Shown here: one piece after another, positions 1-64,000 of the stretch | Numbering within the stretch: the stretch's first letter is position 1 | How the letters are laid out: every line of letters begins with the position of its first letter | Assembly (NCBI GenBank): GCA_963665095.1 | Contig: OY762069.1 | Coordinates: forward strand, 6,048,001 to 6,112,000 | Source of the DNA: an uncultured Desulfobacter sp. | GTDB lineage: Bacteria > Desulfobacterota > Desulfobacteria > Desulfobacterales > Desulfobacteraceae | Reading direction: 5' to 3' | Length of the DNA stretch: 64,000 bases | Position numbers and translations under genes: made by a program | The notes under the pieces: generated by a model | Told to the model about the DNA's origin: nothing | Databases searched by the model: none | The model's input: the letters and a program-made list of their open reading frames with translations, nothing else

Positions 1-1
1 T

Positions 2-58
2 TACCCAGCTGTTAAGGCGGCAGGGATTACCCCGATAGAAGCTATGAATTCCAATTAA
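2..58 (+). CDS. 3' end of ABC permease (FtsX/LolE-like), truncated by window edge
   Basis: Reads YPAVKAAGITPIEAMNSN*, typical C-terminus of FtsX-family permeases, directly upstream of a LolD-like ATPase. Confidence 0.7.
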   Translation, partial: YPAVKAAGITPIEAMNSN

Positions 59-72
59 AGAGAGAAAACGCT

Positions 73-756
73 ATGAGTATGGTTGACGTTATTGAAGTCG
101 GAAAAACATATAAACAGGGCAAGGTGCTGGTCCAGGCTCTGGACAGTGTCTCCCTTTCCATCTCAAAAGGGGAGTTCACAGCCCTGGCCGGGCCTTCGGG
201 GTCTGGCAAGACCACGCTTCTCAACCTCATCGGCGGGCTGGACACCCCGTCCAGGGGAAAGATCATCCTGGATGATGAAGAGATTACCGGGGCTTCCCAG
301 TCCCGTCTGGCCGACATCCGTCTCAATAAAATCGGGTTTGTTTTCCAGGCATATAACATCATTCCCGTTTTATCGGCCCGGGAAAACGTGGAGTATGTCA
401 TGCTGATGCAGGGCGTTCCTGCCCGGCAGAGAAAGGAACGGGCCCGGGCCGTTCTGGATGATGTAGGTCTTGCCAACATGCACGACAGAAAGCCGTCCGA
501 GCTGTCCGGAGGCCAGCAGCAGCGCGTGGCAGTTGCCCGGGCCATTGTATCCAATCCGTCCATCGTTCTTGCGGATGAGCCGACGGCCAACCTGGATTCA
601 CAGACAGGCCAGGGGTTACTGGAAATGATGGCCCGGATGAATGAAGCGCGCAACGTCACCTTTATCTTCTCCACCCATGACCAGATGGTGATGGATTTCG
701 CCAAACGGATCATTCAGCTTAAAGACGGCGTGGTCACCCATGACCGGGAAAAATAG
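73..756 (+). CDS. ABC transporter ATP-binding protein (LolD/MacB-like)
   Basis: Walker A GPSGSGKT, signature LSGGQQQRVA, Walker B IVLADEPT, H-loop STHD. Confidence 0.95.
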   Translation: MSMVDVIEVGKTYKQGKVLVQALDSVSLSISKGEFTALAGPSGSGKTTLLNLIGGLDTPSRGKIILDDEEITGASQSRLADIRLNKIGFVFQAYNIIPVLSARENVEYVMLMQGVPARQRKERARAVLDDVGLANMHDRKPSELSGGQQQRVAVARAIVSNPSIVLADEPTANLDSQTGQGLLEMMARMNEARNVTFIFSTHDQMVMDFAKRIIQLKDGVVTHDREK

Positions 757-2077
757 AGACGCGGGAAAATGCACCGGCACCATGCCGGTAACGGCCCTGG
801 CCTGGGTCTGGCTTGCCTGCATCTGCCTGCTTGTTCCTGCTCCGCCGTCCCAGGGGACATGCCTGCCGGAAACCGAATGGGACGGCTATTTAAAACTCTA
901 CACCCGGGTGCTGTTTCCTGCATCTGAAAGCCCTTACGAGGCTGTGGGCCTGACGCCCAATTTTGACGGGTATTCTGAAATCCGACTCAATAATAAAACC
1001 TTTTTCAGCGACACCGTTTATATGGAGGTCAATTACGAAGCCCTGGCCGGGGGCGGCAATACCCGCAAAGACGGAGAAAAGCTTAAAAAGCGTTATCCCG
1101 ATCTGTACCCCAACGGTCTGTTCAGCCCCATTGAGGATGATCTTCGTCTGTTTGACCTGAGTTCCACCCTGCATGATGGGACGAATACGCTTGTTTATCA
1201 CCGCCTGGACCGGGCCTTTTTCTCGGTCTCCCCGTCCTGGGGAGAGATCCGCCTGGGCCGCCAGGCCGTGACCTGGGGCCATGGCTTTACCTTCAACCCC
1301 ATGGATCTTTTCAACCCCTTTGCCCCCACAGACCTGGAACGGGAATATAAAACCGGGGACGATATGGCCCTGGTCCACTTTCCCGTCAATACCGTGGATG
1401 CGGACCTGATCTATGCGGCCCACCGGGACCCGGACACAGGCGACACGGGCTTTGATCAAAGCTCGCTGGGAATGAAACTGCACACCTGTTTCAGCGGGGT
1501 GGAAACCGATTTTATGGCGGCCCGGCACTATGAAGATATCATCACCGGGATCGGTACCTGCGGCAATCTGAAAGATGCGGCCTTCCGGCTGGATGTCACC
1601 GGCACCTTCCTGGATGAAGTCAGCCAGGGCCGCTCTTTTTACCTGTCGGCCGTGGCCAATCTGGATTACTCCTGGATCTGGCAGGGTAAAAACTGGTACG
1701 GATACGTGGAGATCTATTACAATGGACTATCCAGAAACGACTATGCAGAATCTCTCGCCTCTGCTGCAGTGTCAGACCGCCTGGACCGGGGAGAGCTCTT
1801 TGCTCTGGGAAGATGGTACGCCAGCGCCAACCTTAACCTGGAGGCCCACCCCCTGGTAAATATTTACATCACCCCCATCGTCAACCTGCACGACGGCTCC
1901 GGCATATTCCTGCCAAGGGCCGTATATGAGGCATCAGACAACATTCGCATCACGCTGACAGCCACCCTGAACTGGGGCGGCAAAGGCAGCGAGTACGGCG
2001 GCTATGCCATCACCGGCACCCCATATTATGCCGTGCCGGCCAACACCATTGCAGCCTGGCTTACCTGGTATTTTTAA
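740..2077 (+). CDS. Predicted outer-membrane beta-barrel protein of the ABC/Lol-like cluster
   Basis: Signal-like N-terminus, GRQAVTWG motif, C-terminal aromatic WYF; true start may be slightly downstream. Confidence 0.7.
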   Translation: MTGKNRDAGKCTGTMPVTALAWVWLACICLLVPAPPSQGTCLPETEWDGYLKLYTRVLFPASESPYEAVGLTPNFDGYSEIRLNNKTFFSDTVYMEVNYEALAGGGNTRKDGEKLKKRYPDLYPNGLFSPIEDDLRLFDLSSTLHDGTNTLVYHRLDRAFFSVSPSWGEIRLGRQAVTWGHGFTFNPMDLFNPFAPTDLEREYKTGDDMALVHFPVNTVDADLIYAAHRDPDTGDTGFDQSSLGMKLHTCFSGVETDFMAARHYEDIITGIGTCGNLKDAAFRLDVTGTFLDEVSQGRSFYLSAVANLDYSWIWQGKNWYGYVEIYYNGLSRNDYAESLASAAVSDRLDRGELFALGRWYASANLNLEAHPLVNIYITPIVNLHDGSGIFLPRAVYEASDNIRITLTATLNWGGKGSEYGGYAITGTPYYAVPANTIAAWLTWYF

Positions 2078-2807
2078 AAATGCTCTCCTGAATCATTTTA
2101 TTGATGGTCCCGTTGAGCCTTAACTCAATGATCCTGTTATTCACTTCCGGAATATATTTGCGAAATTTGGATTTTTTTGAAAACCCGATAAAGAGCAGTT
2201 CTGAAGAGAGCGGCGTCGGCAGTATTTCAATCTTATCAAGGGCATCTGCTTTCCGGGCACCGACAATGCAGTCCTCCTTTGTATATATGCCATAATCAAT
2301 CTGCTGGGAAAGGGATAACATCCTGATCATATCCTTGAGCGCCGGCACCCTTTGAATGTTGAGTTTTTCTTTTGCAAAGGTATCAAACGCCTCACCCTGG
2401 CTGTCGCCTTTGATCATAATCCCCTTTTTTTCGATTAAATCCTCCCACGTTGAATAGGAAAAAGCTCTCCCCTTGGGCACAATCACCGCAGCCTGGACCT
2501 CATAATAGTGGGGCAGATAATCAATGAATTCCGTGCGCTCCTTTGTGTAAAAAAGTGTCAGTACCGCATCAATATCGCCGGTTTTCACCTCTTCAAGCGC
2601 ACGGACCCAAGGGATTATTTTTGTTTCCACCGGAACATTGAACTCCTGAAAGATCTTGGTGATCAGATCAACGGCCGGCCCGGCCAGATGATCACCCTCA
2701 GGCTGTGCATAGACAGACGGGGCTGCGGAAATTATCAGGCTGTCTCCTGCATGGGCAGGACTGCACAGCAGGAAAGAAAGCAAAAAGACTAATACTATTT
2801 TTTTCAT
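2061..2807 (-). CDS. Amino-acid ABC-type substrate-binding protein (SBP family 3)
   Basis: Signal peptide MKKIVLVFLLSFLLCSPAHA; PWVRALEEVKTGDIDA and TKERTE motifs; start reassigned from 2924 to 2807. Confidence 0.85.
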   Translation of the reverse strand: MKKIVLVFLLSFLLCSPAHAGDSLIISAAPSVYAQPEGDHLAGPAVDLITKIFQEFNVPVETKIIPWVRALEEVKTGDIDAVLTLFYTKERTEFIDYLPHYYEVQAAVIVPKGRAFSYSTWEDLIEKKGIMIKGDSQGEAFDTFAKEKLNIQRVPALKDMIRMLSLSQQIDYGIYTKEDCIVGARKADALDKIEILPTPLSSELLFIGFSKKSKFRKYIPEVNNRIIELRLNGTINKMIQESIFKNTR

Positions 2808-3083
2808 AACACTCATTTCCATTTGCTGGATTCCAGCATCATCAGCCGATTCAGGGACTCGGTAGGATAGCCGGAACAGACCGGGTTTTTGGGAGTAACG
2901 CCTTGCACTCCTGCATAACATCATCCGTCAATCGCCAAACTGTTGAGATAAGGAACATGAAGTGAACTAGGTGATTAAATAATTAATCCCACAGCAGATA
3001 AGGAGGTGTCAAGCTTTCATTTATTCAACTTTATCAGGTATTAAATGTACCTTTCAGCAGAAAGGCTCTGCCACATCATGTTG

Positions 3084-3270
3084 GTGCGCCACGAGAGCGC
3101 AGGATACCAGCGGATGGAAGTTCCGCCCGGGAAATTATCAGTTCATCCCGGTAGCGACCCCGACAGTGGGATAGTCAGACCTCCCTGCTGAAGCTCTGGG
3201 GACAGATGTAAGCCTATAGGGCTGCAGCAACCTGGCAAGATATATCATTCGAGCCTGTTGAGCGCTGAAG
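3084..3270 (+). ncRNA. Truncated group II intron 5' fragment (part of domain I)
   Basis: Starts GTGCG; followed by GCGGATGGAAGTTCCGC hairpin, CCGGG..CCCGG stem, GGTAGCGACCCC..GAAGCTCTGGGG and TTGAGCGCTGAA in domain I order; no RT ORF or domain V/VI seen. Confidence 0.55.
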
Positions 3271-3721
3271 CTTCACTGCGTGCCTCCCAGGAAAGACTGG
3301 TCTATATTCCGAACGTTTTAAGGCCTTTTAAAACTGAGCCTGTGACGGTTATTTCTTTCAGGGATAACATATACAAAATTTTTTATATCACGGACCTCTT
3401 TCTGGTTTTCTAAAAAAATTGGATGCCATATGGCATTCATTGTTGTTATTGAAAGTTACCATCAGATACCATGTCGTAATGATTCCCGATGCACTTGTAA
3501 TATGCGCTTGCTTTAGGGGTACGCGGCTGATAAACATCATGATTACGTGCTGTCACTTAAGGCATAAAGACAGCTGCAAACCTGTTTTGCATACCGGCAG
3601 ATGACAGGTTTAAAAATCGCACTGGCGATGGATATTCCAAAAAAAACCGTATTGTTGCGGGTAATTACATCATGTTCACCCACATGCAGACTCAAACCAG
3701 AATATGAAAGGTAGAAATGAC

Positions 3722-4375
3722 ATGACCACTGACAATCCCTATGCAGATAAAGAAAAAGACTATGAGACTGCCATTGCCATGGATAAAATTGCCAAAGGTA
3801 TATTTGCCCCGGTTTACCCGCTTTTGGCTGAACAGATCGTTGAGGCCCACGGTATTACCCGGGGCATCTGTGTTGAAATCGGTACAGGTCCCGGTCCTTT
3901 GGCCATTGCCCTGGCCAAAATCACGGATCTGGAAATATATGCCCTGGATCAGTCCGAGCATGTGGTGGGATTTGCCAAGGATAACGCGGCAGAGCAGGGG
4001 GTGGCGGACCAGATCAATTTTATCAGGGAAGATGTGGTTTCCATGCCGTTTGAGGATGACTATGCTGATCTGATCGTCTCCCGGGGGTCTCTTTTTTTCT
4101 GGCAGGATTTAACTGCGGCATTCAATGAGATTTTCCGGATTCTTAAACCCGGTGGGAAAACCCATATCGGCGGTGGATTCGGCAATAAAGAGGTTAAAAA
4201 TAAGATCTTTGAGGCCATGGCAAAAAAGGATGGCAATTTTGCCAAGAAAGTCGGCGGTCGGATGGGGCCTGAAAATCTGGCCCGGTTCAAAGCGGCGCTG
4301 GGTGACTCCCTGGTGGATAAATACGAGATCAGTCAAACGGATGCAGGGTTGTGGATTTACATTTCAAAATCATAA
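3722..4375 (+). CDS. Class I SAM-dependent methyltransferase
   Basis: VEIGTGPG glycine motif, MPFEDDYADLIVS, RILKPGG; start 3704 or 3722. Confidence 0.9.
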   Translation: MTTDNPYADKEKDYETAIAMDKIAKGIFAPVYPLLAEQIVEAHGITRGICVEIGTGPGPLAIALAKITDLEIYALDQSEHVVGFAKDNAAEQGVADQINFIREDVVSMPFEDDYADLIVSRGSLFFWQDLTAAFNEIFRILKPGGKTHIGGGFGNKEVKNKIFEAMAKKDGNFAKKVGGRMGPENLARFKAALGDSLVDKYEISQTDAGLWIYISKS

Positions 4376-4392
4376 GCAGGAGTACTGAAAAA

Positions 4393-5490
4393 ATGAATTT
4401 TACTGGCCTTTGCCGTGTGCTTTTTACTTTGTGTATGCTGCTTGTTGTCCTGGTCTTGCCCGTCCAGGGCCAGGAAAAGACCCGGACCATCATCGACAAT
4501 GCCGGGCGAAGCGTAACCGTTCCCGAACAGGTCAAACGCATTGCCTGTCTTCCCGGGCCCAGCTATGAAATGGTGTTCATGCTGGGGGGAAAAGACCAGA
4601 TCTGTCAGGTGAGAAAAGACCATAAAACAGCCTATCCCCTGGCAAACCTGACCAATCCGGACCTTGCCGGTTACTCCTCCTCCCTGTCCAACATCAATCC
4701 TAAAGCCCGGATCAATATTGAGGAGTTTCTGCGGATCGCCCCGGATGTGGTGATTTATTACAATGTGCCCCATGCCCTTGCAAAATTTAAGGAGGCTGAA
4801 ATTCCGGTGTTTGTGTATCAGCCGGCCAGCCAGTCCCAGGATCTTGATGCCATTGTGGGCGAGGAGAAACGGTCCATGAAGTCTCTGGCCTCCCTTATTG
4901 GCGGCAAGGCGCCTGAAAAAGCGGATAAATGGTGCGGCTATTATGATAAGGTCCGCGGACTTCTTAAGGAGCGCACAAAGGATATTCCTGTTGCAGACCG
5001 CCCCCGGGTGTATATCGGCAACTCCTGGGGCACCAACCCTCTGGCCACCTGGAGCAAGGCATCTCTGACCTTTGCCGCAGATCTGTGCGGCGCAGTTAAT
5101 GTGACCCGCAAGATCAAGGGGGCGCGCTTTCCTGAGATCAACCTGGAACAGCTGATTGCATGGAACCCGGATGTGATCATCATGGACAACCATGGCCGGG
5201 AGCCTGACAGGCTGATCCGCGATATTTATAAGGATAAGAGCTGGCAGTCCATAACAGCTGTAAAAAATAAAAGGGTGTACCGCATTCCCTCCGGGGTTTT
5301 TTTCCTGGATAAAGGGACATCCAGGCCGGTGTATCTGCTGTGGCTGGCCAAACAGCTTCATCCGGATAGATTTAACGACATAGATATGGTTAAGGAGATG
5401 CAGGCCTATTTTAAGACTTTTTACGACTTTGACCTGTCACCGGAGCAGGCCCGTCACGCTCTGCGGGGCTGGGATCTGCTGAAAGGCTGA
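4393..5490 (+). CDS. Iron/corrinoid-type ABC substrate-binding protein (TroA/BtuF-like)
   Basis: IDNAGRSVTVP, INLEQLIAWNPDVII, AVKNKRVY motifs; signal peptide from Met at 4393. Confidence 0.9.
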   Translation: MNFTGLCRVLFTLCMLLVVLVLPVQGQEKTRTIIDNAGRSVTVPEQVKRIACLPGPSYEMVFMLGGKDQICQVRKDHKTAYPLANLTNPDLAGYSSSLSNINPKARINIEEFLRIAPDVVIYYNVPHALAKFKEAEIPVFVYQPASQSQDLDAIVGEEKRSMKSLASLIGGKAPEKADKWCGYYDKVRGLLKERTKDIPVADRPRVYIGNSWGTNPLATWSKASLTFAADLCGAVNVTRKIKGARFPEINLEQLIAWNPDVIIMDNHGREPDRLIRDIYKDKSWQSITAVKNKRVYRIPSGVFFLDKGTSRPVYLLWLAKQLHPDRFNDIDMVKEMQAYFKTFYDFDLSPEQARHALRGWDLLKG

Positions 5491-5497
5491 GAACATT

Positions 5498-6505
5498 TTG
5501 ATCAAACAGCGTTATCTTGTCATGGCAGGACTGCCCCTGGCGGTATTTTTTGTCTCCCTGTTTCTGGGCCGGCTGTTCATTGATCCTGTCGTCTTACTCA
5601 AGGTTCTGGGGGCCAAGCTGCTGTGTCTGCCCATTGAAAAAACCTGGACCGATGCCGTGGAGATCGTGGTGATCCGCATCCGTCTGCCAAGGGCGCTCAT
5701 GGCCATGATGGTGGGGTCCGGCCTGTCGATTTCAGGCGCCGCCTTCCAGGGCATGTTTAACAATCCTCTGGTAAGCCCCTATCTTTTGGGCGTGTCGTCA
5801 GGTGCAGGCTTTGGTGCGGCTTTGGGTATTCTCATAGGCGAAAGTGCGGGCTTAATCCAGGTCTCTTCCTTTCTGTTCGGGACCCTGGCCGTGATGCTCA
5901 CCTATCTTATCTCCAGGGTGTATAAAACCACTCCGCTGCTCATGCTGGTGCTTTCCGGGGTCATTGTCTCCTCTTTATTCATGTCTTTGATCTCCCTGGT
6001 GAAGTTTGTTGCCGACCCGGATGAAAAGCTTCCGGCCATTATTTTCTGGATCATGGGCAGCTTTGCGTCCACCCGGCTGGAGGATCTTTTGATTACCTTT
6101 GTTCCCATCTGTGCCGGCACCGTGGGGTTGCTGCTGGTCAGATGGCGTATTAATCTGATGTCCATGGGGGACAAGGAGGCCCGGGCCATGGGGACCCGGG
6201 TGGAGCTGCTCAAGGGACTTATTATTGTCTGCACCACTTTGATTTCCGCTGCGGCCGTGTCCGTGTGCGGGATCATCGGATGGGTGGGGCTGGTGATTCC
6301 CCACATCTGCCGGATGTGGGTGGGGCCGGACCACCGGGCGCTTTTGCCGGCCACCATCATGGTGGGGGCCTCCTATCTGCTGATCATTGATAATGTGGCA
6401 AGGACGCTGACGGCCAGTGAGATTCCCTTAGGTATTTTAACCTCAATCATCGGGGCGCCGTTTTTTGCGTACCTGTTAAGGCGCAGCAAAGGGTCTCTTT
6501 TTTAA
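5498..6505 (+). CDS. FecCD/BtuC-family ABC permease
   Basis: IRLPR, NPLVSPYLLGVSSGA, IGWVGLVIPH, EIPLGILT motifs. Confidence 0.95.
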   Translation: MIKQRYLVMAGLPLAVFFVSLFLGRLFIDPVVLLKVLGAKLLCLPIEKTWTDAVEIVVIRIRLPRALMAMMVGSGLSISGAAFQGMFNNPLVSPYLLGVSSGAGFGAALGILIGESAGLIQVSSFLFGTLAVMLTYLISRVYKTTPLLMLVLSGVIVSSLFMSLISLVKFVADPDEKLPAIIFWIMGSFASTRLEDLLITFVPICAGTVGLLLVRWRINLMSMGDKEARAMGTRVELLKGLIIVCTTLISAAAVSVCGIIGWVGLVIPHICRMWVGPDHRALLPATIMVGASYLLIIDNVARTLTASEIPLGILTSIIGAPFFAYLLRRSKGSLF

Positions 6506-6508
6506 CTT

Positions 6509-7324
6509 ATGGAAACCATCATCGACATATCTGATGCCGCCTTTGCCTACAATGGACAACCGGTGTGGCAGAATCTGAACCTGAGCGTCAGAAAAGGGGA
6601 GCTTTTATGCCTTTTAGGGGCCAACGGCTGCGGTAAGACCACACTGCTCAACTGCATCCACGGCGACTTAAGGCTTGAAAAGGGGTGTATCCGGATAAAA
6701 GGCGAACCCATTGAGCGGATGCCTGGGATTTCCATTGCCCGGCAGATCGGCATGGTGTTCCAGGAACATACCACCTCTTTTCCTTATTCCGTGCTGGATG
6801 TGGTTCTCATGGGAAGGGGGCCGCATTTGTCTATGTTTGAGACCCCGTCCAAAAAGGACCGGGACATTGCTTTGACCTCTCTTAAGGATATGGGGATACT
6901 CGGGCTTAAGGATAAAAAGTTCACCCAGATCAGCGGCGGTGAAAAACAGCTGGTACTCATTGCCCGGACCCTGGCCCAGCAGCCCGAAGTGATTCTCATG
7001 GACGAGCCCACCTCCTCCCTGGACTTTAAAAACCAGGCCCTGGTGTTGTCCATCATCAGAAATTTGACCCGGATTGGGCTCACCATCATCATGACCTCCC
7101 ATTTCCCCAACCATGCGCTGTTATGCGCCGACCGGGTGGCGTTGATGAACAGGGGCTCCCTTGTGGGAATCGGGGAGACCCACAGCATCATGACCGAAGA
7201 AAATCTTGAAAAGACCTATGAGATCGGGGTGAAAATTTTAACCGTGGATGACCCGGAAGGGCGCGGTATGGTAAGGTTTTGCATGCCCTGTGTAGCGGAA
7301 GAATCCAAAGGACCTGACATATGA
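6509..7324 (+). CDS. FecE/BtuD-family ABC ATP-binding protein
   Basis: GANGCGKT, ISGGEKQ, ILMDEPT. Confidence 0.95.
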   Translation: METIIDISDAAFAYNGQPVWQNLNLSVRKGELLCLLGANGCGKTTLLNCIHGDLRLEKGCIRIKGEPIERMPGISIARQIGMVFQEHTTSFPYSVLDVVLMGRGPHLSMFETPSKKDRDIALTSLKDMGILGLKDKKFTQISGGEKQLVLIARTLAQQPEVILMDEPTSSLDFKNQALVLSIIRNLTRIGLTIIMTSHFPNHALLCADRVALMNRGSLVGIGETHSIMTEENLEKTYEIGVKILTVDDPEGRGMVRFCMPCVAEESKGPDI

Positions 7325-9069
7325 AATGTGACATTTGTGAAATCGGATGCCGGATTGAAGAGGGCGGTTCTGGCCGCTGTAAGATGTATACCTGCGAAAA
7401 CAATCAGATTGTCGAGTCTTTTCCAGGTCAGTTTTCCACCCTGTTTCCCATCTCCATTGAGACCGTACCCACCCTGCATTTTTATCCAAATCATAAATTT
7501 TTGCAGGTCTCGTCCATTGGCTGCAGCTTTACCTGCCCCGGCTGTATTTCTGAGATTCTGGTCACCGGCACCCAAACCCTTTCGGCAACGCTGAAAACCG
7601 TACCTGCCGAAAAGGTGATTGCAAAAGCCCTGAATGAAGGCTGTATCGGTATTGTTTTCTGCTTGAACGATCCAACGGTTTCCTTTTTTACGTTTTTAAA
7701 TCTGGCAAAAAAAGCCTGTGAAAAAGGGCTGAAAGTCGGGTTTTCAAGTAACGGCTATATGACCCTTAAGGCCCTGGATCAGCTCATGCCCTATATTGAT
7801 TTTGCCAATATCGGCCTCAAGGGGTATTCCGACAGGGCGTACAGGGCCTGTGGCGCACCTTCATCCAAACCTGTGTTCCGGAACATCCAATATCTTTTTG
7901 AAAACAAGATCCATGTGGAGGTGGCAGCCATCCATATGAAAGGATATGAGGATGAAATCCGGCAGGTGGCAGACTTTACCGCATCCCTATCCAGGGATCT
8001 TCCGCTCCAGGTCATGCGGTTTGTTCCCTTTGGGGAAGCTGACATCGACCGGGAGCCCACCATCCGGGAATCCGAAGCCCTTTGCAGTGAACTTGGAAAG
8101 GATCTGAACTATGTTTACCTTTTCAATTCCCCCGGGGCGGACAAACTTGACACCATCTGCCCGGATTGCGGGGCCACCCTGATTTCCCGGGAGTTTTACG
8201 GACCCATGGGGGCAAGAAATACCAGTGCCCTGGAGGAGATCCTGTCGGATACCCAATGCCGGTGCGGGACCCGGCCTGCCATTGTGGGCACCTATGGGAA
8301 GAAACGGTATGACGAACACGGGTTTTTCGGCGGATACCGCACCACCCGGGCCTTTGAAATGCTGCATGCTGTCATGGTCAGCATCGGGGCGGATGATCCT
8401 GTAAAGGTCTCATCTCTCTGGCTCGATCTTGTCCGGACCAATTATCTCAAGGAGTTCCACGAAACGGTCCAGCTGCCCGAAGCGTATGGCGGCATCATAG
8501 ACCGGCTGGCCCAAAAGACAGGAAAAACAGAGAACGGCAACCGGCTGAAAAACTATATCAATGAACGGCTTGAATTCATCTCCTCCCGGACCCGGGATGT
8601 TGAACGGCCAAAGGTCTACTATGCCATGGGGTATCCGCTGTTTGCGCTCAATGCCGAGCGTTTTGAGACCAACCTGGTCCAGGCCGCAGGCGGACTGAGC
8701 CTGAACAAGACTCTGATCCGCAAAGGCAAACCCGGCATCACCATCACAAAAGAGGAGTTCATGGAACTGGACCCGGAAGTTATTTTTATCTCCGGGTTTT
8801 TATCGTGTCCTGCATCGGACTTCTATGATTACTGCATCAGCCATGACCTCGATGTTCCTGCCGTCCGGAACAACCGGATTTACGACCATTTTCCTTTGTG
8901 GGATTTCGGAAGTCCCAGATGGATACTGGGATTGATGTATATTGCCAATACCCTGCATCCGGAGCTCTTTGATTTTGACATGGAACAGGAGGCGGATGCC
9001 TTTTATCAAACCTTTTTTAACACCCCCTTTGAGGCGAAAAAGGCCAACCGCTCCTTTTACAGAGTGTAG
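7321..9069 (+). CDS. Radical SAM protein (AmmeMemoRadiSam/PFL-AE-like) fused to a C-terminal TroA-like substrate-binding domain
   Basis: N-terminal CDICEIGC..C; radical SAM motif CSFTCPGC; CPDC and CRC; C-terminus PEVIFI..AVRNNRIY..LHPELF resembles the upstream binding protein; no signal peptide. Confidence 0.8.
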   Translation: MKCDICEIGCRIEEGGSGRCKMYTCENNQIVESFPGQFSTLFPISIETVPTLHFYPNHKFLQVSSIGCSFTCPGCISEILVTGTQTLSATLKTVPAEKVIAKALNEGCIGIVFCLNDPTVSFFTFLNLAKKACEKGLKVGFSSNGYMTLKALDQLMPYIDFANIGLKGYSDRAYRACGAPSSKPVFRNIQYLFENKIHVEVAAIHMKGYEDEIRQVADFTASLSRDLPLQVMRFVPFGEADIDREPTIRESEALCSELGKDLNYVYLFNSPGADKLDTICPDCGATLISREFYGPMGARNTSALEEILSDTQCRCGTRPAIVGTYGKKRYDEHGFFGGYRTTRAFEMLHAVMVSIGADDPVKVSSLWLDLVRTNYLKEFHETVQLPEAYGGIIDRLAQKTGKTENGNRLKNYINERLEFISSRTRDVERPKVYYAMGYPLFALNAERFETNLVQAAGGLSLNKTLIRKGKPGITITKEEFMELDPEVIFISGFLSCPASDFYDYCISHDLDVPAVRNNRIYDHFPLWDFGSPRWILGLMYIANTLHPELFDFDMEQEADAFYQTFFNTPFEAKKANRSFYRV

Positions 9070-9114
9070 ATCAAACTATCGTTTGTGGAGCCGGCCGACG
9101 CTTTGACCGGGGGC

Positions 9115-9680
9115 TTATTTGCCTGCGGCAGATTTTCCTTTTTGTTCATCCACCGTGGATAAAATAATGCCGCCGACAATGATATTGGATATCTGGATGG
9201 TGGTTTTTCCTCCCAGCTTGTCGTCAAAAATCCCCATGATCAGCGCCCCTGTGCCGACTGCCACATTAAGAACAATGCCGAATATCATGATCTCTTTAAC
9301 CGTAAACCCAAAAGTGCCTGCCGCATAGATGCCGCCAAAGGCGAAAATTGTGACAAGCCCGTCATTATAAATCATTCTGGCCACAAGCAGCTTGACGATT
9401 TCCCGGTAAGACTGAATGTCTTTAAACGTTGTGCCAAGATCTGCAAACGCGTCTCGTACAATGGTGATCTTCTCTATGGAGTTGGTTCTATCTTTGGACC
9501 TGGATTTCACAAACAGAAATAACGGGATGGAAAAAAGGCTGTACCAAAGCGCCACTAAAAGGCAGGTGGCCCGGATATTTGCCCCGGTTTCCTATCCTTC
9601 ACCGGCGCGGCCATGTCCTTGTAAAGGGCAAGACAGCGCCGGTGCTGATTTACGGGGTTTCCGCCGGACCCGGCCGCTTT
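9115..9680 (-). pseudogene. Internally deleted MFS transporter remnant (UMF1/ATG22-like)
   Basis: LVARMIYNDGLVTIFAFGGIYA and DDKLGGK segments joined directly to a C-terminal IILSTVDE; only ~150 aa left. Confidence 0.75.
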
Positions 9681-12086
9681 TTACCGGCGTCCGGGCAGCA
9701 GATTTAACAGTGAGACAGTGGCCGCTTTAATCTGGGCCTCGTCCGTAAGCTGGGCTCTGTATTTGCCTAATATATACATCATTGCCTGATCATCATAATG
9801 GGGATCCAGGAAATAGCCGCTCTGGCCGCTCGGCGTTATGCCCCGGGAGAGGGACGGATCAGAAAAGTCAAAAATCCGCCGGGTGGAGGGGCCGAGATAG
9901 GCCTTGAAGGGCGGCGGTCCGATGTGGAATCCCTGATAGTTGGGCACCTCTCTTGCCCCTTCACACTTAAAAGGTCCGATGTTGAACAATTTATCCAATG
10001 GTTTTTTGCGTCCCAGGGCATGACCGTACTCCACTGTGTGAAGATCTTCCCAGATCCATTTTTCAGGATCCTTTCCGGCCACTTTCTTAAGTGCGTCCAG
10101 GGCCTTATTCCATGCCTTATGGACGATCTGTTGCCGGGTCTCTTTTTCAGGCGTGGCAACATCATCCCACCACACTGAATTTTCAACTTCCAGCATTTTA
10201 TCCAGGCAGGTATCCGCTATCCGGGTCCGTAAAAAGACCTTGAACCGATCTTGACCAAGCTCATCTTTCACTGCGGCTTCAAGCAGGTAATAATTAAGGG
10301 TATAAAATATTGCCGCCCCCCGGGTATCACGCCTGTGAAACCCGTCCCACCGGGCCAGCTGATCAAAGGCGGCTTTTGAGATGGATTTTGATTGCAGTTC
10401 AGGAATGGTTTTCAAAATCGCCACCTGCTTTTCTGCAATGGACTTATAAAAGGCCGATGCCGTATCAAGCTGGATATCCTGCATATCTCTGACTGATAAT
10501 TTTTTCCCTTTTTCCTCTAAAAGTGCTTTTATCCGCAGTGCCCGGTTATCAGGACAGTAATATCCGGGTACGATACCGGTCCCAAAGTCCTGGGGCTGAT
10601 GGTTGGCTGAGACAATGACGCCGGATGCCGGGTTGATGAACTGAGGGTTGGCAGCAAAAGGCAGAAACCCTTCATAATCGCAGGAGGGATCAGACCCGTC
10701 CTGGATGAAATTGGGATCCACATGGGCAGGGCGTTTCGCCAGCTTTGCCACAGCCCACCACCCCACGTTGCCCTTTGCATCGGCCATGACAAAATTCAAG
10801 CCCGGGGCATGGAGTTTTTCAAGGGCGGGGGCTGCCTGAAACACCGTATCAATATGGGATAATTCATACATACTTGTGATCATGTCATTGTCAAAATCGT
10901 GGAATCCCCAGCTGACCGCCACCGGCCGCTTCTCAGTTTTCAAAAGATCCAGAGAGTCATTGATAATGGGGCCGTGCCTGGAAATTCTGACATCAAGATT
11001 CACATCTTTTGCCCCTTTGACCAGAATTTTCTCATGCTCAATGTCAAGGTCTGTCCACTTTCCGTCTGACCATACCTGATTTGGGTTTTCCGGATTGATT
11101 TTTTCAGCAAACAGGTCCAGATTATCATTCAGGAACATGGTCAGGCTCCAGGCCACCTTCTGGTTATAACCGAGCAGGGCCACAGGAATACCGGCAAGAA
11201 AATGACCGTACATACTGCCCCCGGGGAAAACCAGGTGGGCTTCATACCAGACCGAAGGACAGGAATGTGCAATATGGGGGTCCCCGGAAAGAATGGCCTT
11301 GCCGGACGCTGTCAGTTCCGGCCTGACAGCCCAGGCATTGCTTCCTTCAAAAAATCCCACGGGGGAATGCCTGGACTCGATGTCTGCCACAAGTCCTGCC
11401 ATTTGCGCTAAAGAGTGATGTGTCTCTTTACTAAGGTGTATGGCCGGCCCTGACTTAAGCTTATAATTCAGATCCTCTAAATAGGCATCTCCGAGTTCAT
11501 CGCGAATAAAGGTAAGAACCGGGTCTGTTTTAAATCCGCTTGCAAAACTATACGCCATGTACCCTGCCACACAGATAATATCGGAGAGCGCAAACTTCTT
11601 TTTGGGAATTTTCAAAAGATCAAATTCAACAGGGGCAGGCCCTGTACGGATAAACTGATTGATCCCGTCAATATACGCCTGACTGACTTTAAACGCAGGC
11701 GTTTGCGTATCAGCCCGGGCCACATATGCCTTTCCGAACTGCTTTAACCGCAAGGTTCTGAAAAAGGTATCTGTGGAGACAAGTTCAGGCCCAAGCACCT
11801 CAGCCAGTTCCCCTTTGGCGAGCCGGCGAATCATCTCCATCTGGAACAGCCGGTCCTGGGCATGCAGATACCCCAGGGCAAAATAGGCATCTGTTTCGTT
11901 TTTCGCATAAATATGAGGAATGGCAAAGGCATCAAACCGGATACTCACGGGCTCTGAAAGACCTTGAAGCGTCAGAGCTCCAGATCTGACAGCCTTTTTT
12001 GAGTTCAGATAATATCCCCCTGCTGCTGCCAGAATCACTGCGACGACCACGACACCTAACCCGACTCTTCTGATTTGTCTGCCCAT
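9681..12086 (-). CDS. Penicillin acylase family Ntn-hydrolase
   Basis: IPHIYA, GYLHAQDRLFQME, GSNAW autocleavage Ser, DPH, GQSG motifs. Confidence 0.95.
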   Translation of the reverse strand: MGRQIRRVGLGVVVVAVILAAAGGYYLNSKKAVRSGALTLQGLSEPVSIRFDAFAIPHIYAKNETDAYFALGYLHAQDRLFQMEMIRRLAKGELAEVLGPELVSTDTFFRTLRLKQFGKAYVARADTQTPAFKVSQAYIDGINQFIRTGPAPVEFDLLKIPKKKFALSDIICVAGYMAYSFASGFKTDPVLTFIRDELGDAYLEDLNYKLKSGPAIHLSKETHHSLAQMAGLVADIESRHSPVGFFEGSNAWAVRPELTASGKAILSGDPHIAHSCPSVWYEAHLVFPGGSMYGHFLAGIPVALLGYNQKVAWSLTMFLNDNLDLFAEKINPENPNQVWSDGKWTDLDIEHEKILVKGAKDVNLDVRISRHGPIINDSLDLLKTEKRPVAVSWGFHDFDNDMITSMYELSHIDTVFQAAPALEKLHAPGLNFVMADAKGNVGWWAVAKLAKRPAHVDPNFIQDGSDPSCDYEGFLPFAANPQFINPASGVIVSANHQPQDFGTGIVPGYYCPDNRALRIKALLEEKGKKLSVRDMQDIQLDTASAFYKSIAEKQVAILKTIPELQSKSISKAAFDQLARWDGFHRRDTRGAAIFYTLNYYLLEAAVKDELGQDRFKVFLRTRIADTCLDKMLEVENSVWWDDVATPEKETRQQIVHKAWNKALDALKKVAGKDPEKWIWEDLHTVEYGHALGRKKPLDKLFNIGPFKCEGAREVPNYQGFHIGPPPFKAYLGPSTRRIFDFSDPSLSRGITPSGQSGYFLDPHYDDQAMMYILGKYRAQLTDEAQIKAATVSLLNLLPGRR

Positions 12087-12205
12087 AATGAATTCCCTTT
12101 TAGAAAGCGTTAATTTTCAGATTCCAAATTGCGAAATTCCTCTTTTCTGGAAAGCATTAGGACAAATAACAATACTTTGTCAAGAATCTTACCCGGTTTC
12201 CTGGG

Positions 12206-12649
12206 ATGATTTACGACAAACGCAGGGATTACGAGGAGAGCGTCTTTCATTTTAACCAGGTTCTTTCAAACTACCTTGAACAGGAGGACATCCGTGCCCA
12301 GGAGACCTGCCATCTGGTTCTGGTTAACCATACGCCTTTGTCCATTCGGTTCCGGTTTGACGAAAAGCGGTTTGATGTGGACGGGCCTATGATGTCAGGC
12401 AGGAGATCATCAAGTCCTGGCTGGACAAAGCCCTGGTCAAAGGCTCGGGCGAGCGCCTTACGCAGCCTGGCAGAATCGCCGTGGTCTATGCACATCCGGT
12501 ATCTTTCGTCCCAGGGCAGACTGCTTGATGACCTTGAATTCCTTGACCTGGACGACCTGCCTGATGTCCGGGGCCTGAAAGCAGTCAGGGTTGGCGTGGA
12601 TATGACCGCGGCCCAAATGGACAATGTTATTGAAATGCGGGCCGGGTGA
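12206..12649 (+). pseudogene. Frameshifted and deleted remnant of a large conserved protein (C-terminus resembling 'GAF domain-containing' proteins)
   Basis: PLSIRFRFDEKRFDVDG continues in another frame as YDVRQEIIKSWLDKALVKGSGERLTQPGRIAVVY, then LDDLPDVRGLKAVRV. Confidence 0.65.
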
Positions 12650-12689
12650 ATGAGCTTAATTCAGGTCATTTTGAAGAACAATTGCATAA

Positions 12690-12744
12690 TTATACGATTT
12701 GAACGTATAAATAAATTGACTATTATACTTTCAAATCGTATAAA
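12690..12744 (+). promoter_or_regulatory. sigma70 promoter overlapped by a 21-bp inverted-repeat operator
   Basis: TTGACT (12716) -17 bp- TATAAA (12739); arms TTATACGATTTGAACGTATAA and TTATACTTTCAAATCGTATAA are 20/21 complementary. Confidence 0.75.
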
Positions 12745-12749
12745 TGTTT

Positions 12750-13922
12750 ATGGAAGAAATTTTATATCAATACAATCCCTGGTGGGAAGACCCGGTTTTT
12801 AATACTGAAATTATACCCAGGGATCGCTATCTTGACAGGCTTATTCAATATCTGGACAACAAACAGATTATCTCTTTGACAGGCCTGCGGCGTGTCGGCA
12901 AAACAACGTTGATGAAATTGATCATCAAGACGCTGATCTTAAACGGGGTCTCTCCAAAATCTATTTTATATGTCAGCCTGGATGATTACCTTCTTCACCG
13001 GAACAGTATTATTGAAATTATTAATGAATACAGAAAACTTCACAAGCTGAAAGTCGAAGAAAAGATTTACCTTTTTTTAGATGAAGTGATGCATAAAGAA
13101 AATTTTCATATCCAGCTGAAAAATATTTATGACGCCCAGAACACCAAAATTTTTGCTGCATCCTCGTCGGCGTCAATGTTACGGGATAAAAAAGCCAGTT
13201 TGACCGGCCGTTCCATTACTGTTGAAATAAAGCCGTTAAACCTGGAAGAATATCTGCTTTTTAAAGGCATCGTGTTAAAAAAGCGGGATAAGCAATTATA
13301 TAAGTCATACTTTCTCGACTATATCAAAGATGGCGGGATGCCGGAAAATGTATTAAAGCCAAACCGGGAATACCTGATGAACTTAGTCGATGATATCATC
13401 CAGAAAGATATTACAGCGTTTCATGGCTTGAAAAATCATCAAATCCTCAAAGATTTTTTTCTGCTTCTTATGGAACGGAGCGGAAAACAGCTGAGCATCA
13501 ACAAGATAGCAAAAATATTGAACATTTCACCAGATACGTCTAAACGGTATTTAAACTATTTCGAATCCACCTATCTTATACATCTGCTTCCCCGATGGGG
13601 TAAAACAAATCAACAGCTGTTATCAGCAAAAAAAATATATGCTTCGGATCTGGGGATCAAGTATCTTTTTATGGGGGGAAGAGACTTCGGAAGTTATTTC
13701 GAGAATTATATTTATCTGGTATTACGTCATAAGAAAGGCTTGTTTTATTTATATGAAAATACGGTTGAGATTGATTTTTATACAGATGATGAAATTTTAA
13801 TCGAATCCAAATTTTATTCCGAACTTAATGAAAAACAGGCCCTGTTGTTTTCCCAATATCCAGCCCGAAAAAGAATCGTGATTGATTCTGTAGACAAACT
13901 ATCCCTTTTAAATGAGTTGTGA
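12750..13922 (+). CDS. AAA+ ATPase (AAA_14/DUF4143-type) with HTH and C-terminal PD-(D/E)xK-like motif
   Basis: YNPWW start, GLRRVGKT, LFLDEV, LTGR, GGMPE, KKIYASDLG, EIDF..IESK; start 12744 or 12750. Confidence 0.9.
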   Translation: MEEILYQYNPWWEDPVFNTEIIPRDRYLDRLIQYLDNKQIISLTGLRRVGKTTLMKLIIKTLILNGVSPKSILYVSLDDYLLHRNSIIEIINEYRKLHKLKVEEKIYLFLDEVMHKENFHIQLKNIYDAQNTKIFAASSSASMLRDKKASLTGRSITVEIKPLNLEEYLLFKGIVLKKRDKQLYKSYFLDYIKDGGMPENVLKPNREYLMNLVDDIIQKDITAFHGLKNHQILKDFFLLLMERSGKQLSINKIAKILNISPDTSKRYLNYFESTYLIHLLPRWGKTNQQLLSAKKIYASDLGIKYLFMGGRDFGSYFENYIYLVLRHKKGLFYLYENTVEIDFYTDDEILIESKFYSELNEKQALLFSQYPARKRIVIDSVDKLSLLNEL

Positions 13923-14305
13923 ATTAAAGCAAAATGAGCCGAAGGCGGACGGGTTGAAACCCAAATGTTTCTTCCAATACCGATTTAAGCGCTGGGGGGA
14001 CGTTTAACTGGTCAACAAAGCCATTAGTAGTTTCCATATTTGGGGATTATCGAAATTTTTTTCTTTGTTTTGGACTTTAGGGGCCTTGATAACCTATGAA
14101 TCTCGACTTCTCGACACAATTGTTCTGCCTGCATTGCGGCAGCCTGCAGATAAGCACTCAAATTATAAAAACCTGAATGTATATGTTCAGGAAGTGTGTC
14201 CCCAATCCGGCTATAGGATATAAAAAGTGCAACAGCGTAAAGAGTATAACTGAAATTAGACCCTTGCAACTTATAAACTTTTTTATGAAAAATGATCGAA
14301 ATCTT

Positions 14306-14340
14306 AAAAAGCCCCTGAGTAAAAATCTACTCAGGGGCTA
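14306..14340 (-). terminator. Rho-independent terminator of the cold-shock gene
   Basis: AGCCCCTGAGTA/TACTCAGGGGCT 12-bp stem followed by a T tract on the minus strand. Confidence 0.85.
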
Positions 14341-14366
14341 AAATGTCACAGGGATAAAATGGGATA

Positions 14367-14570
14367 TTAAATCACGGTCACATTTGCAGCTGCCGGTCCT
14401 TTGGGACCCTGTACAATATTGAATGAAACCTGGTCACCTTCGTTGAGGGATTTAAAACCAGCTGCATTTATACCTGAATGGTGGACAAACACATCGTTGC
14501 CACCATTTGCTTGTTCGATAAATCCAAAACCTTTTGACTCGTTAAACCATTTTACGATACCGTTTGCCAT
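14367..14570 (-). CDS. Cold-shock protein (CspA family)
   Basis: GIVKWFN, KGFGFI (RNP1), DVFVHHS (RNP2), GPKGPAA. Confidence 0.97.
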
Positions 14571-15404
14571 GTAGGCGTTCTCCTAAATAAGAATAAAAAT
14601 AAATCGTCTCGATCTTAAAGAATAATCACTGATTTCTCGGGGAAAATATCTAAGGAAGAAACTCAAGCACATCAAATAGTGCAATAGTAGGCTATCATAC
14701 AGGTATCTGAGATGAAGTCAAGAAAAATTAATTTCAATTTTAAAATGGCATTTTTTTTGCTTAGGATTCCAAGTCAAAAACCAGCTTTAATTTGGTCTGT
14801 CTATGGTTGCGTGAATTGTCTTAAAGTTCAGTGGGATATCGGTTTTTCTGTCGCGCTTGTAGGTTAATTTTAAACGCTAAACATCGATTGAATGGAATGG
14901 TAAACCCGCGACTCTATATTTAATTCAGTTGCAATTCTTACCCAATGTTGTATGCTGTATGAAAAACAAATCAGCCAGAGTAGATCCTCCCTGGTTAGAC
15001 TAAAGTACTTAGGCGGTTCTCGCTACTCATCTTTACCCCATCTTGTATATTTCTGTCTGATTTTTGTTGATTATCATAAAAGTTAAGCAGTCTCTATATT
15101 CTGTTTGACAATTCTTTAAAACATTTAAGTTTAACAAATGAATTCAAACCCTTAAGTTGTTTGGATCTTGTTTGACACTTCTGAGATTACAGGAAAGGAT
15201 TGGGAATGCAAAAGAAACCTAAATCGAAATATGGATACAGCAAGAGCGAGTTGATTGAGATAATAAATGAAATTGATGCCGACAAACATCAGATGAGAAT
15301 TAGAACCGAAAAGCTGAACACTCATAAGGAAAGCATTCGGCCCCATTTAGTTGTAAAACTGAACAATAATTAGAAGCAACTTATATATATTGAAGGAGCT
15401 AAAT

Positions 15405-15587
15405 ATGGCTGACAGCCTTGAACACCCCGGAGTTTCGTCCAATAAAGATTACGAATTACCGGTTGACAGTTGTGATCATATGATTTCTACATCGCTTAGA
15501 GACTTGAGAAAAAAGTATTCGGATTTAGGTGCCAATAAATCAACTGGTGCTGATGTTAATGTAAAAAAAGATACTAAACCCGCTTGA
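15405..15587 (+). CDS. Small hypothetical protein (60 aa)
   Basis: AAGGAG Shine-Dalgarno upstream of ATG 15405; no recognised motif. Confidence 0.45.
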   Translation: MADSLEHPGVSSNKDYELPVDSCDHMISTSLRDLRKKYSDLGANKSTGADVNVKKDTKPA

Positions 15588-15752
15588 GGAACTAAATCAG
15601 ACTTAAAGTGAGTCAGTCGTCCATGTATATCGGTTGAGTCAAATTTAGATATTTGGTTGGCTTTGTCGCTAATCATAAAGCAACCGACATGATCAAGCTT
15701 TTCGTATATAGAGATATCAATCAATATTATCTTTTGAATAATAAGGGGACGT

Positions 15753-15896
15753 ATGGCCGTCAGAAACCAATACACCTTTGAAAAACGTCAGAAAGACTTG
15801 GCGAAGAAAAAGGAAAAAGAAGAAAAAAAGCGTAAAAAGGACAAGAAGAATCAGGCAGAACATGAACCCGAAACTGAATTAGATGGGACCGAATAG
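15753..15896 (+). CDS. Small Lys-rich protein (47 aa), not in ORF track
   Basis: AAGGGG SD; MAVRNQYTFEKRQKDLAKKKEKEEKKRKKDKKNQAEHEPETELDGTE; ends 9 bp before the methyltransferase. Confidence 0.7.
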   Translation: MAVRNQYTFEKRQKDLAKKKEKEEKKRKKDKKNQAEHEPETELDGTE

Positions 15897-15905
15897 GGTT
15901 CGTTT

Positions 15906-16559
15906 ATGTCTGACATCCGGGTTCGCTATACAACATTTGAAGTTGGGAATTTTGATATTCATGTTCGTATGCTGAGGGATATACTTCAGTTCGGGGATAA
16001 CGACGGTATTGCTAAAAGCCTGGGGATTTCTTCTGCAGCTTGGCCAATGTTTGGTGTGATCTGGCCTTCAGGCATGGTTCTGGCAAATCTGATGTTGGAT
16101 TACAATGTCAAAGGAAAACGAGTCTTGGAGGTGGGGTGTGGGATCGCTTTGGCCAGCTTGGTTCTGAATGAGCGGTTAGCTGACATTACGGCAACGGACC
16201 ATCACCCTGAAACAGAGGGTTTCCTCGTTTATAATGCAAGTCTGAATAACGGAAAAACCATTCCCTTTGTGCAAACTGGATGGGCGCATTCCGATAGTAA
16301 GGACCTTGGGAAATTTGATCTGATTATCGGATCTGATCTACTATACGAGGAACAGAATGTTGAGCTTTTAGCCACATTTATAAATCAGCATAGTCGACGT
16401 CAGTGCGAAGTGATTATGGTTGATCCTGGACGAGGCTTGCATGCTAAATTTAGCAAAAATATGGTGGGCCTTGGGTATTCTCACTCTCAAGAAAAACCAA
16501 ATAATACAGGCTATTTGAATGATGGATTTAAAGGCTGGATTCTTAACTATACCAGGTAG
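15906..16559 (+). CDS. Class I SAM methyltransferase (Methyltransf_16-like, putative protein methyltransferase)
   Basis: WPMFGVIWPSG, VLEVGCG, ATDH, DLIIGSDLLY. Confidence 0.9.
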   Translation: MSDIRVRYTTFEVGNFDIHVRMLRDILQFGDNDGIAKSLGISSAAWPMFGVIWPSGMVLANLMLDYNVKGKRVLEVGCGIALASLVLNERLADITATDHHPETEGFLVYNASLNNGKTIPFVQTGWAHSDSKDLGKFDLIIGSDLLYEEQNVELLATFINQHSRRQCEVIMVDPGRGLHAKFSKNMVGLGYSHSQEKPNNTGYLNDGFKGWILNYTR

Positions 16560-16749
16560 CCGAAATTAAGATGGTTTATGTGTATCATTTTTGATTTTGA
16601 TAGCAACCCTCCCGGACAAACACCGGGACCAAACTTCAAAATAACTGCGAGTTAATTAGAAGGTAGCACTTAACAATCAAATCCTTCCACTTCTATGTTT
16701 CTGACATCAAGGCAGCGTGTATTGTTCCCGAAATGAGCAAACCCAAAGT

Positions 16750-16896
16750 CCGCAATCATGATATCTAAGCTCGTTTTTTCTCCCGATCCCCAACCACAAC
16801 ATCTGGTATGTGGCCATATTCTGAACTTGTGGGAAAAATCAAGATTATGCCCTGTTAAATTTTATTTCCAGGAACGCCTTGATTACATTTAATATA
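16750..16896 (+). repeat. 147-bp direct repeat, left copy (island boundary)
   Basis: Near-identical to 42916-43062 (a handful of substitutions). Confidence 0.95.
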
Positions 16897-17163
16897 TTAT
16901 TATACTCGATCAATAGAATAGAGACGTGCACAATATGTTGTTCCCAGCACCAATCTCCGAAAAGTGAGCCTTGAAATAGACTAAGGCTCGCTCATTATCC
17001 AAATCAAAAACCCCGGAAAACAAGCAATCTCAAAGTGTTGAATATTAATAGTAGTCCGGGGTTCTGAATCCGTCATCAGAGGAATTCCGTTTTTGACATA
17101 GTCAGCAGTCATAAATTTAAAATATCATCTCTGCGATTGATCTTCATTTGGGACGCGAATGTC

Positions 17164-17772
17164 TTATTCTGTAAACGAATTAACCTGACACAAACCATCT
17201 TCATTTTTAATGAAAAAAATTGGTTTCATGGTTTTATCAGCAAAATCATAAAGCACCAGTTCAGGATGATGGGTATCAAAGGCTTTTCCGAAAAAGAGGC
17301 AAATTGCATTCGAGGCGCATGGAAGTAAATGAATTTTATTAATCCCATAAGAGCATTTAAGGTGATGCAGTAGACGCTGCATGTCAGCCATAAATTCAAT
17401 GCCATTCTTGGGATGGCCTATCGCTCCATTTCCCATGTTATTTGCCTGAATTTTAATCGTTTTTAATTTTAACTGTTTTGCGTATCCGTCAAATAGGGGT
17501 GGGTGGTTGGTAAAACTTAAAGTTAAGACAATTTCGTCTTCGTTTTGTTCTAAATCTTCCATGCCCAATATATCATACGTTTTTTCTGAAGGAGTGTCTG
17601 ATGGCCATGTCCATTGGTTGCCATCCCTGAACCGGAGCATTGGAATGATTTCCTGCTTGTTTCCAATTTTTGCTCCTAAAGCAATTAATTGCGGCATGAG
17701 ACCGAAAGCAAAAAGAGCTGCTCTGAACTGGTTGCGTCCTATCAACGACAATATTTTTTCAGACGCATCTTC
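17164..17772 (-). pseudogene. 3' part of CBASS HNH-SAVED effector (SAVED domain), cut off by IS21 element
   Basis: ALFAFGLMPQLIALG and IHLLPCASNAICLFFG SAVED-like motifs; joins 21130-22152 in frame after IS removal. Confidence 0.85.
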
Positions 17773-17967
17773 GATTATGTCAGGGCCGTCTTGAAAATGC
17801 AGCCAAATCCCCGGTTTGAAAATGTATGTTCTTAGCTGGTTTTTCTTCTCTTAAAAATCAAATTTAAAAATTTCGTCTTCTTCATTTTTTTCCTTTCTTT
17901 GCCCTCTGCTTTTTTCCGTACATACTGATCTTATTCATGTCTGATTTGAATCGGAGGCAATATGTAG

Positions 17968-18534
17968 ATGGGACTACTCAAGAAAAGAAGGTGCCGAAAT
18001 TGTAGAAGATTATTCGCTCCTAATCCAAGAAATATAGACTCTCAAAAATACTGTTCCAGATCTGAGTGCAGAAAAGCCAGCAAAAGGTGCAGCCAGAAAA
18101 AATGGCTGAACAAGCCTGAAAATCGAAACTACTTTTGTGGGCCTGCCCATGTTGAACGTGTTCAGGAATGGAGAAAGAAGAATCCCGGATATTGGAAGAA
18201 GACCAAAAGCCCAGATACGTTACAAGACTCGATATTGCCCCAACAGGCTGAAAATAAACAGGATTCAACGCAATTCATGGACAATGCGTTACAAGATTTC
18301 TTACGGGCGCAACCTCCTGTCATTATAGGGTTAATCGCCAACTTTACAGGCAGTGCGTTACAAGATGACATCGCTTCCACGCTCCTTCGTATGAAAAAAT
18401 ACGGGCAAGACATTTTATGTTCACAACCCCAAAAAGAAGGAGAGCAAAATGATTGCAAAGGCCCCCATTTTACCATCCAGGGTTCGAAAAACACCCCAAA
18501 GCTTCAGTTGGATCGATCATCGCCTGGTGCGTGA
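17968..18534 (+). CDS. IS21 passenger ORF1, basic Cys-rich putative Zn-binding protein
   Basis: CRNC...CSRSEC, very basic N-terminus, GGAGG SD. Confidence 0.75.
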   Translation: MGLLKKRRCRNCRRLFAPNPRNIDSQKYCSRSECRKASKRCSQKKWLNKPENRNYFCGPAHVERVQEWRKKNPGYWKKTKSPDTLQDSILPQQAENKQDSTQFMDNALQDFLRAQPPVIIGLIANFTGSALQDDIASTLLRMKKYGQDILCSQPQKEGEQNDCKGPHFTIQGSKNTPKLQLDRSSPGA

Positions 18535-18835
18535 ACGGCACATTGACAGGTGTACACACTCCCAGTCCGCCCTATATCTGTTTCTGGTGTGTGTGGCCGA
18601 CAGTCAAGGCATCAGCTACTATGGAGATAAGGCGATCATGGATCGGCTGTGCATGGATTCTGATGGCCTGAAGACAGCACGTTCCGGGTTAATACAGAAT
18701 GGGCTGATTGCCTGGCAGAGACCTATTTACCAGGTGCTTGCCCTTGACCCTGCTCCTGGTAAATCAAAACGGCACGGCTCCATGCTGCGTCTTTCAGATA
18801 TTCTAAAAGCAGCAGCGGAGGGCAACCATGATTGA
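18449..18835 (+). CDS. IS21 passenger ORF2, putative winged-helix DNA-binding protein
   Basis: FSWIDHRL..ALYLFL..DSQGISYY..ARSGLIQNGLI; AAGGAG SD; stop overlaps istA start. Confidence 0.75.
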   Translation: MIAKAPILPSRVRKTPQSFSWIDHRLVRERHIDRCTHSQSALYLFLVCVADSQGISYYGDKAIMDRLCMDSDGLKTARSGLIQNGLIAWQRPIYQVLALDPAPGKSKRHGSMLRLSDILKAAAEGNHD

Positions 18836-20303
18836 TTACGAAACCTATGTTCAAATCAGAAATTACTTTACCCGAGACGGCCTGACATACAGCCAGATTG
18901 CCAATGCCCTTGATCTGGACCCCAGGACAGTTGCCAGGTGGGCCAACCTGAAAAGGTACCAGCCCAGACAGTCAGCCCCCAGAGAAAGCAAGCTTGATCC
19001 GTATAAGAACGCCATCCTGCATATGCTTGAAAAACATCCCTACAGTTCCCGCCAGATATTTCAACGAATCACCCAGGATGGTTTTGCCGGGGGCATCACC
19101 ATTGTTGAGGATTATGTCAGGAAGGTGCGGCCGCCCAAAACAAAGGCGTATTTGAAACTGAGTTTTGCTCCGGGTGAAGCTGCCCAGGTGGACTGGGGTT
19201 CTTATAGTACAGTAAGGGTGGGCAACACGACCCGGCGGTTGAGCTTTTTTGTGATGGTGATGTGCCACAGCCGCATGATGTACGTTGAGTTCACGGTCTC
19301 CCAGACCATGGAGCATTTTTTAGGCTGCCACCAGAATGCATTTGAGTTTTTTGGAAAGGTGCCGGAAAAGGTCATGGTGGACAATCTCAAATCCGCTGTT
19401 CTAAAAAGACTGCTGGGGAAAGCCCCGGTCTTCAACCCCAGATACCTTGATTTTGCAGATTATTACGGATTTACAATTGTTCCCTGTAATGTGCGCAAGG
19501 GTAATGAAAAAGGCCGGGTTGAAAATGCTGTGGGCTATGTCAAAAAGAATCTGCTCAACGGTCTTGAAATCCCTGATTTTAAGATCATGGAGCCCACCTG
19601 CAAACACTGGCTTGATACTGTCGCCAATGTCAGAACCCACGGAGAGACCGGTCAAAAGCCCGCAGAGATGTATGCCCTGGAATTGCCCCACCTATACCCT
19701 CTGCCGTCAGAACCCTATGATATCGGTGTGGTAAAGCAGGTACGGGCTTCAAGACAGTACAGGGTAGTCATCGATACAAATGCTTACACAGTACCCGCCC
19801 AGCTGGCAGGGGTGGCTTTGACTGCCAAGCTTTACCCTGATCGGATCTGCTTTTACCATGAAGACAAGTTGGTTGCCCGCCATGTCAGATCCTATGGCCG
19901 CAAAAACGACCTTGAAGATCCTGATCACTCTAAAATCCTTTTGAGCCAGCGCAAAAAGGCCAGAGACCAGGCAATTTATATGCGTTTTTTAAGCCTCTCT
20001 GACAAGGCCCGGGAGTATTACAGGCAATTGCAGAACAGGCGGCTTAACGCCTCCCATCATGTACGGCAAATCGTGGCCTTGAGTGAAATCTACTCCCGGG
20101 AACAAGTTGCCATGGCCATTGAAGATGCCTTTAAGTTCTCTGCATTCTCATGTGAATACATCGCCAACCTCCTTGAGCAGCGGGTTCGGTCTCCCCAGGA
20201 GCCCGGAGCCCTGCATGTTACACATAAAGCAGATTTACTGAACCTGACAATCCAGGAGCCTGATCTTAATATTTATACCGCCATAGGAGATAAAAATGCC
20301 TGA
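18828..20303 (+). CDS. istA: IS21-family DDE transposase
   Basis: N-terminal HTH, PGEAAQVDW, VDNLKSAV, EKGRVE. Confidence 0.95.
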   Translation: MIDYETYVQIRNYFTRDGLTYSQIANALDLDPRTVARWANLKRYQPRQSAPRESKLDPYKNAILHMLEKHPYSSRQIFQRITQDGFAGGITIVEDYVRKVRPPKTKAYLKLSFAPGEAAQVDWGSYSTVRVGNTTRRLSFFVMVMCHSRMMYVEFTVSQTMEHFLGCHQNAFEFFGKVPEKVMVDNLKSAVLKRLLGKAPVFNPRYLDFADYYGFTIVPCNVRKGNEKGRVENAVGYVKKNLLNGLEIPDFKIMEPTCKHWLDTVANVRTHGETGQKPAEMYALELPHLYPLPSEPYDIGVVKQVRASRQYRVVIDTNAYTVPAQLAGVALTAKLYPDRICFYHEDKLVARHVRSYGRKNDLEDPDHSKILLSQRKKARDQAIYMRFLSLSDKAREYYRQLQNRRLNASHHVRQIVALSEIYSREQVAMAIEDAFKFSAFSCEYIANLLEQRVRSPQEPGALHVTHKADLLNLTIQEPDLNIYTAIGDKNA

Positions 20304-21030
20304 TCTTGAGAAATGCCTGTCCCACTTAAAACTACCTTATATCAGGGAAAACTATGAGTCAGTGGCTACCCTGGCTGCCCAGAAGCAATGGAGCCACGTT
20401 CAATATCTATCAGAGCTTGCCAGGCATGAATCACTACTGCGCCATGATAAAACCATCCAGCGCCGTATCCGTATGGCCAAGTTCCCGGTAATCAAAACCC
20501 TGGACCAGTTCAACTGGTCATGGCCCAGAAAAATCAATCAGGCTCAGATCCAGAATCTGTTCAGACTCAAGTTCATTGAAGAAAAGGGTAACATTATCGT
20601 GATCGGCCCGGTCGGTGTTGGGAAAACACATATTGCGACTGCTTTAGGTTACCAGGCCTGCCTGAAAAACCATACGGTTCTGTTCTCTTCTGCCATTGAT
20701 ATCGTCAACAATCTGGTGGCAGCCCAGAAGGCGGGTCAGTTAAAGCAGGAACTGAGAAAATACCTCAAGCCAACTTTGTTGATCATGGATGAACTGGGCT
20801 ACCTGCCCATTGACAAGATTGGGGCAGACCTGTTGTTCCAAATTATCAGTCAGCGCTATGAGCAAGGAGCCATCATAATAACCACAAACCGGGTGTTCAA
20901 AGATTGGCCGGAGATCTTCAACAATGACATGACATTAACATCAGCTTTGCTGGACAGGCTTCTTCACCACACCGAGCCTGTGGTCATTGAGGGTAAGAGT
21001 TTTAGAATGAAAGATGTGACGGAAGAATAA
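20296..21030 (+). CDS. istB: IS21-family AAA+ helper ATPase
   Basis: GPVGVGKT, LLIMDELGY, ITTN, LDRLLHH. Confidence 0.96.
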   Translation: MPDLEKCLSHLKLPYIRENYESVATLAAQKQWSHVQYLSELARHESLLRHDKTIQRRIRMAKFPVIKTLDQFNWSWPRKINQAQIQNLFRLKFIEEKGNIIVIGPVGVGKTHIATALGYQACLKNHTVLFSSAIDIVNNLVAAQKAGQLKQELRKYLKPTLLIMDELGYLPIDKIGADLLFQIISQRYEQGAIIITTNRVFKDWPEIFNNDMTLTSALLDRLLHHTEPVVIEGKSFRMKDVTEE

Positions 21031-21129
21031 CAAAGCCGAGGCCGGTCTACATGCATCTGGAGGCCGGCCCTTTAATCGCCTACATTTTTAAACCGGGAGA
21101 TTTATGACATGTTCACGCCCCGCCTGACA

Positions 21130-22152
21130 GATTATTTTGGGCCAGAGAGAATGCAGTTGATCCGGTGACATAGTTTTTAAGAAATTATCATTGTCGCTAA
21201 TATCCATAAGACCGGTAGAATCCATTCTCCACTTCATTTTTGCCATACTCTGGTTGATCTGAATGTTACTTGGGGCTGCAATCGATGCCCTTTGCACTGG
21301 CCATGAAATTGAAAGCGCAGGGACCGGCTCATATGATAATCCATTGAGCAGCCTTGATACTGTTGTACAAAAATCTGCTCTCATTCTTGAAAGCCGATTT
21401 GCCGGGTAATCTATCGCCGCAATTTTATCAACCAGTCGGTGGTGTTTATCACACAATAAAAGAATGTTGGAAGGATCATCAGATAGATGATCCGACATTA
21501 CCACAATACCCCGTGGACCATTTTCAGATGAAGCGACATTATGGGCCAGGTATGCATAATTGCCTTCGTAACCTGTGGTTTCATCCATTGTTAGATTTGC
21601 CCCACAACCTTCAAACATGCAGCGACCATGGGCTTCTATATACACTGTCGTCTTGGTGTCTTTTGAGAAGCCCTTTCCACGCCCAGACTCTGGCCCTTTA
21701 AAAAATATTTTTTCAATTTGGTCCAACTCCTTGGAAATCCCCAATTCAATTGATTGCGCCTCGGCTTTTTTCCACAAGGAATCTATATCTTCCAAAGACT
21801 GGATTTGTTCCTGGCTGAAAAATTGCCCTTGGCAGGCCCTGAAAATTATTGGAGCTGTTTTATCAGAAATAAAAAGCCGTATGGCCGTTAAAGTCTCTTC
21901 AGGGGAACCAAGACAGAGGCGAAAGACAGCAACGACACGATCTGTTTGAAGCAGCGTAATCAAGGTTGAGCATTGTTTTCCAATATTTTGATCAATTAAA
22001 ATTCCCACATGAGACCATTGGATATGTTCAGCCACTAATTTATGATGTGCTTCAACAAGGCCCAATTCATCAAGCGGAGGATGAATCGTCTGAACATAAA
22101 TAACTTCTGTTTTGTTTGTTTTACCAACCATCAGCGTTGCAGTCTCCTTCAT
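21130..22152 (-). pseudogene. 5' part of CBASS HNH-SAVED (Cap5-like) effector with extra N-terminal domain
   Basis: GRCMFEGC, LAHNVASSENGPRG, NILLLCDKHHRLVD HNH motifs; start overlaps cap3 stop (ATGA). Confidence 0.85.
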
Positions 22153-22643
22153 GCTTTTATTTTGTATTCCCCAACAACCGTAAGCGAATTCCTGATTATT
22201 TTTTTCGTTCCCATCCAACAACGGATATGGGTCCGTCCAACAATTATAAAAAATAAATGCCTGCCATCATAAACTGATTTATTAAGAGCTTTGAACCAGT
22301 CTGATTTATCTATTTTAGAGTAATGAGGGTAGTCTTCTGGATGGGTGTGCCATAGCCCGACATAGGTAGATATTTTATTGGATTCCTGCCAGATTTCTTG
22401 AACCAGCTTTTCATGGGCGCTTGATCTGTAAAACATACACGCGCCCTGTTTATCTCCTGTTTGTGGCGGCGTAAATTGGTCTATCACCATCCGGCCACCA
22501 CGGATTAAATGTTTCCCGATTAAAGCACCGCCTGATTCAGGAAACGTGCGATCCGTTTGCTGAAAGCGGCATATCTGCTCTAAAAGCGTGTGGTCAAATC
22601 GCACTTTGCCAAACGTTTGTATGTTTATGATCCAGTCATCCAT
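22149..22643 (-). CDS. cap3: CBASS JAB/MPN isopeptidase
   Basis: ESGGALIG and YVGLWHTHPE..SKID JAMM motif; start MDDW overlaps the reconstructed cap2 stop. Confidence 0.9.
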   Translation of the reverse strand: MDDWIINIQTFGKVRFDHTLLEQICRFQQTDRTFPESGGALIGKHLIRGGRMVIDQFTPPQTGDKQGACMFYRSSAHEKLVQEIWQESNKISTYVGLWHTHPEDYPHYSKIDKSDWFKALNKSVYDGRHLFFIIVGRTHIRCWMGTKKIIRNSLTVVGEYKIKA

Positions 22644-22728
22644 TATGGCACACCCCACAACTACAGGCTTTGTCATAGGCAGTTTCTTCTATCATGGCCA
22701 TTCCGTAATATCTTTTAGTCAACCCAAC
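22636..22728 (-). pseudogene. Detached 3' tail of cap2
   Basis: VG-LTKRYYGMAMIEETAYDKACSCGVRHNG* continues cap2 in frame across the TSD. Confidence 0.85.
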
Positions 22729-22866
22729 TGAGAATGATCACAAAAAATCATGGAAAAATTAAAGATAATTTGCAAGATATGCCAGGGATGAGGCAGAAGC
22801 TCCCCCGTTTATCTCGCAAATAATCAATGGAACTTCTGCCCCTATTACCCTAACAGGGCAGGAGAT

Positions 22867-23442
22867 ATGCTATCAGAACTTATTAAAAACAAAAATCTTT
22901 TTTTCCATCTTTACGAAATCGATAAAAATACAGCAAAACAGTACAGACAGTTGCCTTGTCCGCATTGTGGAGGCCCCTTATATTTCAGCAATTACATGCG
23001 CAAGCCCCGGGGAGAGCCTGAGGGCGTGCCGGAGGAATTCTTTATTCAGTTCAGCCTATGTTGTGGAACCGAAGGGTGTCGCAAAAGATTGATGCCGCCG
23101 TCCTGCCGTTTTCTGGGGAGAAAAGTCTACTGGTTTGCAGTTATTCTGTGTGTTTTAACAGACTGGCAAAATACCAATGAAAAAATCACCGTTTATGATT
23201 TGTCCATACGAACTGGCATTAGCCGGAACACAATAAACCGCTGGCTTGCCTTTTTTCAGGATACATTTCCAGTGAGCCGAACCTGGCGAAGGCTTCGGGG
23301 GCAGATATCCGCTGGTGTCAGTAACAGCCGTCTGCCGTCAAGTTTCATCAATTATTGCCGGGCGGTGAAATCCAACGCCGAAAACGCACTTGTATCAAGC
23401 CTGATAATCTTATCAGGCGGGTCCAAAATCAGGGCCGGATAA
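22867..23442 (+). CDS. Zn-finger + HTH accessory protein of the transposon
   Basis: CPHC...CCGTEGC; HTH-like TVYDLSIRTGISRNTINRW; GGAGA SD. Confidence 0.8.
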   Translation: MLSELIKNKNLFFHLYEIDKNTAKQYRQLPCPHCGGPLYFSNYMRKPRGEPEGVPEEFFIQFSLCCGTEGCRKRLMPPSCRFLGRKVYWFAVILCVLTDWQNTNEKITVYDLSIRTGISRNTINRWLAFFQDTFPVSRTWRRLRGQISAGVSNSRLPSSFINYCRAVKSNAENALVSSLIILSGGSKIRAG

Positions 23443-23548
23443 TCTCGCGCAGAGGATGAACATAGACAAATATATGCAGGCTGTTTTACCACCTGATTTC
23501 AGACGTTGATCCGAAATTTTAACCTGAAATTAAAAAGGAGCCTGATTT

Positions 23549-24994
23549 ATGAGTGGTAAAACACAGCACCCGGCAGACCTGTGGGCATTATTTCGCTTTT
23601 CGGTTATCGGCGGTTTACTGGCACGCCCTCCGGCAAAGGGAGAGTTGCAAAATGAACTGACCCGGCTCGCAGGTCAAATCTATTCTCATCCTGTGACGAA
23701 CAAACCGACCTGTTTTCATTTTTCCACAATTGAGGCCTGGTATTACAGGGCAAAAAATTGCCAGGACCCAATTCTGGCTCTGGGCCGTAAAGTTCGTTCA
23801 GATATGGGCAAATCCACAGCATTGAATGCTGAATTGATCCGCCTTCTTGGTGTCCAGTACAACACTTATCCGCAATGGAGCTATCAGCTTCATTGCGACA
23901 ACCTGGCAGCTGAAATCGCTGAACAGGGCCTGTGTGAGAATCCGCCGTCCTATGCAAGTGTGAGAAGGCGTATGGTTGAACGGGGTTGGAGAAAAAAGGC
24001 TTCCAAGAACAAAAATCAAACATCCGGACAGAAATCAGCTTTTAAGCGATTAGAAACGTATGAAGTCCGTAGTTATGAAACCGAAAACATCCATGAATTA
24101 TGGCATCTGGACTTTCACGAATGCAGCAGGCGCGTGGTGGACGAAAAAGGTCAGTGGCATACGCCCAAGGCATTGTGCATTCTTGATGATCGCTCCCGTC
24201 TGTGTTGTCATATTCAATGGTATTTGAATGAAACGGCAGAGGTTTTGATCCACGGCTTGTCCCAGGCGTTTTACAAAAGAGGGCTTCCCAGAGCCTTGAT
24301 GACAGATAATGGTTCTGCCATGATTGCTCATGAAACCGGCAACGGACTTAAACGATTGGGCGTCAGTCATGAGACCACGTTGCCATACTCGCCCTATCAA
24401 AATGGGAAGCAGGAAGCCTTTTGGGGTACACTTGAAGGCCGTTTGATCGCCATGCTGAGCCGGATGGATTCTTTGACCCTGGTATATTTAAATCAGGTCT
24501 CCCAGGCCTGGATCGAGATGGAATACAACAAGTCAACCCATGATGAAATTCATATGTCGCCATTGCAATGCGCCCTTGACGGCAAGGATGTGTCACGTCC
24601 TGCACCGGAACCTGAACAGCTTCAATTTTCGTTTACAGCCTGTGAATCCAGAAAACAGCGTCTGTCCGATGGTACCATCTCTTTGATGGGCATCCGGTTT
24701 GAAATCCCTTCACGGTTTAATCATATCCAGCGTCTTCATGTCTGTTTTTGCTCCTGGGATAAATCGGTTGCCTGGCTGATAGATAAACGAACCGGAAATA
24801 AGCTTGCCGCAATTTATCCCCAGGACAAGACAAAGAATGCTTCAGCAATCCGTCGTATCAAATCCACTCCGGATGAAATTAACCCTGGCCATGAAACCCT
24901 GTCCGGATCAGAACCGGCCCTGCTTAAAAAGCTCTTGTCCGATTATGCAGCAACCGGAATGCCTTGTGCCTACTTGCCAATGGAGGAAAAGTGA
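23549..24994 (+). CDS. DDE integrase/transposase (rve core, Mu-like C-terminus)
   Basis: ELWHLDF, ILDDRSR, MTDNGS, QNGKQE; C-terminal DGTISLMGIRFE. Confidence 0.92.
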   Translation: MSGKTQHPADLWALFRFSVIGGLLARPPAKGELQNELTRLAGQIYSHPVTNKPTCFHFSTIEAWYYRAKNCQDPILALGRKVRSDMGKSTALNAELIRLLGVQYNTYPQWSYQLHCDNLAAEIAEQGLCENPPSYASVRRRMVERGWRKKASKNKNQTSGQKSAFKRLETYEVRSYETENIHELWHLDFHECSRRVVDEKGQWHTPKALCILDDRSRLCCHIQWYLNETAEVLIHGLSQAFYKRGLPRALMTDNGSAMIAHETGNGLKRLGVSHETTLPYSPYQNGKQEAFWGTLEGRLIAMLSRMDSLTLVYLNQVSQAWIEMEYNKSTHDEIHMSPLQCALDGKDVSRPAPEPEQLQFSFTACESRKQRLSDGTISLMGIRFEIPSRFNHIQRLHVCFCSWDKSVAWLIDKRTGNKLAAIYPQDKTKNASAIRRIKSTPDEINPGHETLSGSEPALLKKLLSDYAATGMPCAYLPMEEK

Positions 24995-25818
24995 TGAACA
25001 GCAAACGATTATTGGCTTATTATGGATTGAAGTACAATCCTTTTTTACCAAATATTCCTGTGGACTCATTATGGCATCCACCCCGGATGGAGGCATTTAT
25101 TACACGCCTTGAAAATATGACCATGAACGGTGGATTTGCATTAATCGCCGGTGAACCCGGTCTTGGCAAATCCAAGACACTACAGGCGATTGCCCATCAG
25201 CTTGGCAAGCTTGATGAAGTCGTTGTCGGCGTTATGGAGCGCCCCCAAAGCAGCGTGGCCGATTTCTATCGGGAAATGGGGACACTGTTTGGTGTCAATT
25301 TGAGTCCGGCCAACCGTTACGGAGGGTTCAAAGATCTGCGGCAACGATGGAAAAATCATATTAAAACAACCCTGTTCAGACCCGTCCTGCTCATTGATGA
25401 GGCTCAGGAAATGCTTACCGGATGCCTGAATGAGCTTCGGTTGCTCAACAGTATGGATTTTGACTCCCAGAATTTATTGACCACCATTATCTGTGGTGAT
25501 ACCCGGCTGCCGGAACGGTTCAGAACCAGTGCATTGGTAGCCCTGGGGAGTCGACTCCGGTTCCGGTTAAAATTGGATCCTTATACCCGGGAAGAATTGT
25601 TGGATTATATAGCGCATTGCCTAAATCAGGCCGGAGCTCCTCAACTCATGACAAAACCTTTAATCACCGCTTTGGTAGAGCACTGTACAGGAAACTTACG
25701 GGTCCTCAATAATATGTCGGCAGAACTGCTTGAAGTGGGCGTTCAAAGAGAGCTGCCGCAACTGGATGAGAAACTTTTCATAGAGCTTTTTTCACTGAAA
25801 CCGTCGCCAACCAGATAA
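24994..25818 (+). CDS. ExeA/TniB-like AAA ATPase
   Basis: YYGLKYNPF, GEPGLGKS, LLIDEAQ, GNLRVLN; GGAGG SD and TGATG coupling to the transposase. Confidence 0.9.
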   Translation: MNSKRLLAYYGLKYNPFLPNIPVDSLWHPPRMEAFITRLENMTMNGGFALIAGEPGLGKSKTLQAIAHQLGKLDEVVVGVMERPQSSVADFYREMGTLFGVNLSPANRYGGFKDLRQRWKNHIKTTLFRPVLLIDEAQEMLTGCLNELRLLNSMDFDSQNLLTTIICGDTRLPERFRTSALVALGSRLRFRLKLDPYTREELLDYIAHCLNQAGAPQLMTKPLITALVEHCTGNLRVLNNMSAELLEVGVQRELPQLDEKLFIELFSLKPSPTR

Positions 25819-25829
25819 GAGGTATAAAA

Positions 25830-26072
25830 ATGACAATCAATGAAACACAACTTGAAAAAACAATGGCTGAAATTGTCGACGAGCTGGGCAATCTGGTCAT
25901 GGAGTTGATCCTTGTCAGTTTAAAAAAAATAAACTCGGAAAATCATCTTTTGACAGAATTGCTGGAGATCAAACAAGAGGAACAAAGAGAAAATGAATTT
26001 TATGGTTTTGGTGAAACGGAGCCGGGACATCCTGGGGAGGAAACCCGGCAAGGGATAGCCAAAAGCAGGTAG
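25830..26072 (+). CDS. Small acidic helical protein, fourth gene of the transposon
   Basis: GAGG SD, 11 bp after the ATPase, inside the element ends. Confidence 0.6.
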   Translation: MTINETQLEKTMAEIVDELGNLVMELILVSLKKINSENHLLTELLEIKQEEQRENEFYGFGETEPGHPGEETRQGIAKSR

Positions 26073-26269
26073 CATTGAATAATGCGCCGGGGGAAGCGGG
26101 GTTGACCTGCTTCCCCTTTCTGTATTATTCAAGCTTTCCTGCTCATGCCTTAAAAAACCCAATAAAATCAGTCGGAGCGCAGCGACATCTGCTAATCATT
26201 GAAAATACAGTTATGCCTTTCCCTGATTTATCCTGATTGTCGCTCCATTGATTATCGTGCTTCCTCTCA

Positions 26270-27889
26270 CCCAACTCCGGTAATATTGGGATTTTTCCAA
26301 CTGACCACCTTGTTGAGCGCATTATATTTTATGGTTTCAATACAAAGCCTTGTCGTTATCATGGCGGTCTGGGATGAGTCCAAATAAGAAAACGGGGTGA
26401 AAACCCCTGCACAGCCTGTTAAATTTTTGGTCAGATGTTGGCCCGGCATGACAAGGTTCAACGGTGATGCCAATGAAAATTTACCTGCGCGCCAGAATTG
26501 GCATTCGTAACAACTTGAATCAAGATTAACAGATAGCGCATGGCCTCCGGCACTGGCGGCTTCGTTCCAGCAATAAACAATCTTTTTAAAATGGGCGGTT
26601 TTGAATGCTTTATTTAAATACAGGTTCGCTGCCGGTGATCCTACAGCGGAAACAATGACATCCGCATTAATCAAAACTCTTTCACTCAAAATGCTCTCAG
26701 CTCGCTTGGGAATGGCATCAACTTGGATATATGGAAGCTCTGTTTTCAAAAAATCGGCAAGCACATTCACTTTGCGAAATAAAGGGACTTTCCCAGTTTC
26801 TTGTACAGGTTCATAAGAAAGATATCTTCCTCCCAACCTGTGGCGGTAAATATTATCAATTTCTAAAGAATCATTATCAATGAGGATAAGGTGACCAACC
26901 CCCGCTTTGGCCAGCATCACCGAAATTTCAGACCCCACTGACCCACAGCCGATTATGGCAACGCTTGAATTTAAAAGTTTTGTATCCGCACCCCCACGTT
27001 CAAGAAGGTAGCCTTTGTCATGCCTGTTGATCAAATAGACTTTAACTTTCGAGTCCTGGGATTTTTCTTTCAGGGGATGAGGTCTGGGCTTGGGGGCTGT
27101 CAGCCGAAATAAAATAAGGCTTCTCATCCCTTTAGACCTTGGGAAGCCAAACAAAATATAATGCTCCCTGGCAGAAGATAATTTGCTTATAATCTTGTCT
27201 ATCTTCTTTAAAAACGGAGCTTCAACGAGCGACAAAATGTTATAAATATATTTTGAATCAAGATTATTGACGCCCTGTGGCGGCAGCATAGGATACTGCG
27301 TTGGTATATAAACGGCTTTAATGGTTTGAAACGCATTGATTTTTGTAAAATTGCTGTATTGTTCCGGCAGAGCCTGTCCGTCATCATAAACAAAAAAGGG
27401 TTCTGCGGCAGTCTGCTTTCCATTTGTGGGTCGCCAGATTTTCAAATACACCTTTTGGGGAATATCTGCCCCTATGACGTTTCCTGGAATACGATCACTG
27501 ATCGGTTCGAAAAAGCCCTCATACTCGTCAGTTAATTCCATCCTGTTAACTTTTAAAGAACCGAAATCCAGGAGATCAACAGCAGATTCAATAACCGTAC
27601 TGATGATATCCTTCGGGCGCGTATAATCGACGATGATAGAATCGCTTTCATCAATGCATAGCAGGCCTGTGGCATTCACATGGGGAATAGTGCCAATCAT
27701 GTCCTCTTCCAACAAAAAGACATGTGGTAGGGAGTATGGAAACAGATCGTCAAAAAAGAATCGGGTGCACCATCTTCTATTTTTCCCTTGCAGGGTGAAA
27801 TAAAACTGGGTTTCCTTATGATGAGAGGCATCTATCAGTAAAGGATGTACAAATGCTTCCACCAAGGCCTTTAACGGGCCTTCATTCAT
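26270..27889 (-). pseudogene. cap2: CBASS E2-E1 (ThiF) conjugating enzyme, C-terminally truncated by transposon
   Basis: E2 PHVN..LCI; E1 IIGCGSVGS, DNDSLEIDNIYRH, CYEC, GCAGVFTPF; the stop codon is supplied by the transposon end. Confidence 0.9.
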
Positions 27890-28890
27890 GCATTGTTTCC
27901 CGTAGTGAGGTATGGCTTTTTATTTGAAGCTCTGGCCTCCTCTTCTTCAACCAGCGGGAACTTATCCCCAAAAACCTGTCTGAAAATTTTACTTGCCTTG
28001 TGCCCATCCGCTTCATCCCGCGCCGCTTCAAGAGCCTCAACCAACGCTTCAATCTTATCGTAAAAGATATTGGTCTGAATTAAGGTCATTTTTTCATAAA
28101 CATTGCTGAAAGGCTCAACCGGTAAATCCGCATTTATCGATTGTTTGTATGCGCCTGATTGCTCATCCCATACCATAAAAAAGCTGTTCTTGATGGCGGA
28201 TACAATGGCAATCAGCGACTCAAGGTCATTCCCCTCCTTGTAGTTAAAATTCTTACCCGCCTGAATAGTCAGTCCAATAGACGGCGGCATGGCATTGCCA
28301 TCAACTGAAAAATGTTTTTCCTTCCAGGCTTTCAGGTAGCGAACGCATCGGCGGTATTGGCTTCTTTTTTCAGCTGTGTCAGAAATATTATTTACCCAAT
28401 CAATGAGTTGTTTGGGAGACGACTTTTCCCAGGTCGGGTCCGTGGCATGTTCTTTTCCCCAGGCAATGTGGTAATCGTCTGAATTGGAGGCATAAACAGC
28501 AAGATCTACATGGTATCCGTCAGAATATTTTACTGTGATACATGGGCGGCGGATAACAACGGTTCTATTGTGCCTGGTCAATTTATCCCGTATCAATTTT
28601 TTGAGTTTAACCGGCTCATATTCCTGATTTGTAATGTCAAAAACGATTCCAACATCAATGTCGTAATCATTATTGGGCGGGATTATTCCTGTATGCATGG
28701 CATAAGACCCCTGCCCGAAATATGAAAAAACCAGTTTTTTATCTTTGCCCGGAATTTTCTCATCTTTCAAGCCTTGCTTTAACTCCTTAATCAAAAGCTC
28801 CCGTTTATCCCGAAGTTTCTGCTCCTCTTCATAGGTACCCAGCTTGATTGCATCATGAAATTTAATAAATTCATTTTGTAAATTAGGCAT
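27886..28890 (-). CDS. CBASS cGAS/DncV-like nucleotidyltransferase (CD-NTase)
   Basis: QGSYAMHT..DYDIDVG, YHVDLAVY, RYLKAWK; C-terminal tail ends TGNNA. Confidence 0.93.
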   Translation of the reverse strand: MPNLQNEFIKFHDAIKLGTYEEEQKLRDKRELLIKELKQGLKDEKIPGKDKKLVFSYFGQGSYAMHTGIIPPNNDYDIDVGIVFDITNQEYEPVKLKKLIRDKLTRHNRTVVIRRPCITVKYSDGYHVDLAVYASNSDDYHIAWGKEHATDPTWEKSSPKQLIDWVNNISDTAEKRSQYRRCVRYLKAWKEKHFSVDGNAMPPSIGLTIQAGKNFNYKEGNDLESLIAIVSAIKNSFFMVWDEQSGAYKQSINADLPVEPFSNVYEKMTLIQTNIFYDKIEALVEALEAARDEADGHKASKIFRQVFGDKFPLVEEEEARASNKKPYLTTGNNA

Positions 28891-29069
28891 ATGACCTTAC
28901 ACTCTCCAAATTGATTAAAGTTAACTAAATTCAAAATAATGCGAATACTTTCTTTGTCAATGTTGAGAATGCAAATAAATATAATTTTATTTTTTATCCT
29001 ACGATAAAATAGTATTTTGTGATAAATATACCTCTATATTTAATAAAATAAAAATTTATAAGGGTTCAG

Positions 29070-29948
29070 ATGCGCTGGAGCATAAAACAACGAATTGAAT
29101 TTATAGAAACTCGATTATACTGGGAAGGCAAAATCAGCAGAAAAGACCTTACCAACTACTTTGACATTTCTATTCCCCAAGCAACTAAAGACATTAAAGC
29201 CTATATTGAAGAGGCCCCTGGTAATATCCGCTATGACAACAAGGCGAAACAATACGTTGCCACAGAAGAATTCCAACCAATCCTGATTCCTGCGGACAGT
29301 GAATCTTATCTGAAAAGGCTGTTGACAAGTGATGTGGAACAAGGTGATTTTTTCTGCGGTAATATGCCTTCATTTTATAGCGCCCCATGTATTCAACGAA
29401 AAATTGATCCTCAAGTACTTAAATATATTTTAAGAAACATAGAAGACGGTAACGCAGTTTATATTGAATATCAGTCCATGAGTGGACCAGGACCGGGCTG
29501 GAGATGGATTACCCCTCATGCCATTGGGTTTGATGGGTTTAGATGGCATACCAGGGCATTTTGCCACAATGATCGAAAATTTAAAGATTTTAATCTTGGA
29601 AGAATCTATAAAACCAGGGAATCCAAGCCTCATACCATAGACGTTTCCATTGATTTCGAATGGGTTACTGATATTACTTTTAATATCGAACCCCATCCGG
29701 ACCTTACCAGGGAACAAAGAAAAGGCATTGAACATGATTACGGGATGACCAACGGTTTTCTTGAATTCGAAGTCAGAGGTGCCTTTGTTTTCTATATGCT
29801 TAAAAGGCTAAATCTTGGACCGGGCCACGAACTAAACGCCCCCATTCAGCAGCAGATAGTCCTTAAAAACTTTGAACAAATTGAAAATCAACGGCAAATG
29901 CTTGAAAAAATGTCGGCAAACAAAATTGAAGAAACCATACCAAGGTGA
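29070..29948 (+). CDS. capW: wHTH-WYL transcriptional regulator (CapW/BrdR-like)
   Basis: RIEFIETRLYWEGKISRKDL, IEYQSM, ITPHA..FDGFRWHTRAFC..FKDFNLGRI; divergent from CBASS. Confidence 0.88.
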   Translation: MRWSIKQRIEFIETRLYWEGKISRKDLTNYFDISIPQATKDIKAYIEEAPGNIRYDNKAKQYVATEEFQPILIPADSESYLKRLLTSDVEQGDFFCGNMPSFYSAPCIQRKIDPQVLKYILRNIEDGNAVYIEYQSMSGPGPGWRWITPHAIGFDGFRWHTRAFCHNDRKFKDFNLGRIYKTRESKPHTIDVSIDFEWVTDITFNIEPHPDLTREQRKGIEHDYGMTNGFLEFEVRGAFVFYMLKRLNLGPGHELNAPIQQQIVLKNFEQIENQRQMLEKMSANKIEETIPR

Positions 29949-30005
29949 TAATAAAGGCATATCTAACAAATTTTCATAATCGGAGCTGTTAATAAGGAAT
30001 TGTCA

Positions 30006-33000
30006 ATGAAAACCATTCAAAGTGCATGTGAATTAGATCCCAAAGCCCTGGATATCAATGTTGGGGATCAGATTGAAAAGCTGGATGAAGTGATCAGCGA
30101 TACCGACGGCCGGGAATATTTTAAGAAAACCTTTATTACCGAGGGTATGAAAGTACTGCTGACAAAAGGAATGGCCAGATTGGCCGGAAAATCAGCAGAT
30201 TCCATTTTCCATCTCAAGCAGGCCATGGGCGGTGGTAAAACCCATTTAATGGTTGGCTTTGGGCTTCTGGCAAAGGATGCGGACCTTCGAAACGCGCTCA
30301 TCGGCACCATGCCTTATCAGGGGGACTTTTCTGCTGCAAAAGTAGCCGCGTTTAACGGTCGTAACAATCCGGGGAACTATTTTTGGGGGGAACTGGCAAG
30401 GCAGCTGGAAAAAGAGATATTATTTAAAGAGTATTGGGAGTCCGGAGCCAAAGCCCCTGATGAACAGGCCTGGCTTTCGTTGTTTGAAGGGGATGAGCCG
30501 GTCCTTATTTTAATGGATGAAATGCCTCCCTATTTTCATTATTACGCCACCCAGAGTTTAGGTCAGGGTACAGTGGCGGATGTTGCCACCCGTGCATTTT
30601 CCAACATGCTGACCGCTGCCCAGAAAAAGAAAAACGTCTGCATTGTGGTTTCGGACCTTGAGGCCGCCTATGATACCGGCGGGAAACTGATTCAGCGTGC
30701 GTTGAATGACGCTTCCCAGGAACTGGGCCGGGCAGAAATCAGTATTACACCTGTCAACCTTGAATCCAATGAAATTTACGAAATATTGCGGAAACGGTTA
30801 TTTGTAAGCCTGCCGGACAAAAGTGAAATCAGTGAAATTGCCGCAGCCTACGGTGATAGACTTGCCGAAGCAGCCAAGGCAAAAACCGTTGAGCGAAGCG
30901 CCGAGGCCCTGGCCCAGGAAATAGAGTCCACTTATCCTTTTCATCCCAGCTTTAAAAGCATTGTGGCTCTATTTAAAGAAAACGAAAAATTCAAGCAGAC
31001 CCGGGGCCTTATGGAGTTGGTGTCCCGGCTTCTTAAATCGGTATGGGAAAGCAAAGAAGATGTCTATCTCATGGGGGCACAGCATTTTGACCTTTCTATC
31101 CACGAAGTCCGGGAAAAACTGGCTGAAATTTCATCCATGCGGGATGTCATTGCCAAAGATCTTTGGAACTCATCGGACAGTGCCCATGCCCAGGTCATTG
31201 ACATAAACGCCGGTAACAATTATGCCAAACAGGCAGGAACTCTGCTGCTTTTGGCAAGCCTTTCCACTGCTGTTAATTCAGTAAAAGGGCTGACGGAAAT
31301 GGAAATGCTTGAATGTCTCATAGATCCCTTGCATCAGGCTGGGGTCTATCGGGCGGCGTTTGAACAACTGCAAAAAGATGCCTGGTATCTGCATCAAACC
31401 CAGGAAGGCAGAAACTATTTTGACCACCAGGAAAATCTGACCAAAAAACTTCGGGGATATGCGGACAGGGCGCCCCAACCTAAAGTGGATGAATTGATCT
31501 GTCATCGCTTAAATGAGATGTATAAACCCACCACCAAAGAAGCCTATGAAAAGATTTTGCCCCTGCCGGAGATGGATGATGCCCAGGCCGCGTTGAAATC
31601 TTCCAGAACACTGCTCATTATCAACCCGGACGGAAAAACCCCGCCTGGCGTCGTGACAAAATTTTTTGAAGAACTGGTTAATAAAAATAATGTACTGATC
31701 CTCACCGGAGACAAAAGCTCCATGGCGGATGTGGATAAAGCCGCCCGTCATTTCTATGCGGCCCAAAAGGCGGATAATGAAATTTCAGCTTCCCATCCCC
31801 AGCGCAAGGAGCTGGATGAAAAAAAGGCCAATTATGAGCAGGATTTCCAAGCCACCATCCTGTCCGTATTTGATAAACTGTTTTTCCCCAGTAACAAAGC
31901 AGGTGAAGACCTCTTACGGCACAAGGCCCTGGATCTTTCATACCCCTCAGGGGAACCGTTTAACGGGGAGCGGCAGATTATTAAAACATTAACCGCAGAT
32001 CCCATCAAACTGTACACCCAGGTGGCAGACAATTTTGATGCACTCAGGGCAAGAGCGGAGTCCCTTTTGTTTGGTTCCCAGGATGAAATGCGAAAAATTG
32101 ATCTTCTGGATAAAATGAAGCAGAACACCCGGATGCCTTGGCTTCCGGTGAAAGGCTTTGATTCGCTTGCGCTGGAAGCCTTCCAGCGGGGTTTCTGGGA
32201 AGATTTAGGCAACGGCTATTATACAAAGTCCCCCAAACCCAAGACCACGGAAGTGATCATCACCGAGGATGGTGCCCCGGATGACGAGGGCAAAGTTCGC
32301 TTAAAAGTAGACAGTGTCAATGCAGGAAGCACGCCTAAAATCTATTATGAAGAGGATGGAGACGTCAGCGAATCAAGTCCCCAACTAAAAGAAAACATCC
32401 TGGTAACCCAGGCGTTGCGGGTGCAGTTCCTGGCCGTTGATCCCACCGGGAAAAATCAGACCGGAGATCCAACCACCTGGACCAACCGTCTTGTCATTCG
32501 AAACAAATTCAATCCGGCATCCCGGACCCTTGAGCTGTTTGTTGCCCCCAAAGGGACTATTCGCTACACACTTGACGGCTCTGAACCCAGAAACGGTACC
32601 GATTATACAGACCCGATTCAACTGGTGAATGAAGAGATAAAGGTTTATGTTTTTGCCGAGTGTGACGGACTGGATGTTAAAAAAGAGTTTACCCTTCCCG
32701 GTGCAGATAACAAGGACGTTCCCATCAAACCCGATGTACCTGCCACTCTGCACAGCCCGTCGCCCAAACGTCTGGACAACTCAACCAAAGCTTATAAAGG
32801 GCTGAAAACGGCCAAAGACAAAGATATTTTTTTTGAGCAGGTAACTCTCCAGGTCGGGTCTGCACCCAAGGCCGCTTTTTTAACACTGGGTGAAATGAAG
32901 CTTAGTGCGGAGTTCATAGAAAAAGAGTTGAACCATCTTCAATCTTTGCTGTCACCGGAAGCACCGGTTGTTTTTTCCTTTAAAAAGGCACATTTTTCTT

Positions 33001-33071
33001 CCGGGTTTGACCTGGAACAATTTGCAAAAACACTGGAGATTGAAATCCAGCCAGGAGAAGTTGAGCAGTAA
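30006..33071 (+). CDS. DUF499 AAA ATPase of restriction-like anti-phage system
   Basis: LKQAMGGGKTH, ILMDE, YPFHP, FKQTRG; C-terminal Fn3-like IRYTLDGSEP; start 30000 (TTG) or 30006. Confidence 0.9.
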   Translation: MKTIQSACELDPKALDINVGDQIEKLDEVISDTDGREYFKKTFITEGMKVLLTKGMARLAGKSADSIFHLKQAMGGGKTHLMVGFGLLAKDADLRNALIGTMPYQGDFSAAKVAAFNGRNNPGNYFWGELARQLEKEILFKEYWESGAKAPDEQAWLSLFEGDEPVLILMDEMPPYFHYYATQSLGQGTVADVATRAFSNMLTAAQKKKNVCIVVSDLEAAYDTGGKLIQRALNDASQELGRAEISITPVNLESNEIYEILRKRLFVSLPDKSEISEIAAAYGDRLAEAAKAKTVERSAEALAQEIESTYPFHPSFKSIVALFKENEKFKQTRGLMELVSRLLKSVWESKEDVYLMGAQHFDLSIHEVREKLAEISSMRDVIAKDLWNSSDSAHAQVIDINAGNNYAKQAGTLLLLASLSTAVNSVKGLTEMEMLECLIDPLHQAGVYRAAFEQLQKDAWYLHQTQEGRNYFDHQENLTKKLRGYADRAPQPKVDELICHRLNEMYKPTTKEAYEKILPLPEMDDAQAALKSSRTLLIINPDGKTPPGVVTKFFEELVNKNNVLILTGDKSSMADVDKAARHFYAAQKADNEISASHPQRKELDEKKANYEQDFQATILSVFDKLFFPSNKAGEDLLRHKALDLSYPSGEPFNGERQIIKTLTADPIKLYTQVADNFDALRARAESLLFGSQDEMRKIDLLDKMKQNTRMPWLPVKGFDSLALEAFQRGFWEDLGNGYYTKSPKPKTTEVIITEDGAPDDEGKVRLKVDSVNAGSTPKIYYEEDGDVSESSPQLKENILVTQALRVQFLAVDPTGKNQTGDPTTWTNRLVIRNKFNPASRTLELFVAPKGTIRYTLDGSEPRNGTDYTDPIQLVNEEIKVYVFAECDGLDVKKEFTLPGADNKDVPIKPDVPATLHSPSPKRLDNSTKAYKGLKTAKDKDIFFEQVTLQVGSAPKAAFLTLGEMKLSAEFIEKELNHLQSLLSPEAPVVFSFKKAHFSSGFDLEQFAKTLEIEIQPGEVEQ

Positions 33072-33661
33072 TGGAAGAGACAACAGACTTTGGTGCCCCT
33101 GTTAAATTCGGTGTCCACCATTTTTATGTGGAGATCCCCCCGGGAAGCCGGGCTGCTGTCCGTATCTATGAAGATTACGGGTTCGATGGGGAGGAATCGG
33201 TTCGGGAAACCCATGTTTGCCGGGTGAATCTGGCCCGGGAGTTGTGGACCCGGATTCGGGATGATGCCCGACGGGATTTTAACACCAGGCTAAAGGCAAA
33301 AAAACGTAAGACCGGTTCCTGGAACGTGGGTAAAGTATTGTTGGATCGTTTTTTAGGCCGTGAGCTGTGCGTCCTGGCATGGGCCGCAGAACTGGCATCA
33401 CCGGATCAATGCGCAATTATTTGTCAAAAGTGGCTGGCATTAAGACCTGAGGAACGGTGGTGGCTCTTCAGCAAAACCGCATCGGAAGCAGGGCTTGAGG
33501 ACCAGGCAAACCGGGGATGGAGAAAGGCCCTTTATTGCGCCCTGTCCGACGGCACCAATGTCCGGGTTGCCCCTAAAAAGAGTCCTGCCGTGTTAAAAAA
33601 AAAGTCCCGGAACGAGTGTGAACTCTCTTTGTTCGAAAATATTGAAAGCGGAGATATATAA
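33071..33661 (+). CDS. DUF3780 protein
   Basis: LDRFLGRELCVLAWA, WLALRPEERWWL, GWRKAL. Confidence 0.88.
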   Translation: MEETTDFGAPVKFGVHHFYVEIPPGSRAAVRIYEDYGFDGEESVRETHVCRVNLARELWTRIRDDARRDFNTRLKAKKRKTGSWNVGKVLLDRFLGRELCVLAWAAELASPDQCAIICQKWLALRPEERWWLFSKTASEAGLEDQANRGWRKALYCALSDGTNVRVAPKKSPAVLKKKSRNECELSLFENIESGDI

Positions 33662-36600
33662 TGGCCTTAAGCCCGTTTGAATGGAAAGATAAACCGGCAT
33701 TAATTGAGTACCTGTTTCCAGTGCAGAAAATTTCTGCTGAGAGTTTTAAAGAGCAGATGGCAGGGGCCGGCAAAACCCTAACCGCGCTTGGCAGTTATTG
33801 GAAAGGCCGCAAACCTTTAATTTTAAACAAAGCCTGTATTTTGGGGGCGCTTCTTCCTATTTCAGACGATCTCCTAAAAGATCTTGAAATTTTTGAGCTA
33901 CTGATGGGGATGGATGCAGAATCCTTGGCTGTGCGCCATGGACGGATTAAACCCGCCGATGTTGCCCGCCGCCTGAAGGGACTTCAAACGGGAAACTGGT
34001 TCAGCTCACCAGATCCCGTTGACCATCTTCCGGATCAGACGCCTTTTGATATTGAAGACTATCCGGTCGAGGTGGAGTTGTTTGGAAAGAAAAAAACAGT
34101 CATACCGCGTTTATTATGGGCAGATTCCGTTCCAAACGAAGAGTGTTTACGGATAGAGGCAAAGGCTCTGCCCTATAAGAGCTACAAAGACAATGTCTCC
34201 GAAGCAAAGCGGTCGGAAGAGTTAGGGGATCAAGTCCACGCTCATATCTGGAGACGGGTAAATCAGCACCTTGGCACCTCAGCGTCCTCTTTTCCCAAGT
34301 TAATAGAGGAGATAGGTAGTGCCCGTTTCGGCAGACGCCCGAAAGTAGCAGATATTTTTTGCGGATCTGGTCAAATCCCCTTTGAAGCCGCCAGATTAGG
34401 GTGTGATGTGTACGCATCCGATCTTAACCCCATTGCCTGTTTACTCACATGGGGTGCTTTTAATATCGTAGGAGCCTGTAAGGAAAAAAGGAAAGAAATT
34501 GACATTGCTCAAAAAGAACTTGCTCAAAAAGTAAGGAAAGAAATTGATGATTTAGGTGTTGAAATTGATAGCAATGGTTGGCGCGCCAAAATTTTTATTT
34601 ATTGTATGGAAGTGATCTGCCCCGAAAGCGGTTGGAAAGTACCAATTTTACCTACTAGAATCATAAGTAAATCCAGTAAAGTCATCGCTACCCTAATCCC
34701 TCAACCTAACGAAAAACGCTATAAAATTGAAATTCGTCATGCTACTACAGAAGAGGAAATGAAATTAGCTATAATCGGTACAATTACTCGTGATAACAAA
34801 TATGGTGAAGCACACGTAACCCATCAGATAGGAGGCACGCTTTATCGCACTAAGATATCAACTCTACGAGGTGATTATCAACGACCTGATGGAACCACCG
34901 CTAATCGTTTGAGAATGTGGGAGAAAAGCGATATAAAACCCCGCCAGGATGACATCTTTCAAGAGCGACTTTATTGTATACAATGGATGAGACCTAAAAA
35001 GAAAGGCCGAGCATTTGAGTATGAATTTCGGTCAGTGAACGAGGAAGACATCAAAAGGGAGAACATTGTTGAAAACTATGTCGCTGAACATCTTAACGAA
35101 TGGCAAGAATTTGGGTTCATTCCAGATATGAAAATTGAAGTTGGAGGACCGCCACGCTACCAAGGCAAAGATCTAATAAAATCTAGAGGGTGGACTCATT
35201 GGAATCACATTTTTAATCCACGGCAGTTGTTAGTCGGAGGGATAGCAAAAAAATATAGTTCAGCAATAGTCTATCCAAGTATAGCGAGAATACTTAATGT
35301 AAATTCGAAATTAAGCAGATGGCATAGTGCAAGAAACTATGTAACTGAAACATTTGACAATCAAGCCTTGAATACTATTTATAACTACGGTACACGAAGT
35401 GCTTTTTATTCACTTGAATTATTAGGTAATAGAAAGAATACATATGAAGTTACTACGCAATACACAATAAACTCCCATCCCGCGCAATCTTTAGATATTA
35501 TAAGCGATTTATTTATTACAGACCCCCCTTATGGTGATGCCGTCAAATATGAAGAGATTACTGATTTCTTCATTGCCTGGCTAAGAAAAAATCCCCCGGA
35601 AGAATTCTCCCACTGGACCTGGGACAGCAGGCGTTCTCTGGCCATCAAAGGAGAAGATGAAGGCTTTCGCAGGGGCATGATTGCAGCTTACCGTAAAACC
35701 GCTGAGATGATGCCGGACAATGGCATCCAGGTTCTGATGTTCACCCATCAAAGTGGAGCCATCTGGGCGGACATGGCCAATATCATCTGGGCAGCAGGTC
35801 TCCAGGTTACGGCAGCCTGGTATGTGGTTACAGAAACGGATTCAGCCTTGCGTCAGGGCGCCAACGTCAAAGGCACCATCATCCTGATTTTACGCAAACG
35901 GCATGAAATTAAGGAAACCTTCCGGGATGACCTGGGCTGGGATATCGAAGAGGCAGTCAAAGAACAGGTGGAATCATTGGTGGGCCTGGATCAATCAGTC
36001 AGGGCCACAGGGGCCGAAGGGCTGTACACTGATGCCGACCTTCAAATGGCGGGATATGCAGCGGCATTGAAAGTGCTGACAGCCTATTCCATAATCGACG
36101 GGAAAGATATGGTAACAGAGGCCGAAGCCCCACGGGTGCCGGGAAAAAAGACCTTTGTGGATGATCTCATTGAATTTGCCGTACAGACAGCGGTTCAGTT
36201 TCTGGTGCCCACGGGGTTTGAAGCCGGTGTGTGGAGAAACCTTCAGCCTGTTGAACGGTTTTACCTTAAAATGGCCGATGTCGAGTTCCAGGGAGGCAAA
36301 ACCCTGGACAATTATCAAAACTTTGCCAAGGCATTCAAGGTGGTTCATTTTGATCAGGTGATGAGTGATGCGTCCAGGGCCAATGCAGCGCGGCTCAAGC
36401 TCTCCTCGGAATTTAAAGGCACCTTGATGTCCGGCGATGCTGAAATCGCCGGAACCCCTTTGCGTGCTGTTCTTTTCGGGCTTTATGAAATCAATCGGGA
36501 CATTGACATTGAAGAGGTTTTGGCCCATCTAATGGAAGTTTGCCCCAATTATATGGCCAATAAGGCCTTGCTTTCCACCATGGCAGATTATCTGGCCCAG

Positions 36601-36699
36601 AAACGCCAGAGCCTGAAAACAACCAAGAAATTCCGTCCGGATAAAGAAGCTGAAGCCGCCAGAATTCTGGCTGAAGCGATCCGGAATCAAAGGTTATAA
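33661..36699 (+). CDS. DUF1156 DNA adenine methyltransferase
   Basis: LGSYWKGRKPL, DIFCGSGQIPFEA (motif I), ITDPPY (motif IV). Confidence 0.92.
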   Translation: MALSPFEWKDKPALIEYLFPVQKISAESFKEQMAGAGKTLTALGSYWKGRKPLILNKACILGALLPISDDLLKDLEIFELLMGMDAESLAVRHGRIKPADVARRLKGLQTGNWFSSPDPVDHLPDQTPFDIEDYPVEVELFGKKKTVIPRLLWADSVPNEECLRIEAKALPYKSYKDNVSEAKRSEELGDQVHAHIWRRVNQHLGTSASSFPKLIEEIGSARFGRRPKVADIFCGSGQIPFEAARLGCDVYASDLNPIACLLTWGAFNIVGACKEKRKEIDIAQKELAQKVRKEIDDLGVEIDSNGWRAKIFIYCMEVICPESGWKVPILPTRIISKSSKVIATLIPQPNEKRYKIEIRHATTEEEMKLAIIGTITRDNKYGEAHVTHQIGGTLYRTKISTLRGDYQRPDGTTANRLRMWEKSDIKPRQDDIFQERLYCIQWMRPKKKGRAFEYEFRSVNEEDIKRENIVENYVAEHLNEWQEFGFIPDMKIEVGGPPRYQGKDLIKSRGWTHWNHIFNPRQLLVGGIAKKYSSAIVYPSIARILNVNSKLSRWHSARNYVTETFDNQALNTIYNYGTRSAFYSLELLGNRKNTYEVTTQYTINSHPAQSLDIISDLFITDPPYGDAVKYEEITDFFIAWLRKNPPEEFSHWTWDSRRSLAIKGEDEGFRRGMIAAYRKTAEMMPDNGIQVLMFTHQSGAIWADMANIIWAAGLQVTAAWYVVTETDSALRQGANVKGTIILILRKRHEIKETFRDDLGWDIEEAVKEQVESLVGLDQSVRATGAEGLYTDADLQMAGYAAALKVLTAYSIIDGKDMVTEAEAPRVPGKKTFVDDLIEFAVQTAVQFLVPTGFEAGVWRNLQPVERFYLKMADVEFQGGKTLDNYQNFAKAFKVVHFDQVMSDASRANAARLKLSSEFKGTLMSGDAEIAGTPLRAVLFGLYEINRDIDIEEVLAHLMEVCPNYMANKALLSTMADYLAQKRQSLKTTKKFRPDKEAEAARILAEAIRNQRL

Positions 36700-36713
36700 A
36701 AGGAGCCAGCTTA

Positions 36714-37889
36714 ATGCCGGACAATGAACATAAAATTTTTGACGAGTGCATTGAAGAGACCATTGAGATCGAAATATCAGATCTGACCCCTGATCCGGAA
36801 AGTGAGGATGAGGGCATCGAGTTCTTAATGGAAGACCCCTTTAATCCGTCTGAAATTAACATCATCTCCAAGCCGGATTCTTTAAGGAATATCATTGAAC
36901 GGCTCAAGTATGGTGAAATTGACATGAATACGGATTTCCAGCGGCATGCAGAGCTTTGGAACAACCTGAAAATGTCACGTCTCATTGAATCAATTCTTAT
37001 TCGTTTCCCCTTGCCGCCCTTTTATTTTGACGCCTCCAACGATGAAAACTGGCTGATCGTGGATGGCTTGCAGCGTTTATCGGCCATTCGAAAATTTGTG
37101 ATTGAAAAAGACAACAGAAAAAAATTAAGGCTCAGCGGGCTTGAATACCTGGGAAAATTCCAGGGCTATGATTATGAGATGCTGCCAAGAACCTATCAGC
37201 GCCGGATTGACGAGTGCCCCTTGACCCTGTTTTTGATCCAGCCAGGAACACCTGAGACGGTGAAATACTCCATTTTTAAACGGATCAATACCGGCGGGGT
37301 TGTGCTCAATGACCAGGAGATCCGAAACGCCATGACCAAACCCGAGATCCGAAGATTTCTTGAGGATCTCGCGGACGACGAATATCTTAAAAAAACCATA
37401 GGGGACCAGAGCCGCCGCATGGTGGACCAGGAGATGGCGCTTCGATTTCTGGCTTTCCGGTTTCTGGATTATGAAAAAAGTAAAAAAAATATTTCCACCT
37501 TTTTAGATGAAATGATTTATGTGTTACAAAAAGCCGACTCATCGGCACTTGAACAATATAAAGAGGCGTTCAAAACAGCGGTTAAAAGATGCTGGCTGAT
37601 TTTTGGCGAGAGTGCTTTTGAAAAAGTGACAAACGGGCAGTACACCAGGCGAAAACGAAAAAACTCCACCCTTTTTGAAGTATGGACCAATGCCGTGTCC
37701 CTGTTGTCTGAGGCCCAGGCCCAGGCGCTTATTCAATCCAAAGCCAGCCTGATACAAAAACATCTGGACTTAATGGCAAATGACAATGACTATTTTCGGT
37801 CAATCACTTACTCCACCCAGAAAAAGGATCATTTTCGCATTCGCAAAGAGAAGGTGGCCAGAATTATAAAGGAGGTGTTAGATGCTTGA
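36714..37889 (+). CDS. DUF262 (ParB-like) protein, Menshen NsnA-like
   Basis: FQR..W, SRLIESIL, VDGLQRL, IFKRINTGG, QEIRN. Confidence 0.9.
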   Translation: MPDNEHKIFDECIEETIEIEISDLTPDPESEDEGIEFLMEDPFNPSEINIISKPDSLRNIIERLKYGEIDMNTDFQRHAELWNNLKMSRLIESILIRFPLPPFYFDASNDENWLIVDGLQRLSAIRKFVIEKDNRKKLRLSGLEYLGKFQGYDYEMLPRTYQRRIDECPLTLFLIQPGTPETVKYSIFKRINTGGVVLNDQEIRNAMTKPEIRRFLEDLADDEYLKKTIGDQSRRMVDQEMALRFLAFRFLDYEKSKKNISTFLDEMIYVLQKADSSALEQYKEAFKTAVKRCWLIFGESAFEKVTNGQYTRRKRKNSTLFEVWTNAVSLLSEAQAQALIQSKASLIQKHLDLMANDNDYFRSITYSTQKKDHFRIRKEKVARIIKEVLDA

Positions 37890-38985
37890 ATTTATCCGTA
37901 TACAAAGGTTCAAATCGCTGAATGACGCCTCGTTTCCCCTGGCAGGATTAAATCTTTTCAGCGGGTTGAACGGTATGGGCAAATCCTCCCTGATACAGAC
38001 GCTTCTATTGCTTCGGCAGTCCATGGAAAAAAATGCATTAATGGATAAAGGGCTGCTGTTAAAAGGCGAGTACGTGACCCTGGGAACCGGCAAAGATATT
38101 TTAACGGAGAATGTGAACGAAGAAAACATCTGCTTCACATTAACCTTTCAGGGAGCGTCGCCTGTAAATTTTTCGTTTAATTATGCGGCAAACTCAGACC
38201 TGCAGCCCTTGCTCAAAACGCCTGAAGATTTGCCGAAACCTCTACCTGCACTGTTTACAAAAGCATTTCAATACTTATCTGCCGAGCGTATCGGGCCAAA
38301 ATCCGTTTATGATGCATCCGATTATTATATTAAAAGCATGAACTCCATTGGCAATCATGGGGAGTACACGGCCCATTATATTGCTGAATACGGGCTTTCC
38401 AACATACATATAAAGGCATTAAAGCACGACAGGGCCGTTTCCGATTCTCTGTTGGAAAATCTGGATAAATGGATGTCTGAGATATCTCCGGGTATCCGGA
38501 TCAAGGCCCAGCTTCATCCGGCCACCAATTCCGTATTTTTGAACTATGTTTTTGAACAGGGACCGGAAGTTACAGCAGAATTCAAGCCGGAAAATGTCGG
38601 TTTCGGATTGACATTTGTACTGCCTGTCCTGGTTGCCATTCTCAGGGCAGAGCCCGGGGATATGATCATTGTTGAAAACCCGGAAGCCCATCTTCACCCA
38701 GGAGGGCAATCTGTTTTAGGACGGTTGTGCGCCATTGCCGCCGCCAATGGGGCTCAGTTGTTCATCGAGACCCACTCGGATCATTTCCTTAACGGTGTCA
38801 GGGTGGCCGTAAAAGAAGGAGATATAGCCAGTTTCGAGGTAAATCTGTTTTATCTGGAGCGCAATGACGCATCCATCCATGAATCCCTCGTTGTTACGCC
38901 GCAGATTGATGACCAGGGCAGGATCGATATCTGGCCAAGGGGATTTTTTGATGAAGCAGACATACAGCTGGAGAAGCTTTTATGA
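37882..38985 (+). CDS. ABC/AAA ATPase with DUF3696-like C-terminus, Menshen NsnB-like
   Basis: GLNGMGKS, VGFGLT, ENPEAHLHP, ETHSDH, WPRGFFD. Confidence 0.9.
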   Translation: MLEFIRIQRFKSLNDASFPLAGLNLFSGLNGMGKSSLIQTLLLLRQSMEKNALMDKGLLLKGEYVTLGTGKDILTENVNEENICFTLTFQGASPVNFSFNYAANSDLQPLLKTPEDLPKPLPALFTKAFQYLSAERIGPKSVYDASDYYIKSMNSIGNHGEYTAHYIAEYGLSNIHIKALKHDRAVSDSLLENLDKWMSEISPGIRIKAQLHPATNSVFLNYVFEQGPEVTAEFKPENVGFGLTFVLPVLVAILRAEPGDMIIVENPEAHLHPGGQSVLGRLCAIAAANGAQLFIETHSDHFLNGVRVAVKEGDIASFEVNLFYLERNDASIHESLVVTPQIDDQGRIDIWPRGFFDEADIQLEKLL

Positions 38986-39974
38986 CAGCCTGCCTTGTCT
39001 TCAACCATCATTGCCTGCCCTTTGAATCTCCAAAACGTGCGGATGAAGCGGTGCCGGACTTTCTTAGAGTGTGCATTAAGGCGCAAAATATCGGCCTTGG
39101 GACGATCCTGGTGGATGAGTCCATTGATAAGGAGTGGTTCCGTCTTGAATTGGCCAGCCGCTATTTCTGGCAGGACTGGCACAATAAAGTTCAATCCGGG
39201 GATGACAGTATCGCCAAAGATCAGATCCGGGCCTTTCGTTCTATTGCTACCCGCCAGCCTTTTTTTTCCACCAAAGATATCAATGAAAATGTTGATCTGT
39301 TTGAAGTCAGTTTTGATGATGATTCCTCTTTTTCGGCTCTTCGGGCTGCGGCCTGGCACGAGGCCCCTCTTGCAGGCTTTCCCACCCGCGCCCCATGGCT
39401 GGACTCTCCTTTAACTGTGATAGTCGAAGAACTTGACCAAGAAGGCGACATCAAGCAACGCAGCCTTGACCTGATGAATTTCTTTACCCTGGAAAGTTTT
39501 GAACAATGCAGTAATGCAATTCTGGAAAAAAGAAACGCTTTAATCCGTTCAGGTAAAGAGCTTTTCGATGAAAAAGAACACCTTTTTCCCGGTTTGTCTT
39601 TTTGCGGGAAAGCACCCCAGCAGTTGCGTCATTGGTCGGCAGAACCCTCTATTTTAGATCAGGTCAAAGAAGCTTTGACTGTTTTGAATCGATTCTGCGG
39701 TGTATGGGGGGAAGCCAAGTATCCAGAATACCGCCATGATGTTTTACGGGATCTTGGATTGAATCACGAGGTCAGCGGAGAATCAACTCCTTTGTTAAAC
39801 AATCGGAAGTTAAAGCAGGAACGGGAATTCTGGCTTCCCACGGGCAAAAAAGAAGTTTTTCAAAACCATGTTAAATTGAACAAAGGCTTTCGACTTCATT
39901 TTTTTCCGGACCAGCATTCAAAAAAGATTTTTATCGGGTATATCGGTCCCCATCTTAGGACGTTAGACGATTAA
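38982..39974 (+). CDS. Putative effector with C-terminal RelE/ParE-like domain, Menshen NsnC-like
   Basis: C-terminal NHVKL..FRLHF..IFIGYIGPHL; translationally coupled to the ATPase. Confidence 0.65.
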   Translation: MTACLVFNHHCLPFESPKRADEAVPDFLRVCIKAQNIGLGTILVDESIDKEWFRLELASRYFWQDWHNKVQSGDDSIAKDQIRAFRSIATRQPFFSTKDINENVDLFEVSFDDDSSFSALRAAAWHEAPLAGFPTRAPWLDSPLTVIVEELDQEGDIKQRSLDLMNFFTLESFEQCSNAILEKRNALIRSGKELFDEKEHLFPGLSFCGKAPQQLRHWSAEPSILDQVKEALTVLNRFCGVWGEAKYPEYRHDVLRDLGLNHEVSGESTPLLNNRKLKQEREFWLPTGKKEVFQNHVKLNKGFRLHFFPDQHSKKIFIGYIGPHLRTLDD

Positions 39975-39985
39975 AGGACAGCCTA

Positions 39986-42706
39986 ATGACCCTTCGCCGT
40001 TTTTCTTCAAGAACTGAACCGCTGGACACGGCATTTCTTTCCAAATCCCTTCAGAGTGCATCCAAATATTATCGAATAGCAGGATATTTTCGAAGTTCTA
40101 TCTTTGAACTGGTTGGGGAGGAGCTGTCAAAAATCCCCGATGTTAGAATCATCTGCAATTCAGAGTTGGACATGGTTGATTTCAAGATTGCAACCGGCCG
40201 TAATGTCGCTCTTAAAGAAAAGTGGAATAAGATTGATGTGGAGGCTGAAGCCCTGCTTCAAAAAGAGCGGTATAAAAAGTTGGATCAACTTCTTCAGGCA
40301 GGCAATGTTCAAATCAGAGTGGTTCCCAGGGAACTGCTTTTTCTCCATGGAAAGGCCGGAGTAATTCATTGCCCTGATGGTAAAAGAATATCATTCATTG
40401 GGTCTGTTAACGAATCGAAATCTGCTTTTTGCCACAATTACGAGCTGATTTGGCAGGATGATGATAAGGCCAGCGCCGATTGGGTAGAAGAAGAGTTTAA
40501 TGCACTATGGGAAGGTGGGGTGCCCTTGCCTGAAGCCATTCTGGCGGAGGTCAACCGTGTGGCCAATCGCCGGGAAGTGACCATAGAGGTGTTAAAACCA
40601 GCCCAGGTACCGGCGGCTGCCATGGCGGAAGCCCCAATATACCGTGGCGGTGAAGCCCTTCAAACATGGCAGCGTTCTTTTGTTACGCTGTTTCTTGAAC
40701 ATCGTGAAATTTACGGGAAAGCCCGGCTGCTTTTAGCGGATGAGGTTGGGGTGGGAAAAACCCTTTCCATGGCCACAAGTGCTTTGGTCAGTGCATTGCT
40801 TAATGACGGGCCGGTTTTAATTCTGGCTCCATCAACCCTTACTTTGCAATGGCAGGTTGAAATGCTGGACAAATTGGGCATTCCGTCAGCAGTATGGTCT
40901 TCTCAAAAAAAGGTCTGGCTCGGACCCCAGGGCCAGATGTTATCATCCAAGGGAGACCCGGCGGCCATAAAAAAGTGCCCATACACAATCGCAATTATCT
41001 CAACCGGGCTCATCATGCACCAGCGGGAGCATGGTGAGTTTATCAAAGAAGCGGGTATAATTCTTTCTCAGAAATTTGGCACCGTGATTCTGGATGAAGC
41101 CCATAAAGCAAGGGCAAAAGGCGGTTTCGGCGAAAAAGCGGCCCAGCCTAATAATCTGCTTTGCTTTATGCAGCAGATGGGCAGGCGTACACGTCATATG
41201 ATCCTGGGGACAGCAACACCTATTCAAACCGATGTTCGGGAACTGTGGGATCTTCTTGATGTTTTGAACTGTGGCGCGGATTTTGTCCTTGGGGATTCTC
41301 AGTCTGTCTGGAAAAACCATGAGCAGGGAATCCCAATGGCAACAGGCAAAATCAGGGTGACATCGGAAGAGCAGGCCTGGATTTGGCTGAATAATCCCTT
41401 ACCCCCTGCATCAGATCACCCGGTGATTCAAAATATTCGGGAAATCCAGGGAATCCCTTCTGATACATTTTACTGTTCCCATGATTTTGAAAATCTTGAT
41501 TATATGGTCAAAAGTATATGGCTGTCTCAATGCCTTGACCCTGAATTTTTTAAAAGCAACAATCCTATTTTGCGGCATACGGTACTTCGGAAAAGAAAAC
41601 AGTTGGAAGAGGACGGGCTCCTGGAAAAGGTTGGGGTGAATATTCATCCGAACAGAATTAATCCGGGCCAATACCAGCATCGTTTTATAGATCTTGGGAT
41701 ACCCACAAATACTCCCTTTGAAGTGGCTTATGAACAGGCAGAAAAATTCAGCCAATTGCTGCAAAAGAGGACCAAAGCCGGCGGGTTCATGAAATCCCTT
41801 ATGCTTCAGCGCATCTGCTCAAGTTTTGCTTCCGGGCTCAGTACCGCCCGAAAAATGCTCCAGCACTCAATTTCAAATGAAGATGAAGATAATGCTGACA
41901 AGGTTGAACATATTCTGTCGGACATGTCACCTGCGGAAAGTGCCTGTTTGAAAGAAATCGAAATTCAGCTTTCCAGACCGGAAGCTGTAGATTCAAAGCT
42001 CAATACAGTTAAATGGTTTTTAACAGAGTTCCGGACAGAGGGGAAAACCTGGGCAGAGCATGGATGTATTATTTTCAGCCAGTATTACGATACTGCCCAG
42101 TGGATCGCACAAGAACTTGCAAAGGAAATTTCTGATGAGGTAATCGCTGTATACGCAGGCGTTGGGAAAAGCGGTTTGTTCCGGGATAATGAATTTAACG
42201 CTGTTGAACGAGAGGTTATTAAATCCGCTGTAAGAGCCAAAGATATCCATATTGTGGTTGCCACAGATGCAGCCTGTGAGGGTTTAAATCTTCAGACTTT
42301 GGGTACGTTGATTAATATTGATCTGCCTTGGAACCCGTCACGCCTTGAACAGCGCCTGGGTAGAATCAAAAGATTTGGACAGGCCAGAAAGTTCGTTGAT
42401 ATGCTGAACCTGGTATACAGCGGCACCCAAGACGAGAAAATTTATAATGTGCTTTCTGAACGCCTCAAAGACACCTATGACATTTTCGGAAGCCTTCCTG
42501 ACACCATAGACGACGACTGGATTGATGAGGAAGAAAAAATAAAAGAACGGATGGATGAATATATCCATGAAAGAGACAAAGCCCAAAATGCATTTTCCAT
42601 GAAATATCAATCCACCCTTAATCCTGAAGCCCACCTTTGGGAAAAATGTGCAGAGGTCCTTTCCCGTAGAGATATCATAAACAAACTTAGTGAACCATGG
42701 CGATGA
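39986..42706 (+). CDS. Phospholipase D-like nuclease + SNF2 helicase
   Basis: LHGKAG..GSVNES (PLD), ADEVGVGKT, DEAH, TATP, EGLNLQ, PWNPSRLEQRLGRI. Confidence 0.93.
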   Translation: MTLRRFSSRTEPLDTAFLSKSLQSASKYYRIAGYFRSSIFELVGEELSKIPDVRIICNSELDMVDFKIATGRNVALKEKWNKIDVEAEALLQKERYKKLDQLLQAGNVQIRVVPRELLFLHGKAGVIHCPDGKRISFIGSVNESKSAFCHNYELIWQDDDKASADWVEEEFNALWEGGVPLPEAILAEVNRVANRREVTIEVLKPAQVPAAAMAEAPIYRGGEALQTWQRSFVTLFLEHREIYGKARLLLADEVGVGKTLSMATSALVSALLNDGPVLILAPSTLTLQWQVEMLDKLGIPSAVWSSQKKVWLGPQGQMLSSKGDPAAIKKCPYTIAIISTGLIMHQREHGEFIKEAGIILSQKFGTVILDEAHKARAKGGFGEKAAQPNNLLCFMQQMGRRTRHMILGTATPIQTDVRELWDLLDVLNCGADFVLGDSQSVWKNHEQGIPMATGKIRVTSEEQAWIWLNNPLPPASDHPVIQNIREIQGIPSDTFYCSHDFENLDYMVKSIWLSQCLDPEFFKSNNPILRHTVLRKRKQLEEDGLLEKVGVNIHPNRINPGQYQHRFIDLGIPTNTPFEVAYEQAEKFSQLLQKRTKAGGFMKSLMLQRICSSFASGLSTARKMLQHSISNEDEDNADKVEHILSDMSPAESACLKEIEIQLSRPEAVDSKLNTVKWFLTEFRTEGKTWAEHGCIIFSQYYDTAQWIAQELAKEISDEVIAVYAGVGKSGLFRDNEFNAVEREVIKSAVRAKDIHIVVATDAACEGLNLQTLGTLINIDLPWNPSRLEQRLGRIKRFGQARKFVDMLNLVYSGTQDEKIYNVLSERLKDTYDIFGSLPDTIDDDWIDEEEKIKERMDEYIHERDKAQNAFSMKYQSTLNPEAHLWEKCAEVLSRRDIINKLSEPWR

Positions 42707-42915
42707 TTCATTTTCCTATAAGTTGGTAATGATTCGGAAGATTAAAAACGAAAAATTTTAGGCGAGGACTATGCAAAACACAAAGTCCATTTTCCAGGTA
42801 ACAGTTACCCCAGACTATCCCTGTCAGTACACACTTTTTAAATCCTCAAACCGGCGAGCAATATTACGTGTATCCTGGGGGTTCCGATTCCTACTAATTC
42901 AAATTTTTTAGCAGA

Positions 42916-43062
42916 CCGCAATAATGGTATCTAAGCTCGTTTTTTCTCCCGACCCCCAACCACAACATCTGGTATGTGGCCATATTCTGAACTTGTGGGA
43001 AAAATCAAGATTATGCCCTGTTAAATTTTATTTCCAGGAAAGCCCGGATTACATTTAATATA
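42916..43062 (+). repeat. 147-bp direct repeat, right copy
   Basis: Near-identical to 16750-16896. Confidence 0.95.
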
Positions 43063-43480
43063 ATCCTGCCTCTGATTGAATCCCGACAAAGGCGATCCTT
43101 TTGTCTATGACCTGTCGCTATTGTTCCGAAAAGGACCATAAGTACTGGCGTTTCTATTATCGGGAATTTGGATTGGGCAATTCTCTTCAGATTTTTACTG
43201 GAAGATATTTCAATCCAACCAATGGTCTCATTGTCAGAAATTATTCCAAAATACTCCAGGGTAGGGGCCAGTAGGTGAGGTTCTTTTTGAATTGCCCGGA
43301 AAACGCTTGTGCCGGAGGCATGTGCACTTGATCTGTGATTGGCGGATTATGTATGTTTTATGCAATAATCGGAAAAACTCACGTCAGTTAACAGCGTGAA
43401 AATGATGGAATAATAGTGTACGCTGTATTCAACTTTCAAGATAGTATCGAACTCTATTAAAAGGGTATAAACGAAACGTT

Positions 43481-44464
43481 ATGAATTCAAGGCAGAGAGT
43501 ATTAAATGCATTACGCCTGGAGCCCACCGACCGGGTTCCCTTTTGTGATGCGGTGGATGATGAGTTGCAGGTAAAAATTATGGGGAGACCTGATTTTGAT
43601 GACGCTGATCTTGCCCGGAAACTTGGGCTGGACGGACTCATTTCAAGCCACAACATCTATGCCACCCCCACCTGTGCGCGTCATATCAGCGAAAACGGCA
43701 GATCCTTCATGGGCCACGGCCTGATTCGGGACCACAGGGATCTTTCACAGGTCAAACTGCCGGATTCCAGTGCTCCCGGCTTTTTTGATGAACTTGAACG
43801 GGCAGTTGAAAAAAATGAAAAAGCGGGGCTTCCAACCATTACAGCCCTGTACTACGGTGCTACAGAGTGTGTCATTGACTCCATGGGCCTTGAACGATTC
43901 TCCTTTGCCCTGTACGACAATCTTGGGTTCATTGAAACCCTTCTGGAGTTGTATATTGAGTACTATATCAACCTGATTGGACGACTCAATGCCATTGGCG
44001 TGGACTGTGTTGTCTACTATGATAATTTTTCCTACAACACAGGCCCCATGATCTCTCCCAACACATTCAGGGAGATCTTTCTCCCCCGGGAAAAACAGCT
44101 GGGCGATACCTTTAAAATCCCGTGGGTACTCCATATGGACGGTAATATCTCACAATTGATGCCGGACCTGTTACCCCTGGGCATGAACGGACTGCACCCA
44201 ATTCAGGATACCAATCCCCAGACCAACCTGAAAGATTTCAAGGCCCGGTATGGCGACGTCCTGTGTTTATGGGGCAACGTCAATATCGAACGCGTCTTGG
44301 CAACAGGCTCGCCGGAAGATGTAAAAGCCGAAGTCAGACGGTGTTTTGAGCAGGGAGCCCAGGGCGGCGGGTACATTATCGGCAGCTCCAACAGTCTGGT
44401 AGATTTTCTGCCCCTTGAAAACGTCCTGGCAATGGCCGACAGCATCAGAACATATCCGTCATAA
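43481..44464 (+). CDS. Uroporphyrinogen decarboxylase family protein (MtaA/CmuA-like)
   Basis: MNSRQRV..EPTDRVP, HMDGN, LWGNV, GGGYIIGSSN. Confidence 0.85.
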   Translation: MNSRQRVLNALRLEPTDRVPFCDAVDDELQVKIMGRPDFDDADLARKLGLDGLISSHNIYATPTCARHISENGRSFMGHGLIRDHRDLSQVKLPDSSAPGFFDELERAVEKNEKAGLPTITALYYGATECVIDSMGLERFSFALYDNLGFIETLLELYIEYYINLIGRLNAIGVDCVVYYDNFSYNTGPMISPNTFREIFLPREKQLGDTFKIPWVLHMDGNISQLMPDLLPLGMNGLHPIQDTNPQTNLKDFKARYGDVLCLWGNVNIERVLATGSPEDVKAEVRRCFEQGAQGGGYIIGSSNSLVDFLPLENVLAMADSIRTYPS

Positions 44465-44503
44465 AATGCTATAACACAGCGCTACAAAAGGAAAACAAAC
44501 ACC

Positions 44504-44614
44504 ATGGTTGATCACCTCTTTGTATCCGGCACCCTGAAACCCGGAGAATCCAATGTCCGCGAATTAGACGGCATGGACGGCTGTTGCTGCATTTTTTGCC
44601 AATTAAGACGTTGA
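44504..44614 (+). pseudogene. N-terminal fragment of a gamma-glutamylcyclotransferase-family gene
   Basis: HLFVSGTLKPGESN matches the LFVYGTL..GESN motif; ORF ends after 36 aa. Confidence 0.65.
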
Positions 44615-45087
44615 CTGCTTGTGTTCTTGGTGAGGCTTTTCATTCAGGCACTAAATAGCGCCGGAATACAAGGGTCACAAAAAATTATTTGTTCCAGCCT
44701 GCCAGCACACATTGAACAGCAATCCATTTTTCAATGATTGCTGTCAGCCCTCTGCGTTTCTCAAATTTTAAATTTCCCGGACAACAGCATAGATTACAAT
44801 CTGTGCTGTTATTTCTATTTTCCAGTGAACGGCCGGTCGTCCGTAATGGCCCAGTATTACATCCAGCAAAAACACAAGGGGCAAGAAAAAAAGGAAAAAC
44901 ATTGCATGAACAGCCATGTCAGATTATAACACTGCGGATAAATTGTTTGGTGTTTGGGCAAAAACGCATTACCTGTTGCGTTGCAGAAAAAGTATGCATC
45001 CGGGCAAATCTTGTCCGGACAATGAAACCTAAGGTTTCCACCAGACACTATTATGGGAAAAACATAACGCTTTTTAAGGGAGGAGAA

Positions 45088-46167
45088 ATGAACAGGAAAA
45101 TGCGTATTCTTTCAGCAGCAGTCATTACCGTCTGCCTGACATTGGGATCGGCATTGCCGGCACTGGCCAAAAAAGTGCTGTTAAAAGTGCCCTGCTCAGT
45201 GACCTTTGGTGTGCCTATTTTAGGCGAGGATATCGTTGGCACCATTGCAAACACGGTAAACACCGCCAGCAACGGTACCCTGATGATGAAGCTCTATGCA
45301 CCGGGCAAACTGGTTCCCGCCCTGGAGGTTTTGGATGCGGTGAGCTCCGGCAAGACCAATGCCGGCTATACAGCCGCCTTTTACTATGCAGGTAAAAATC
45401 CGGCCAGCGTCCTGTTCAGTTCCTTCCCCTTTGGTCCGGATCCGGAAGAGTATCTCTCATGGTACTACTACGGCAACGGACTGAAACTGTACCAGGAGAT
45501 GTATGACTACTACGGGTACAACGTCAAGGTGCTGCCGGCCGGTATTATCAGTGCCGAGACCTCTGGCTGGTTTACCAAACCCATTGAAAAGGTTGAGGAT
45601 CTCAAAGGTATTAAAATGCGGATCTCCGGCATTGGGGGAAAAGTGGTCTCAAAGCTTGGGGTGGCTGTCACTATGCTGCCGCCCGGTGAGATTTTCCAGG
45701 CCCTGGAAAAAGGGCTGATTGATGCCACGGAATTTTCCCTTCCCGTGTGCGACGCGCCGTTAGGATTCTATAAAGTGGCAAAGTACAACTACTTCCCGGG
45801 CTGGCATCAGCCCTCCACGGTTCAGGAGCTTTTAATTAACAAAGATACCTGGAACTCCCTGGATGACGCCCAGAAAACCCTGATCGAAAGCGCCTGCATG
45901 GCCGCCACCCTGAAATCCCTTGCCATGAGCAACGGTATGCAGGGCAAGGTGATCAAGGAGAACGCCGAGAAACACGGGGTTAAAAACCTCTACTGGTCCC
46001 AAGAGATGCTGGCCGCCTTCAAGGCTGCCTGGCAGGAGGTAGCTGAGGAAGAAGCTGCCAAAGATCCCATGTTCAAAAAGACCTGGGAAGATCTGAAACA
46101 GTTCCGGGCAGAGTACAAAAAATGGGCGGATGTTGGATTTCTGCCCCGTTCTCTGTCTGGTGAATAA
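45088..46167 (+). CDS. dctP: TRAP transporter substrate-binding protein (DctP/TakP-like)
   Basis: GGAGG SD; GWFTKPI..DLKGIKMRI, LEKGLIDATEF, PGWHQP. Confidence 0.92.
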   Translation: MNRKMRILSAAVITVCLTLGSALPALAKKVLLKVPCSVTFGVPILGEDIVGTIANTVNTASNGTLMMKLYAPGKLVPALEVLDAVSSGKTNAGYTAAFYYAGKNPASVLFSSFPFGPDPEEYLSWYYYGNGLKLYQEMYDYYGYNVKVLPAGIISAETSGWFTKPIEKVEDLKGIKMRISGIGGKVVSKLGVAVTMLPPGEIFQALEKGLIDATEFSLPVCDAPLGFYKVAKYNYFPGWHQPSTVQELLINKDTWNSLDDAQKTLIESACMAATLKSLAMSNGMQGKVIKENAEKHGVKNLYWSQEMLAAFKAAWQEVAEEEAAKDPMFKKTWEDLKQFRAEYKKWADVGFLPRSLSGE

Positions 46168-46183
46168 CTAAATATCCGGAACT

Positions 46184-46744
46184 ATGTCCAGCCGTACCAG
46201 CGAAAAACCCGAAGTGCCCCGTGGACCTGTGACCATGCTCGTCAGCGTCATTGAGAAGGCAGTCCTGGGAATCGGTAAAACCGTTTCCTGGCTCAATATC
46301 ATTCTGATGCTGATTATCCTGGTCCAGGTGATATTAAGATATCTCTTCAACCTTGGCTCTGTGGCTCTGGAAGAGCTGCAGTGGCATCTTTATGCCGTGG
46401 GCATCATGACAGGGCTCTCCTATGCCATGACGGAAGATACCCATGTACGGCTGGACCTGCTCCATGCCCGATTGCGAAGAAAAACCCGTGCCTGGATTGA
46501 TATTATCGGCATCCTTGTGCTGGTGCTGCCCTGGTGTTATGTGATCATCCACCATGGAATGGATTTTGTGGCTGCATCCTGGCGGGTCAAGGAGGCGTCT
46601 GCTTCGCCCACAGGTCTTCCCTGTTATTACATTATTAAATCCGTGATCCCCGTCAGTTTCGGGCTGCTGGTCCTTGCGGCCGTGGCCCGGCTTTTACGGA
46701 TGTGCCTGGTGATTGCCGGAAAAGGGGGTGCCCATGACGCATGA
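46184..46744 (+). CDS. dctQ: TRAP small permease
   Basis: ELQWHLY, HVRLD, four TM segments. Confidence 0.92.
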   Translation: MSSRTSEKPEVPRGPVTMLVSVIEKAVLGIGKTVSWLNIILMLIILVQVILRYLFNLGSVALEELQWHLYAVGIMTGLSYAMTEDTHVRLDLLHARLRRKTRAWIDIIGILVLVLPWCYVIIHHGMDFVAASWRVKEASASPTGLPCYYIIKSVIPVSFGLLVLAAVARLLRMCLVIAGKGGAHDA

Positions 46745-48119
46745 AGATATTCTGGTCATCGCCATGATGCTCTCCTTTATCGGGCTGTTGTTCACAGGGT
46801 TTCCAATTGCACTGATCCTGGGAGGCGTTTCCGTCCTGTTTGCCGGTATCGGCTATGTGTCCGACCTTTACTTCGGCACCATGACCGGCCTTGATTTCAT
46901 GTCCGTGGGCATGGAGGTGAACCGGATTTTTGCCATCATGACCAACTGGATCATGGTGGCCCTGCCCATGTTCATTTTCATGGGACTGATGCTGGACAGG
47001 TCCGGCATTGCCGAAAATATGATGCAGAGCATCCAGGTGCTTTTCGGACGGGTCCGGGGCGGGCTTGCCGTCACGGTGACGCTGATCGGCATTATCCTTG
47101 CGGCAAGCACAGGCATTATCGGGGCCTCCGTGGTACTGCTGGGACTTTTGTCCATGCCGGTGATGCTGAACCAGGGGTATTCAAAATCCCTGGCCGCCGG
47201 CACCATCTGCGGGGCAGGCACCCTGGGAATTCTGATCCCGCCCTCCATCATGCTGGTGATGATGGCGGACCGTTTGAGCGTTTCAGTGGGCGATCTGTTC
47301 ATGGGGGCGCTCTTTCCCGGGCTTCTGCTCTCCGCCCTGTACATCATTTACATCCTGGTGCTGGCCTGGTTTTCACCGGAACAGGCACCCCTTGTGCCGG
47401 ACCAGCCGCCCTTGACCTGGCGCCTGGCAGGAAGGGCGTTAAAAACCTGCATCCCGCCGGTGATTCTGATCTTTGCCGTGCTTGGCACCATCTCCTTAGG
47501 CCTTGCCACGCCCACCGAGGCCAGCGGCATCGGTGCCCTGGGCGGCCTTATCCTTACCATTATTAATAAGCGGTTCAGTTTCAAAGCCCTCAAAGAGGTG
47601 GTACACCAGACCTTTTCCATCACGGCTTACGTGTTTGCCATTGTCATCGGTGCCACCTGTTTTGCCCTTGTCTTAAGGGAGTTGGGCGGGGATGCCCTGG
47701 TGGAAGAGACCTTGAGAAGCCTTCCCTTTGGTCCTTACGGTATTGTGGCCTTTATCCTGACCATTGTCTTTTTCTTAGGATTTTTCCTGGACTGGATTGA
47801 GATCACCCTGATCATCCTGCCCCTGCTGGCACCGGTGGTCCCGACCCTGGGCATTGATCTCGGGGTCTGGCCCAACATTGACAACCCCACCCTGATCTGG
47901 TTTGCCATCCTGGTGGCTGTGGTGCTGCAGACCTCGTTTCTTACCCCGCCTGTGGGGTTTGCCATCTTTTACCTGCGCGGGGTCTGCCCGGACAGCGTAA
48001 AACTTAAACATCTATATAAAGGCGTGGTCCCCTTTATCATTCTCCAGCTTATCGGGCTGGCCATCCTGGTCATCTGGCCTAAAATTATTTTATGGCTGCC
48101 TTCGGTGGCTTACCAATAG
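46734..48119 (+). CDS. dctM: TRAP large permease
   Basis: ALPMFIFMG, GTLGILIPPS, SFLTPPVG. Confidence 0.95.
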   Translation: MTHEDILVIAMMLSFIGLLFTGFPIALILGGVSVLFAGIGYVSDLYFGTMTGLDFMSVGMEVNRIFAIMTNWIMVALPMFIFMGLMLDRSGIAENMMQSIQVLFGRVRGGLAVTVTLIGIILAASTGIIGASVVLLGLLSMPVMLNQGYSKSLAAGTICGAGTLGILIPPSIMLVMMADRLSVSVGDLFMGALFPGLLLSALYIIYILVLAWFSPEQAPLVPDQPPLTWRLAGRALKTCIPPVILIFAVLGTISLGLATPTEASGIGALGGLILTIINKRFSFKALKEVVHQTFSITAYVFAIVIGATCFALVLRELGGDALVEETLRSLPFGPYGIVAFILTIVFFLGFFLDWIEITLIILPLLAPVVPTLGIDLGVWPNIDNPTLIWFAILVAVVLQTSFLTPPVGFAIFYLRGVCPDSVKLKHLYKGVVPFIILQLIGLAILVIWPKIILWLPSVAYQ

Positions 48120-48518
48120 AAAACAGCAGGATCGAACCCCGCCTAAAACCCTAAAAACGGGGCTGCATACCGGACAGCGGTAAAGAGAATAATCCCTGTG
48201 AGAATCAGTTTGATCAGGCCGGCTGGCATTAAAGGAATCACGGCTGATTATGGCAGAGGTCAAGGCGCCCCTGGTGGTGCTGTACAAAGGGAAAGAAGAG
48301 CCGGCATGCACGGCGGAAAACCTGTTTTATGAGGGGATTGAGCAGATCCATGAGGGCGTGATCAACACCGCGTATACATGCGCACCCAGGACGGGACAAC
48401 GCTATGCGCCATCGCATCCACCCAGGGGACCCGCCAGCTGGCGCGTCATGCGGGTGACCCTTTATGGGCAGCCTTCAGCTGCTTTTCCGTTGTGCTGAAT
48501 GTAGACTGACTTTTTAAA

Positions 48519-49295
48519 TTACCTGTCCTCCCATTCCACAGTGGTTTTATTTAAAAATGCGCTGATACCGTTCTGGGCATCAAAAGAGGTATTATTCATA
48601 ACAATGGTGTTCTTGCCGTAGTGCAGTGCCTGGGCATCTGTCATATCTGCCTGGGCGTATAGTCCCTGCTTGCCGACGGCCAGGGCAAACCCGCTGGCCT
48701 GGGAGATCTGCTCTGCCAGTTTTATGGCTTCGGTATCCAGATCCTCCAGGGGTACCACCCGGTTGACCAGCCCTAACTCTTTGGCTTCTGCCGCAGGAAA
48801 ATCTCTGCCCGTGAGCAGCATCTCCATGGCCGCCTTTCTGCCAATGGCCCGGGTAATGGCCACCATGGGGGTGGTGCAGAACAAGCCGATTTTAACCCCC
48901 GGTGTGGAAAACCGCGCATTGTCGGCCGCCACCACAAGATCACACCAGGCAGCCAGCTGGCACCCGGCTGCTGTGGCAATCCCCTGGACCGCGCCGATCA
49001 CCACCTGGGGGATTTCATGCAGCATCATCATCATCCGGGAGCACTGGTCAAAAACCTCTTTGTACGCCCGTGTCCCCCGGTCCACCAGTTCAGGCAGATT
49101 ATGACCGGCGCAAAAATGCTTACCGCTGGCCTTCACAATCAGCACCTTCATGGATTCATCCCCGGCAGCCTGTTCCAGGACATGGGTCATCTCCCGGATT
49201 TTTTGCAGAGACAGGGCATTAATTTTTTCAGGCGTGTTCAAGGTTAAAATACCAATGGCGCTGGTCTGGGAAAAAAGAATCTCCTGGTAATCCAT
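48519..49295 (-). CDS. Enoyl-CoA hydratase/crotonase family
   Basis: FCAGHNL, ATAAGCQL, FSTPGVKIGLFC. Confidence 0.93.
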   Translation of the reverse strand: MDYQEILFSQTSAIGILTLNTPEKINALSLQKIREMTHVLEQAAGDESMKVLIVKASGKHFCAGHNLPELVDRGTRAYKEVFDQCSRMMMMLHEIPQVVIGAVQGIATAAGCQLAAWCDLVVAADNARFSTPGVKIGLFCTTPMVAITRAIGRKAAMEMLLTGRDFPAAEAKELGLVNRVVPLEDLDTEAIKLAEQISQASGFALAVGKQGLYAQADMTDAQALHYGKNTIVMNNTSFDAQNGISAFLNKTTVEWEDR

Positions 49296-49519
49296 GTGAC
49301 GTCTCCAGTTTAGAAGGATTGAAAAATAAGGCCCGCTGGCCGGATGAATATGTTGTCCTTAACATAACAGTAATATGCTGTCAATTTGCGCAGGACAGCC
49401 CGATGAGGGCAATGATTTTAAAAAAACATAAGGATTTTTTAGACAGCGATTCCTGGAATTCGTATGCTTTAAGGGTAATCGTAAAAAACGGGGTGCGTCC
49501 CAATTTCTCCAATTTTTTA

Positions 49520-49548
49520 TTGACAGGTATGTTTACCTACTATACATT
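49520..49548 (+). promoter_or_regulatory. marR promoter with overlapping operator
   Basis: TTGACA -17- TACATT; TATGTTTACCTACTATACATT matches the reverse complement of 50049-50069 at 18/21. Confidence 0.7.
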
Positions 49549-49554
49549 TTGTGC

Positions 49555-50034
49555 ATGAATAAACGAATCCAGAATTTAACGGCCATGGAAAAACGAACCC
49601 AGCAACTGGTGAATACCCTTGTCCGGGTGGTGAACAAAGCAGTGGCAAACGAGAAAAAACCCCGACATTTCGGTGTTCCCGAGCTGATGCATGCATCAGA
49701 GATTCATATGGTGATGCATATCGGGGACAACCACGGCGTACATATATCGGAACTTGCAAGACTTTGCGGCATCACCCGGGGCGCGGTCTCCCAGCTGGTG
49801 GCCAAACTGGAGAAAAAGGGACTGGTGGCCAAGACGGAAGATCCGCAGAACAGCCTGAAGACCGTCCCCATGCTCACTAATAAAGGGAAAGTGGCCTACT
49901 TTGCCCATGCTCAGCACCATGAGGAGATGGACCGGGATCTGTTCGAGTTTATCAACCGCCTGGATGAAGACCAGTTCTCTTTAATTGAAGATTTTTTAAA
50001 CCATCTGGAGAAGATGGCGGACCGGCGAAAATAG
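49555..50034 (+). CDS. MarR-family transcriptional regulator
   Basis: SEIH..ISELARLCGITRGAVSQLVAKLEKKGLV..LTNKG. Confidence 0.93.
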   Translation: MNKRIQNLTAMEKRTQQLVNTLVRVVNKAVANEKKPRHFGVPELMHASEIHMVMHIGDNHGVHISELARLCGITRGAVSQLVAKLEKKGLVAKTEDPQNSLKTVPMLTNKGKVAYFAHAQHHEEMDRDLFEFINRLDEDQFSLIEDFLNHLEKMADRRK

Positions 50035-50048
50035 TTTTTTTTGTCATA

Positions 50049-50069
50049 AATGTATAGCAACTAAACATA
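50049..50069. promoter_or_regulatory. Second putative MarR operator upstream of MMPL gene
   Basis: Imperfect palindrome ATGTATAG-CAA-CTAAACAT. Confidence 0.65.
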
Positions 50070-50086
50070 AGAGAGAGGGTTTTAAA

Positions 50087-52528
50087 ATGAGACACCGCAT
50101 AGAAGCCTGGTTTGAAACACTTGCAGGCATGATCCATGACAGATCTTTGGTGTTTATTCTGGTCAGCATACTGGTGGCCGCAGGATTAGGCTCCCAGGCG
50201 CCCAAGCTGCGCATAGATACCAGTAATGAGAGTTTTTTCCACCATACCGACCCGGTTCTCACGGTCTACAACGACTTCAAGGCACAGTTCGGATCTGATG
50301 AACTGGTCATTGTGGCGGTTGAGTGCCCTGATATCTTTGACCGGAACTTTCTGCAGCGCCTGACCAAACTGCACAAAGACCTGGCCGACAACGTGCCCCA
50401 CCTTGCCGATATCACCTCCCTGGTCAATGCCCGCAATACCCGGGGTGAAGCCGATGCCCTTATTGTGGAGGACCTTCTGGCGCATTTTCCCCGGAATGAT
50501 GCCGAACTCGCGGCGTTGAAAGACCGGGCCATGTCCAATCCCTTATATATACACCGGTTGATCTCCCCGGATGCAAAAATGACCTGCATTGTCCTTGAGA
50601 CTGAGCTTGCCGACACCGGGGCACCGGACGATGTCCTGGCAGGGTTTGATGACTCAACAAAAGCAGCAGCGCCATCGTCCGGGAAAACCAAAAATGAAAT
50701 TGCCGAAACCGTTGTCAATACGGTCCAACAGATTACCGACACCTATGACAGCAAAGACTTCCGCATTGGGCTTGCCGGTATTCCCGTGGTTCTTAAGGTC
50801 CAGAAAGAGGCTATGATCAAGGATATGGGCAGATTTCTGATGCTGGCGGTTCTGACCATCGGCATCTGTCTTTTTTTCATGTTCCGCCGCCTGTCCGGGG
50901 TGTTCCTGCCCATTCTGGTGGTCCTGCTTTCCCTTGTTTCCACTCTGGGACTCATGGGGATGTCCAATGTTCCCTTTACCCTGCCCACCATGATCCTGCC
51001 ATCCTTTCTGCTGGCTGTTGGGGTAGGTGCGGCTGTCCATATTCTCTCACTGGTTTTCCGGCGCATGGGGCATGGTGAAGATAAGCGTACTGCCATCATT
51101 TACGCCCTGGGTCATTCCGGTATCGCCATTATGACCACCAGTGTCACCACGGCCATCGGCCTTGCCTCCTTTGCCACCACGGCCCTTGCCCCGGTATCGG
51201 CTTTGGGCATTTTCGGCAGTGCAGGGGTGCTTTTAAGCCTGTTCTACACCATCCTGCTGACCCCGGCGCTTCTGGCCGTTTTTCCCATAAAACAAAAAGT
51301 CGGCAAACCTTCAGCCGGTCGCAGCAATGACCGGTTCGACCATATCATGGACAAGGTCACTGAACTTGTGTCCCGCCGGCCTAAAACCATTGTGGTGATC
51401 ACGGTGTTACTGATGGTCGCCGGCTTAGGCAGTGCATTTCGCCTGCAGTTTTCCCACCATGTGCTTCACTGGCAGCCCGAATCCTGGGAGAGCCGCAGGG
51501 CCACTGAACGTATCGACAAAGTCATGGGCGGTACGGTCAACCTTGAAATCGTGGTGGACACAGGAAAAGAAAACGGACTGTACGACCCTGACATTCTCAC
51601 GGGCCTGGACCGGCTTGCCGGGGAATTAAAAGCCTTTGATGACGGAAAGGTAAAGGTGGCCAATGCCACCAGCGTGGCCGACATCCTTAAAGAGATCCAC
51701 CAGGCCTTAAACGAAAACAACCCTGAATTTTATAGGATTCCGGATAATGCAGACCTGATTCCCCAGGAGTTCCTGCTTTTTGAAAATTCAGGGTCTGATG
51801 ATCTTGAAAAGGTGATTGACGCCGCTTTCCAGAAGGCACGCTTTACCATCCAGGTGCCCTGGAAGGATATTTTCTACTACACGGGGCTGCTTAAAACCAT
51901 ACAAACCGAATTCCAAACCACCTTTGAAAACCGGGCAACTGTTACCACCACAGGGCTTTTGCAGCTCTTTGTCCATACGGTAAAGGCAGCCACCAGATCC
52001 ATGGCCCAGGGGTATGTCACCGCAGCCGTACTGATCACCGTGATGATGATCCTGCTGGTGGGCGGATTTCGCATGGGTCTTGTCTCCATGATCCCCAACC
52101 TGTCTCCGGTAATTTTTGTCATGGGACTGATGTACTGGTTCAAGCTGCCCTTGGATACCTACACCATGATGATCGGCACCATCTCCCTGGGACTTGCCGT
52201 GGACGATACGGTTCATTTTCTGAACGGGTTCAGACGATACATGGGGCATGGCCTTGATGCCCGGGAGGCTGTGCGCCAGACCCTTCGTACCTCGGGCCGG
52301 GCCATGCTCATCACCACGGTGGTGCTGGCGTTGGGTTTTATCACATTTATCTTTGCGTCCATGCTCAATATTCAGCGCTTCGGTTTTTTGACGGGCGTTA
52401 CCCTGATCCTGGCACTTTTAGCAGATTTTCTGTCCGTGCCCGCGCTGATGATGCTCCTGTACCCTGAAAGAGAGGTGGCAAGTCAGTCTATTTCCATATC
52501 ACAAAAATTAGAAGGAGAGATTTCATGA
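50087..52528 (+). CDS. MMPL/RND-superfamily transporter
   Basis: Two hydrophobic halves; ISLGLAVDDTVHFL, SGRAMLITT. Confidence 0.92.
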   Translation: MRHRIEAWFETLAGMIHDRSLVFILVSILVAAGLGSQAPKLRIDTSNESFFHHTDPVLTVYNDFKAQFGSDELVIVAVECPDIFDRNFLQRLTKLHKDLADNVPHLADITSLVNARNTRGEADALIVEDLLAHFPRNDAELAALKDRAMSNPLYIHRLISPDAKMTCIVLETELADTGAPDDVLAGFDDSTKAAAPSSGKTKNEIAETVVNTVQQITDTYDSKDFRIGLAGIPVVLKVQKEAMIKDMGRFLMLAVLTIGICLFFMFRRLSGVFLPILVVLLSLVSTLGLMGMSNVPFTLPTMILPSFLLAVGVGAAVHILSLVFRRMGHGEDKRTAIIYALGHSGIAIMTTSVTTAIGLASFATTALAPVSALGIFGSAGVLLSLFYTILLTPALLAVFPIKQKVGKPSAGRSNDRFDHIMDKVTELVSRRPKTIVVITVLLMVAGLGSAFRLQFSHHVLHWQPESWESRRATERIDKVMGGTVNLEIVVDTGKENGLYDPDILTGLDRLAGELKAFDDGKVKVANATSVADILKEIHQALNENNPEFYRIPDNADLIPQEFLLFENSGSDDLEKVIDAAFQKARFTIQVPWKDIFYYTGLLKTIQTEFQTTFENRATVTTTGLLQLFVHTVKAATRSMAQGYVTAAVLITVMMILLVGGFRMGLVSMIPNLSPVIFVMGLMYWFKLPLDTYTMMIGTISLGLAVDDTVHFLNGFRRYMGHGLDAREAVRQTLRTSGRAMLITTVVLALGFITFIFASMLNIQRFGFLTGVTLILALLADFLSVPALMMLLYPEREVASQSISISQKLEGEIS

Positions 52529-53343
52529 AACAGATATCCACGCGTTTGACCTTACTTTTCACGACTGTGGCCGCTTTTTTGTTCCTTTTTTCACTGCCCT
52601 GCACGGCCGGTTCCCTGACAGCCCTCGAGATCATGCAAAAGGCCGATGCCCGGGATGACGGAGACAACATGACCTGCGACCGCACCATGGTCCTGATCGA
52701 CAAAAACGGGCACAAACGGAATCGGACCATGAAATCTTTCACCAAGGACAAGGGAGAGGACACGCTTAAGCTGATGTTTTTTACGGCCCCGACGGATGTG
52801 CGCGATACCGGTTTTCTGACCTGGGACTACCGGGAAGGAGATAAAGATGATGACCAGTGGCTGTATTTACCGGAACTTAAAAAAGTCAAACGTATTGCCT
52901 CTGCGGATAAATCCGGGGCCTTTATGGGGTCGGACTTTTCCTATGCGGACATGACCAAACGGGTGGTTGAGGAGTGGCGCTATAAACTGATAAAAACCGA
53001 TACTGTCAGAGATAAGGCGTGCTGGCTCATTGAGGCGGTACCTAAAAACGAGATCGTGAAAGAACGTTACGGCTATAAAAAGTCCGTCCTTTTTGTTCGA
53101 CAGGATATTTTCATGGTGTGCCGTGCTGTCCACTGGCTGGATGAGGGAAATAAGATCAAGTACGTGGATCTGCCGGATATCCGGGAGATTGACGGCATAT
53201 GGACTGCCATGGAGATTACGGCCAAAACCGTTCGCAACGGCAAGACCCTGCACCGCACTGTTTTTGGCTCTGGGAATGTTAAGTACGGACAGGATATTGA
53301 AGAGAATATGTTTACAACCAGGCAGCTTGAAAAGGGCATTTAG
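52525..53343 (+). CDS. Outer-membrane lipoprotein-sorting (LolA-like) protein
   Basis: DDQWLYLPELKKVKRI, FMGSDFSYAD. Confidence 0.9.
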   Translation: MKQISTRLTLLFTTVAAFLFLFSLPCTAGSLTALEIMQKADARDDGDNMTCDRTMVLIDKNGHKRNRTMKSFTKDKGEDTLKLMFFTAPTDVRDTGFLTWDYREGDKDDDQWLYLPELKKVKRIASADKSGAFMGSDFSYADMTKRVVEEWRYKLIKTDTVRDKACWLIEAVPKNEIVKERYGYKKSVLFVRQDIFMVCRAVHWLDEGNKIKYVDLPDIREIDGIWTAMEITAKTVRNGKTLHRTVFGSGNVKYGQDIEENMFTTRQLEKGI

Positions 53344-53344
53344 G

Positions 53345-53466
53345 GTTTGAACGACAATTCACCTATCTGCCGCGTTGCTGCAACAATCTGCAATCCTTAC
53401 AACCATAAGGTTGCTCCGGTTGCAGATTGTCTTGCGCCTTGCATATGTGCAAATTCTCGTCCAAAC
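53345..53466. repeat. 122-bp REP/MITE-like palindromic element
   Basis: Terminal IR GTTTGAACGACAATT / AATTCTCGTCCAAAC (13/15) and internal IR ACAATCTGCAA / TTGCAGATTGT. Confidence 0.65.
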
Positions 53467-53527
53467 ATCGAACTTGGGAATTGTTTTTCTTTACGCAAAA
53501 GTGCTGCTACAAAAATGGTGAATCATT

Positions 53528-54976
53528 ATGATAAAAAATCAGAACAATCAGATGCGATTTATATTTGGTGTCCTGTTGTTCCTGCTGTTTATCGCACTGC
53601 ACGGCCCGGTTCAGGCAGATGCGCTTGACCAGGTGCTGGAAGGGTTTGATGCCACTGAATCTGACACCACGGACCATAGAGATACGCTGGGGGATGTGCT
53701 GGAAGGGTTTGAGGTGCCTGAAGACCGGGTGTCCTCTGATGAGGCAGATTCCTCCTCCCAAAGCCCGGTTCATTTGAGCGGGGCTGCCGGCTTGGCCGGG
53801 GCCGTGAACCTGGTTTCCCATCAGCGGCCAAAAGGGAGTGAAAACCGGCAGGGCCTGGCCAAACTTCGGGGAGAGCTGGACCTGACCTGTGATCTTACCC
53901 TTGGTCGCACCTGGCGGGCCAGGGCCACAGGCACCGCTTTTTATGATGCTGCCTTTCGTCTCAACGGCAGGGACAACTACACCGAACAAACCCTGGATCA
54001 GTATGAGCATGAAGGGGAACTCGGGGAAACCTGGCTTCAGGGCAGCCTCCTGTCCGGCCTGGACATCAGGGTCGGACGCCAGATCGTGGTCTGGGGGAAA
54101 TCCGACAATATCCGGGTGACCGACATTCTTAACCCAATGGATAAAAGGGAGCCTGGCATGACCGATATTGAGGATCTTAGGCTGCCCGTGACCATGACAC
54201 GTCTGGACTACAGTCTGGGGCAATGGGTCGTTACAGGCATTGCCGTCCATGAAATCAGATTTGACAAGTGGCCGGTCTTTGGCAGCGACTATTATACCTC
54301 AGACACAATCCTGCCCGAAGAAGAGACGCAGAAGAGCTCTTTTGACAACCAGGAACTGGGACTGAGTATCGCAGGGACATTCAGCAGCTGGGAAACCGCC
54401 TTTTACTGGGCCCGCCTCTTTGACGATACAAGTCATATGGAATTGGTATCAGACGGAACCTGTAAACGTCTCCATGCCCGGATTACCATGCTGGGCACCG
54501 CTGTCAGCCTTGCCCGGGGCAACTGGCTGTATAAGGCCGAAGCTGCCCTGCTGGACGGCCTAAAATTCGCAGCCCTGCCCGGCCAGGACAAAACGCGCCT
54601 GGATGTCCTGGCCGGCATTGATTACTCAGGTTTCACCAACACCACTATCACCCTGGAGGCAGCCAACCGCCATCTGTTTGGATTTCAGGATAGTATGGCC
54701 CAATCCCCGGATTATGCCCGGGAAGACGAATTCCAGTGGGCCTTTCGCATCAGCCGTAATTTTCTGCATGACCGGCTGGAAACGGTGCTTCTTGTCCAGA
54801 GCTACGAGCCTCTGGGGCAGGGCGGGGCTCTGGAACGGCTGATGTGTATCTATGATCTGACAGATCACTGGGAAGCGACCATGGGGGTCGTTCTTTATCA
54901 GTCGGGTGACAAACCGGCATTTAAGGATTTAAACGAGTGCAACCGGCTATTCTTTAGCGTGCACTACTCATTTTGA
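53528..54976 (+). CDS. DUF1302-like outer-membrane protein
   Basis: Signal peptide, VGRQIVVWGKSD..DILNP, terminal YSF; usual partner of MMPL-LolA-like genes. Confidence 0.8.
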   Translation: MIKNQNNQMRFIFGVLLFLLFIALHGPVQADALDQVLEGFDATESDTTDHRDTLGDVLEGFEVPEDRVSSDEADSSSQSPVHLSGAAGLAGAVNLVSHQRPKGSENRQGLAKLRGELDLTCDLTLGRTWRARATGTAFYDAAFRLNGRDNYTEQTLDQYEHEGELGETWLQGSLLSGLDIRVGRQIVVWGKSDNIRVTDILNPMDKREPGMTDIEDLRLPVTMTRLDYSLGQWVVTGIAVHEIRFDKWPVFGSDYYTSDTILPEEETQKSSFDNQELGLSIAGTFSSWETAFYWARLFDDTSHMELVSDGTCKRLHARITMLGTAVSLARGNWLYKAEAALLDGLKFAALPGQDKTRLDVLAGIDYSGFTNTTITLEAANRHLFGFQDSMAQSPDYAREDEFQWAFRISRNFLHDRLETVLLVQSYEPLGQGGALERLMCIYDLTDHWEATMGVVLYQSGDKPAFKDLNECNRLFFSVHYSF

Positions 54977-55118
54977 AATAAGGAGATGATGACCAGCCTT
55001 GGAATCAAGGTTTACCGTATTGATAAAAAATATCCGTACATGGCCATTACCATTCAGAAATAAACCAAATACAGTTTTGGGAATAACAGAAAGAAGGGTC
55101 AAAAAAATTGAAATTGCC

Positions 55119-56657
55119 TTACTCGCTGAACGCCATGTCATAAAAGTAAAGGTACGTGTCAGCCCTGGGCGACATGACAACGTTTTTTTGGGTGGCATAC
55201 AGATCCACCTGGTAATGAAGCGGAATGATGCACTGATCCTCGATCAGGCTTTTATGCATGGCATTGATCAGTACCTGTTCCCGTTTTTTTTCATCAAATA
55301 TCATGGCGGAATCCTCAATAAGCTGGTCCACCTCGGGATTGGCGTAGCGGCCGCCGTTGTACGCGCCATAACCTCTTTCATCGTCAAAGGCGTGCAACGT
55401 CGCATCCAGAAATCCTGAACCGTCCCCGTCGCTGCAGGCCCAGCCCAGCAGATAAAATGAGGTGTCGGCATTGAGAACTTTTGGGAAAAATTGCGCTTTG
55501 GGCATAGCATTGACTTCTACGGTGATTCCGATTTTGGACAGGCACAGTGCCACTGCCTGGGCAATTTTTTCATCGTTTATATACCTGTCATTGGGAGAAT
55601 CCAGCACCACTGTGAATCCGTTTTTAAAACCTGCCTGGGCAAGCAGTGCTTTTGCTTTTTCAAGATCGTAGGCCGGTCGCGTTACAGAAGGATCATTGCC
55701 GTTTACAGGTACCGGATAGAACTGTCCGGCCGGCTGGGCAAACCCGCTCATAACCCTTTTGATGATCAATGCTTCGTTGATCCCGTAATAAAGGGCCTTT
55801 CTTACCCTGACATCTTTGAATGGATTGGCGTTAATTCCCTTAATATAAGGACTTTTTCCCCGGGACTGATCCATCTGAAGAAAGATTAATCGTAAACCCG
55901 GTCGGGTAGAAAATGTTAAATTTTCATTGGCTTTTATATGAAAAACCTCTGTTGCAGGAATCCGGGTGGCCAGGTCCACATAATTTGACAATATGGCTAA
56001 GGCTCGGAGTTTATCATCTGGATAGGGGAAGACCTGAACCTTTTCAATGGCGGGTTTTCCCCGAAAGTAGTTGTTGTTGGCTTTCAGGCGCAGCACCTTG
56101 CCCGGATACCAGCTCTCAAGCTGATAGGGCCCTGTGCCCACAGGTATCTGGCCAAGTTCCTGATCAGAAAGAAATTCCGAATACTCCTGGTCCATGATTC
56201 TTACAGCACTCAGTTTTCTGAGCAGGATCGGGTAAGGACCTCTGGTAATAATGTTCACGGTATAGTCATCTATCTTTTCAATCCGTTTAATGGCCGTCAC
56301 CACACTTTTAAACCGTGATGTTTTATTATTTTTCGCACGCCCAAAACTCCAGACCACATCATCTGCCGTAAAGGGATTTCCATTGTGAAACCGGACATTT
56401 TTCTGCAGGGTGAATTGCCAGGTCACATTGTCGAGCTGCTTCCAGGATTTGGCCAGGACCGGATAGGGATTAAGATCTTTGTCAAAATTCAACAGCCCGT
56501 CAAATATATTGTAGTTAATACTGTTGGTGGGTGATTCATTATGGAAGTACGGATCCAAAGACACCACGGGGGAATCTGTGGCCACCTTGAGAGTGGCTGT
56601 GGTTCCGGCGGAAGGAATGAAAACAAATAGAAGAAAAAGAAAGAACGGCTTTTTCAT
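55119..56657 (-). CDS. Peptide/nickel ABC substrate-binding protein (SBP family 5)
   Basis: SLDP, RFHNGNPFTADDV, PVGTGPY, NPFKDVRVRKA. Confidence 0.93.
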   Translation of the reverse strand: MKKPFFLFLLFVFIPSAGTTATLKVATDSPVVSLDPYFHNESPTNSINYNIFDGLLNFDKDLNPYPVLAKSWKQLDNVTWQFTLQKNVRFHNGNPFTADDVVWSFGRAKNNKTSRFKSVVTAIKRIEKIDDYTVNIITRGPYPILLRKLSAVRIMDQEYSEFLSDQELGQIPVGTGPYQLESWYPGKVLRLKANNNYFRGKPAIEKVQVFPYPDDKLRALAILSNYVDLATRIPATEVFHIKANENLTFSTRPGLRLIFLQMDQSRGKSPYIKGINANPFKDVRVRKALYYGINEALIIKRVMSGFAQPAGQFYPVPVNGNDPSVTRPAYDLEKAKALLAQAGFKNGFTVVLDSPNDRYINDEKIAQAVALCLSKIGITVEVNAMPKAQFFPKVLNADTSFYLLGWACSDGDGSGFLDATLHAFDDERGYGAYNGGRYANPEVDQLIEDSAMIFDEKKREQVLINAMHKSLIEDQCIIPLHYQVDLYATQKNVVMSPRADTYLYFYDMAFSE

Positions 56658-56907
56658 GATTAAATCCCGTTTAAACTTATGCTGCTGTGGAAGATAGTTT
56701 TTATTTCGGTGAAATGAACCCGAAAATTTTAATTTAATGATTCACAATATATACATGAATATCGATTACTTTCATATGAAAATATCGGTACAGGCAAAGG
56801 CCTGTTTGTGTCTGGCTGAACGAATTAAAAAATCCCTTGATTTTTTACTTTCGTCAAACAAGGTATAGTAATACTTAACCTTTCTTCTGCAAAGGAGCGT
56901 ATGCTAC

Positions 56908-57401
56908 ATGAAAGAGATCCGATTGCACGGCCGTGGCGGGCAGGGTTCGCTCATCGCATCAAAAATCCTGGCTGTGGCTGCATTTGAAGAAGGCAGCCGG
57001 GTGCAGTCCTTTCCCAAATTCGGGGTTGAGCCAAGAGGGGACCTGTTGAAGCGTTCCTGCAAATCGCAAAGGATAAAATCCTGGGTCGAAGCGAAGTAAC
57101 CACCCCCGTCAATACGGCGATCTGCGGGGACTTTGCAAACAGTTCCTGCCTATTGGGTATTGACGCGGCCGAACGGAACGAAGACATCATTTATATCTGC
57201 TATGACAACGAGGCCTATATGAACACCGGGGTCCAGCGCTCTTCTGCTACTCCGGAGCTGGCCTGGACCACCACCACGCCGGTGGAAACCTATCTCTATC
57301 CCCGGGGAAGGTTCCGCCACCGGACCGATACCGATTATGGTGAGATTCAGAAAAAAGTAGACCATGAGTGGGATTACCTGAACAGGTTGTCAAAGATGTA
57401 A
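56908..57401 (+). pseudogene. Collapsed remnant of a 2-oxoacid:ferredoxin oxidoreductase operon (gamma start + beta fragments)
   Basis: [18 protein letters not shown] (gamma N-terminus); [18 protein letters not shown] and GRFRH (beta). Confidence 0.85.
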
Positions 57402-57584
57402 GTCCGGTTGATACAGCATGTGTAATTATAAAAATTATATTGACGCCTAAAAGCGACATTAGTAAGTGTTGGCCTTGAGTTATTAACCAACACTTTGGAG
57501 ACGTCAGGGGTTGGTGCTGCTCATGGCCCTGAAATGGCTGGCGCCAGGCAAAAAACGCTGATCTGCTGAAAAGGAGAAAACCCC

Positions 57585-58001
57585 ATGTGCCATCTGCTTA
57601 TGAGCAACATCCGGTCACAGTTTGTTATGGTTGACCACCTCGAAATCCAAAAAGGAGAGCTGTTGGTACTCATTGGTCCCTCCGGGGCCGGTAAATTCTC
57701 CCTGTTAAACATGCTGGCCGGATTTCTTCCCCATACCGGAGACATTTTACTGGACAACCGCCCCATCCAGCACCTGCCACCCCACCAGCGGCAGATCGGA
57801 TACCTGTTCCAGGATCTGTACCTGTTTCCCCACATGACGGTTTACCAGAATCTGAAAATTGCCCTGCAGGCCTTAAAGAGGATTTTCTTCCAGGACCGCA
57901 GGCCGTCTCCCCTTTGGTTCAGATTCCGGCACTTGTCTGATGCTGACCTGAAGCAGATCCAGCATAAGATGGCCATGGATGTATCTACCTTTGCTGTCTG
58001 A
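57585..58001 (+). pseudogene. Truncated ABC ATP-binding protein (PotA/ModC-like)
   Basis: Degenerate Walker A GPSGAGKF, RQIGYLFQD..LFPHMTV; no signature or Walker B. Confidence 0.8.
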
Positions 58002-58289
58002 AATGAAAAACCGAACAGCACAGCATCAAGCGGACTTATCGTTGATTGACATGGAATTAATCCACCGATATAGTGACAGTTATCTCAACTGTTCCTTTTT
58101 GTTAAAAGCCATCATAAAATAATCTTTCGGCCCAACTTTCTCATTGGATGAAAATCTTTATTTTGTGATAGCTTCTGTATAAAAATTTTAGCAGGCGGCT
58201 GAATCACTTTTTTTTGCCACAGGTTCCCACCAATTAAGGAAGCCAGGCGCTGTCTGCGGTGGATATGAACTGTAAAAGGGATATTTTTC

Positions 58290-59561
58290 ATGAAGAGGCT
58301 TACTTGTTTGATATTAGGCGTGGTAACCCTTGTACTTGTGGCCTGCCAGGGGGGATCGGGCGATGGTGACAGCAATACTTTCCAGAACCAGGCCCTCAAT
58401 AGCAGAATATCCAGTGTCCAGCCCATGACCGGCATTGTGTTCTGGGCAGACAACGAGAATGTGGATACCCCTGCCATCCAACTGGAATTCAGCTATATCG
58501 GATATAATGACGTCGTGGACGAAACTGAAGGGGAATATGACTGGTCCGGGGTTGAAAGTCTTCTTGATCAGGCGGCTTCCCGGGGGCATCAGGCCATTCT
58601 GCGCTTTTATTTTGTATATCCGGGTTTTGAAACCACCGTGCCGGGTTATATAAAAGCTATGTCCGGTTATTCGGAAACAAAAGGGACCAGTGAGGGCCAG
58701 GAGACCTGGTTCCCCGACTGGGACCATGAATCATTACAGGCGTTTGTTCTTGAATTTTATACCCGGCTCTCCCTTCAATACGATGATGATCCCCGTATTG
58801 CATTCCTGCAGACCGGATTCGGGTTGTGGGGGGAGTATCACATATATGACGGGCCTTTCACCCTGGGGCAGACCTTTCCGGACAAAGTGTTTCAAACCCG
58901 GTTCATAGAGCATATGGCAGGGGTCTTCAGCGCGTTGCACTGGAGTATTTCCATTGATGCCGCAGACAGTACTTACAGTCCCTTTGAGGGTGACACGGAG
59001 TTGACCGGACTTGGTTTTGGTTTGTTTGATGATTCCTTTATGTGTGAGGACCACGATGACTACAATACCGACTGCTGGAACTTTTTTGACCGCAGCCGCT
59101 ACCTGACTGCCCCTGCAGGGGGTGAGTTCAGTTATTATACCGATTATGACCAGGCGCATGTACTGGATAGTGACGGAATATACGGCACCACCTTTGAGGC
59201 TGAAGCCGCTGATTTTCACATCAGCTACATGATTGGAAACGATCAGCTCTCTTACCAGACCCTGGACCGGATTGAGCAGGCAGGAATGGCCACCGGGTAT
59301 GCCTTCCGGATTACCAGATTTCAGACCAAAGATGATGCCGCAATCATTGACATAAAAAATACAGGGACGGCTCCCATTTATTACGATGCCTATGTGGCCG
59401 TGAACGCTGTGCGTGCACCAGAGTCTTTAAAAGGCCTTGCCCCGGGCGACACCTTGACCTGCCATGTCGCATCCGGCGGGGATGACCCGGTTGTCACCAT
59501 AGCGTGCGACCGCCTGGTCAGCGGGCAAACCATTGGGTATGAAGCAAGCTTGAATCCTTAA
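58290..59561 (+). CDS. Lipoprotein with glycoside-hydrolase-like domain (DUF4832-like)
   Basis: Lipobox LVAC; GEYDWS, ILRF, GFGLWGEYH, GGEFSYY. Confidence 0.7.
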   Translation: MKRLTCLILGVVTLVLVACQGGSGDGDSNTFQNQALNSRISSVQPMTGIVFWADNENVDTPAIQLEFSYIGYNDVVDETEGEYDWSGVESLLDQAASRGHQAILRFYFVYPGFETTVPGYIKAMSGYSETKGTSEGQETWFPDWDHESLQAFVLEFYTRLSLQYDDDPRIAFLQTGFGLWGEYHIYDGPFTLGQTFPDKVFQTRFIEHMAGVFSALHWSISIDAADSTYSPFEGDTELTGLGFGLFDDSFMCEDHDDYNTDCWNFFDRSRYLTAPAGGEFSYYTDYDQAHVLDSDGIYGTTFEAEAADFHISYMIGNDQLSYQTLDRIEQAGMATGYAFRITRFQTKDDAAIIDIKNTGTAPIYYDAYVAVNAVRAPESLKGLAPGDTLTCHVASGGDDPVVTIACDRLVSGQTIGYEASLNP

Positions 59562-59816
59562 CCCAGATATTTCATGAAATATTTCCGGTTCAGTTGCAAG
59601 GTACAGGCCGGGAAGCAGCAGCTGCATGCCGCAACCGAATTTGTGTCTGAACTAAAACCCCGTGTTTGGTGCTTGGACGTGAAATTGGCTGTTTTCAAGG
59701 CCTGTTTAAATCGGTATAGTAAGTAATTTAATTCTGCGCCTGTTAAGCAGACCAGATGATGTTGAAAGGCTTGAAGTCAGGCCTGGACGTTGGTATTAGC
59801 AGTAAAGGAACTTCCA

Positions 59817-60545
59817 ATGGATATTAATGATATTTATCTACAGTTAAAAGAGACATTAAAAGCAGAAATCATCCGGCACAACCTGTCGGATAAGACCATA
59901 GATATCACTTGCAAACCGTTATCCGTAAAAGAGGCCATTGGCACGCCGGAGCATGACGACTATCCCATCGTCAAGGGTAGAGAGGTGATGATGGCAGCCA
60001 GTTTTAACGGAGCATTCGGCCAGGCATTTACCGATGAGTACACTGATATTTCCCTGTCAGTGGAAGATCTGCTTAACATAGACCACACCCAGACCAATGA
60101 ACGGGCCATTTTCATAGCCGGACTCAATGCCGTGTATCGCTCACTCGGGCTTTGCGAAAAAACAATCCACTGCAAAGACAAGGAGCCGGTGGAGTGTGCC
60201 CGGAATCTGGTTCAGATGCCTGAATTTTCAGGTAAAAAGATCCTTCTGGCAGGACTTCAGCCTCGGTTTCTGGAGTATCTGTCCGGATGCAATACCATGC
60301 GTGCCCTGGATCTGGATCCGGACAATATTGGAACCGAACGGTTTGGCACCACCATCGAATCCGGAGACCAGTTTGAGGACGCCCTTCAGTGGTGCGACAT
60401 GATCTTTGCCACAGGTTCCACCATTGTGAACGGCACAATAACCAACTTCTTGAATTCCGGCAAGCCTTCGGTCTTTTTCGGGGTGACCATCAGTGCCCCG
60501 GCAAAAATCTTAGGGCTTTCAAGCTATTGCCACTGCGGGCATTAA
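59817..60545 (+). CDS. DUF364-like Rossmann-fold protein
   Basis: GQAFTD, ALDLDPDNIG, ATGSTIVNGT. Confidence 0.75.
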   Translation: MDINDIYLQLKETLKAEIIRHNLSDKTIDITCKPLSVKEAIGTPEHDDYPIVKGREVMMAASFNGAFGQAFTDEYTDISLSVEDLLNIDHTQTNERAIFIAGLNAVYRSLGLCEKTIHCKDKEPVECARNLVQMPEFSGKKILLAGLQPRFLEYLSGCNTMRALDLDPDNIGTERFGTTIESGDQFEDALQWCDMIFATGSTIVNGTITNFLNSGKPSVFFGVTISAPAKILGLSSYCHCGH

Positions 60546-61077
60546 TTAGGCATCACGCAAAAAAGGGAACCATGAACCCGGACCATGGAGAGCTGGGGGC
60601 ACAGTTCGCTGTCAATTTTCCGGGCATTGATCAGGGTCCTGCGGTCATCCAGGGGATCCGGCACCAGTGGTGTGACATGGGGATGGGAGGTTCGTGTCAG
60701 ATAGATAGCCATGGAGAGAAGAACGCCCGTATAAATGGCAAACTCAATGGCAAAAAACAGGGTCCCGGCAAAAGTGACGACAAGAACAAAGGTATCAGGG
60801 CGGCTGCTTTTAAGGATCTCCCTGATATGATGGACATCGATTAGTTTAAAGGCCACAAACAGGATGACCCCACCGGATACCGGATAAACCAGAACACAGA
60901 AACCAGATCCGGTACCATAACCAGCTCCAGCAGGCCGAACACCGCATAAAGAGAGGCTGCCGCTATTGTGCCCGCCCGGGTTCGTCTTAATGTGTCCTTG
61001 TGAAAATATCCCAGGAAAGCCTGCTCCAGGGACGCACAAGGCCCGGTAAAAGTCAGGGTAAATCGGTTGTAGTCCAA
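60542..61077 (-). pseudogene. Chimeric remnant: membrane-protein N-terminus joined to a SulP fragment
   Basis: SulP-like VLVVTF..IEFAIYTGVLLS..RVHGSLF joined out of frame to an unrelated TM N-terminus (60841-61077). Confidence 0.7.
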
Positions 61078-61212
61078 GAGGCGTGCCCTTTGTAAGAGAG
61101 GTTACCCCAATAAAATAGCAAGCCTTTACAGGCCTTTGCAAGGCTTTTATCCGCTATGCAGGCAGGTGCCCGGGCTTTGGTTGAAACGGGGCACCCTGCC
61201 TGTATTTATAGG

Positions 61213-62274
61213 TTACTGGACATCTGTGATGCCCACCTCCTCCCAGGTTTTAATATCTGCCAGGATCCGGGTGGACAGATCCAGCAGTTCCATGCAGACG
61301 GCTGCACCTGTGCCTTCTCCAAGCCGGAACCGCAGATCAATAAGCGCTTCAAGCCCCAGGTGGTCGTGCATATAGGTATGGCCGATTTCCACAGATTTAT
61401 GGCTGGCAAACAGATAATTTTTTGCGGCCGGACACAGTTCGCAGGCAATGAGCGCCCCTGCCGTGGAGATCAGCCCGTCACAGATCACGGGAATGCCTCT
61501 GGCTGCCGCACCGATCACCAGACCGGCCAGCCCGCCAATCTCAAGCCCGCCCACCTTGGACAGGACACCCAGGGGATCTTTGGGGTCAGGCCGGTGAAGG
61601 GTTAAGCCCTTTTTGATGACATTGATTTTATTTTCAAGCGCCTTGTCATCAATGCCGGTGCCCCGCCCTGTGAGCTTTTCGACCTCAATTCCGGAAAACG
61701 CGGCAATTACGGCTGCAGAAGGGGTGGTGTTGCCGATACCCATATCTCCGGTACCTAGGAGATCAATGGGTCTTTTCGCATGCAGCTCATTAACAATTTC
61801 AATGCCGGCTTCAAGGGTTTTTATCGCTTCTTCCCGGGTCATTGCCGGCTCTTTGGTGAAATTGGCCGTGCCGTGGCGCACCTTTTTGTGGAAAATGGGC
61901 AGATCCGGTGCAAAGTCATGGGCGACGCCGATATCGGCCGCACTGACCTCAGCCCCGGCATGTTTGCCGATCACATTGACCGAAGCCCCGCCATTGACAA
62001 AATTATAGACCATCTGGGGGGTGACTTCGGCGGGAAAGAGGCTCACCCCTTCTTCCACAACGCCGTGGTCACCGGCGCAGGTGACGATATGCTTATTGGT
62101 CAGTTGAACGTCAATACACCCTTTGATCCCTGCAAGCCGGGCAGAGATGTCTTCCATGACGCCAAGGCAGCCGGCCGGCCTGGCCTGGTTGGCCAGTCGC
62201 TCCCTGGCAAGGTTGTAAGCATCTTCGTTAATGGTCGGTTGAATCCTTTTTAATGTCTCTTCAAGTAAGCTCAT
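61213..62274 (-). CDS. cobT: Nicotinate-nucleotide--dimethylbenzimidazole phosphoribosyltransferase
   Basis: AGDHGV, GDMGIGNTT, TGRGTG, RLGEGTGA. Confidence 0.97.
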   Translation of the reverse strand: MSLLEETLKRIQPTINEDAYNLARERLANQARPAGCLGVMEDISARLAGIKGCIDVQLTNKHIVTCAGDHGVVEEGVSLFPAEVTPQMVYNFVNGGASVNVIGKHAGAEVSAADIGVAHDFAPDLPIFHKKVRHGTANFTKEPAMTREEAIKTLEAGIEIVNELHAKRPIDLLGTGDMGIGNTTPSAAVIAAFSGIEVEKLTGRGTGIDDKALENKINVIKKGLTLHRPDPKDPLGVLSKVGGLEIGGLAGLVIGAAARGIPVICDGLISTAGALIACELCPAAKNYLFASHKSVEIGHTYMHDHLGLEALIDLRFRLGEGTGAAVCMELLDLSTRILADIKTWEEVGITDVQ

Positions 62275-63587
62275 GCTGAAATCCTTTTGCTGTCTGTGAT
62301 ATCTTTTTCAAACACTTCCATGCCCTTTTTCATGGCACAGAAATCTCCGCACATGGTGCAGGTCTTTTGTTCCGCAGGAGAGCGGTCCTGTCTGGTCTTC
62401 CGGGCAATTTCGGGGAACAGAAGGCAGGATTCCAGATCATCCCAGCGCATATCGCGCCGGGCCATGGCGGCGTTTTTTTCATTATCGCGTCGGTCCGGAT
62501 ATTTTGCAATATCGCCGATACGAAGGGCCAGTTTTGTGGCCCGGATCCCTTCTTTTACATCTGCCACATTGGGAAGCGCCAGATGTTCGGCCGGGGTGAT
62601 GTAGCAGATCAGATCGGCGCCGTAGCGTGCGGAGTTGGCTGCGCCAATGGCCGCAGAGATGTGGTCATACCCGGCCCCGGTGTCACAGGGAATGGGGCCT
62701 AACACGTAATAGGGGGCATTGCCGGACATCCGCTTTTCCAGCATGATGTTGCCCTCAATTTCATCCAGGGGTACGTGGCCGGGGCCTTCCACCATCATCT
62801 GACAGCCCATGTCACGGCCGAGTTCAGCCAGTTCGCAGTTGATGATCATCTCTGCCATCTGAGCCCTGTCATGGCTGTCATGGATGGCCCCGGCCCTGAT
62901 GCCGTTGCCTAAAGAGAGCACGGCATCATACTTTTTCATCAGGGCGCATACCCGGTCAAACTGTTCATAAAGGGGATTTTCCTTTTTATTGATGTCCATC
63001 CAGGCCACCATGTATGTCCCGCCCTTGGAGGCAAGTCCCCCATATCTGAATCCCTGTTTGCGCAGCCGTTCAATGGTGTACTGGTTGATGCCGCAATGGA
63101 TGGCCATGAAGCTTAACCCGTCCTCCAGCTGTTTTTCAATCAGGTCAAACAGATATTCGGGGTCCAGTTTGCCCGGATTTTTATATTTCCGGATGGTCTC
63201 TTTGAAGGCCTGATACAGGGGGACATTGCCCACGGGCAGGTCTGTGGCCTCAAGCACGGAGCGCCGGATAATATCCAGATCCCCGCCGGCGGACAATTCC
63301 ATAAGGGTGTCTGCCTGCTCTGCCTGGGCAGCCCTTGCCTTTTCCACTTCAAACCGGACATCACAGATATCCGAGGACGTGCCGATGGAGGCGTTGATTT
63401 TTGTCCGAAGACCGGTTCCAATGCCCGTCACTTTCTGAGAATGGCGTTTGGGGTTGCATGGGATGACGATCTCCCCTTTTGCCACATGCTCAAGGATAAA
63501 TTGTTCTGTGAGATTTTCGTTTCGGGCAATGATGGTCATCTCCCGGGTGAGAATGCCCTGACGGGCAAGTTCAAGCTGTGTTGCCAT
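62271..63587 (-). CDS. bzaF: ThiC-family radical SAM enzyme, probably 5-hydroxybenzimidazole synthase
   Basis: KINASIGTS, MVEGPGH, CYITPAEHL, C-terminal CTMCGDFC; overlaps cobT and follows a B12 riboswitch rather than a TPP riboswitch. Confidence 0.8.
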   Translation of the reverse strand: MATQLELARQGILTREMTIIARNENLTEQFILEHVAKGEIVIPCNPKRHSQKVTGIGTGLRTKINASIGTSSDICDVRFEVEKARAAQAEQADTLMELSAGGDLDIIRRSVLEATDLPVGNVPLYQAFKETIRKYKNPGKLDPEYLFDLIEKQLEDGLSFMAIHCGINQYTIERLRKQGFRYGGLASKGGTYMVAWMDINKKENPLYEQFDRVCALMKKYDAVLSLGNGIRAGAIHDSHDRAQMAEMIINCELAELGRDMGCQMMVEGPGHVPLDEIEGNIMLEKRMSGNAPYYVLGPIPCDTGAGYDHISAAIGAANSARYGADLICYITPAEHLALPNVADVKEGIRATKLALRIGDIAKYPDRRDNEKNAAMARRDMRWDDLESCLLFPEIARKTRQDRSPAEQKTCTMCGDFCAMKKGMEVFEKDITDSKRISA

Positions 63588-63698
63588 AGTTTCCTCGCTA
63601 GGCTGTGTCTGCAAAACCCAAAAAAGGCTTCGCAGAAAGGTAAATTCCTGCAAAACCCTTTACCATCAGGTTTTGTTGCTTGATATTCATGTTCCCCC

Positions 63699-63846
63699 GG
63701 GCACGTCTTCTGACTTGCGGCATTAGATCTGTTTTTGCCTTCCCGAAATCCAGTGGCATATAAAAACAGATATTTCCGGTTACAGCGGCGGGACCGTCAG
63801 GGAATTTCACCCTGTTCCGTTTACCTGGGAGCAACCTAATAGCCCT
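63699..63846 (-). promoter_or_regulatory. Cobalamin riboswitch
   Basis: Minus strand GGAACAGGGTGAAATTCCCTG, CCCGCCGCTGTAA, GCCACTG..GGGAAGG, AAGTCAGAAGAC.TGCC (B12 box). Confidence 0.93.
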
Positions 63847-64000
63847 GTTTTATACTTGGGAACCAGAGGGAAGTCAACATGCTCCCGGGGTATTCGCATA
63901 CAAAATAAGGTTGCTCTCCTAATTTTGGGATAACACCATTTTCATACCATTTTTATCTTTTATGGTTTGACAAAGTAGTATAGGTTAAACTGGTTAAATG

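Follow-up and report, generated by a model that had tools for sequence, protein, structure and literature searches.

The element studied is a Tn6049-type transposon and not the representative of a new family, and its identity and activity, taken together, can be regarded as almost certain. It is best explained as autonomous and currently spreading. The overall best explanation, to which we assign a probability of about 0.5, is that of an ATPase-assisted copy-out/paste-in transposon of the Tn6049 type. By analogy with IS21, Mu and Tn7 (PMC11208146), the transposase would bind the repeated GATAATC-like sites and synapse the ends, and the ATPase would load onto target DNA and license strand transfer. 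One end would then be joined beside the other, replication would release a circle, and this circle would be pasted with a loosely set stagger of 3–7 nt, the donor copy staying in place. ORF1 would act on DNA of the element itself, and the structured RNA would serve the replication step, which is the weakest link of the scheme. Judged separately, ATPase-assisted strand transfer is, on the same analogy, very probable, and for a copy-out/paste-in route the odds are about even.

Positions refer to the window, the whole stretch of 64,000 nucleotides that was analysed. The features are detailed in Table 1.

Table 1. Features of the transposon and of the gene that it interrupts (window positions).
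Feature	Position	Strand	Details
Transposon	22729–26269		3541 bp; TGAGA start, TCTCA end
Left target-duplication copy	22723–22728	+	CCCAAC; basis: sequence and comparison of 13 copies
Right target-duplication copy	26270–26275	+	CCCAAC; basis: sequence and comparison of 13 copies
Left end	22729–22755	+	imperfect terminal inverted repeat of ~26 bp from TGAGA; end alignment with relatives
Internal left-end site	22820–22831	+	ATAATCAATGGA; repeat search
ORF1	22867–23442	+	191 aa; zinc ribbon plus helix-turn-helix, DUF6431-like
Conserved DNA box	23448–23458	+	CGCAGA(A/G)GATG, directly past the ORF1 stop, ~100 bp before the transposase gene
DDE transposase	23549–24994	+	481 aa; invariant D188, D253, E289
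ExeA/GspA-like AAA+ ATPase	24994–25818	+	274 aa; ATG overlaps the transposase stop
ORF4	25830–26072	+	80 aa, helical core of ~57 aa; tail reads through the RNA motif
Covarying RNA motif	26006–26064	+	three helices, P1, P2 and P3; GAAACGGA / AAGGGATA internal loop
Long hairpin	26064–26145	+	z −3.97; terminator-like stem and T-run at 26089–26127
Conserved RNA-module tail	26145–26185	+	ATGCCTTAAAAAACCC at 26145–26160; GAGCGCAGCGA box at 26175–26185
Right end	26244–26269	−	terminal inverted repeat closing in TCTCA; GATAATC-like repeats further inward
Interrupted gene, 5′ part	26267–27889	−	CBASS Cap2 (E2-E1); PADLOC E1-E2, E 5.9e-175, model length 568
Interrupted gene, 3′ remnant	22636–22722	−	last ~28 Cap2 codons, with Cys cluster

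Affiliation to the Tn6049-Type Transposons

The gene order is that of Tn6049 ('Mob prot', TnpA, ATPase and a small unknown ORF), and ORF1, the transposase and the ATPase were 38% (E 9e-27; profile E 2e-50), 49% and 50% identical, respectively, to their Tn6049 counterparts. The Tn6049 clade, with 25 rows in the transposase tree, received 97% SH-aLRT support in that tree and 99% in the ATPase tree, both being quick trees with long outgroup branches from which Tn7 TnsB was left out. Short imperfect TG...CA ends, a short direct repeat and a size of about 3.5 kb are also those of this type. Tn6049 itself, from Cupriavidus metallidurans CH34 and P. aeruginosa pHS87a, measures 3517 bp, carries the same subterminal motif and has a variable duplication and many copies; it differs in its ends (TGTGC/GCACA), in an ORF4 without BLAST similarity and in that the RNA motif was not found in it. 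Tn6048, also considered as the named relative, was rejected, as it is a 10.4-kb Tn5053-type element.

The earlier note on this DNA had proposed a distinct, undescribed family. This view has to be abandoned because of the kinship with Tn6049 and because Tn6049-related transposons with four genes, Desulfobacteraceae among them, were already tabulated in 2012 (PMC3414803, Table S5), when Tn6049 was catalogued and its module left uncategorized. Neither a mechanism for Tn6049-type transposons nor roles for the accessory genes were found in the searchable literature.

The placement of the element, as an ATPase-dependent transposon, outside IS481, IS21, Mu, Tn7 and Tn5053 was borne out, since it fell below the cut-offs of these families. 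Members of IS481 have a single ORF, TGT...ACA ends and a duplication of ~6 bp, while four ORFs, TGA...TCA ends and a duplication of 3–7 bp are present here, and the IS481 model NF033577 gave 89.9 bits against a cut-off of 224. The IS21 model NF033546 gave 37.4 bits against a cut-off of 160, and the ATPase did not match the IstB models NF038214 and PF01695. The ORF list and the Pfam and NCBIfam searches revealed no TnsA endonuclease and no serine resolvase between the ends, and no TniQ/TnsD selector of the Tn7 or Tn5053 (Tn402) kind was recognized, the ORF1 profile matching neither Tn402 TniQ nor two other TniQ proteins.

In Bacillota (Clostridium sp. JS66, with 15 copies, and Geobacillus pGeo12a), cassettes of DUF6431, DDE and AAA genes, characterised solely as 'repetitive gene cassettes', follow the same three-gene plan, and both their transposase (profile E 7e-41) and their ATPase (E 2e-30) are homologous to those studied here. 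They constitute a distant branch of ~25% identity, have no RNA motif in L135, and are nearer to a second element of the studied genome, element B, whose ends are TGT...ACA.

Ends, Copies and Insertion Sites

A four-gene transposon with exact ends had been described from this copy alone, and each of its features was recovered. The genome contains 13 full copies, 12 of them identical and one at 96.7%, and all run from TGAGA to TCTCA; the left end was invariant in the 13 copies and in one additional fragment. The ends are thus beyond chance. Read depth over the element was ~11–12 times that of its flanks (run X2). The site ATAATCAATGGA at 22820–22831 recurs inverted at 26244–26255, within the right end, in agreement with the repeat reported inside both ends, and the end alignment revealed GATAATC-type repeats in the right ends of relatives as well. 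The internal left-end site is probably an extra transposase-binding site.

Duplications in the 13 copies measured 3, 3, 3, 4, 4, 5, 6, 6, 6, 6, 6 and 7 bp, plus one imperfect duplication of 6–7 bp; those of 3, 7 and 6 bp were each confirmed by empty alleles with full identity (13, 12 and 7, respectively). Relatives gave 3–6 bp in 9/9 Desulfospira sites and 3–4 bp in six of the seven G005/G021 sites, and Tn6049 4–6 bp in 4/4 sites (5, 6, 4 and 6 bp). The 6-bp duplication noted earlier therefore holds for the studied copy and not as a fixed length, and a fixed, IS481-like duplication of 6 bp is ruled out by the range, the empty alleles and the relatives.

No sequence was common to the 13 targets. 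The DNA around the insertions was richer in AT (0.444 vs 0.487 ± 0.010) and in repeats (0.315 vs 0.035); the same two measures were 0.438 and 0.21 for element B, 0.429 and 0.38 for IS21, and 0.445 and 0.34 for all repeat blocks. The bias of the 13 sites does not exceed that seen for other elements of the same genome, so that specific targeting was rejected. Two copies adjoin element B and are not inserted inside it.

The interrupted gene, reconstructable as had been claimed, is anti-phage CBASS Cap2, an identity missed previously. Across the computed empty site its frame is restored to 568 aa; the truncated product now has 540 aa and takes its stop codon from the element end. At E ≤ 1e-40, a search of 150 family genomes gave no intact Cap2 relative. 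The CBASS operon has been struck by two different elements.

Structured RNA and the Slot before the Right End

The 80-aa ORF4 is present as described, although its last ~22 codons traverse a conserved non-coding structure; in the close relative L017 it ends at 57 aa, ahead of this structure. ORF4 did not match Pfam, NCBIfam or Atlas entries, was 19% identical to the 'UF' protein of Tn6049 in a 13-row alignment, and corresponds in position to weakly similar short ORFs of relatives. It is best explained as a small, dispensable helical protein.

The structure itself, absent from the earlier note, appears to be new and to match no catalogued RNA family. Its helices covary (95.9% of cells paired). 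Rfam gave no match near the gathering score for the element region and for 20 of the 120 motif loci, and no literature on the motif was found. Possible likenesses to hammerhead ribozymes, c-di-AMP and SAM riboswitches, and oriT and dso sites had no Rfam support. A GAGCG(C/T/A)AGCGA box, presumably the ColE1 primosome site, follows the motif in 13/105 loci and in 0/110 upstream controls. This box occurs once in ColE1, ~140 bp beyond the end of the primer region, and at a different distance here, ~28 nt from the RNA-module tail; the resemblance may serve as a lead only.

The region between ATPase and right end is best explained as an exchangeable module, for which many relatives have a primase or helicase and the studied element a small structured RNA. 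Within mapped ends it holds a RepB-type primase (L020) or an AAA_25 helicase with or without a CHC2 finger (L071, L085); RepB primases were counted in four loci and DnaG-like Toprim primases in two. The core shows 80.7% identity between the sisters L020, with primase and without the motif, and G020, with motif and without primase. No primase remnant was detected in the studied element or its genome. On the other hand, the motif was not found in several primase-less members, Tn6049 included, and it accompanies a helicase in L066, L185 and L220; it is therefore not a clean substitute for a primase. That the RNA aids priming is unlikely. Slightly less likely still is the more specific idea of an undescribed primer RNA, or RNA plus primosome site, acquired by at least six kinds of IS for copy-out replication and interchangeable with a primase in Tn6049-type transposons.

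The RNA has an even chance of being a passenger on insertion sequences, either a small-RNA module of the selfish kind or an sRNA captured from the host, which would supply at most a terminator and have no role in transposition. This is consistent with its absence from many family members and with its distribution over metagenome loci, where it lies beside transposases of six kinds (the other hosts being IS3-like, IS21, IS110, ISL3 and IS256) in 65 of 80 cases, without any transposase in the other 15, and in either orientation. It bears a predicted promoter signature of its own, the −10 box of the studied copy being poor. According to PMC12288879, ssr9, a small RNA gene likewise 3′ of the transposase, is dispensable for transposition of ISPpu9 (IS110 family); that account deals with one IS, the present motif spans six transposase kinds, and the likeness is positional. 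Against a passenger, all 27 copies in the genome lie inside two Tn6049-type elements with no free-standing host copy, the motif keeps one position and 72–87% identity while the host transposases are just 24–50% identical, and it was found in 0/6 primase-bearing relatives. None was detected in the viral contigs or plasmids searched.

Transposition Pathway

The nearest outside families of the transposase by profile were Tn552 TnpA (E 1e-18 to 1e-23) and ShTnsB, although the tail formerly called Mu-like had no Pfam Mu-C match. The ATPase possesses Walker A (53–60), Walker B (D135-E136) and the invariant R187; phiSHP3 B, MuB and ShTnsC were its nearest relatives, the last two being the nearest of solved structure. 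These systems are not known as copy-out elements, and such proximity speaks against copy-out, as does the non-significant result of IstA and IstB against the family profiles. IS21 resembles the element in its IS size, its transposase with AAA+ helper and its several end sites, and certain IS21 copies bear the same RNA motif. In 10.1101/2023.06.07.543989, IS3-like, IS21, IS110, ISL3 and IS256 are listed among the circle-forming families, and a PrimPol is described that acts on circle-forming elements.

An end-to-end circle junction was not present in the contigs of four runs, and contigs drop rare forms. The one joint in the reads (run X10) connects 23511 to 22736, GATC to GATC, and is probably a proximity-ligation artefact. 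Variable duplication is no proof of circles, since ISCth4, a model element of copy-out, has variable spacers and yet a fixed 8-bp duplication.

Less probable than copy-out, and still a serious contender, is a nick-and-join pathway as in Mu, Tn552 or ShCAST, in which both 3′ ends would be nicked and joined to ATPase-coated target, replication would give a cointegrate and host recombination would resolve it; primase or helicase cargo would then aid replication restart at the branched intermediate. Besides the profile matches above and the coupling of a ~480-aa DDE transposase to a ~270-aa AAA+ ATPase, it is favoured by TG...CA ends with several internal sites. One Isosphaeraceae genome, in which four of five copies have no matching flanks and three have swapped flanks (L068/L069/L072), as rearrangement or replicative transposition would produce, also argues for it and against copy-out. 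However, the Tn552-like and Tn402 loci compared possess a resolvase, whereas the element has neither resolvase nor TniQ and carries an extra zinc ribbon-HTH gene. Mu, TniA and Tn552 form a separate clade (98%, in a quick tree with long branches), and the duplication of 3–7 bp contrasts with the fixed 5 bp of Mu and Tn7. Matching flanks were kept in 12 of the 13 copies of the single chromosome, which fits simple insertion and not intramolecular replicative transposition.

Role of ORF1

ORF1 has a zinc ribbon (invariant C31, C34, C66, C71) and no significant match among solved structures. A box of the CGCAGA(A/G)G type is present in 21/36 upstream regions tested, across phyla, and was not matched in Tn6049; the studied box is a candidate operator. 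On balance, ORF1 is somewhat better regarded as a DNA-binding regulator of the element's own DNA, for example of this box before the transposase gene; the regulator named in the earlier note as its second option thus stays plausible. The TniQ-like selector proposed earlier, which would bind DNA and recruit the ATPase, is improbable: its retention upstream of the transposase in nearly all loci with room for it, its zinc and HTH motifs, the regional insertion bias and the frequent occurrence of Tn6049 with genomic islands would suit a selector, but the profile matched DUF6431-type proteins (best E 1.3e-5) and no TniQ, TniQ was absent among the best 25 of the 71 families listed, the bias is shared by other repeats, and the targets have no common sequence.

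Significance

Tn6049-type transposons are widespread (2587 clusters at 50% identity for ORF1 homologues alone, at E ≤ 0.001) and very active. With its ends known exactly, and with 13 sites of insertion and a second, cognate element within one genome, the element lends itself to a direct test of its transposition pathway. The RNA motif deserves cataloguing whatever its role. Second-strand priming in copy-out transposition is poorly known, and a family with primase, helicase or RNA as interchanged modules of one slot makes it testable; if the priming idea were true, IS-sized elements would bring their own priming device, protein or RNA.

Identification and classification

The element under study (element A, 3541 bp) is a transposon of the Tn6049 type, and its family is thus already named and not new, contrary to the earlier note, whose four ORFs, TGAGA…TCTCA ends, CCCAAC repeat and 12-bp internal and inverted motif were all confirmed at their positions. 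In a plasmid search, 48.6% matches were obtained on pMOL28 (one), pMOL30 (one) and the chromid (three) of Cupriavidus metallidurans CH34, and also on pHS87a; this distribution over the CH34 replicons is that published for Tn6049, of 3.5 kb and 12 copies, with an ATPase named gspA (PMC2864759), and the ends agree with those printed for pHS87a (PMC4739549). Identities to Tn6049 were 38% for ORF1 (191-aa zinc ribbon-HTH protein), 49% for the transposase (481 aa) and 50% for the ATPase (274 aa), whereas ORF4 (80 aa) gave no match. Four-gene relatives, Desulfobacterium autotrophicum among them, were already tabulated (PMC3414803, Table S5), and the Tn6049 module was said elsewhere to be one that 'could not be categorized' (PMC6210171).

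In a quick tree of 43 transposases, with long outgroup branches and Tn7 TnsB left out, the transposase grouped with Tn6049 (97% clade, 25 rows), and Mu, TniA and Tn552 fell outside this clade; 20 ATPases gave the same grouping at 99%. The transposase fell below the IS481 and IS21 cut-offs, and IstA and IstB had no significant match to the family profiles. The idea of an ATPase-dependent family outside IS481 and IS21 therefore stood, apart from its novelty. The nearest outside proteins by profile were Tn552-like transposases (E 1e-18 to 1e-23) and ShTnsB, and, for the ATPase, phiSHP3 B, MuB and ShTnsC.

Coordinates of the features described (window positions unless a contig is given)
Feature	Position	Remarks
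Element A	22729..26269	Tn6049-type transposon
RNA motif of element A	26006-26064	Right arm; helices P1, P2, P3
Type II CBASS operon with WYL-domain gene	22149-29948	
CD-NTase	27886-28890	
Cap3	22149-22676	
WYL-domain gene	29070-29948	Divergent to CBASS operon
IS21 (IstA/IstB)	18828-21030	
CBASS HNH/SAVED effector	21088-22221	Abuts IS21
Element B, one copy (L125)	G000:C1:962703-965800	Three genes

Proteins

The catalytic transposase residues D188, D253 and E289 were invariant in 36 sequences, and the Walker motifs in 40 ATPases. Among Planctomycete members (L071, L078, L085), several copies carry the transposase N-terminus in another frame, possibly through a programmed frameshift. ORF1 contains an HTH (HTH_23 matched by 44 of 81 members at E<=0.5) and four cysteines that never vary; its Atlas neighbours form clusters that are 48% and 74% DUF6431, and its profile matched DUF6431-type proteins weakly. 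A role as TniQ-like target selector was not borne out: the profile matched 0/3 TniQ proteins, the insertions of element A shared no site consensus, and their regional bias was that of other elements. A CGCAGA(A/G)G-type box lies 3' of ORF1 in 21 of 36 regions tested, and ORF1 is predicted to be a regulator acting on the element's own DNA.

Copies and target duplications

Because the Desulfobacter genome (G000) held 12 identical full copies and one at 96.7%, the ends are fixed and element A is spreading now; one 5' fragment was also found, and read depth over the element was ~11-12x that of its flanks in run X2. The duplication, previously given as 6 bp, was 3, 3, 3, 4, 4, 5, 6, 6, 6, 6, 6 and 7 bp in 12 of the 13 chromosomal copies, which keep matched flanks. 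The thirteenth (G000:C1:2570829-2574369, flanks CCTAAGG / CCTAAGA) can be read as a 7-bp repeat mismatched at one position or as a 6-bp one with an extra left-end base, which could be a remnant of a circle junction. Four sites could be compared with empty alleles: those in IS21 confirmed 3 and 7 bp (13 and 12 fully identical alleles), and those in another repeat (7 identical alleles) and in a 92-99% paralogue set gave 6 bp. One of the copies (G000:C1:3464861-3468401) lies within a CRISPR-like array (~120 flank matches), presumably of repeat type I-C.

Duplications also varied among relatives: 3-6 bp in Desulfospira (9/9 distinct sites), 3-4 bp in G005/G021 (6/7 sites), 4-6 bp in G020 (3/3) and 3-4 bp in Spirochaetia (4/4). 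Flanks were unmatched in 1/3 Planctomycetaceae and 4/5 Isosphaeraceae copies; in a single Isosphaeraceae assembly, 5-bp flanking repeats were exchanged among three copies (L068, L069, L072), which suggests either that these copies have rearranged with one another or that the assembly is wrong. In the TGT…ACA branch, in contrast to the TGA…TCA branch, the duplication was nearly fixed, at 6 bp in 4/5 copies of G023 (L105-L109) and 5 bp in 9/13 of G022 (L112-L124); the elements of these two genomes carry the RNA motif in diverged form.

The DUF6431-DDE-AAA cassette, of which Clostridium JS66 has 15 copies (bioRxiv 10.64898/2026.08.16.744336, section 3.6), is a more distant branch than Tn6049. Its representative in G000, element B (14 copies, 3098 bp, TGT…ACA ends, 4-5 bp duplications in 13/14), shares 27% transposase identity and the same RNA motif with element A. 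One copy is split by a 1.3-kb insert.

Interrupted CBASS operon

The gene split by element A encodes the CBASS Cap2 (E2-E1), whose operon also comprises a CD-NTase, Cap3 and an HNH effector. Over the computed empty site its frame runs to 568 aa, exactly as long as the best PADLOC model; the final ~28 residues, a Cys cluster among them, are cut off by the insertion, and Cap2 loss of function may be a consequence. No close Cap2 relative was present among 150 family genomes. Since the effector covers only 327/529 model positions and adjoins an IS21 with about 15 copies in G000, the operon seems to have been struck twice. Two other copies of that IS21 are themselves split by element A.

RNA motif

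Positions 26006-26185 keep 72-87% identity even between elements with transposase identities down to 24-27%, and their 5' part folds into three helices. A search pattern with fixed loops and mostly unconstrained stems matched at least 120 metagenome loci, 4/401 genomes of the phylum and no viral contig; the motif had no Rfam match (element region and 20 of the listed loci) and no description in the literature searched. Among 113 distinct sequences from the matches listed, free P2 pairs were 94-99% paired (41-84% in shuffles) and seven P1 pairs 88-100% (57-94%). In a 49-row subset of the listed matches, 95.9% of cells paired, with 142 double changes, a level reached by 0/500 shuffles; relatedness inflates these tests and is retained in the slid controls, which gave 28-47%.

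At 47 of 117 loci among the matches listed, the loop is preceded at exactly 19 nt by a TAnnnT box, and 22 have TTG(A/C) at -43 to -41, as for a candidate sigma-70 promoter; the box of the studied copy is poor. Downstream comes a long hairpin whose core resembles a terminator, and after it a conserved tail (90/113 listed loci).

All 27 copies in G000 lie within elements A and B. By hand count, a raw tally without random-locus control, 65 of 80 listed loci with long flanks (40 with 300-bp flanks being excluded) had a transposition gene within ~700 bp: Tn6049-type 26, rve (IS3/IS481-like) 13, IS21 11, IS110 7, ISL3 5 and IS256 3. At five IS21 loci (L204, L210, L213, L229, L232) the motif lies between istA and istB on the opposite strand. 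No transposition gene was found at the other 15 loci (11 of them scanned with Pfam), and motif copies without a nearby transposase (L155, L159, L168, L176, L179, L184, L186, L196) may represent miniature elements or host genes that stand on their own; the L184 copy adjoins a RepL plasmid replication gene.

For slot 4, between the ATPase gene and the right end, 49 proteins were scanned, a selection from 94 candidate ORFs together with some proteins of the first gene. RepB-type primases were found at 4 loci, DnaG-like CHC2-Toprim primases at 2 and AAA_25 helicases at 15, those of L020, L071 and L085 inside mapped ends; other members, element A among them, carry just a helical ORF of 56-80 aa, and element A has no primase remnant. 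A covariance model run on 76 sources gave 15 strong and 5 weaker full-length matches, one in a helicase-bearing member and none in Tn6049, several other primase-free members or the six primase-bearing elements, which include three close relatives and the truncated L050. RNA module and primase have apparently been exchanged, most cleanly in the sisters L020 (primase) and G020 (RNA). Variable duplication, RNA module and apparent exchange were unreported in the literature searched, which excluded ISfinder, TnCentral and the original Tn6049 paper.

Transposition pathway

Strand transfer is very probably assisted by the ATPase, given the precedent of IS21, Mu and Tn7 (PMC11208146). A copy-out/paste-in pathway is favoured, at about even odds, because element A has neither resolvase nor TnsA, the flanks of 12 of its 13 chromosomal copies match, three unrelated types of priming enzyme are found repeatedly within the ends of family elements, and the motif's other host families form circles (10.1101/2023.06.07.543989). 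Against it count the Mu/Tn552-like nearest homologues, the swapped Isosphaeraceae flanks, the lack of any end-to-end junction in contigs of 4 runs, and ISCth4, whose duplication is fixed although its spacers vary (PMC7780238). For the RNA motif, the status of a passenger similar to ssr9 (PMC12288879) is no less likely than a priming role. Under copy-out/paste-in, the RNA motif may prime the replication step as in ColE1, where an RNA primer and a primosome site start replication (PMC3167613).
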